From contig NZ_AP013028.1 in assembly GCF_000829315.1 (NCBI RefSeq), positions 1,050,001 to 1,082,000 on the forward strand: DNA of 32,000 nt. Reading direction: 5' to 3'. The position numbers and the translations under genes are program-made. This document shows, in pieces, positions 1-32,000 of this stretch. Each line of letters opens with the position of its first letter. Within the stretch, counting starts at the first letter, position 1. The notes beneath the pieces are model-generated. The model made no database searches, was not told the DNA's origin, and saw only the letters and a list, made by a program, of their open reading frames with translations. The stretch is from Wolbachia endosymbiont of Cimex lectularius. GTDB taxonomy: Bacteria > Pseudomonadota > Alphaproteobacteria > Rickettsiales > Anaplasmataceae.

Positions 1-870
1 GATGTAAATTTTTGCTGACTCAGGAGTAGGATTTACTGTATACTCTGCCTCTAGTACTGCAGAAGCTTTTCTGATTTTTCCAAGTTTAATATATAATTTC
101 GCCTTTAAATAATTGATAGGCTGAAAAGTTGCGCAATGATTTTGTGCTCTAAATAAAGACTTTATAGCTTCCTTATAATTCCCTTTACTTTCATATTGCT
201 TTGCTAAAGCGCAATAAAAAACTGCTAACATTTTTTTGCAATCAAAAGGAAGAAAAATATTGAACTTCGCAGCTTCCTTTAACTTCAAAATTGCGCAAGC
301 CCAATCTTCTTGTAATATGCAATGCTCTATTTGAAAGGGAATAGACAGAATTTTATCATTAACCGAACTTGAGCAATACTCTATGAATTTTTGAAAGATT
401 GCTCCTTCTTGTTTGAGATGGACAATTAGTTTATTGGCCAGAAGTAGAGCTAAGTTGCGATTTTTACTTGCAATGTTTGTTAAACCATTGCTGAAGAAGC
501 TGTAATTTCCCATCTTACCTGAGTTAAAGAGCTTTATTAAAGATAACTTATCGCTTTCCTCATTTAGATTTTTAACCAGCTTGTGAGCGTTCTCTGTATT
601 GCCCAAATCCATGCTAAAAAGAGCTTCAAAAAGAAGCAATTCTTCTTTATCCTTTCTTCTATTTCTTATGTTGGCAAATGTTGATGAAATGGAAGAACAA
701 AAGCGTGCAAGTATAATTAATAAAAACAATAAAAATACACAAGCAAAAATAATGAAATATAGATCAACACTTATAGTGTAACTGCCTAATTCTAATCTCA
801 TTACTTCACCGCTCACTTTGACCCATATGCCAAATAAAAAAGAGAGAGCGAAAACTATGAAGTAAATCAT
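1..870 (-). CDS. HemY-like membrane/helical-repeat protein, N-terminal 290 codons (gene continues beyond window start)
   Basis: The minus-strand frame is open from the ATG at 870-868 to the window edge. It is absent from the ORF track because there is no stop in the window. My translation is MIYFIVFALSFLFGIWVKVSG...LARFCSSISSTFANIRNRRKDKEE...AKQYESKGNYKEAIKSL..., with two N-terminal hydrophobic helices followed by TPR-like helices. The start overlaps the upstream stop (ATGA at 867-870). The position after a mitofilin-like gene matches the alphaproteobacterial hemY neighbourhood. The family call is from recall. Confidence 0.55.
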   Translation of the reverse strand, partial: MIYFIVFALSFLFGIWVKVSGEVMRLELGSYTISVDLYFIIFACVFLLFLLIILARFCSSISSTFANIRNRRKDKEELLLFEALFSMDLGNTENAHKLVKNLNEESDKLSLIKLFNSGKMGNYSFFSNGLTNIASKNRNLALLLANKLIVHLKQEGAIFQKFIEYCSSSVNDKILSIPFQIEHCILQEDWACAILKLKEAAKFNIFLPFDCKKMLAVFYCALAKQYESKGNYKEAIKSLFRAQNHCATFQPINYLKAKLYIKLGKIRKASAVLEAEYTVNPTPESAKIYI

Positions 871-1598
871 GAGATATATTGTAATAAGTGATGATATATT
901 ATTGAAATATTCTTAGAAGCTACAATAAAACCATTTAATTTACTGAGCCATGGTTTAAATTCTGGATGTGTTAAATCGCCTATTGTGGTAGCTATGCTCT
1001 GCCAATCATTATCGTTTATTGACTCCTCAATTTCTGCCAACTTTACTCTCAGTGGATCGTTTTTATCTTTTACCTTTATCCAGTTGGAAATGATTCTTTT
1101 AAAGAATGTACTCTTATTGTAGTCAATAACAGCAATGGTCTTTTCAAAAGATAACTTCAACTCATGTAAAGTATTTATCTCTTTTAAACTTTCCAATTCA
1201 CTCACTGCATTCTCTATCTCTGGGTCGTCAAGCTCCGATATTAAAGGCTTTATTGAATTTATATGATTATCAAATCTTGCTTCTTGTAATAACGAATTCT
1301 TCATTTTAATCACAAGTAGCAGCAATTTTGCAAGGTTCTTATGCCTTGAGCTACCATCACCTTGCTCACATTGAGTGTGCAGATTCCTCTTTAGTTCAAA
1401 CATCTTTTTTTCTATTCTAGATTGATTAACCTCAAGTAACATCTTGAGCTCATCTATGTTTTCCGTCAAAACCTTTATATTATCCTCGCTTTCTTGCTGA
1501 TTTATTTTTAAAAATACTATGTTATTTATTGTAATATAACTGACAAACAATAACACAATTAAGAACCAGCCTATGCATTTTTGCTGAGTATCATTCAT
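867..1598 (-). CDS. Membrane-anchored coiled-coil protein, possible alphaproteobacterial Mic60/mitofilin-family homologue
   Basis: The ORF track gives 867..1649. I prefer the internal ATG at 1598 (MNDTQQKC...), which overlaps the upstream stop (1591-1593) by 8 nt instead of 59 nt. The protein has one TM helix (IGWFLIVLLFVSYITI), a central coiled coil, and a C-terminus (..INDNDWQSIATTIGDLTHPEFKPWLSKLNGF..) that resembles the mitofilin C-terminal pattern. It lies immediately upstream of the hemY-like gene. The coding call is solid; the function is inference. Confidence 0.6.
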   Translation of the reverse strand: MNDTQQKCIGWFLIVLLFVSYITINNIVFLKINQQESEDNIKVLTENIDELKMLLEVNQSRIEKKMFELKRNLHTQCEQGDGSSRHKNLAKLLLLVIKMKNSLLQEARFDNHINSIKPLISELDDPEIENAVSELESLKEINTLHELKLSFEKTIAVIDYNKSTFFKRIISNWIKVKDKNDPLRVKLAEIEESINDNDWQSIATTIGDLTHPEFKPWLSKLNGFIVASKNISIIYHHLLQYIS

Positions 1599-2820
1599 AC
1601 CGTAGTATCTCCGCAGGATCTTGCGCAGCTGCTTGTAATGCAGGAGCAATTGTTGCTAAAAATGACAGAAACAATGCAAGTGCAAAAATATTTACCACGT
1701 CTTGGGGAACTAATATCACTGGCAAGCTTGAAAAAAAGTATATCATAGGATCAAATAATTTAACGTTAGTGATGCTCTCTAAAAACACTCTAATATTTTC
1801 AATATTGAGAGAAAAAACAACACCTATAATACAGCCAAGACAAGTTCCTATAAAACCAATCAGTAGCCCACAAGTGCAAAATATGCGCATAATGCTTCCA
1901 GTTGTTGCACCAAATGTACGCATGATTGCAATTGCAGATTTCTTTTCTTGCACTATCATCATTAAATTTGAGACAATATTGAATGCTGCCACAATTATAA
2001 TCAAAGTGAGAATTAAAAACATCACATTTCTTTCAGTCTTTAAAGCATTAAAATAGTGGCTTTGTTGCAATTGCCAACTTTCAGCTTCCATTCCTGTCTC
2101 TTTTTCTATAGCATTTGCTAGCTCATTAGCCTTAGTAATGTCATCTACAAATACTTCTATATTTCTTATACTATCTTTATAATTAAAAAAAGCCTGTGCT
2201 GATTTTATGGGCATATACATTAAAGTATTATCATACTCAAACATACCCATATCAAATATTGCGACAACCTCATATTCTTTCATTCTCGGCATCTCATCAA
2301 ACAACGCATCAAATCCTTCAGGTGATATAAGCACAATTTTATTGTCACAGTCAATGTTCAAAGCTTCTGCTAATCGTGCTCCTATTATCACCCCTTCATC
2401 AAATTTTTCTACATTACCCACAATTACATTATTTGTAACAGTAGTATTATTAAATAAGTCTTTAACTGATACGCCTCGCACCACGCTACCTGTAATTTTA
2501 CCATTTGCTGCAATGATAACTTGGTCACTGGTCATAGGAGTTGCTTTCAATACACCTGGAATCTTCTCAATAGATTTTGATACTGCATGATAATCTGAAT
2601 TTATGTTTCTATCGAAATAAACATTAACATGGCCATCAATGCCAAGTATTGAGTCAAGCAATTTTGCTCTAAATCCGTTCATTACAGACATCACCACTAT
2701 TAGCGTTGCAACTCCAAGAGCAATGCCAATAATAGAAAACAAGGTCATGATAGAGCAAAACCTGGCATTTTTTGCTCGCAAGTAGCGAACAGCCATAGTA
2801 ACTTCAAAGGCAATGGACAT
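1591..2820 (-). CDS. Lipoprotein-releasing system permease, LolC/LolE family (FtsX/MacB-type)
   Basis: 409-aa ORF. The N-terminus MSIAFEVTMAVRYLRAKNARFCSIMTLFSIIGIALGVATLIVVMSVMNGF is typical of LolC/E. It has a large periplasmic loop and a C-terminal three-helix FtsX domain. Confidence 0.9.
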   Translation of the reverse strand: MSIAFEVTMAVRYLRAKNARFCSIMTLFSIIGIALGVATLIVVMSVMNGFRAKLLDSILGIDGHVNVYFDRNINSDYHAVSKSIEKIPGVLKATPMTSDQVIIAANGKITGSVVRGVSVKDLFNNTTVTNNVIVGNVEKFDEGVIIGARLAEALNIDCDNKIVLISPEGFDALFDEMPRMKEYEVVAIFDMGMFEYDNTLMYMPIKSAQAFFNYKDSIRNIEVFVDDITKANELANAIEKETGMEAESWQLQQSHYFNALKTERNVMFLILTLIIIVAAFNIVSNLMMIVQEKKSAIAIMRTFGATTGSIMRIFCTCGLLIGFIGTCLGCIIGVVFSLNIENIRVFLESITNVKLFDPMIYFFSSLPVILVPQDVVNIFALALFLSFLATIAPALQAAAQDPAEILRYE

Positions 2821-2924
2821 TACAAAATATTTTGAAGTTAAACATTATACTCCTGAGATTTCATATGATTGTAGACTTTTCTTCACTTAAAAACTAGAGA
2901 TTTTTATTTCTTGAAATTTAAAAT

Positions 2925-3372
2925 GCTTATAGAGCATCTCTAGATCCTGCTTACGATAGCTATAAGAAATTCACTGAAAAAAAGCAAAAGAAGCCCTGGT
3001 CGGTATTTATTTTTAGTATTGGCGTTTTTATGCCTTAAACGCTGAAATTTAGCTGCTTTTAAACGCAACTAGTCTAAGCTATAATATTTAAGAAATTTAC
3101 CAGGCAGAAAAAAAGGACAATAAAACCCCGAGGTAGCTAGTTATTCCACTCTCTATTTTAAAATCCGGCGTTGGGTGATGTCTTAAACGACTTATAAGCG
3201 CGTTTCAGCTTGTATGGGCAAAAACCCGAAGTTTTAAAAAGACATGCAGTGCACATAGTACGCCAAATACAAGTTTTCTTGTCATTTTAACCTGCACAGA
3301 TTGGGAAGTTAAACAAATAGCTTCAGTATCATTATAATGGGGTTGGAGGAATTTGTCAAGTAGTTTTTGCAT
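2925..3372 (-). repeat. Dispersed promoter-bearing intergenic repeat, copy A (long form with 3' tail module)
   Basis: The reverse complement aligns by eye with 15222-15625 and 7560-7872. Shared blocks include CTACTTGACAA, CTTATAAGTCGTTTAAGACA, CAAGCTGAAACGCGC and GGTAAATTTCTTAAATATT. No ORF longer than about 10 codons. Confidence 0.85.
3331..3359 (-). promoter_or_regulatory. Consensus sigma70-type promoter inside repeat copy A, firing toward the lolC/E-like gene
   Basis: On the minus strand: TTGACA (3359-3354), a 17-nt spacer (aattcctccaaccccat), then TATAAT (3336-3331). It is preceded by an A-rich tract. Confidence 0.6.
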
Positions 3373-3498
3373 TCTTGGTACACACTGCTCTTAAATCACA
3401 AGTTAAAAAGTTAAGATAAAGGTATAAAAATATGAGTTTTGTTTTGACTTTTTGTGCTAATTTTGCAGAATATTGAAATTATCACTTGGATTGAATGC

Positions 3499-4929
3499 AT
3501 GACAAAAGAGAATTGGGAGGCGGTAATTGGGCTTGAGGTGCACGCTCAGGTTTCTTCTAAGACAAAGCTATTTTCTAGTGCACCAACTGAATTTGGTGCT
3601 GAGCATAATACTCAAGTTTCTCTGGTTGACGCGGCAATGCCGGGCACATTGCCAATACTAAATTACTACTCTATAGAGCAGGCAATACGCACCGGTCTCG
3701 CGCTTTCTGCGGAAATTAATAAGTGTTCTTATTTCAACCGGAAAAATTATTTTTATCCTGATTTACCGCAAGGTTATCAGATAACTCAGTTCTTTGAGCC
3801 GATAGTTAGGAACGGTAGAGTGTTTATCAATAATAATGAAAAAGAAATAAGAATTGCGAGAATTCATCTAGAGCAAGATGCAGGAAAGAGTGTCCATGAA
3901 GAGAGCAAAACTTATGTGGATTTAAACCGCGCAGGGGTTGCTTTAATGGAAATTGTTTCGAAACCGGACCTTCGGTCATCTGCAGAAGCTGCAGAATTCA
4001 TGAAAAAATTGAGGCAGATTTTACGTTATATTGGCTCATGTGATGGTGATATGGAAAAGGGATCACTTCGTTGTGATGCGAATGTTTCTGTGCACCCAAA
4101 AGGCAGCAACACATTTGGCACTCGTTGTGAAATAAAAAACCTAAATTCAATACGTTACATTACGCAGGCTATAGATTATGAAATACAAAGGCAGATTGAA
4201 ATTTTGGAAAGTGGAGGAGAAATAAGTCAAGATACCTTATTGTTTGATGTCACTTCGGGAAAAACAAAAGTGATGCGAAACAAAGAGGATGCAAGCGATT
4301 ACAGATATTTTCCTGAACCTGATTTGTTGCCTGTTGAAGTAAGCCAGGACAAAATTGATCTGATTAAGTCATCTTTGCCTGAGTTGCCAGACCAAAAGAA
4401 GCTGCGATACATTAAAGAGTTAGATATCAACGAATACGATGTAGAAGTCATCACTTCCGATAAAGCAGTTGCTGATTATTTTGAAGAATTGATAAAAAAG
4501 CACGATTCAAAGCTCGCTGTTACTTGGCTCACTGTAGAACTTTTTGGTCGTTTGAATAAAGCAGGTATTGATATTGTAAGCTCTCCGATCAAAGCAAACG
4601 CCTTGTCCGAGCTCTTGGATTTTATCGTTGATGGGACAATCTCTGCTAAACTTGGCAAGCAAGTTTTTGATATTATGTTTGAAACTGGCAAATCGGCATC
4701 TTTAATTATAGAAGAGCAGGATCTAAAACAAATAACCGATAAAGGTCAAATATCTGAAGTTATCGACAAAATCATCAATAACAACCAAGATAAAGTTCAA
4801 GAATACAAAAGCGGTAAAACAAAATTATACGGATTCTTTGTTGGCGAAGTCATGAAACTTACAAAAGGAAAAGCTAGCCCTGATGTTGTGAATTTGATTT
4901 TAAGTGAAAAGTTAAGATTGAATTCCTAA
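3499..4929 (+). CDS. gatB: Asp-tRNA(Asn)/Glu-tRNA(Gln) amidotransferase subunit B
   Basis: The ORF track gives 3454..4929 from a GTG. The ATG at 3499 gives [18 protein letters not shown], the canonical GatB N-terminus. Other motifs are [18 protein letters not shown] and a C-terminal YqeY-like tail. Confidence 0.95.
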
Positions 4930-4945
4930 ATTTTATCTCACTGGA

Positions 4946-4965
4946 GGGGCAAAAAACTTTGCCCC
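4946..4965. terminator. GC-rich hairpin between convergent gatB and rho (possible bidirectional terminator)
   Basis: GGGGCAAA (4946-4953), loop AAAC, TTTGCCCC (4958-4965). This is a perfect 8-bp stem in the 48-nt gap between two stop codons. There is no clear U-tract on either strand, hence the moderate confidence. Confidence 0.5.
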
Positions 4966-4977
4966 TGACGTTGACAT

Positions 4978-6393
4978 TTAATTGTTCATGGAGTTAAAAA
5001 AGTCAGCATTACTCTTTGTTAAAAGCAATTTATCACGTAAAAACTCCATTGCTTCAACAGATCCCATAGGATTAAGTATCCTACGCAACACCCATATTTT
5101 ATTCAATATAGCCTTATCAATTAATAGCTCCTCTTTTCTAGTTCCAGATTTTGTAATATCAATAGCTGGAAATATTCGCTTATCGGCAAGTTTTCTATCA
5201 AGTATAACCTCAGCATTACCTGTACCTTTAAACTCTTCAAAAATAACTTCATCCATTTTTGAACCAGTTTCTACAAGAGCAGTAGCAATTATTGTCAAAG
5301 AACCACCATTTTCAATGTTGCGGGCTGCTCCAAAAAAACGTTTTGGTCTCTGTAGCGCGTTTGAATCTACACCACCAGTTAGAACTTTTCCAGACGAAGG
5401 AATGACTGCATTATAAGCACGTGCAAGACGGGTTATAGAGTCGAGCAGAATTACAACATTTTTTTTATGCTCAACCATTCTTTTAGCTTTTTCTATTACT
5501 ATTTCAGCAAGCTGTACATGGCGGTAAGCAGGCTCATCGAATGTGGAACTCACTACCTCGCCCTTTACAGAACGCATCATATCTGTCACTTCTTCAGGTC
5601 TTTCATCTATAAGCAATACTATTAATTCTATTTCTGGATGATTTGTAGCTATAGAATGAGCCATTTGCTGGAGCAATATCGTTTTTCCTGTGCGGGGTGG
5701 AGCAACTATTAATGCTCTTTGTCCTTTGCCAAGAGGCGCGACTATATCCGCAGCTCGCATACTTATATCTTTTTTATTATCTACACCGCTGTTGTTTTCA
5801 AGAATCAACCTTTCTTCGGGGTAAAGAGGAAGCAAGTTGTCAAAGTGGACGTATTTTCTCAGCTCACTTACCTCAGTAGAGTTTATACTTTGAACCTTAG
5901 TTAAAGTAAAATATCTTTCCTTATCACTAGGTGGTCTGATTTCCCCACATACCATGTCCCCTGTACGCAAATTGAACTTTTTTATCTGTCCATTGGAAAT
6001 ATACACATCGTCAATACTCGGAGCATAATTAGCACTTGCTGAGCGTAAAAAACCGAAACCATCAGGTAATATTTCAACTATTCCGCTTCCTGTAGTAATG
6101 CCTCCTTCTTCGCTCATTTTCTTCATTAAGCTGAATATCATCTCCTGTTTCAGCATTCTGCCATTACCTTTACCATTAGTTGAAATTTTCCTTTCTTCAG
6201 CTAGATCTAATAATTCTTCTGCTGTTTTTTTTCTCAGTTCACTCAGATCTAGTGCTTTTCGGTTTTCTTTTATACCTTCATTTGTTGTTTGTTTTACCAT
6301 ATCGTTATTGGAAATTTGCTCACTTGTTTTTGCTGATTCTAATTCAGCTGCAATCTTTTCTTTTGCTAAAACATCTTCATTGATTGTTACCAT
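4978..6393 (-). CDS. rho: Transcription termination factor Rho (with an N-terminal extension of about 50 aa)
   Basis: 471 aa. Walker A is in [18 protein letters not shown]. An RNA-binding CSD-like region (GFGFLR) is present, and the C-terminal part contains [42 protein letters not shown]. Confidence 0.95.
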
Positions 6394-6519
6394 AGTCCTC
6401 CAAAAATTTTAATTGATGCTTACTAACCTAAAATGTGACTACAAGATAATAAATTAGGCTAAACTAATCTTTAGGAAGTATTAAACTCAATTGCTATTAA
6501 GCTACATACTTTACCTACC

Positions 6520-6547
6520 ATTATACCAGTAAACACTGACAAGTCAA
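6520..6547 (-). promoter_or_regulatory. Candidate rho promoter
   Basis: On the minus strand: TTGACT (6547-6542), a 16-nt spacer, TATAAT (6525-6520). It lies about 125 nt upstream of the rho ATG. Confidence 0.45.
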
Positions 6548-6593
6548 GTTAATATTAACAAGATATGAAAATAGATAAATAATTTGAGAGACT

Positions 6594-7184
6594 TTAATAA
6601 TTTTCCTTTATGTTTCTCAACCTTTCTTGTTTCTCTTCTTTTATTTTTGCTTTTTCTATTTCTATTTCTAAATTTTCTTGACTGCATAGACCGAGCAGTA
6701 CAGGATCTTGAGGTTTTATATTTTGCATATTATAGTGAGACCCATCCCTTACCTGCTCCACTGTACAATTTGTTGTACTAATCAATTTAGCTATAACGTT
6801 GTTGTCCAAAATAGGAAACTTTTTTATTAAATAATAAATCGCATCAGGTTTATCTCTACGCCTTGCCGGAGAAGCAAGGCCGGAAGTGTTACCAATTGAT
6901 TTACTCCTTTTTTTTGCATTTTTTGCAATCAAACTTGGGATACGATTTGGATTTTTTTTACAGTTATCAATTTCTTTTTCAGTTATTATCCCAGAAATAA
7001 TAGGATTAAATCTTTCAACATCTATTTCCTCATCAGCTATATTTTGCACTTCTTCAAGAGCTAACTTACAACATTGCGCTATTTGATTAAAAGTTAAAGC
7101 AGTATTGTCTATTAGCCAAGCAGCAATTTGCATAAGAAATTGTTTATTTTTATCATTGCCCTTAGAAAGTTCTGTTGACATCAA
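6594..7184 (-). CDS. DUF1013-family protein (alphaproteobacterial TrcR-like small conserved protein)
   Basis: 196 aa. ..QIAAWLIDNTALTFNQIAQCCKLALEEVQNIADEEI..FNPIISGIITEKEIDNCKKNP.. matches my recollection of the DUF1013 core (WLVDNTALTFEQIA...HPLEV..IADGE). Confidence 0.8.
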   Translation of the reverse strand: MMSTELSKGNDKNKQFLMQIAAWLIDNTALTFNQIAQCCKLALEEVQNIADEEIDVERFNPIISGIITEKEIDNCKKNPNRIPSLIAKNAKKRSKSIGNTSGLASPARRRDKPDAIYYLIKKFPILDNNVIAKLISTTNCTVEQVRDGSHYNMQNIKPQDPVLLGLCSQENLEIEIEKAKIKEEKQERLRNIKENY

Positions 7185-7334
7185 AAAGCATCTCCCATTT
7201 AAAATATTCGTTGTCGTTATTTAGAGCTAGAATATAAGCCATTAAAATTAAAAAAGCATTAATTTTGTCACTAAATAGATCTCTTGCATTATGGTAGGGA
7301 GTTCTTAGGAGAAACACAGATGAGCACTGCAAAA

Positions 7335-7550
7335 TGCTTAACGCTGGAATCTAATGTCACTTTATAATGGTGTCTCCAAGTAGCCCCTTTTCCTGTCCTT
7401 CCAGTGCCCCTTTTTTGTCCTCCAAACACTCTTTTTTGTCATTCCAGTTTTCCATAAAACGGTGCGTTTCAACATAACTTTTATACTCACCTACTCGATA
7501 AAATTCCTGGATTCCAGCGTCACGCGCTTGAATGACACCCTTCACAGGCT
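7335..7550 (-). repeat. Short palindromic interspersed repeat block (copy E1)
   Basis: The reverse complement aligns with 16925-17180. Shared sequence is GGTGTCAT.CAAG...CTGGNATC.AGGAATTTTAT..AGT.GGTGAGTATAAAAGTTATGTT.AAA..C.CGTTTT. The track ORF 7357..7545 (..VIQARDAGIQ..) is read from this repeat and is probably not a gene. Confidence 0.75.
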
Positions 7551-7559
7551 TGTGAATTG

Positions 7560-7872
7560 CTTTAGCTATAAATATTAAGAAATTTACTAAGCAGAAAAAA
7601 AAGGCAAAAGAAACCCAGAGCAGCTAGTATTCAAATTCTCCCTTGTTCTATTTGACGTTCTATACTGTCTTAAACGACTTATAAGCGCATTTCAGCTTGT
7701 ATAGGTAAAAACCAGAAGTTTTAAAAAGACGTGAGGTGCACATAGTGCAAAAATTTAAACATGAGACGCCAAATACAAAGTTTCCTTTGTCATTTTAATC
7801 TGCAGATTGCGAAATTAAATGAATAACTCCATATCATTATAATGGGGTTGGTGAGATTTGTCAAGTAGTTTT
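7560..7872 (-). repeat. Dispersed promoter-bearing intergenic repeat, copy B (short form, lacks the 3' tail module)
   Basis: Aligns by eye with copies A and C, including the promoter block, CTTATAAGCGCATTTCAGCTTGTATAGG and the AAATTTCTTAATATTTATAGCTA end. Confidence 0.85.
7836..7864 (-). promoter_or_regulatory. Consensus sigma70-type promoter inside repeat copy B, firing toward the DUF1013 gene
   Basis: On the minus strand: TTGACA (7864-7859), a 17-nt spacer (aatctcaccaaccccat), TATAAT (7841-7836). An A8 tract lies upstream. Confidence 0.6.
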
Positions 7873-8036
7873 TTTTGTTTCTATGTTAGCTGCTTGCGTG
7901 ATATCCTTCTTGTAGACTTATGCTCGTGTAGTGCATAATTTGGTGTTGACTATATCTACAATGAAGCTCCCTAAAAACACTTTGTAATGGGTCAATTTCC
8001 GAGTATAAAGCAGAAATATCGCTATAATAACAAAGT

Positions 8037-8774
8037 ATGCTAATTAGGAACTTAATAAGGCAAGCTACTAAAGTAGGGAATAGTGAAAATACCACACGGT
8101 ATATAGAGTATCTCTACCAATTTGAGAAGTTTAGGAACACATTAAACCTTACTTTGTCGCTAATAAAGCAAAATAGGCTCTTGTTTGAAGTATATCGAGA
8201 GGGATTAGTGGATATGGAAGAAGGGATGTGTAAGACAATTCAATCTTCCAGTACAAACAGGTACGTTATTGTACTGAGAAGGTCAAATCCGTACATTATA
8301 GTACATGAACTTTCACATATGGTTGAAAATGAGCTGAACCTGAAGCTAGAGCAGGAGTTTCTCCATAAAGTCTATCAGGATATTGAACAGAACCTAAAGC
8401 AAGCAAATATTCTTGTACAGAGAATTATCGGTCAAGTTATATTTAAGGAGATACAAGCTTATCAGACTGCAAAATCACGCGCATCGGAATTATTTGCACG
8501 CTATTTTGAGCTATTTGCTTGGGCGCAAGAGGTTTACCCTAAAGATAAAGAGTACTTAATTCGCACTCAGGATTTAAACAGGGTATTCCTTGCTACTGAC
8601 CAATGGAAAAAGAGTTGCCTGGACCCACAAATAATGGACAGAATAGATAAGGAAATAAAGGAATACAGTAATAAAACTGCCATTCAAGACGTGACCAAGG
8701 TGAAGAGTAGCTGGACTGGTAAGTTTTCTCCTGGGGGCAAAAAAATTAGCTCTATCTTTGGAGATGATGATTAA
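8037..8774 (+). CDS. Hypothetical protein with an HExxH motif (possible zinc metallopeptidase-like orphan)
   Basis: 245-aa ORF with codon usage like its neighbours. It contains ..NPYIIVHELSHMVENE.. (HELSH). I recognise no other family signature. Confidence 0.65.
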   Translation: MLIRNLIRQATKVGNSENTTRYIEYLYQFEKFRNTLNLTLSLIKQNRLLFEVYREGLVDMEEGMCKTIQSSSTNRYVIVLRRSNPYIIVHELSHMVENELNLKLEQEFLHKVYQDIEQNLKQANILVQRIIGQVIFKEIQAYQTAKSRASELFARYFELFAWAQEVYPKDKEYLIRTQDLNRVFLATDQWKKSCLDPQIMDRIDKEIKEYSNKTAIQDVTKVKSSWTGKFSPGGKKISSIFGDDD

Positions 8775-8845
8775 CTTAGCAGAATATAGTTAACTTTCAC
8801 GGCATTTTAGAGTATAGTTTTTATAATTAAAATGTTCGAATATAC

Positions 8846-9853
8846 GTGAAAACTATCCTAGCTGTTGAAACAAGCTGCGATGAAACTGCAGCAGCAATTG
8901 TAAATAGTGATAAGCAAGTCCTTGCCCACGAGATTCTTTCTCAAACAGAACACAAAAAATGCGGTGGGGTGATCCCTGAAATAGCGTCACGCGCTCACAT
9001 GGAGAATTTAAGCGGTCTAATAAAAAGCGCTATAGAAAAATCTAACCTTAATTTTTGTGATCTGGATGCGATTGCAGCAACATCAGGACCAGGGCTCATA
9101 GGTGGATTAATAGTTGGCACAATGATGGCCAAAGCAATTACACATGTAGCACAAAAACCATTCATTGCAGTTAATCATTTGGAAGCACATGCGCTGGTTA
9201 TCAGGTTACTATATGAAGTCAAATTTCCGTTTTTAGTCCTATTGATATCAGGCGGTCATTGCCAATTTTTAATCGCACAGGATGTGGGTAAATACATTAA
9301 ACTTGGAGAAACGCTGGACGATTCGTTGGGTGAAGCGTTTGACAAAGTTGCTAAGATGCTGGGTTTAAGCTATCCGGGAGGTCCATTAATTGAAAGATTA
9401 GCTAAAAAAGGTGATGGTACAAGATTTAAACTTCCAAGGGCGATGAAAAAACGTCCTGGATGTGATCTTTCGTTTTCTGGAATCAAAACAGCAGTAAAAA
9501 ACTTAGTGCAAGAACTTGAAATGAGCGAGCAAGATGTGTGTGATGTATGTGCTTCATTTCAAGAGTGTGTTAGCGATATACTACTCGATAGAGTCAAAAA
9601 TGCGGTTAATATAGCTGCATCTTTAAATATCAAAATCAATGATTTTGTAATTACTGGCGGGGTTGCAGCAAATAATTTCCTGAGAGAAAAATTAAAGAAA
9701 CACATAAACTTGAACGTATTTTTTCCTCCAAGCAACCTATGTACAGACAATGCAGTAATGGTTGGGTGGACAGGCATCGAAAAATTACAGAAGAGTTATA
9801 TGGATTCACTTAATTTTACACCAAGGCCAAAGTGGGAATTGGAAAGTTATTAA
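8846..9853 (+). CDS. tsaD: tRNA N6-adenosine threonylcarbamoyltransferase TsaD (Gcp/Kae1 family)
   Basis: GTG start. MKTILAVETSCDETAAAIV, ..AVNHLEAHAL.. and ..LLISGGHCQ.. are all hallmark TsaD motifs. Confidence 0.95.
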   Translation: MKTILAVETSCDETAAAIVNSDKQVLAHEILSQTEHKKCGGVIPEIASRAHMENLSGLIKSAIEKSNLNFCDLDAIAATSGPGLIGGLIVGTMMAKAITHVAQKPFIAVNHLEAHALVIRLLYEVKFPFLVLLISGGHCQFLIAQDVGKYIKLGETLDDSLGEAFDKVAKMLGLSYPGGPLIERLAKKGDGTRFKLPRAMKKRPGCDLSFSGIKTAVKNLVQELEMSEQDVCDVCASFQECVSDILLDRVKNAVNIAASLNIKINDFVITGGVAANNFLREKLKKHINLNVFFPPSNLCTDNAVMVGWTGIEKLQKSYMDSLNFTPRPKWELESY

Positions 9854-10028
9854 GGACTCTTCATTCTGAATTAGGTAGTAAAGAAAGCTATTTCTTTTTG
9901 CCATTGTTTATATTTTCTATTTATGTATATTAATATTTTATTATATCAACTTAAAGCTAGTAGCTGCTGTTAATATTTTTACAATAAAAATTGTATATGG
10001 TGCATGTAATCAAGTTAAAAGGAAGATT

Positions 10029-11771
10029 GTGGAAATCACGCCATCGATAAAAAAGGAATTGAAGCAAAGTATGCTATACACCTGCCTAGAGAAGTGTAAA
10101 AGTGCATTTTGGTTCATTTTCTGGTTTAGTTCAGGAATCAACTTGTTAATGTTATTCCTACCACTTTATACCTCTCAGGTGCTTGATCGGGTGATATTGA
10201 GTGAAAGCGTATCGACACTAGTTATGCTGACGATTATCACTTTATCCGCGTTTGCGTGTTCTGCAATGCTTGAAACCTGTCGATATCTAGCTATGGCAAA
10301 GATTGGTGACTGGATCGACAAAGCCGCAACACCAGATCTGATAGTAAGATCAATCAGGCTAACATCAGTGCAGAGCTCAACTTCCAGTGGTGAAGCAATA
10401 CGAGATCTTGGAGTGATAAAAAACTTTATTACAGGAAATGGTATATTCTCACTGTTTGATACCCCATGGTCATTAATTTACCTTGTTGTGATATTCATGA
10501 TACATACCTCTACGGGGTTTATAGCTATTGCCGGAATCGTTATATTAGTTTCTATGGCAATATGGAATGAACTTGCCACTAAACGCATATTGCAAGAAAC
10601 TAACGAAGAAACTATACGGAATATCAATGCTATAGATGTTGCAACAAGAAATGCAGAAGTGGTTGAAGCTATGGGTATGTCAGAATTCATAGTTTCTGAT
10701 TGGTGCAAACGAAACGATCAGAACCGCGCAATGCAAATCAAAGCACAAAATCGTTCTAATGTAATTACTGGAATCACTAAGTTTTTACGCTCAACTCTAC
10801 AAATATCAGTGATCGGAACAGGTGCATTACTTGCAATTACAGCCCATAAAACTGCCGGTAGCATCATCGCTGCCTCAATTGTAATGGGTAGAGTATTGGC
10901 TCCATTTGATACAGCAGTTCACACTTGGAAATTTTTAAATCAGGCCAGAATGTCGTATGGAAGGCTGCAAAGACTTATACTCACATCACCAAAAAGAGAA
11001 CAAACTATGGCTCTACCAGAACCTGAAGGAAGACTGGAATTTGATAGAGTATTTTTTACTCCTTATGGGAGCAATAAACCAACAATAAAAGGAATATCAT
11101 TTGTTATAGAGCCAGGAGATGTGGTGGGTGTTATTGGCGCAAGTGCTTCTGGTAAATCAACCATTGCAAAATTAACCGTTGGTGTATGGAAACCCATATC
11201 TGGTGTAGTCAGACTAGATGGCGCTGATGTATACACTTGGAATCGAGAAAACTTTGGTAATTATATTGGTTACTTACCTCAAGATATTGAACTATTTAAC
11301 ACCAGTGTCAAGGCCAATATTGCTCGCATGAGACCAGACCCAAATCCTGAAGAAATAATCAAAGCAGCGAAAATTGCAGGAATACATGAATTAATACTGA
11401 GTTTACCAAACGGGTATGATACAACGATAGGGAGTTTTGGAGTGACACTTTCTGGTGGGCAGAAACAACTGCTTGGCCTTGCAAGAGCTTTTTATGGAAA
11501 CACAAAGCTTTTGGTGCTTGATGAACCAAATGCCAACCTAGACAGCAGTGGAGAGGCATGCTTAATTAATGCAATCAACATTGCAAGAAAGCAAAATACC
11601 ACAACTATTATCATAACCCACAAACTACCGTTATTATCTGTGGTTGATAAAGTAATCCTCATGTCAGATGGTGTTATTTATGCTATGGGGCCGAGAGATG
11701 AGATTTTAAGCAAACTGGTTGCTCCATCATCAAATACCGCAGAAGGTGAATGTTCTTCAGCAAGTGGTTAG
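10029..11771 (+). CDS. Type I secretion system permease/ATPase (PrtD/AprD-type ABC exporter)
   Basis: 580 aa. The N-terminal six-TM domain carries LPLYTSQVLDRVI (the PrtD-family signature). Walker A is GASASGKST, the ABC signature is LSGGQKQ and Walker B is LLVLDEPNANLD. AAGGA lies upstream of the GTG at 10029; an alternative ATG is at 10071. Confidence 0.9.
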   Translation: MEITPSIKKELKQSMLYTCLEKCKSAFWFIFWFSSGINLLMLFLPLYTSQVLDRVILSESVSTLVMLTIITLSAFACSAMLETCRYLAMAKIGDWIDKAATPDLIVRSIRLTSVQSSTSSGEAIRDLGVIKNFITGNGIFSLFDTPWSLIYLVVIFMIHTSTGFIAIAGIVILVSMAIWNELATKRILQETNEETIRNINAIDVATRNAEVVEAMGMSEFIVSDWCKRNDQNRAMQIKAQNRSNVITGITKFLRSTLQISVIGTGALLAITAHKTAGSIIAASIVMGRVLAPFDTAVHTWKFLNQARMSYGRLQRLILTSPKREQTMALPEPEGRLEFDRVFFTPYGSNKPTIKGISFVIEPGDVVGVIGASASGKSTIAKLTVGVWKPISGVVRLDGADVYTWNRENFGNYIGYLPQDIELFNTSVKANIARMRPDPNPEEIIKAAKIAGIHELILSLPNGYDTTIGSFGVTLSGGQKQLLGLARAFYGNTKLLVLDEPNANLDSSGEACLINAINIARKQNTTTIIITHKLPLLSVVDKVILMSDGVIYAMGPRDEILSKLVAPSSNTAEGECSSASG

Positions 11772-11804
11772 TTGTTCTTTTTATATTACCTTGTCCACCT
11801 AATT

Positions 11805-13151
11805 TTACCACTCCATTGAGCGGATACCACCAATGTAATAAAACATGACCTTTTTAGCCAGTTCAAAATCTTCTAGAGTATCTCCTTCGCATCTTGCTGT
11901 AATGCAGTTTTGTGTATTTGACACTCTAAGGAGCCACCAACCTTTATTATCTTTATTGGTTACTTTAATACCATCGAGCTCTGAGAATGCAATATTTTGC
12001 TGCTCTAGTGTTTTCTTTATTGATTCAATTATTTGAAATTTTTTCTCATCTTTAACTACAACCTTCACTTCATGAGTGATATATAGCTTTGGTAAATCCT
12101 CAATCACCTCAGATAGGCTTTGGTTTTTCTTAAGTAAGACGTCAATGGCTTTAATGGCAGAATATAGCCCGTCATCAAAACCTAGCTCAGAGAAGAAAAA
12201 ATGTCCACTCAGTTCACCAGCAAATTTTGCCTCTTCCTCTACCATCTTTTTCTTAACTAGTGAATGTCCAGTAGCGCATGCAATTACCCTCCCTCCTAAT
12301 CCACTGACAAAGTCATGCACTTTCATGCTCATTTTTATATTAGCAATAACTTTGCTTCCTAGGTATTCTTCCAATACTTCACGCGCAAAAATCATAAACA
12401 AATGGTCATTGGAAACAACACTACCTTTATTATCAATTAAGCGCACCCTGTCACCATCGCCATCGAGTGCAATACCAAGATCACATTTATTTTCATTTAC
12501 AACATCAATCAATTGAACGAGATTTTTCTCCTCTATAGGATCTGGATCGTGCAGTGGAAATGTTCCATCTATAGAGTTATTGGTTACGATATGCACATGA
12601 TCTGGCAAGATCTTTTCAATATACCTCGCAATTCCACTTGCTGGGCTGTTGCCAAAATCCCAGGCTATTTTTAGCTTTTGTGTGGAGTTGTTCTTCAGCG
12701 CACTTTTTAATATGCAAATGTACTCACTATATATATTTATGTTAATTGAGCTGCCAATTTTTGCACTGTTCTTAATCGGACTGCTTATAACTTCCTTTAT
12801 TTCTTGCTCTGAGTAAACTCTCTTACTGCTGAAAAATTTAAAGCCATTGTACTTGCTAGGGTTATGTGAAGCGGTGATCATAATGCCAAGATCTGCCTGC
12901 ATGATTTGCGTTGCAGCGTAGAGCATAGGCGAAGAGCACAGTCCTATGCGTGTAACGTTTGCTCCAGATAGAGTTAAGCCTCTGATTAATTCTTTTTCTA
13001 TACTCGGCGAATCTATTCTGCTGTCATAGCCTACACAAACATTAGCTACGGTTTGGCCAAACTTCCTGCCTATCTCATATCCATCATTGATCTGCAGGTC
13101 TTTGCCTACTACACCTCTAATATCGTATTTTCTTATAATGGTTTTATCCAT
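11805..13151 (-). CDS. Phosphomannomutase/phosphoglucomutase family protein
   Basis: The track ORF is 11805..13193. The ATG at 13151 gives MDKTIIRKYDIRGVVG, the family N-terminus. The active-site loop is TASHNPSKYNGFK and the metal loop is DGDGDR. Confidence 0.9.
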   Translation of the reverse strand: MDKTIIRKYDIRGVVGKDLQINDGYEIGRKFGQTVANVCVGYDSRIDSPSIEKELIRGLTLSGANVTRIGLCSSPMLYAATQIMQADLGIMITASHNPSKYNGFKFFSSKRVYSEQEIKEVISSPIKNSAKIGSSININIYSEYICILKSALKNNSTQKLKIAWDFGNSPASGIARYIEKILPDHVHIVTNNSIDGTFPLHDPDPIEEKNLVQLIDVVNENKCDLGIALDGDGDRVRLIDNKGSVVSNDHLFMIFAREVLEEYLGSKVIANIKMSMKVHDFVSGLGGRVIACATGHSLVKKKMVEEEAKFAGELSGHFFFSELGFDDGLYSAIKAIDVLLKKNQSLSEVIEDLPKLYITHEVKVVVKDEKKFQIIESIKKTLEQQNIAFSELDGIKVTNKDNKGWWLLRVSNTQNCITARCEGDTLEDFELAKKVMFYYIGGIRSMEW

Positions 13152-13286
13152 ACTGTACTTTTCGAAGTAACTACTATATAACATTGTAAACAAATGCTCA
13201 AGTTTCTTCTTTATTCACTCACATAGTTAATTAATTTTTAAGCTAAAGGTATTACTATTTTAGTATATTTTTAGAAATATGGAACC

Positions 13287-15170
13287 ATGTCAGGGGAAAA
13301 CGAAGATGTACTTATAGCTGAGAGTCAAAGTTTAGATGCAGATGAACAGAAGAAAAAGGATATTTTAGTTGTCATTGAATCCTGCAACAGTTTTCAGGAA
13401 GCTATAAAGCAACTAGAAAAAGAAAAATTAATCTGGTACCTTATTGGTCTTTTACGCAAAAATGAAGAGGTTAGGAAACAAATAAACTCAAAATGGGAAG
13501 CAGATTTCCAACAGTTCGAGCAATCAGTAAAAAAGACGCAAGATGAAATACATAGTAAACTTAAAGGAACTTTATCAGATCAAAGTTTTTTAGCGTATTC
13601 GACAAAAGATAATGACTTCAACATTAGGTTTGAAAATAAAGAAGAACCAGTAAAAATCAGTGATATCTTAAGAGCTAGCAGTGAGGGTAAAGTTTATCAC
13701 ATATTCCTTGAGGAAGACAGTAAAATAACTGCACGCAGGGAAAAAGGCAATAAGAGGCACTATGATTTTGATGGTCCTGGCTCTTGTGAGATGACCATTA
13801 ACTGGCAAGCTAAGGATTCTGAAGGCAATATCATAGATTGTAGCATGGCTGTGAAAGTGGGTCTCAGTGGTATACTGGAAGTGATTGGTGAACCAAAATT
13901 TGGTAATTTAAAGTTCACAAGTTCACTATCAGAGGAAGAGGGAGATAAGATATTAAAGTTAGTTGAACAAAATAAAGAAGTTTTTATCAATGGAAAATCT
14001 CTGTTGGAAGCTTTTATTGGTATAGACAAGAATGTGAGCGATCAGCTAATGCTGGAGGAGGAAACATTTATACGAAATCCACCTGAGTCACCACAATTGC
14101 CTACGCCAGATAGTAGTGGATATTTTTCTCCTAGAAGCGCATCTATGCCTTCTTCACGGAGAAGTTCTTTGTCTTTGGACGAAGAAGAATATGAACAGGA
14201 ACAGGATGAATTAGAGAATAGAATAAAAGAATTAGAGGAAGAAAATGCGCACCTTAGGAAAGAAAATGCAGAGTTAAAAGACCGTAATAAAAAAATAGTA
14301 GAAGAAGGTGGTGCGGAAGTAAACGAATTAGTCAAGGAAAAGCAAGCTTTGGAGGAGGAAGTTAAAGAGCTTGAAGCTAAATTGGAAAGAAGTAGAAAAG
14401 AATTAGACAGCAAGAATCAAGATATTAGGCAGTTAGAGCAACAAATAAGTATACTAGAGCAAAGTCAAGAAGATAAAAATGCTAGAATAATAGATTTAAA
14501 ATCTCAATTAGCAGATGGAAAAAATAAAGCTCAATCAACAGATAAAATCAATGAAGAATTACGTAAGAAATTGGAGAAAAGTGAAGCTGAGCTGAACAAG
14601 TTAAGAGCGGAAAATGCAAAGCTGAGAGATGATATGAAGAAAATATTGGAAGGTCTAGAAGGCGGTAAAGAAGGGCAATTAGCAGAACAGTTGATGGAAG
14701 CAAAAAAGGAAAATAAGACATTAACTGATGAAGTAAGTCGATTAGCTGAAGAATTGAACCAACTACAAAAAGAAGCTTTAGAGAGAAAAACTCAACAACC
14801 TGGTGGAAAGTCTCTTGCAGATGAGCTAAATGAAGAGAGTATGCAGAGCGAAATAGATAGGCTTAAACAACAGCTTAAGGAGAGGGAAAGTATATTAACA
14901 GACACACAAGAGGAATTAAAATCTGTCAAAGAGACTCTAGGACAATTGCAGAGCTTATTAGAGCAAAAAGAAGTTGAAGCTAAAGTGCTTGAAACACAAG
15001 ACCAGGGTACACAAGAAGCTCAGCCACAAAACATCATAGATTGGCCTGTTCCAATTCCAAACGATAAGCCGGAAAAGCTGATAGATCCGTTAAAACCTAC
15101 TCAGGTGAATACAGAATTATTAGATCCAAGCCTAACTTCCGTTGAGGATCCAGAAAAATCACGGCAATAA
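13287..15170 (+). CDS. Large orphan coiled-coil protein (globular N-domain, S/P-rich linker, ~300-aa heptad-rich region)
   Basis: 627-aa ORF. Residues ~1-260 are mixed. The linker PPESPQLPTPDSSGYFSPRSASMPSSRRSSLSLDEEEYEQEQDE lies at about 14076-14195. A long E/K/L/Q-rich coiled coil follows, and the tail is proline-rich. I recognise no enzymatic motif. Confidence 0.85.
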   Translation: MSGENEDVLIAESQSLDADEQKKKDILVVIESCNSFQEAIKQLEKEKLIWYLIGLLRKNEEVRKQINSKWEADFQQFEQSVKKTQDEIHSKLKGTLSDQSFLAYSTKDNDFNIRFENKEEPVKISDILRASSEGKVYHIFLEEDSKITARREKGNKRHYDFDGPGSCEMTINWQAKDSEGNIIDCSMAVKVGLSGILEVIGEPKFGNLKFTSSLSEEEGDKILKLVEQNKEVFINGKSLLEAFIGIDKNVSDQLMLEEETFIRNPPESPQLPTPDSSGYFSPRSASMPSSRRSSLSLDEEEYEQEQDELENRIKELEEENAHLRKENAELKDRNKKIVEEGGAEVNELVKEKQALEEEVKELEAKLERSRKELDSKNQDIRQLEQQISILEQSQEDKNARIIDLKSQLADGKNKAQSTDKINEELRKKLEKSEAELNKLRAENAKLRDDMKKILEGLEGGKEGQLAEQLMEAKKENKTLTDEVSRLAEELNQLQKEALERKTQQPGGKSLADELNEESMQSEIDRLKQQLKERESILTDTQEELKSVKETLGQLQSLLEQKEVEAKVLETQDQGTQEAQPQNIIDWPVPIPNDKPEKLIDPLKPTQVNTELLDPSLTSVEDPEKSRQ

Positions 15171-15221
15171 AGCTTAATCTGGTTGTCATAACCTGGCAGT
15201 GGAGCTAGGCATACAGAAACG

Positions 15222-15625
15222 AAAAAACTACTTGACAACCTTCGCCGTTACCCTTATAATGATATTGAAGCTATTTATTTAACTTCCCAATCTGTGCACT
15301 GCATGTCTTTTTAAAACTTCGGGTTTTTACCCATACAAGCTGAAACGCGCTTATAAGTCGTTTAAGACATCACCCAACGCCGGATTTTAAAATAGAGAGT
15401 GGAATAACTAGCTACCTCGGGGTTTTATTGTCCTTTTCTTCTGCCTGGTAAATTTCTTAAATATTATAGCTTAGACTAGTTGCATTTAAAAGCAGCTAAA
15501 TTGCAGCGTTTAAGGCATAAAAACGCCAATATTAAAAATAAATACTGACCAGGGCTTCTTTTGCTTTTTTTCTCGCTTGGTAAATTTCTTAAATATTTAT
15601 TACTAAACCTAGATCCCAGATGCTG
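15222..15625 (+). repeat. Dispersed promoter-bearing intergenic repeat, copy C (long form; 43-nt internal deletion relative to A)
   Basis: Inverted relative to copies A and B, and near-identical to the reverse complement of A over most of its length. It contains an internal partial duplication ending twice in GGTAAATTTCTTAAATATT (15447-15465 and 15579-15597). Confidence 0.85.
15232..15260 (+). promoter_or_regulatory. Consensus sigma70-type promoter inside repeat copy C, firing toward ispDF
   Basis: TTGACA (15232-15237), a 17-nt spacer (accttcgccgttaccct), TATAAT (15255-15260), with an A-tract upstream. Confidence 0.6.
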
Positions 15626-15690
15626 TCTTTTAAACTTTGTCAATCTTTTTGAAACTTCAAATAACCTGCTATTATATATTTAAGCTGAAA

Positions 15691-16917
15691 ATGATAAACG
15701 TGTACACTAATAGATCTAAGAAATACAAAATAGCAGCGTTAATAGTTGCGGCAGGAGTAGGCAGTAGATGCAGTAACGCGATTCCTAAGCAGTACATAAA
15801 ACTGGCAGGCAAGCCTGTTTTATTTTATACAACCAAAAAACTTTTGACCAACCAATACATAGATTATGTAAGAGTGGTAATTAATGAAGATCATGAAGAT
15901 TTCTATGAGCCAGTGTCAGCTACTTGGATAACAGAAGGTGTAGGTACTAAATTACTAAGCCCGATATACGGAGGAGAGAGTAGGCAAAATTCAGTTAAGT
16001 TGGGACTTGAAAGCTTACAAAAAATTAACCCAGATTTTGTTGTTATACACGATGCTTGCAGGCCCTTCGTATCAAATGCTTTGATAAATAGCTTAGCTCA
16101 GTCTATGATTAATGGTCAACATGCAGGAGTAGTGCCAGTAATAGAAGTTGAAAATACTGTGTCATCGATAAGTGATAATTTTATTGAATCTACAATTCTA
16201 AGAGAAAAACTCAGAGCTATACAAACTCCTCAAATTTTCAATTTCAAAGAATTATTGTCATGCCACCAATCAAGCAAAGAATTCACTGATGATTCATCAC
16301 TAGTGGCATGGCACGAAAAACATGTTGCGATTATTAAAGGTGAGAAAAGCAATTTTAAGTTAACTACAAAAGAAGATATTAATATGGCAAAGCTCCTTCT
16401 TGAAGAACCAAAATATCGTATTGGCACTGGTTATGACATACACAAGTTCGTTAAAGCTCAAAATAAGGCTGAAAACTTTATAAAAATTTGCGGTGTGGAA
16501 ATCGAGCACGACATGGCAATAGAAGCACATTCCGATGGTGATGTTACAATACATGCGGTTGTCGATGCAATACTGGGAGCGCTGGGATGTGGCGACATAG
16601 GAGAGCATTTCCCCCCTAGTTCCGCTAAGTGGAAAAATTGTGATTCGTCTTATTTCCTGAGCTTTGCTATTACAAAAGTAAAAGAAAAAGGATACCGTGT
16701 ATCTAATTTAGATATTACTATAGTTTGTGAGGAGCCTAAAATATCGCCTTATAAAGCAGAAATGAAGAAATCTATATCAAGGACATTAGAGATTGATAGC
16801 GAATTTGTAAATATCAAAGCAACCACTGCAGAAAAATTAGGTTCTATTGGCAGAAATGAAGGAATGGCAGCATATGCCTCTGTATTACTTACAAGCGTCA
16901 CTCGCACAACTGTATGA
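15691..16917 (+). CDS. ispDF: Bifunctional 2-C-methyl-D-erythritol 4-phosphate cytidylyltransferase / 2-C-methyl-D-erythritol 2,4-cyclodiphosphate synthase
   Basis: The track ORF starts at 15637. The ATG at 15691 gives MINVYTN..KIAALIVAAGVGSRC, the IspD glycine-rich loop. The C-terminal half has RIGTGYDIHKF and EAHSDGDV..HA, the IspF metal-binding motifs. Confidence 0.95.
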   Translation: MINVYTNRSKKYKIAALIVAAGVGSRCSNAIPKQYIKLAGKPVLFYTTKKLLTNQYIDYVRVVINEDHEDFYEPVSATWITEGVGTKLLSPIYGGESRQNSVKLGLESLQKINPDFVVIHDACRPFVSNALINSLAQSMINGQHAGVVPVIEVENTVSSISDNFIESTILREKLRAIQTPQIFNFKELLSCHQSSKEFTDDSSLVAWHEKHVAIIKGEKSNFKLTTKEDINMAKLLLEEPKYRIGTGYDIHKFVKAQNKAENFIKICGVEIEHDMAIEAHSDGDVTIHAVVDAILGALGCGDIGEHFPPSSAKWKNCDSSYFLSFAITKVKEKGYRVSNLDITIVCEEPKISPYKAEMKKSISRTLEIDSEFVNIKATTAEKLGSIGRNEGMAAYASVLLTSVTRTTV

Positions 16918-16924
16918 ACATTGT

Positions 16925-17180
16925 GCTACTAGGAGGGTGTCATGCAAGTAGCTGACACTGGCATCTAGGAATTTTATTAAGTTGGTGAGTATAAAAGTTA
17001 TGTTAAAATACGACGTTTTGATGATTATGGAAAGGCTGGATCCCAGTGTCGGAGCACTGGGATGACACCGTCTGTTACGCAAATTACCTGCTAACTGCAA
17101 TGTTCGTACAGCTATGTGTCACGTGCTGGGATCATAAAGTGAAATGAGATGTATGCCCAGACGCTGGGCTGACCCAAGAA
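16925..17180 (+). repeat. Short palindromic interspersed repeat block (copy E2)
   Basis: Aligns with the reverse complement of 7335-7550. It contains a perfect 9-bp hairpin, ATCCCAGTG-tcggag-CACTGGGAT (17040-17063), and further CTGGGAT/CTGGGCT motifs. The track ORF 16885..17100 on the minus strand is read from this repeat. Confidence 0.75.
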
Positions 17181-17246
17181 AAATATTTATTGTTTAGTGA
17201 AAAAATCTTACTTAAGTTATATAAAGCATGGAATCATAGGCTCAAT

Positions 17247-17762
17247 ATGTACCACATTTTAAAATACAAAGATTATGAACCAAAAATAGATGAGAGTGCC
17301 TTCATCGCGGGTGGTTCGCGTATCGTAGGCAAGGTTGAAATAGGGAAGAATGCAAGCATCTGGTTTAATTGTGTAATCAGAGGAGATGTTGGATCGATAA
17401 GAATAGGTGATGAAACAAATATTCAAGATGGCACGGTAATTCATGTGGACAGAAACCCAGGTGGTGACACAATTATTGGCAATATGGTAACTGTGGGGCA
17501 TTTTTGTATGCTGCACGCATGCACAGTGCATGACAAAGCATTTGTTGGTATGGGCTCTACCGTAATGGATCATGCAGTTGTGGAGTCTGAAGCTATGGTG
17601 GCTGCTGGCTCGCTAGTGACGCATGGAAAAGTGATAAAAAGTGGAGAAGTATGGGCTGGCAGACCAGCAAAATTCTTAAAAAAAATGTCAGATGAAGAAA
17701 TTAAATATATTACACAATCAGCACAAAATTATGTTATGTTGATGAGGGAGTATGAAAACTAA
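17247..17762 (+). CDS. Gamma-carbonic-anhydrase-like / left-handed beta-helix (hexapeptide repeat) family protein
   Basis: The track ORF starts at 17190. The ATG at 17247 gives MYHILKYKDYEPKIDESAFIAGGSRIVGKVEIGKNASIWFNCVIRGD.., the YrdA/PaaY-type N-terminus. Hexapeptide periodicity runs throughout, and the histidines in ..IHVD.. and ..GHFCMLHAC.. are conserved. Confidence 0.85.
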   Translation: MYHILKYKDYEPKIDESAFIAGGSRIVGKVEIGKNASIWFNCVIRGDVGSIRIGDETNIQDGTVIHVDRNPGGDTIIGNMVTVGHFCMLHACTVHDKAFVGMGSTVMDHAVVESEAMVAAGSLVTHGKVIKSGEVWAGRPAKFLKKMSDEEIKYITQSAQNYVMLMREYEN

Positions 17763-17776
17763 AAGCATACATTACG

Positions 17777-18721
17777 CTATTCAACTTCATTCTGCAACTC
17801 TTTGATTTCACTAAGGGAAAGACCAGTAAACTTTACAATAGTGTCAACATCAACGTTGTTAGCCAACATTGCTTTTGCAACTTCAATTTTTCCTTCTTCT
17901 CTACCTTCTTTCCTACCTTCTTCTCTACCTTCTTTCCTGCCTTCTTTCCTACCTTCCTCTTTACCAATTTTGATGCCTTTTTCAGTGGCATCATCAAGTT
18001 TTTGAGCGAGGACAGCCTGCTCATCGCGAATACGCTTTATCTCCCGTTCATAGGCTATGAATTCTTTTTCTGACCAGTTGAATCTGTTTAGTTCTTCATA
18101 TGCTTTTTTTATTATTACATCACTTCCTGTTATTCTTTCCAATTCCTTTTCACCGGTTTCATCTGCATACTTAAAAAAATATATCCATTTCTCAACTATA
18201 TTCTCTAGCTGATCTTCTTTCGTCTTAGGAAATTTTGGTAGTTCAATAAATGTAAAATAAAAATCTTTTAAGTCATGCTCATTGGTATCCTCATCCCAAA
18301 TAGTGTGCTTTGATTTATACTCAGACTTATCAGGAAATAAGATACAATCTGCTATAGCAATAAAGATAATTTCTTTGAGGTCTTCATATTGATCACCTTT
18401 ATTAGCCTGTCTTGAATATGCCTTGGCAGCATAATATTGAGCACGTTTTTCAAAACCCTTAGCTTTAGCGACCTGCATTTCGACTATTATTTGCACTCCA
18501 TTTTCATCTCTACAGAGAACATCAACAATGCTTTGCTTTTTGGAGGCAATTTCAGCATCCATTATAGTACTGAGGAACTCTATTTCTTTTATTTCATCCT
18601 TGCCAGTAAAGCCCAAGATATCATTGAGAAAATGAATGAGGATGTCCTTATTTTTTTCAGTGCCAAAGATGCGCCGAAATGCTACATCGTTTTTAGGGTC
18701 GAGAAATTTAGAAAGAGCCAT
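17777..18721 (-). CDS. Rpn-family recombination-promoting nuclease / putative transposase (PD-(D/E)xK, YhgA-like)
   Basis: 314 aa. The family N-terminus is MALSKFLDPKNDVAFRRIFG..NKDILIHFLNDIL. The nuclease core is ..VDVLCRDENGVQIIVEMQV... The C-terminus has EG-rich repeats followed by ..IVKFTGLSLSEIKEL. Confidence 0.85.
   Translation of the reverse strand: MALSKFLDPKNDVAFRRIFGTEKNKDILIHFLNDILGFTGKDEIKEIEFLSTIMDAEIASKKQSIVDVLCRDENGVQIIVEMQVAKAKGFEKRAQYYAAKAYSRQANKGDQYEDLKEIIFIAIADCILFPDKSEYKSKHTIWDEDTNEHDLKDFYFTFIELPKFPKTKEDQLENIVEKWIYFFKYADETGEKELERITGSDVIIKKAYEELNRFNWSEKEFIAYEREIKRIRDEQAVLAQKLDDATEKGIKIGKEEGRKEGRKEGREEGRKEGREEGKIEVAKAMLANNVDVDTIVKFTGLSLSEIKELQNEVE
17892..17963. repeat. Six tandem 12-nt coding repeats (CCTTCTT[C/T][T/C]C[C/T]TA) inside the Rpn-like gene
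   Basis: Units start at 17892, 17904, 17916, 17928, 17940 and 17952. They encode (E/K)EGR x6 (GRKEGRKEGREEGRKEGREEGK) on the minus strand. Confidence 0.9.
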
Positions 18722-18808
18722 AATACTGAGATAAAGATTAATAATTATACACTATTATTAACAATTATTCAACTATATTTTTAGCTTACTATGGCTCAAT
18801 AAACTGTG

Positions 18809-19699
18809 TTAAACTGGCTGTTTTTTAGAAGAAGCCTCCTCCTTATTTACTCCTTTTGTTTCCGCTTCATTCATTTGAGTACTAGGCTTAAGTGCTAAAT
18901 ATGTCCCACCACTAACCGCTAATGCAGATGCTAGTGCTATACCAACCATTGTCCAAATATCTAGTCTAACTGTACGTTCAAGCGCAATAAATGCTGCCAA
19001 CCCAGCAGCGAGACCAAAGCCAAAAGCAGCAGTATACGTTGGAGCTTTTGATTGTTCAGTTGGTTGTTTTTTAGCTTCTAGTTCTTTCTTTTCCTTTTCT
19101 AGCTGCTGAACTTGAGAATTTAGTTTATTTATTCCTTCATCTTTAGCTTTCAAGTCTGCCTTTAACTTGCTAACTTCAGCATTTGATGGTTGAAGTTTTA
19201 GTTCTGTTATTTTCGCATCCTGAGCCTCTAATTGTTGCTGTAATTTCTCAACTTGGGTACTTAGTTCTTTTATTTGCTCTTTTTTCCCTATTAGCTCCTC
19301 AAATAGCGCGTTTCCGTTCAGCTTGTTTCTTATTTCTTCCCTTTTCTTATATAACCTGTTTAGTTCTTTTAGTGTTTCGAGACATATTCCATTTCTTAAA
19401 GATTCATCTATCGTGCCTAACTTCTGAGCTAGTTCTGCAATTTCTTGCTCTTCATTTTCCTCCTGGAACAACTGAGTTAGTTGCTGTACTTGATCTTCTA
19501 GGTGCTCAAGAAGAACATTGTTTAATTCTCCAGCTTTTTTCAATTGCTCACTTAAATCAGTATTATTATTGTATAGTCTGCTTAACTGTCTGTATGAGGT
19601 TTCTATTGCTGTATTAGCACGCAACAATTCATTTTGTAATTGTGATACTAACGTGTTTTCTGAGATAGAAAGATCAGATAGTGAGAGAGAATGACGCAT
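18809..19699 (-). CDS. Orphan coiled-coil protein with a C-terminal bilobed hydrophobic domain (two closely spaced TM helices)
   Basis: 296 aa. About 200 aa are heptad-rich (..LKELSTQVEKLQQQLEAQDAKITELKL..). Then come AAFGFGLAAGLAAFIAL - ERTVRLDIW - TMVGIALASALAVSGGTYLAL and a short polar tail. It overlaps the upstream ORF by 52 nt. Confidence 0.75.
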   Translation of the reverse strand: MRHSLSLSDLSISENTLVSQLQNELLRANTAIETSYRQLSRLYNNNTDLSEQLKKAGELNNVLLEHLEDQVQQLTQLFQEENEEQEIAELAQKLGTIDESLRNGICLETLKELNRLYKKREEIRNKLNGNALFEELIGKKEQIKELSTQVEKLQQQLEAQDAKITELKLQPSNAEVSKLKADLKAKDEGINKLNSQVQQLEKEKKELEAKKQPTEQSKAPTYTAAFGFGLAAGLAAFIALERTVRLDIWTMVGIALASALAVSGGTYLALKPSTQMNEAETKGVNKEEASSKKQPV

Positions 19700-20157
19700 A
19701 TATAGTTGTACATTATTTTGAGTACAAGACCGTCTTCGTTATCCTCATCGTCATCTGACAAACTCGCCTCAGACCGTTTGTCATCATCATCCTCCGAAGA
19801 GATTGTAGATTCATCATCGTCCCTCTCTTGTGATAGTAATGATGGCACGTTTTCTCTGAGATCCGAAGAGGGTCTAGGTAAAAGCACACTGTTTCCTGTT
19901 CCTGGGGCAGTTTGAGGAGAACCAAAAACAGAATTAGGTCGTTGAATAGGAGGATTAGTCAAAGATTGTGAGAAAGGAAAAGTAGTAGTATATGGTTGTT
20001 TACCAACTAGCGTATCATTCATACGATACGAGTTCTCAATGTTGTCACCCTCCTCCTTGCTTACCTCCACCATGCCTACATTTTCGTCTTGTAGAGTGGA
20101 AAGATGTATCGGCTGACTGCCTATTGCAACGTCAGGCTTTGTTATTTCGTGTGGCAT
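19648..20157 (-). CDS. Acidic, Ser/Pro-rich low-complexity protein; possibly the detached N-terminal part of the downstream coiled-coil gene
   Basis: The track ORF 19648..20169 starts at a TTG. The ATG at 20157 (MPHEITKP..) has GAGG 8 nt upstream. The sequence contains ..SSEDDDDKRSEASLSDDDEDNED... The last ~20 codons are the out-of-frame reading of the start of ORF 18809..19699. Confidence 0.6.
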   Translation of the reverse strand: MPHEITKPDVAIGSQPIHLSTLQDENVGMVEVSKEEGDNIENSYRMNDTLVGKQPYTTTFPFSQSLTNPPIQRPNSVFGSPQTAPGTGNSVLLPRPSSDLRENVPSLLSQERDDDESTISSEDDDDKRSEASLSDDDEDNEDGLVLKIMYNYICVILSHYLIFLSQKTR

Positions 20158-20295
20158 AATAAACCTCAATAATTAAATTAATATTATACACACCATAAAA
20201 TTTAAAGTCAAGTAATACTTATTATAACATACTCGTAGAATTTTGGCGTAGCCGTGTTTACTTAGTTGTGTTAACTTAGAACTTAACATTGGGGG

Positions 20296-22782
20296 ATGTT
20301 TATGTTAGAAGAAAAATACAGCTTTAAAGAAATTGAAGCCAAGTACAACATATTGTGGGAAAACAGCAAAATTTATAAATGGAGTGGTGAAAAGGATAAC
20401 ACTTTCACTATAGACACACCTCCACCGACGATATCGGGGAAATTGCATATCGGTCATATATTTAGCTATTGCCACACAGACTTCATTGCAAAGTTTCAGC
20501 GCATGCTGGGGAAAGATGTGTTTTATCCAATTGGGTTTGATGATAATGGGCTCCCTACTGAAAGATTGGTTGAACAAACCTATAAAACCCGTGCAAAGGA
20601 AGTTGGCAGAGAGAAATTTATAGAAATGTGCCACGAGGTTATTGAAAAATCAAAGCAGGAATTCAAGGAATTGTTTAAATCAGTTGGCATTAGCTATGAC
20701 TGGAGTTTGGAATATCACACGATCAGCAAGGAAACTGTGACGCTTTCTCAAATGTCATTTATTGACCTATATAACAAGGGGTATGCATACAGGAAGATGC
20801 AACCCATCCTTTGGGACCCGGTTGACAAAACCGCAATTGCGCAAGCAGAAATAGAGGATAAAGTCTTTGAGTCATCCTTAAACACAATAGTTTTTTCCAC
20901 TGAAGAAAATGAGCAGATCAAAATTGCAACTACGCGACCTGAGCTGCTTCCAGCATGCGTTGCAGTTTTTTGTCATCCAGAGGATGCGCGCTACATTCAT
21001 TTGATTGGAAAAACAGCTACAGTAGCAATAACAGGGGCAAAAGTTTCAATAATAGCTGATGATAAGGTCAAAATAGATAAAGGTACAGGACTGGTTATGT
21101 GCTGTACCTTCGGTGATGAGCTCGACATATACTGGCAGCAAAAGCATAACTTGCCGATGAAGATTATCATCGATCAGGATGGGAGGATAAGTCTAGATTC
21201 AGTGTGTGATAACAATAGATCCCAGTGTCAAGGCACTGGGATGACAAGTAGTGTACTAAATGGACTAAAGGTTAAAGAAGCAAGAAAGAGAATAATTGAA
21301 ATCCTGAGTGGAAAAGGACTTTTGATAGAGAGCACTAGCATTTCTCATTCTGTTAAGTGCGCAGAAAGATCTGGTGCACCACTTGAAATATTGCCTACTT
21401 ATCAATGGTTTATCAAGATCTTAGAGAAAAAAGCTAAAGTATTAGATAAAGTTAAGGAATGCAACTGGTATCCAGCTACTATGCGTAAACGCATGGAAGT
21501 GTGGATAGAAGGACTAAATTGGGACTGGTGCATCTCAAGGCAGCGTTATTTTGGTGTGCCATTTCCAGTGTGGTACTCAAAACGCAAAGGAGAAGAAGGC
21601 AAAATCATTCTAGCTGAAGTGAAGGATCTGCCTATAGATCCACTCAAGGATTTGCCAAAAGGGTATAGTAAGGAAGAAGTTATCCCGGATCAAGATGTGA
21701 TGGACACTTGGGCCACAAGTGCGATCACTCCCCAGCTAAGTGCACTGGCAGTAAACAATGAGTTTCACTTACCGAATCATCGCTATGACAAGATATTTCC
21801 TGCAGATCTGCGTAGCCAAAGCCATGAGATAATAAGAACTTGGGCTTTTTATACAATTTTGAAGGCACATTACCATGCAAACTCCCTGCCATGGAAAAAT
21901 ATCATGATCAGTGGTTGGTGTTTAGCTGATGATAAAAAAAAGATGAGTAAATCAAAAGGTAACGTCATCACTCCTCATGTAATACTTGAGACCTATGGGG
22001 CTGATGTAGTACGCTACTGGGCAGCAAACTCAAGGCTTGGAGTTGATACAGTTTACTCTGAAAATATATTCAGAATTGGTAAGCGCCTCGTTACAAAACT
22101 TTGGAATGCCAGCAAGTTTGTTTCCATGTTCATGGAAAAGCATCAAACAGTAAGCATAAATTCCATCAGTGAGACGATGGATAAATGGATATTGTCCAAG
22201 TTATACAAAGTGATAGATAGAGCAACGAACAACCTGTTGCAATTTGAATACTGCGAAGCTTTGGGGGCAATAGAGGAGTTTTTCTGGAAAGATTTTTGTG
22301 ATAACTACTTAGAGCTGGTGAAAAAACGTGCATATGGGGATGGGATAAACAGTGAAGCAAACTTGAGTGCTAAACAAAGTTTGGCATATGTATTAAACGT
22401 TATTTTGCGGTTATTTGCACCTTTTTTGCCGTACATTACGGAAGAGATATACCACCGGTTGTATAGCTATAATTCTGTGCATAATCAAAGCAATTGGCCA
22501 AGTAAAGAAGAACTTATCTATGATAAACATTCTGAAGAAATGGGAGACAATTCTGTGCAGATATTAAACCTTGTGAGGAAAATAAAGGCAGATAATAATA
22601 TGTCAGTTAAGCATTTGATAAAAAGATTGACAATAAAAGCGAACATACGAGAGGATAGGTTGAATCAATCTGCACAGGATGATTTGCAAACGGTTTGCAA
22701 TGCTGAAGTAATACAGTGGAGTGAGGATGTAACAGGATTTACAACTGAAAATGGAAAATTTACTGTAGGTGCAGAGTTATAA
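20296..22782 (+). CDS. valS: Valine--tRNA ligase
   Basis: 828 aa. The HIGH motif is PPTISGKLHIGH and the KMSKS motif is KKMSKSKGN. A class Ia editing domain lies between them. An alternative ATG is at 20302, with GGGGGA 5-6 nt upstream. Confidence 0.95.
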   Translation: MFMLEEKYSFKEIEAKYNILWENSKIYKWSGEKDNTFTIDTPPPTISGKLHIGHIFSYCHTDFIAKFQRMLGKDVFYPIGFDDNGLPTERLVEQTYKTRAKEVGREKFIEMCHEVIEKSKQEFKELFKSVGISYDWSLEYHTISKETVTLSQMSFIDLYNKGYAYRKMQPILWDPVDKTAIAQAEIEDKVFESSLNTIVFSTEENEQIKIATTRPELLPACVAVFCHPEDARYIHLIGKTATVAITGAKVSIIADDKVKIDKGTGLVMCCTFGDELDIYWQQKHNLPMKIIIDQDGRISLDSVCDNNRSQCQGTGMTSSVLNGLKVKEARKRIIEILSGKGLLIESTSISHSVKCAERSGAPLEILPTYQWFIKILEKKAKVLDKVKECNWYPATMRKRMEVWIEGLNWDWCISRQRYFGVPFPVWYSKRKGEEGKIILAEVKDLPIDPLKDLPKGYSKEEVIPDQDVMDTWATSAITPQLSALAVNNEFHLPNHRYDKIFPADLRSQSHEIIRTWAFYTILKAHYHANSLPWKNIMISGWCLADDKKKMSKSKGNVITPHVILETYGADVVRYWAANSRLGVDTVYSENIFRIGKRLVTKLWNASKFVSMFMEKHQTVSINSISETMDKWILSKLYKVIDRATNNLLQFEYCEALGAIEEFFWKDFCDNYLELVKKRAYGDGINSEANLSAKQSLAYVLNVILRLFAPFLPYITEEIYHRLYSYNSVHNQSNWPSKEELIYDKHSEEMGDNSVQILNLVRKIKADNNMSVKHLIKRLTIKANIREDRLNQSAQDDLQTVCNAEVIQWSEDVTGFTTENGKFTVGAEL

Positions 22783-22856
22783 TAAGCATTTTCTCCCGCA
22801 GGTAAGGGAATTTTAACAAGAATACACAACCATTATTGCCTTTTTATGGGAAAATA

Positions 22857-23741
22857 ATGAGTAACTTGTTTAAAAAAGCCAATTTACCTTATCTTGTAGC
22901 CAGTTCTTTAGCTACTCTTACGTTAATTTTATCCTTAGTGCTTGCTGTAACTTCTCAAGTACCTTTCCCTCTAATTCTTGCTTTAGCTACGTTGTCTGTT
23001 TTGGTGATTGCACTTTCGTGTAGAGCAATTAGTAGTAATAAGAGAATGGAGATTGAGAGAAGTAAATTTGCTGAAAAAGAGCAAAAGTTAGAAAATAAAA
23101 TATCTTTAGAAAAAGAAGCTGGAGAAGCTGCAAATAAAAAAGTAGGGGAGTTAAAGGACCGATTAAATGAATTAATGAAAGAGAAGCAAGGTTTAGAAAG
23201 CAAAATTGAAAGGTTAAATGAGGAAATAGTTCAGTTAAAGATACAGTTAGAATCAGAGGAGGAACTATATGATAAGTCGGAAGAGAAAGGGGAAGAGAAA
23301 AATGAAGAGTTAGAAAAAAAAATAACAAAAGAAATAGAGTATCTAAAGTCATGCCTCAATATGACAAGTCAAAGTGTTGATTTACATAAACAAAACGAAA
23401 AGCACTCATCTGAAAATTCTAATATTGATAGGGTTCTTTTTGATCAATTTCTAAAAGCGGAAAAGAAGCACAGTGGACATATTGACAATTTAGAGGAAAC
23501 GCTAAACATACTGGAACAAATTTTATTACAAGGAAATGTAGTGCAAAAAGCAGCTAACTCACTGGAAATAACAACTAAGGGTTTGAGTAGTGAACTTTTA
23601 TCAGAACTTAAAGGAACAGGTAAAAATACGTCTGCTAGCAAGCAGTTTCCGAAACCAAAACCACTACCAAATGAAACTTCACGTGTAGAAGAAGATCCTG
23701 GATATGTAAGTAGATGCTCTACCCCAGTTGGGCGCTACTAA
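22857..23741 (+). CDS. Orphan protein with an N-terminal bilobed hydrophobic domain followed by a coiled coil
   Basis: The track ORF starts at a TTG at 22836. The in-frame ATG at 22857 gives MSNLFKKANLPYLVASSLATLTLILSLVLAV - TSQVPFP - LILALATLSVLVIALSCRAI. About 120 aa of E/K-rich coiled coil follow, and the tail is Pro-rich (KPKPLPNE). Confidence 0.8.
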   Translation: MSNLFKKANLPYLVASSLATLTLILSLVLAVTSQVPFPLILALATLSVLVIALSCRAISSNKRMEIERSKFAEKEQKLENKISLEKEAGEAANKKVGELKDRLNELMKEKQGLESKIERLNEEIVQLKIQLESEEELYDKSEEKGEEKNEELEKKITKEIEYLKSCLNMTSQSVDLHKQNEKHSSENSNIDRVLFDQFLKAEKKHSGHIDNLEETLNILEQILLQGNVVQKAANSLEITTKGLSSELLSELKGTGKNTSASKQFPKPKPLPNETSRVEEDPGYVSRCSTPVGRY

Positions 23742-23876
23742 TGCTACTATGTATCGTACATTAGGCTAGATATACAGAACTTAAGTAAGATCTACTGTCT
23801 TTCTGGAGTAAAAAAAAGTTGCAAAATGCAATATTATTCTTACAGTCTACAAAAAGATTATGCAAGGAGGTATACG

Positions 23877-24557
23877 ATGAACCCAATAATATGCGCACTA
23901 GACACACAAGATTTGAATGAGGCTGTATCTTTAGCTAATGCTCTACGTGATAAAGTTGGCATGTTAAAACTGGGATTAGAATTTTTTGCTGCTCATGGTC
24001 CTTCTGGAGTGAGGGAAGTTGCAAAGTGTAATATACCAATTTTTTTAGATCTGAAACTGCATGATATTCCAAACACTGTAGCTAAAACAGTTGAGGCAAT
24101 CAAGGCTTTGGGTGTTGAAATATTAACATTGCATATAAGCGGTGGAGCAAAAATGCTTGAAGAAGCTTTAAGTGTAGTGAAAGATGCAAAAATGAAACTG
24201 ATCGGAGTAACCGTGCTAACTAGTATGGGCAATGAGGATTTAAATGAGCTTGGAGTGACAAAAGAGGTGAAATCACAGGTAATTTTACTTGCAAAGCTCG
24301 CAAAAAAGATTGGGCTACATGGAATAGTTTGCCCTGCACTGGAAGCTCAGGAAGTGCGCAAAGAGTGCGGTAAAGACTTTACAATTATTACTCCGGGAAT
24401 TCGTGTAGACTCTGGTCACGATGACCAAAAAAGAACAGCAACACCAAAAGAAGCAATAAGTTCAGGAGCTGATTATGTCGTAATTGGTAGGCCCATTACA
24501 AAAAGTGACAGTCCTGCAAATAGTGCGGAATTAATATGGGAATCACTCATTAATTGA
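23877..24557 (+). CDS. pyrF: Orotidine 5'-phosphate decarboxylase
   Basis: The track ORF starts at 23826. The ATG at 23877 is preceded by AAGGAGG (23864-23870) and gives MNPIICALDT... The catalytic motif is FLDLKLHDIPNT, and the C-terminal part has ..YVVIGRPIT... Confidence 0.93.
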   Translation: MNPIICALDTQDLNEAVSLANALRDKVGMLKLGLEFFAAHGPSGVREVAKCNIPIFLDLKLHDIPNTVAKTVEAIKALGVEILTLHISGGAKMLEEALSVVKDAKMKLIGVTVLTSMGNEDLNELGVTKEVKSQVILLAKLAKKIGLHGIVCPALEAQEVRKECGKDFTIITPGIRVDSGHDDQKRTATPKEAISSGADYVVIGRPITKSDSPANSAELIWESLIN

Positions 24558-24585
24558 GGTCGCAAAAAAAAATTTAAAAAAGTGC

Positions 24586-24614
24586 TTGACATGAAAAAAT
24601 AAACATTGTATAGT
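24586..24614 (+). promoter_or_regulatory. Strong promoter-like element downstream of pyrF, pointing at the IS left end
   Basis: TTGACA (24586-24591), a 17-nt spacer, TATAGT (24609-24614). It is followed by a perfect 8-bp palindrome, CACTTAAC-tta-GTTAAGTG (24639-24657). Confidence 0.5.
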
Positions 24615-24843
24615 ATTATCATCTTTCATATTTTTCCTCACTTAACTTAGTTAAGTGTTAAGTATTTAATAAGTTTGTGGTGTTACGTAAGTAGCACTAC
24701 ATGATTTTTCAGTTTATATTCTCAAAAATTAAGTTTTTTTCTATTTCATTGGATATACTCTATGATAAGAAAAATTTCTAAGAACCTGTTTAAAATCTTG
24801 GAAATGTGAGGTAAAGTAAGCATAGATTAATAATGAGGTGTCT

Positions 24844-25158
24844 ATGCAGAAAAGTTATCCAAGTAATATAAGTCAAGAGCAGTTTGAAAAAATCAGGCCA
24901 ATTTTGGAGAGTAGCAAGCAGAAAACAAAACCAAGAAAACTTGATTTGTATGACGTATTTTGTGGGGTGTTGTACGTCTTAAAAAGTGGTTGTCAGTGGA
25001 GGATGTTACCAAAGGGTTTTCCAAGATGGGAAAGCGTATATTACTATTTTCGAGTGTGGAGTAAAAAGAATGGAGAAGAGCCAAGCTTGTTGGAATTAGT
25101 CTTAAAAAAAATTAGTTGGAGAGGTCCGTATCAGCAATGGTCGGAAAGAGAAAACTAG
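24844..25158 (+). CDS. IS5-family transposase, N-terminal (DNA-binding) reading frame, copy 1
   Basis: MQKSYPSNISQEQFEKIRPIL...CQWRMLPKGFPRWESVYYYFRVW is a typical IS5-family N-terminal domain. The frame stops at 25156-25158. Confidence 0.85.
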   Translation: MQKSYPSNISQEQFEKIRPILESSKQKTKPRKLDLYDVFCGVLYVLKSGCQWRMLPKGFPRWESVYYYFRVWSKKNGEEPSLLELVLKKISWRGPYQQWSEREN

Positions 25159-25633
25159 CTTTTGTATAATTGATTCTCAAAGCGTTAAAAACGCAGATAC
25201 TGCTGAAAAAAAAGGCTATGATGCAGGTAAAAAGATTTCAGGGATAAAGCGCCATATTGCAGTTGATACACAAGGTTTGCCACATGCAATTTATGTAACA
25301 ACGGCAGAAGCAACTGACCGTAGCAGTGCTGTGAAAATGGTCGAAAATGCTAAAGCAAACCTCTCTGAAGTTAAAAACATACTGGTTGATGCTGGCTACA
25401 CAGGAGAAAATTTTGCAACACAAATAAAAGCTATCATTGGTGCGACTGTTGAAGTAATAAAGCGAAGTGAGTTACACACTTTCGTCGTATTGCCAAAAAG
25501 ATGGGTTGTTGAACGCTCTTTTGCCTGGTTAGAAAAGTGCAGGCGATTGTGGAAAAATTGCGAGCGGAAGCTCAACACTAGCTTACAGATGATAGTCCTC
25601 TCCTTCATTTCTCTCCTGTTACGAAGATTTTAA
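25106..25633 (+). CDS. IS5-family transposase, catalytic DDE reading frame, copy 1 (no start codon of its own; needs a frame change in the A8 tract at 25104-25111)
   Basis: The frame is open from 25106. It reads KKLVGEVRISNGRKEKTSFCIIDSQSVKNADTAEKKGYDAGKKISGIKRHIAVDTQG..., continuous through the second A8 tract (25206-25213) to the stop at 25631-25633. Confidence 0.8.
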   Translation, partial: KKLVGEVRISNGRKEKTSFCIIDSQSVKNADTAEKKGYDAGKKISGIKRHIAVDTQGLPHAIYVTTAEATDRSSAVKMVENAKANLSEVKNILVDAGYTGENFATQIKAIIGATVEVIKRSELHTFVVLPKRWVVERSFAWLEKCRRLWKNCERKLNTSLQMIVLSFISLLLRRF

Positions 25634-25642
25634 ACAGGTTCT

Positions 25643-27389
25643 CAGAGGGCAAAAGAGTTGCTTGAACGGGCTTTAGCAATTTACGAGAAACATTATGGCT
25701 CTGACCATCTCAAAGCTGCTGGAGCACTGACAAATCTAAGTAACGTCTACCATGCTTTAGGTAATCCTCGGAAACAAAAAGAATTGCTTGAACAGGTCTT
25801 ATCTGTTTTTGAAGAACATTATGGTTCTGATCATTTTCAAGTTGCTACCATACTGGCAAATCTTGGTATCGCTTATGGGAATTTAGGTAATTATAAGAAA
25901 GCAAAAGAGCTGTTTGAACAGACTTTAGCAATTTACGAAAAACATTATGGCCCTGATCATTTTCAAGTTGCTGAGACGCTGACAAAGCTAGGTAATACTT
26001 ATTATGCTTTAGGTGATCCTCGGAAAGCAAAAGAATTGCTTGAACAAGCTCTACCTATTCTTGAGAAACACTATGATCCTAGCCACTTTCAAGTTGCTAC
26101 ACTACTAGCAGACCTAGGTAATGCTTATGGAGATTTAGGCGATCATAAGAGAAAAAAGGAGTTGCTCGAACAGGTTTTACCTATTCTTGAGAAATATTAT
26201 AATCCTGATCATTTTCAAGTTGCTGCGTTACTGATAAACCTAGGCAATGCTTATTATGCTTTAGGTGATCCTCAGAAAGCAAAAGAGTTGCTTGAACGGG
26301 CTTTGGCAATTCAAAAGAAACATTATGGTTCTGATCATTTCAAAGTTGCTATTACGCTAACGAATCTTAGTAACGCTTATCATGCTTTAGGTGATCCTCA
26401 GAAGACAAAAGAGTTGCTTGAACGGGCCTTACTTATCTTGAATCAGCATTGTAGCCCTGACCATTTTGAAGCTGCCAAAACACTGGCAAACCTTGGTAAT
26501 GCTTATGGGGATTTAGGTGAATACGAAAAACAAAAGGAGTTACTTGAACAGGCTTTACCTATTTTTGAGAAACACTACGGCTTTGATCATTTTCAAGTAG
26601 CCATTGGATTGACAAACCTCAGTACCGCTTATCATGCTTTAGGTGACTATAAGAAACAAAAGGAGTTGCTTGAACGGGCTTTAACAATTAAAGAAAAACA
26701 TTATGGATCTGATCATTTTCAAGTGGCCATTGAACTGACAAACCTCGGTACCGCTTATAGCGCTTTAAGCGATCATAAGAAAGCAAAAGAGTTGCTTGAA
26801 CAGGCTTTAGCAATTGACAAGAAATATTATGGTTCTGATCACTTTCAAGTGGCTATTATATTAGAAAACCTGGGTATCACTTATGGCACTTTAGGTAATC
26901 ATAAGAAACAAAAGGAATTGCTTGAACGTGCTTTAGCAATTAATGAAAAATACTATGGTCCTGATCATCTTCAAGTTGCTAGGACGCTGATAAATCTAGG
27001 CATCGCTTATGGAGATTTAGGTGAACATGAAAAACAAAAGGGGTTGCTTGAAAGTGCTTTACCCATTTTTGAGAAACATTATGGCTCTGACCGTTTTCAA
27101 GTTGCTAAACTACTGGCAAACCTAGGTATCACTTATGGCGCTTTGAGTGATCATAAGAAACAAAAGGAGTTACTTGAGCAGGCTTTACCTATCTTTAAGA
27201 AACATTACGACCCTGATCATTTCGAAGTTGCTAAACTACTGATAAACCTGAGTATTGCTTATGGTGCTTTAGGTGACCATGAGAAACAAAAAATGTTGTT
27301 TGAGAGAGCTTTACCTATCATTAAGAAACATTATAGCTCTGATCGTTTTTGAAGTTGCTAAACTACTGGCAGAATTAGACAAAGTTTAG
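25643..27389 (+). pseudogene. TPR-repeat protein remnant (about 13 tandem 42-aa / 126-nt kinesin-light-chain-like TPR units), 5'-truncated by the IS and frameshifted 12 codons before its natural stop
   Basis: The repeat frame (..QRAKELLERALAIYEKHYGSDH..) runs straight out of the IS right end with no start or upstream region. At 27346-27350 the string CGTTTTTGA has one more nucleotide than the equivalent CATTTCGAA of the other units, which creates a TGA at 27350. Restoring the frame gives ..EVAKLLAELDKV and a stop at 27387-27389. Confidence 0.85.
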
Positions 27390-27427
27390 GCTTTTAGCAA
27401 CACTAGATTAATAACAACTCATTTGAG

Positions 27428-28600
27428 CTACACTTCCAAAACCAATCTGTTTGGGTCTTCTATGTAATTTTTTATTTTAACAAGGAAAGTTACTGCTCCT
27501 TTGCCGTCAACTATTCTGTGGTCGTAGGAGAGGGCAATGTACATCATAGGTCTGATTTCCACTGTATTGCCTACAGCAACTGGCCTGCTTTGTATTGAAT
27601 GCATGCCAAGTATTCCAGATTGCGGAGGGTTTATGATCGGGGTGGACAGGAGTGAACCGTATACTCCGCCGTTTGAGATAGTAAATGTTGCACCTTCCAT
27701 TTCTGATACTTGCAGCTTGCCTTCTCGAGCTTTTTTGCCAAGAGCAGCTAAAGTCAATTCGATTTCGGCAAATGACATCTGGTCAGCACTCCGAATAACC
27801 GGCACAACAAGGCCTTTATCGGTGCCAACAGCAACGCCTATGTCATAGTAATGTTTATATACGATTTCATCGCCTGAGATTTCAGCGTTAATTTCAGGAA
27901 TCTCCTTCAGTGCTTGCACCGCTGCCTTTATAAAAAACGATATGAAACCCAGTTTTATTCCATATTTTTTTTCGAAAGTTTCTTTATATTTTGCCCTAAG
28001 ATCCATCACATTCTTCATGTCGATCTCATTGAATGTGGTCAGTATTGCAGCAGTGTTTTGCGATGCCTTCAAACGAGCAGCGATTACTTGCCTTATTTTG
28101 CTCATTTTTACCCGTTCTTCTCTTCGCTCCCCACTTGCTATACTTTTTGGCAGTTCGACCGCAGGCTGTTCAGCGCCTGTACTTTTGCTTATATGGCCTA
28201 TTACATCCGCTTTGGTTATTCTGCCTCCCATGCCAGTTCCTTTGACATCTTCTGCGCTGATTGCATTTTCCTCCATAATTTTACGAGCTGAAGGAGCGTC
28301 TTTTTTAGCAGGGCTTTCGCTTTTGTCTTCTTTCTTCATCTCTTCTTTCACCTCTCCTACGGAAAGCTTCGCTAATAGCTGATCTGGGCTTATTACATCA
28401 TCCTCTTTTACAAGAAATTCAGTTATTTGCCCAGAAGCCTCTGCGGTTAATTCAAGCGCTGTTTTGTCAGTTTCAATTTCAAAGATTAAATCATCTACTT
28501 TTACTGATTCGCCAACATTTTTCTTTATTTTGACTATACCTTCCGTGACTGATTCACCACCTAGAGTTTTTGGTGCTCTAATTTCTATAATTTTGCTCAT
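27428..28600 (-). CDS. sucB: Dihydrolipoyllysine-residue succinyltransferase (E2 of 2-oxoglutarate dehydrogenase)
   Basis: 390 aa. The lipoyl domain contains [12 protein letters not shown] flexible linker and a peripheral subunit-binding domain follow. The catalytic domain ends with ..[17 protein letters not shown]... Confidence 0.95.
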
Positions 28601-28758
28601 AAAACAACCTTTCGTACAAACTTGCTATAATTTTATACATGAAAAGAACCATATAATAAACTAATAAATTTTTTTATCATTTAGAAGTGAAAAACGGATA
28701 ACATACTCCTAAATGCCATTCTAAGTATATTCTACCCATAAAAACGGAAAAAAACTAC

Positions 28759-28787
28759 TTGACAACCTTCGTCAGTCCCCTTACAAT
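28759..28787 (+). promoter_or_regulatory. Fourth copy of the repeat-family promoter module (copy D), separated from downstream DNA by IS copy 2
   Basis: AAAAAACTACTTGACA (TTGACA at 28759-28764), a 17-nt spacer (accttcgtcagtcccct), TACAAT (28782-28787). The upstream 25 nt are nearly identical to copy C. The IS begins 19 nt after the -10 element. Confidence 0.5.
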
Positions 28788-28805
28788 AGAGTTGTGGGTG
28801 TCTTA

Positions 28806-29666
28806 GAACCTGTTTAAAATCTTGGAAATGTGAGGTAAAGTAAGCATAGATTAATAATGAGGTGTCTATGCAGAAAAGTTATCCAAGTAATATAAGTCAA
28901 GAGCAGTTTGAAAAAATCAGGCCAATTTTGGAGAGTAGCAAGCAGAAAACAAAACCAAGAAAACTTGATTTGTATGACGTATTTTGTGGGGTGTTGTACG
29001 TCTTAAAAAGTGGTTGTCAGTGGAGGATGTTACCAAAGGGTTTTCCAAGATGGGAAAGCGTATATTACTATTTTCGAGTGTGGAGTAAAAAGAATGGAGA
29101 AGAGCCAAGCTTGTTGGAATTAGTCTTAAAAAAAATTAGTTGGAGAGGTCCGTATCAGCAATGGTCGGAAAGAGAAAACTAGCTTTTGTATAATTGATTC
29201 TCAAAGCGTTAAAAACGCAGATACTGCTGAAAAAAAAAGGCTATGATGCAGGTAAAAAGATTTCAGGGATAAAGCGCCATATTGCAGTTGATACACAAGG
29301 TTTGCCACATGCAATTTATGTAACAACGGCAGAAGCAACTGACCGTAGCAGTGCTGTGAAAATGGTCGAAAATGCTAAAGCAAACCTCTCTGAAGTTAAA
29401 AACATACTGGTTGATGCTGGCTACACAGGAGAAAATTTTGCAACACAAATAAAAGCTATCATTGGTGCGACTGTTGAAGTAATAAAGCGAAGTGAGTTAC
29501 ACACTTTCGTCGTATTGCCAAAAAGATGGGTTGTTGAACGCTCTTTTGCCTGGTTAGAAAAGTGCAGGCGATTGTGGAAAAATTGCGAGCGGAAGCTCAA
29601 CACTAGCTTACAGATGATAGTCCTCTCCTTCATTTCTCTCCTGTTACGAAGATTTTAAACAGGTTC
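28806..29666 (+). mobile_element. IS5-family insertion sequence, copy 2 (861 bp), same orientation as copy 1
   Basis: It is identical to copy 1 at every position I compared and in the translated ORFs. The only difference is A9 (29230-29238) where copy 1 has A8, which puts the DDE domain in two frames (the track ORF 29194..29658 starts out of frame). Flanks are TTA on the left and TAA on the right. Confidence 0.92.
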
Positions 29667-29837
29667 TAAGATAAATTAATAAAGAGTACTTTTTGCCTAC
29701 AACTGAAGGTTTAGGCAAATTTATGGTTTGTTCTACTTGGATGACACATCACTGGTCCTAAAATCACAATGTTTGTGTAATTTCAGTAGCAGGTTGCTTG
29801 AGTCCGTACTATTATATAGTATAATACTATATAAAAT

Positions 29838-30656
29838 ATGACCTTTAAAAAGCTCAATCTACACTTAGTATCAGATTCAAGTGGTGAAACTGTTATATCA
29901 GTTGCAAAATCAGCTCTGAAACACTTTCGTTCTGTAGAAACAATTGAATATGTTTGGTCTTTTGTGAAAAAAGAAGAACAAATTGATAGAATTTTGGAGG
30001 AAATCAATAAGAAAAGTGATGAGCATCACTTTGTTATATGCACTATTACTGATGATGAACTAAGAAAATATTTAAAAGATAACTGTATAAAATTGGAAAT
30101 TCCCTATCGAGCAATATTATCACATATTATTAGAGAAATTTCTTCCTATCTTGAAATTGAAAAAGACGAAAAGCTTGACTTGCATACTGAGATAAATAAT
30201 GAGTATTTTCAGCGCATTGAGGCAATAAACTACACTATTAATCATGATGACGGACAAAATATTCAAGATATTGATAAGGCAGACATAATCTTGATTGGAG
30301 TTTCGCGTACATCAAAATCTCCCACCAGTATGTATTTAGCTTATCGGGGTTATAGGGTTGCAAATATTCCCTTTGTTAGTGAGGTACCCTTTTATGTTGA
30401 CTTAACAAAGTTAGAGAATAAGCTGACAATAGGGCTAACAATAGATGCAAGTAGGCTGGTGGAAATACGCAAAAATAGACTTACTTCAATTAACAACGAA
30501 AATAATAATGTATACGCTGACCCTAAGAAAGTAGAAAAGGAAATTAAAAAAGCAGAGGAACTTTTTAAACAAAACAATTGGCCAATTATAGATGTAACAC
30601 AAAAGTCGATCGAAGAAGTGTCAGCAACGATTATACAATATTTTAATAGAATGTGA
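29838..30656 (+). CDS. Pyruvate, phosphate dikinase regulatory protein (PDRP/PpsR-type bifunctional kinase-pyrophosphorylase, DUF299)
   Basis: 272 aa. The N-terminus is [12 protein letters not shown] and the P-loop is [18 protein letters not shown]. Both are hallmarks of the DUF299 family. Confidence 0.88.
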
Positions 30657-30725
30657 TAAATTTATCAATTGACTAACTCTTTGTAAGTAGCCATAATATG
30701 AGATAATTTGGTTTTCGCTATAGCT

Positions 30726-30854
30726 ATGAAAGTTAAAGGCTCACTAAAGTCCCATCGCAGCAGAGATAAAAACTGTAAAGTTGTGAGAAGGAGTGGTAAA
30801 ATTTACGTTATAAATAAAGTAAAACCAAGGTGTAAAGCCCGCCAGGGTTCTTGA
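30726..30854 (+). CDS. rpmJ: 50S ribosomal protein L36
   Basis: It falls below the ORF-track size cutoff. My translation is [42 protein letters not shown] (42 aa), which matches the alphaproteobacterial L36 pattern (MKV..SLK....R...C.VVRR.G..YVINK..PR.KARQG). Confidence 0.9.
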
Positions 30855-31052
30855 GTATCAGCCATAAGTTGGTTATGCAATAGATTTATCGGTTGCCTTG
30901 AAACAAAGGGGGGTTACAGTGGCCAGAATGCAGTGTCAGTTGTATATCCGGGCTTGGCTTGCGGTAAAAGGGTTCTAAGCTGTAACTAGGATGCTCAGTT
31001 TTTTATTCACTTTTTCATGTTATACGTTTTTTAGTTTCTTATATGTAAAAAT

Positions 31053-31370
31053 ATGGTGTTTGTATTTAGAAATAAGAAGAAGTTACTGTGTTTAAGTATA
31101 GCTTTGCTCATTTCTTCTCTTACACTATATTTTAGTATCAGTACAATTACGGGTAAACGTGGCTTATCAGCATTAATGGATTTAAAAAAAGAGATAGAGT
31201 ACAATAAACTTTTGCTAAAGAATATATCTTTTGAAAGGGAAAAGTTGAGTAATAAAGTGTTTGGCTTATATGAAAAAAGCTTAGATTTGGATCTGCTTGA
31301 TGAACAAGCAAAAAATGCTCTGGGTTATGTGAGCCCTAAGGAGCTAATGGTTGTTCTCGATGTGGAATAG
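31053..31370 (+). CDS. ftsB: Septum formation initiator family protein (FtsB/DivIC-like)
   Basis: 105 aa. A basic N-terminus, a single TM helix (LLCLSIALLISSLTLYF) and a short coiled coil are followed by ..LDLDLLDEQAKNALGYVSPKE.., the typical FtsB C-terminal motif. Confidence 0.75.
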   Translation: MVFVFRNKKKLLCLSIALLISSLTLYFSISTITGKRGLSALMDLKKEIEYNKLLLKNISFEREKLSNKVFGLYEKSLDLDLLDEQAKNALGYVSPKELMVVLDVE

Positions 31371-31430
31371 CAACATCTTTAAATGAAAGAAAAAAACCGC
31401 TATAATCCAAGTGCAGGCATTATAAACGAG

Positions 31431-32000
31431 ATGAAAGTGAAAAATATCTTATTAGCGCTTTTAATACAGGCTATGTTTGGGTTGCCATCATTTGCGGCCG
31501 ATCCTATTTTGCTCAACTGTATTGAAACTCCAGAGATTTATGATCTTGATGCAAAACCAAAAAGCTTTAACTCTTCAAATAATTTAAGAAGAAAACCTGG
31601 TTCTCCAAGTAGCGCAACAGGAGAATTGATAAGCATAGTGGGTAGAGTTACTGATGTAAACTGTTTGCCAATACAAAATGCTGTAGTTTCTATATGGCAC
31701 GCGAATTCACGCGGCGTAAACCATTATGATGAAAATGTGGAGGATGATAAGCTTGATCCAAATTTTGCCGGATCAGGAAGGTTTATAGTGAATAACCTTG
31801 GCTATTATAATTTTATTACAATAGTACCTGGTAAGATTGGTGATAGGGCTCCACACATCAACTTTTTGGTTCAACATCCAGATTTCCCAGAGTTCACAAC
31901 ACAAATGTTCTTTGCCGATCATAATTGCAACAACTGTGCTGATTCTGTTCTTGGGGATCTTATTGATAATGGACTTGCAAGCCTTCTGATAGCACCATTT
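31431..32000 (+). CDS. Secreted intradiol ring-cleavage dioxygenase-family protein (protocatechuate 3,4-dioxygenase beta-subunit-like), 5' part; continues beyond window end
   Basis: The frame is open to the window edge, so it is not in the track. The ATG at 31431 gives a signal-peptide-like MKVKNILLALLIQAMFGLPSFAADP; an upstream in-frame ATG is at 31383. The motifs ..VSIWHANSRGVNHY.. and ..GDRAPHINFLV.. resemble the intradiol dioxygenase core (iWh.n..G.Y / R.aHiHf). Confidence 0.75.
   Translation, partial: MKVKNILLALLIQAMFGLPSFAADPILLNCIETPEIYDLDAKPKSFNSSNNLRRKPGSPSSATGELISIVGRVTDVNCLPIQNAVVSIWHANSRGVNHYDENVEDDKLDPNFAGSGRFIVNNLGYYNFITIVPGKIGDRAPHINFLVQHPDFPEFTTQMFFADHNCNNCADSVLGDLIDNGLASLLIAPF

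Follow-up and report, generated by a model that had tools for sequence, protein, structure and literature searches.

The window examined here, a 32,000-nt stretch of the genome of the Wolbachia endosymbiont of Cimex lectularius, contains three full copies (A, B and C) and one promoter stub (D) of an ARM-type dispersed intergenic repeat. Our preferred reading, to which we give a probability of roughly 0.7, is that every full copy works as a self-contained unit of non-coding transcription, led by a near-consensus promoter. We infer that the RNA, or the act of transcribing it, is what selection preserves. The repeat itself, which the first-pass annotation of this DNA did not recognise, is not new: it is already named ARM (PMC4029913). 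Neither the promoter nor the occurrence of the family outside supergroup A had been described before.

The repeat is a real, non-chance feature of the window. Perfect TTGACA-N17-TATAAT promoters occur three times, at 3331-3359 (minus strand), 7836-7864 (minus) and 15232-15260 (plus), against an expectation of 0.01 from shuffled sequence, and, as the first-pass annotation had it, all three lie inside repeat copies. The string AAAACTACTTGACAA is found four times (0.01 expected), the fourth occurrence (28751-28765) being that of copy D. The bodies of copies A and C are 98% identical over 280 nt, and copy B is 77–78% identical to each of them; the long shared blocks described earlier are thus borne out, with the extents of the copies corrected to those of Table 1. 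For the focal copy, C, the extent was taken from a family conservation profile (73 extended copies) together with pairwise alignment; its nhmmer match covers 15195-15478, plus the second tail unit. Copy C has an internal deletion of approximately 60 nt. Copy B has a single tail unit followed by a palindromic repeat, and copy D is cut 13 nt 3' of its -10 hexamer by an IS5-family element (transposase called) that begins at 28801. The distances to the next start codons given previously (504, 645 and 423 nt) are right for a start 7 nt 3' of the -10. The gene content of the window includes a WD_0702-family protein, lolCE, gatB, a fused ispDF and sucB; the window's exact proteins are also present on JBPETB010000004.1 and in several draft assemblies with contigs ending within the repeat.

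Table 1. Positions of the ARM-type repeat copies in the window and of the features of copy C.
Feature	Position	Strand	Description
Copy A	2959-3373	minus	-35 3354-3359, -10 3331-3336, inferred start 3324
Copy B	7557-7882	minus	-35 7859-7864, -10 7836-7841, inferred start 7829
Copy C (focal copy)	15215-15610	plus	promoter, transcribed body and two tail units
Copy D	28732-28787	plus	promoter stub: TTGACA 28759-28764, TACAAT 28782-28787
Conserved 5' edge (C)	15215-15231	plus	AGAAAC, then A-tract and CTAC; UP-element-like
-35 hexamer (C)	15232-15237	plus	TTGACA
-10 hexamer (C)	15255-15260	plus	TATAAT, 17-nt spacer
Predicted transcription start (C)	15267	plus	G of GAAGC, 7 nt after -10; by homology only
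5'-terminal stem-loop (C)	15267-15286	plus	GAAGCTA..TAACTTC; C-A mismatch in copy C
Central conserved block (C)	15335-15369	plus	ACAAGCTGAAACGCGCTTATAAGTCGTTTAAGACA; includes a CGCTTA..TAAGCG-type hairpin/palindrome
Tail unit 1 (C)	15420-15465	plus	G-run, pyrimidine tract, GGTAAATTTCTTAAATATT; kept in the family
Inter-unit module X (C)	15466-15551	plus	TAGACTAGTTGCAT..GCAGCGTTTAAGG..; resembles a module upstream of many family promoters
Tail unit 2 (C)	15552-15597	plus	direct repeat of unit 1
Small-ORF peptide			...YKLKRAYKSFKTV; the ORF is missing from copy C

Among the 73 extended copies of the family, similarity starts approximately 15 nt upstream of the -35 (AGAAAC, A-tract and CTAC) and ends approximately 460 nt past the 5' edge, at ...GGTAAATTTCTTAAATATT; in pairwise comparisons anchored at the promoter, it mostly ceases 20–30 nt before the -35 ends. 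Some subfamilies have an extra upstream module of 40–90 nt (TAGACTTCTTGCATA...GGCAGCG) like the one located between the tail units. On its 3' side the repeat often abuts other short Wolbachia repeats, particularly palindromes of the type GGATCCCAGT...ACTGGGATGACA. In the family profile the central block is the most conserved segment of the body, a conservation that is partly forced by the use of a probe from this region in sampling. The tail units of copy C form a direct repeat with a 132-nt spacing, present twice, and two tail units are found in 23 of 62 full copies, with spacings of 124–195 nt.

The family sample was drawn using an exact 21-mer from the body (GCTTATAAGTCGTTTAAGACA), a procedure that inflates the apparent conservation of the central block. 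Loci that match this probe number at least 120; they come from Wolbachia genomes and from 'Rickettsiales' metagenome-assembled genomes (MAGs), and many sit at contig ends. Among the matches listed are Wolbachia of Mansonella, Paracimex, a louse, a cicada and a flea beetle. An nhmmer profile run on these loci gave 200 hits, 119 of which include the promoter. Additional loci were gathered independently of the repeat, via orthologues of TsaD. Full copies were found in OZ034760.1, CP051157.1 and CP061738.1 and degenerate copies in CP034333.1 (locus L127), which we take to be wBm. Copies are present at loci L128, L129 and L130, one of those in L128 lying just 3' of ispH, as the wMel IGR-1047 copy discussed below does; one 21-kb TsaD-orthologue locus has zero copies. 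The orthologous pairs in the probe-selected sample are all filled, and the loci fetched through TsaD are too scrambled in synteny to be compared. The family is old and genus-wide.

ARM, the 'A-supergroup repeat motif' of wMel, was described as a 440 bp intergenic sequence with 24 near-identical copies, linked to the VNTR-105 and VNTR-141 loci (the VNTR-105 intergenic region contains ARM) and used as a target for sensitive PCR (Schneider et al. 2014, PMC4029913). It was published as a PCR target only, with no promoter, transcript or function assigned, and was reported by megablast to be missing from supergroups B, C and D (PMC4029913). The repeat in the window can be assigned to this family because the ARM-F primer (TTCGCCAATCTGCAGATTAAA) is found exactly in the wMel IGR-1047 RACE clone, which aligns to copy B (265 nt aligned, 72% identity, E 6e-23), and matches copy B itself at 20 of 21 bases (7794-7813, one deletion). 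The ARM-R primer gives matches at noise level only in the window. Alignment of five wMel sequences with the copies in the window gives identities of 71–83% (E 1e-9 to 1e-39), and at that identity to wMel the copies are best described as diverged ARM members in a non-A Wolbachia. The two repeats are alike in length (approximately 440 bp), in being multicopy, dispersed and intergenic, in a tail that is prone to tandem duplication and in the location of the ARM-F site within the 5' transcribed part. They differ in distribution: ARM was published as restricted to supergroup A, whereas the window family is found in non-A Wolbachia, its nearest records being MAGs from cimicid bugs and wMoz. The restriction is not upheld, with copies in Wolbachia of cimicids and of a louse, in wMoz and in further lineages and degenerate copies in wBm; this wider distribution enlarges the ARM family and does not argue against membership.

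The 132-nt tail period that occurs twice in copy C can be set beside VNTR-105 and VNTR-141 of wMel (Riegler et al. 2012, PMC3287509). Expanded arrays like those of the VNTR loci are absent from the window and the sampled loci, and Tandem Repeats Finder (TRF) detected no VNTR-like expanded tail arrays in the latter. The VNTR-141 reverse primer (PMC3287509) is unmatched in the window at up to 4 edits. By eye, this primer is similar to module X; the link to the VNTR loci comes from the papers, not from an alignment of a VNTR locus.

The promoter is the best conserved part of the repeat. In copies A, B and C the sigma-70 hexamers, 17 nt apart, have 12 of 12 consensus bases. In the unanchored family profile the majority base at each position of the -35 reaches at least 90%, and TTGAC is in register in 109 of 118 copies (a set anchored on TTGAC itself). 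At the fixed 17-nt spacing the -10 (n = 82) is most often TATCAT (37), followed by TATAAT (15), TATTAT (7) and TACCAT (5); over approximately 110 copies, then, the -35 is essentially invariant and the -10 can be written as TAnnAT. Mean top-base frequency is 0.86 in the -10 and 0.87 in the A-tract of the 5' edge, compared to 0.69 in the spacer, 0.68 from +1 to +25 and 0.42 in the upstream background. The spacer exists in 80 versions among 109 promoter modules (TTGAC-anchored), in agreement with the earlier observation of constant hexamers at a constant distance, with a variable sequence between them. Even a degenerate wBm copy retains TTGACA-17-TATTAT.

Mapped 5' ends in wMel lie where this promoter predicts them. 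Two of the candidate intergenic RNAs for which 5'RACE clones are given in the Table C supplement of Woolfit et al. 2015 (PMC4349823) are homologous to the repeat: IGR-1021 (WD1243/WD1244, 5' end 1,190,012) and IGR-1047 (ispH/WD1275, 5' end 1,216,539). Their RACE inserts open with GAAGGCATTCAG... and GAAGCTATTGTATTT..., respectively (i.e. GAAGG and GAAGC), and these ends align with the G of GAAGCTATTT, 7 nt past the -10 in copies A and C. The boundary between adapter and insert was cross-checked with ncrwmel02, whose RACE insert opens with AGAGTTTAGAGGG, as does its Cappable-seq RNA. As identities for the repeat RNA, the named wMel sRNAs ncrwmel01 and ncrwmel02 were rejected, since their sequences differ and they are not family members. 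The IGR-1047 clone is at least approximately 290 nt long and spans tail unit 1, and the IGR-1021 transcript was scored by RT-PCR as not terminating inside the intergenic region (PMC4349823). In the wMelPop-CLA Cappable-seq data (Suliman et al. 2025, PMC12558409), the primary transcription start sites (TSS) 131390, 1067756 and 713865 have family promoters (e.g. AAAGATTACTTGACAAGCTTCGCCAGCCCTCTTATCAT) and family RNAs. TSS 131390 and 713865 fall on the same G as the RACE ends and 1067756 falls one nt upstream, so that four of the five mapped 5' ends of wMel homologues are on the G located 7 nt after the -10 and one is one nt upstream. Levels at these sites are modest (40–69 cpm) in a data set from which the authors discarded multi-mapping reads (PMC12558409). 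All five (IGR-1021, IGR-1047 and the three TSS) are ARM-family transcripts, which the two papers treat as separate loci and do not link to the repeat (PMC4349823, PMC12558409).

These ends support the view that, in the wMel homologues, the repeat hexamers act as a genuine promoter from which the conserved body is transcribed, as the first-pass annotation had predicted with a start approximately 7 nt after the -10. By homology, the starts in the window would be G15267 in copy C and the bases listed for copies A and B in Table 1, and the window's own copies would likewise be transcribed. In wAlbB, TSS 1049602 has a promoter that is similar by eye, and its RNA starts GAAGGT...ATCTTC...CTGCAG; we suspect that it is a diverged member of the ARM family.

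Copy A is a mosaic. Its 5' flank, -35 and spacer are 92–98% identical to those of two orthologous gatB-side loci (L119 and L044), whereas from approximately the -10 onward it is 98–100% identical to copy C and only approximately 75% identical to the same orthologues. This alignment pattern shows a transcribed part that was overwritten by C-type sequence via gene conversion. The two spacer versions described in the first-pass annotation (A/B and C/D) are present, and they accompany the same hexamers because of this mosaicism, which explains them better than independent selection at four loci would. The example shows how gene conversion between loci, with no need for a recognisable transposase, would keep the copies similar.

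Searches for a known or strongly structured RNA gave little. At gathering score, Rfam has nothing for the copies in the window, in line with the earlier statement that the body is not recognised as a known RNA family; a match to InvR found at E≤10 was rejected as chance (24 bits, 60 being required). Folding energies of the transcripts are on a par with those of shuffles (z 0.06 and 0.40), and RNAalifold on 82 copies gives -5.3 kcal/mol, with 7 invariant pairs and zero covariation. At a local level, the 5' stem GAAGCUA/UAGCUUC keeps six pairs over the 82 copies. Its central pair is C-G in 16 copies, G-U in 13, G-C in 2, C.A in 25 and C.U in 18 (paired in 31, mismatched in 43), and A-to-G changes on the 5' side are always opposite U. 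The central hairpin (CGCTTA-loop-TAAGCG) has a stem of 5–9 bp with varied loops in the diverged wMel, L128, L130 and wBm copies. The local 5' and central hairpins thus have partial support. A 10-nt complementarity that links the tail unit to the last part of the central block recurs in copies A and C, uninformative because both sides are invariant. When 11-mer complementarity was used to search the window for trans targets, only chance-level AT-rich matches were obtained, none of them in the conserved block.

The tail units do not qualify as intrinsic terminators: a terminator scan found none in them, they lack a GC-rich hairpin followed by a U-run, and their stability (mean MFE -5.1 kcal/mol, n = 116) is below that of shuffles (-6.2 kcal/mol). 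Weak tail terminators fit the read-through reported in wMel, and we take the tails to be leaky. What survives of the alternatives raised in the first-pass annotation is the 'multi-copy small RNA gene', in the form of a promoter-led non-coding transcription unit.

The position of the copies relative to genes separates this reading from one in which the repeat is a mobile promoter/leader cassette that exists to provide lolCE, trcR/DUF1013 and ispDF with a strong promoter and a 5' leader. All three full copies in the window do face a gene start 420–650 nt away, a strong terminator is absent from the repeat, and the RT-PCR result has the IGR-1021 transcript running past the intergenic region (PMC4349823). 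A cassette aimed at the next gene, as the first-pass annotation had suggested, should nevertheless be oriented toward it, and random orientation, set beforehand as the observation that speaks against it, is what was found: where a downstream gene could be called (73 copies), 37 have the same orientation as that gene and 36 the opposite one. Counts for the four flank configurations are 17, 17, 15 and 17, so that convergent intergenic regions, which offer no gene to drive, are used as often as the other types. The flanking genes are unrelated housekeeping genes; no flanking protein family recurs in the sampled loci, the largest cluster consisting of 4 orthologous gatB genes. We therefore regard the cassette as quite unlikely. 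None of 119 copies overlaps an ORF of at least 120 aa and, because orientation is random and long ORFs are avoided, the repeat is a self-contained transcription unit and no dedicated leader for neighbouring genes. A further rival is a decaying selfish element (MITE-like or a solo end), in which the promoter would be a relic of the parent with no present role. High copy number, a strictly intergenic location and loci that differ between genomes all suit such an element, as do the assemblies that break at the repeat and the other short repeats that often adjoin it; the wMel genome paper also speaks of repeat families with 'hallmarks of mobile elements' that are unlike known elements. Several features expected of it are missing. 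No terminal inverted repeat is common to copies A, B and C, and the two extremities of the family, AGAAAC-A-tract-CTAC... and ...GGTAAATTTCTTAAATATT, lack complementarity. The flanks contain neither a transposase nor a recurrent neighbouring ORF, and no recombinase or TnpB gene recurs next to the copies as would be expected for an IS110 bridge RNA or an IS200-IS605 omega RNA. The plasmid collection gave zero matches and the phage collection one 79-nt partial match, located where a WO prophage record ends. Rfam yielded neither a group II intron nor any other family. Moreover, decay should be quickest in a relic promoter, but here the promoter is conserved better than any other part, wBm included. 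We consider this explanation unlikely. Correia/NEMIS elements of Neisseria resemble the ARM-type repeat in that they are dispersed and intergenic, carry a functional promoter and can transcribe neighbours. Correia elements are MITEs of 100–155 bp with 26-bp terminal inverted repeats and TA duplications; the ARM-type repeat, in contrast, measures 330–470 bp and is devoid of terminal inverted repeats.

The conserved body could also be coding. In a small-protein gene, possibly of type I toxin-antitoxin-like nature, the promoter would drive an mRNA for a peptide of 27–37 aa with the basic tail YKLKRAYKSFKT(V), and the most conserved DNA block would be the part that encodes its C-terminus. An ATG ORF of 26–55 codons that reads this block as YKLKRAYKSFKT is present in 49 of 90 copies; the ORF of copy A has 32 codons and that of copy B has 27, both with ATG starts, so the earlier statement that there is no ORF above about 10 codons holds for copy C only. 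The wMel IGR-1021 clone encodes MCTLCLHNILGFYLHKLKRAYKSFKTV, as read directly from its sequence. Type I toxin loci such as Ldr and Sib/Ibs likewise came to notice first as dispersed intergenic repeats, and in E. coli the LDR/Ldr-Rdl and QUAD/Sib-Ibs repeats combine dispersed intergenic copies with conserved promoters and a short ORF. The ARM repeat differs from these in having no coding signature, no conserved hydrophobic peptide and no detected antisense RNA. Variable sites are spread evenly over the codon positions (8/7/7 and 9/9/5), and pN/pS is 0.7–1.1, no better than in the wrong frames. The ORF is missing from 41 of the 90 copies, copy C being entirely without it, and its N-terminal half is wholly different between subfamilies because of an 11-nt indel. 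It has neither a clear hydrophobic helix nor a Shine-Dalgarno sequence, and protein matches to it number 3 among 5.8 billion. The wMelPop-CLA Cappable-seq tables, from which multi-mapping reads were filtered, contain no antisense TSS for the repeat (PMC12558409); on the minus strand of copy C there is a weak promoter-like match, TTTAAA-16-TATAAT, at 15490-15463. A small-protein gene is, in our judgement, highly improbable.

The non-coding transcription unit would operate as follows. The A-tract and the near-consensus sigma-70 promoter would recruit RNA polymerase, with a predicted start at the G 7 nt after the -10 (G15267 in copy C). The RNA would begin with a short 5' stem-loop, followed by the conserved central hairpin block, and the one or two pyrimidine-rich tail units would act as poor terminators, allowing part of the transcription to pass downstream: into ispDF in the case of copy C, and into genes in sense or antisense at other copies. 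The copies would be homogenised by inter-locus gene conversion rather than by a transposase.

Recognition of the family brings the ARM PCR target, the VNTR typing loci, 'orphan' and 'internal' TSS and candidate intergenic RNAs together as one object. Its presence beyond supergroup A bears on the specificity of ARM-based diagnostics. Pointing in random directions, tens of near-consensus promoters could plausibly give rise to the pervasive antisense and read-through transcription reported for Wolbachia, and the repeat offers a compact, naturally validated strong promoter for Wolbachia genetic tools. Gene conversion between its copies provides a tangible case of concerted evolution within the genome of an endosymbiont. 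The draft assemblies break where they do because of such repeats.

A bolder proposal, which we hold to be doubtful, is that the ARM-type elements are a pan-Wolbachia family of tens of co-regulated, promoter-led ncRNA genes per genome with a cellular role, for example as a stress- or temperature-responsive regulator or as an RNA sponge, in a genome from which most protein regulators have disappeared. Such a role would account for a promoter that is conserved above all other parts, even in the reduced genome of wBm. It would also explain the changes in expression that some ARM-family copies of wMelPop-CLA display under the stress conditions tested (PMC12558409).

Copy A of the A-supergroup repeat motif (ARM), a dispersed intergenic Wolbachia repeat, retains the orthologous promoter spacer, but its sequence is that of copy C from the -10 on (window 2976-3340 versus 15267-15572). 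The comparison took in both gatB-side orthologous loci (L119:7460-8000 and L044:4070-4640); by sequence, copy A is a gene-conversion mosaic. Copy D (window 28732-28800), a promoter stub, is interrupted by an IS approximately 7 nt into its transcribed part, and its outward promoter now points into this IS. No repeat body continuing copy D is present beyond the IS, and the remainder of this copy has therefore been lost or moved. In draft assemblies with the same 627-aa protein (L122-L125), the contig starts within copy B and ends within copy C: the ARM-type repeat thus breaks short-read assemblies of this strain.

About half of ARM-family copies, including A and B (see table), contain an ATG ORF ending in YKLKRAYKSFKT; a coding signature was looked for in this small ORF and none was found. 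ARM copies of wMel bear annotated short "hypothetical protein" genes (WD_RS06600 and WD_RS07045; Table S1, Suliman et al. 2025, PMC12558409). As one start site mapped in that study lies inside such a CDS, these gene calls are probably spurious. The end of the conserved central block (TTTAAGACAT) and the pyrimidine-rich tail unit (ATTTCTTAAA) share a 10-nt complementarity (9/10), present in copy A as well as in copy C; because neither side varies, any pairing between them would leave no covariation signal.

Features of the ARM copies and other elements in the window
Feature	Position	Remark
ATG ORF, copy A	within 3068-3256	32 codons
ATG ORF, copy B	within 7660-7744	27 codons
Complementary segments, copy C	15361-15370 / 15452-15461	
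Complementary segments, copy A	3178-3187 / 3087-3096	
Second family, short palindromic intergenic repeats	7456-7541, 16934-17019, 17039-17067, 21218-21246	
Promoter-like site, A-tract + TTGACA-17-TATAGT	24586-24614	downstream of gene 23826-24557
IS5-family element 1	24777-25646	near-identical to element 2
IS5-family element 2	28801-29671	near-identical to element 1
TPR-repeat protein ORF	25658-27352	564 aa; built from 126-bp tandem units

The promoter-like site at 24586-24614 does not belong to the ARM-type family. Palindromes of the second family read GATCCCAGTGTC..GCACTGGGATGACA and GTCATTCAAGCGCGTGACGCTGGAATCC, and in other genomes often directly adjoin the ARM tail on its 3' side.

Each IS5-family element carries imperfect terminal inverted repeats of 49 nt, and its transposase is divided between two ORFs. 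The pair flanks the TPR gene and sucB in a composite-transposon-like arrangement. Within the TPR region, a 126-bp (42-aa) unit is repeated in tandem (13.6 copies, window 25649-27360); since the start of the ORF directly abuts the end of an IS copy, it is probably truncated at its 5' end.
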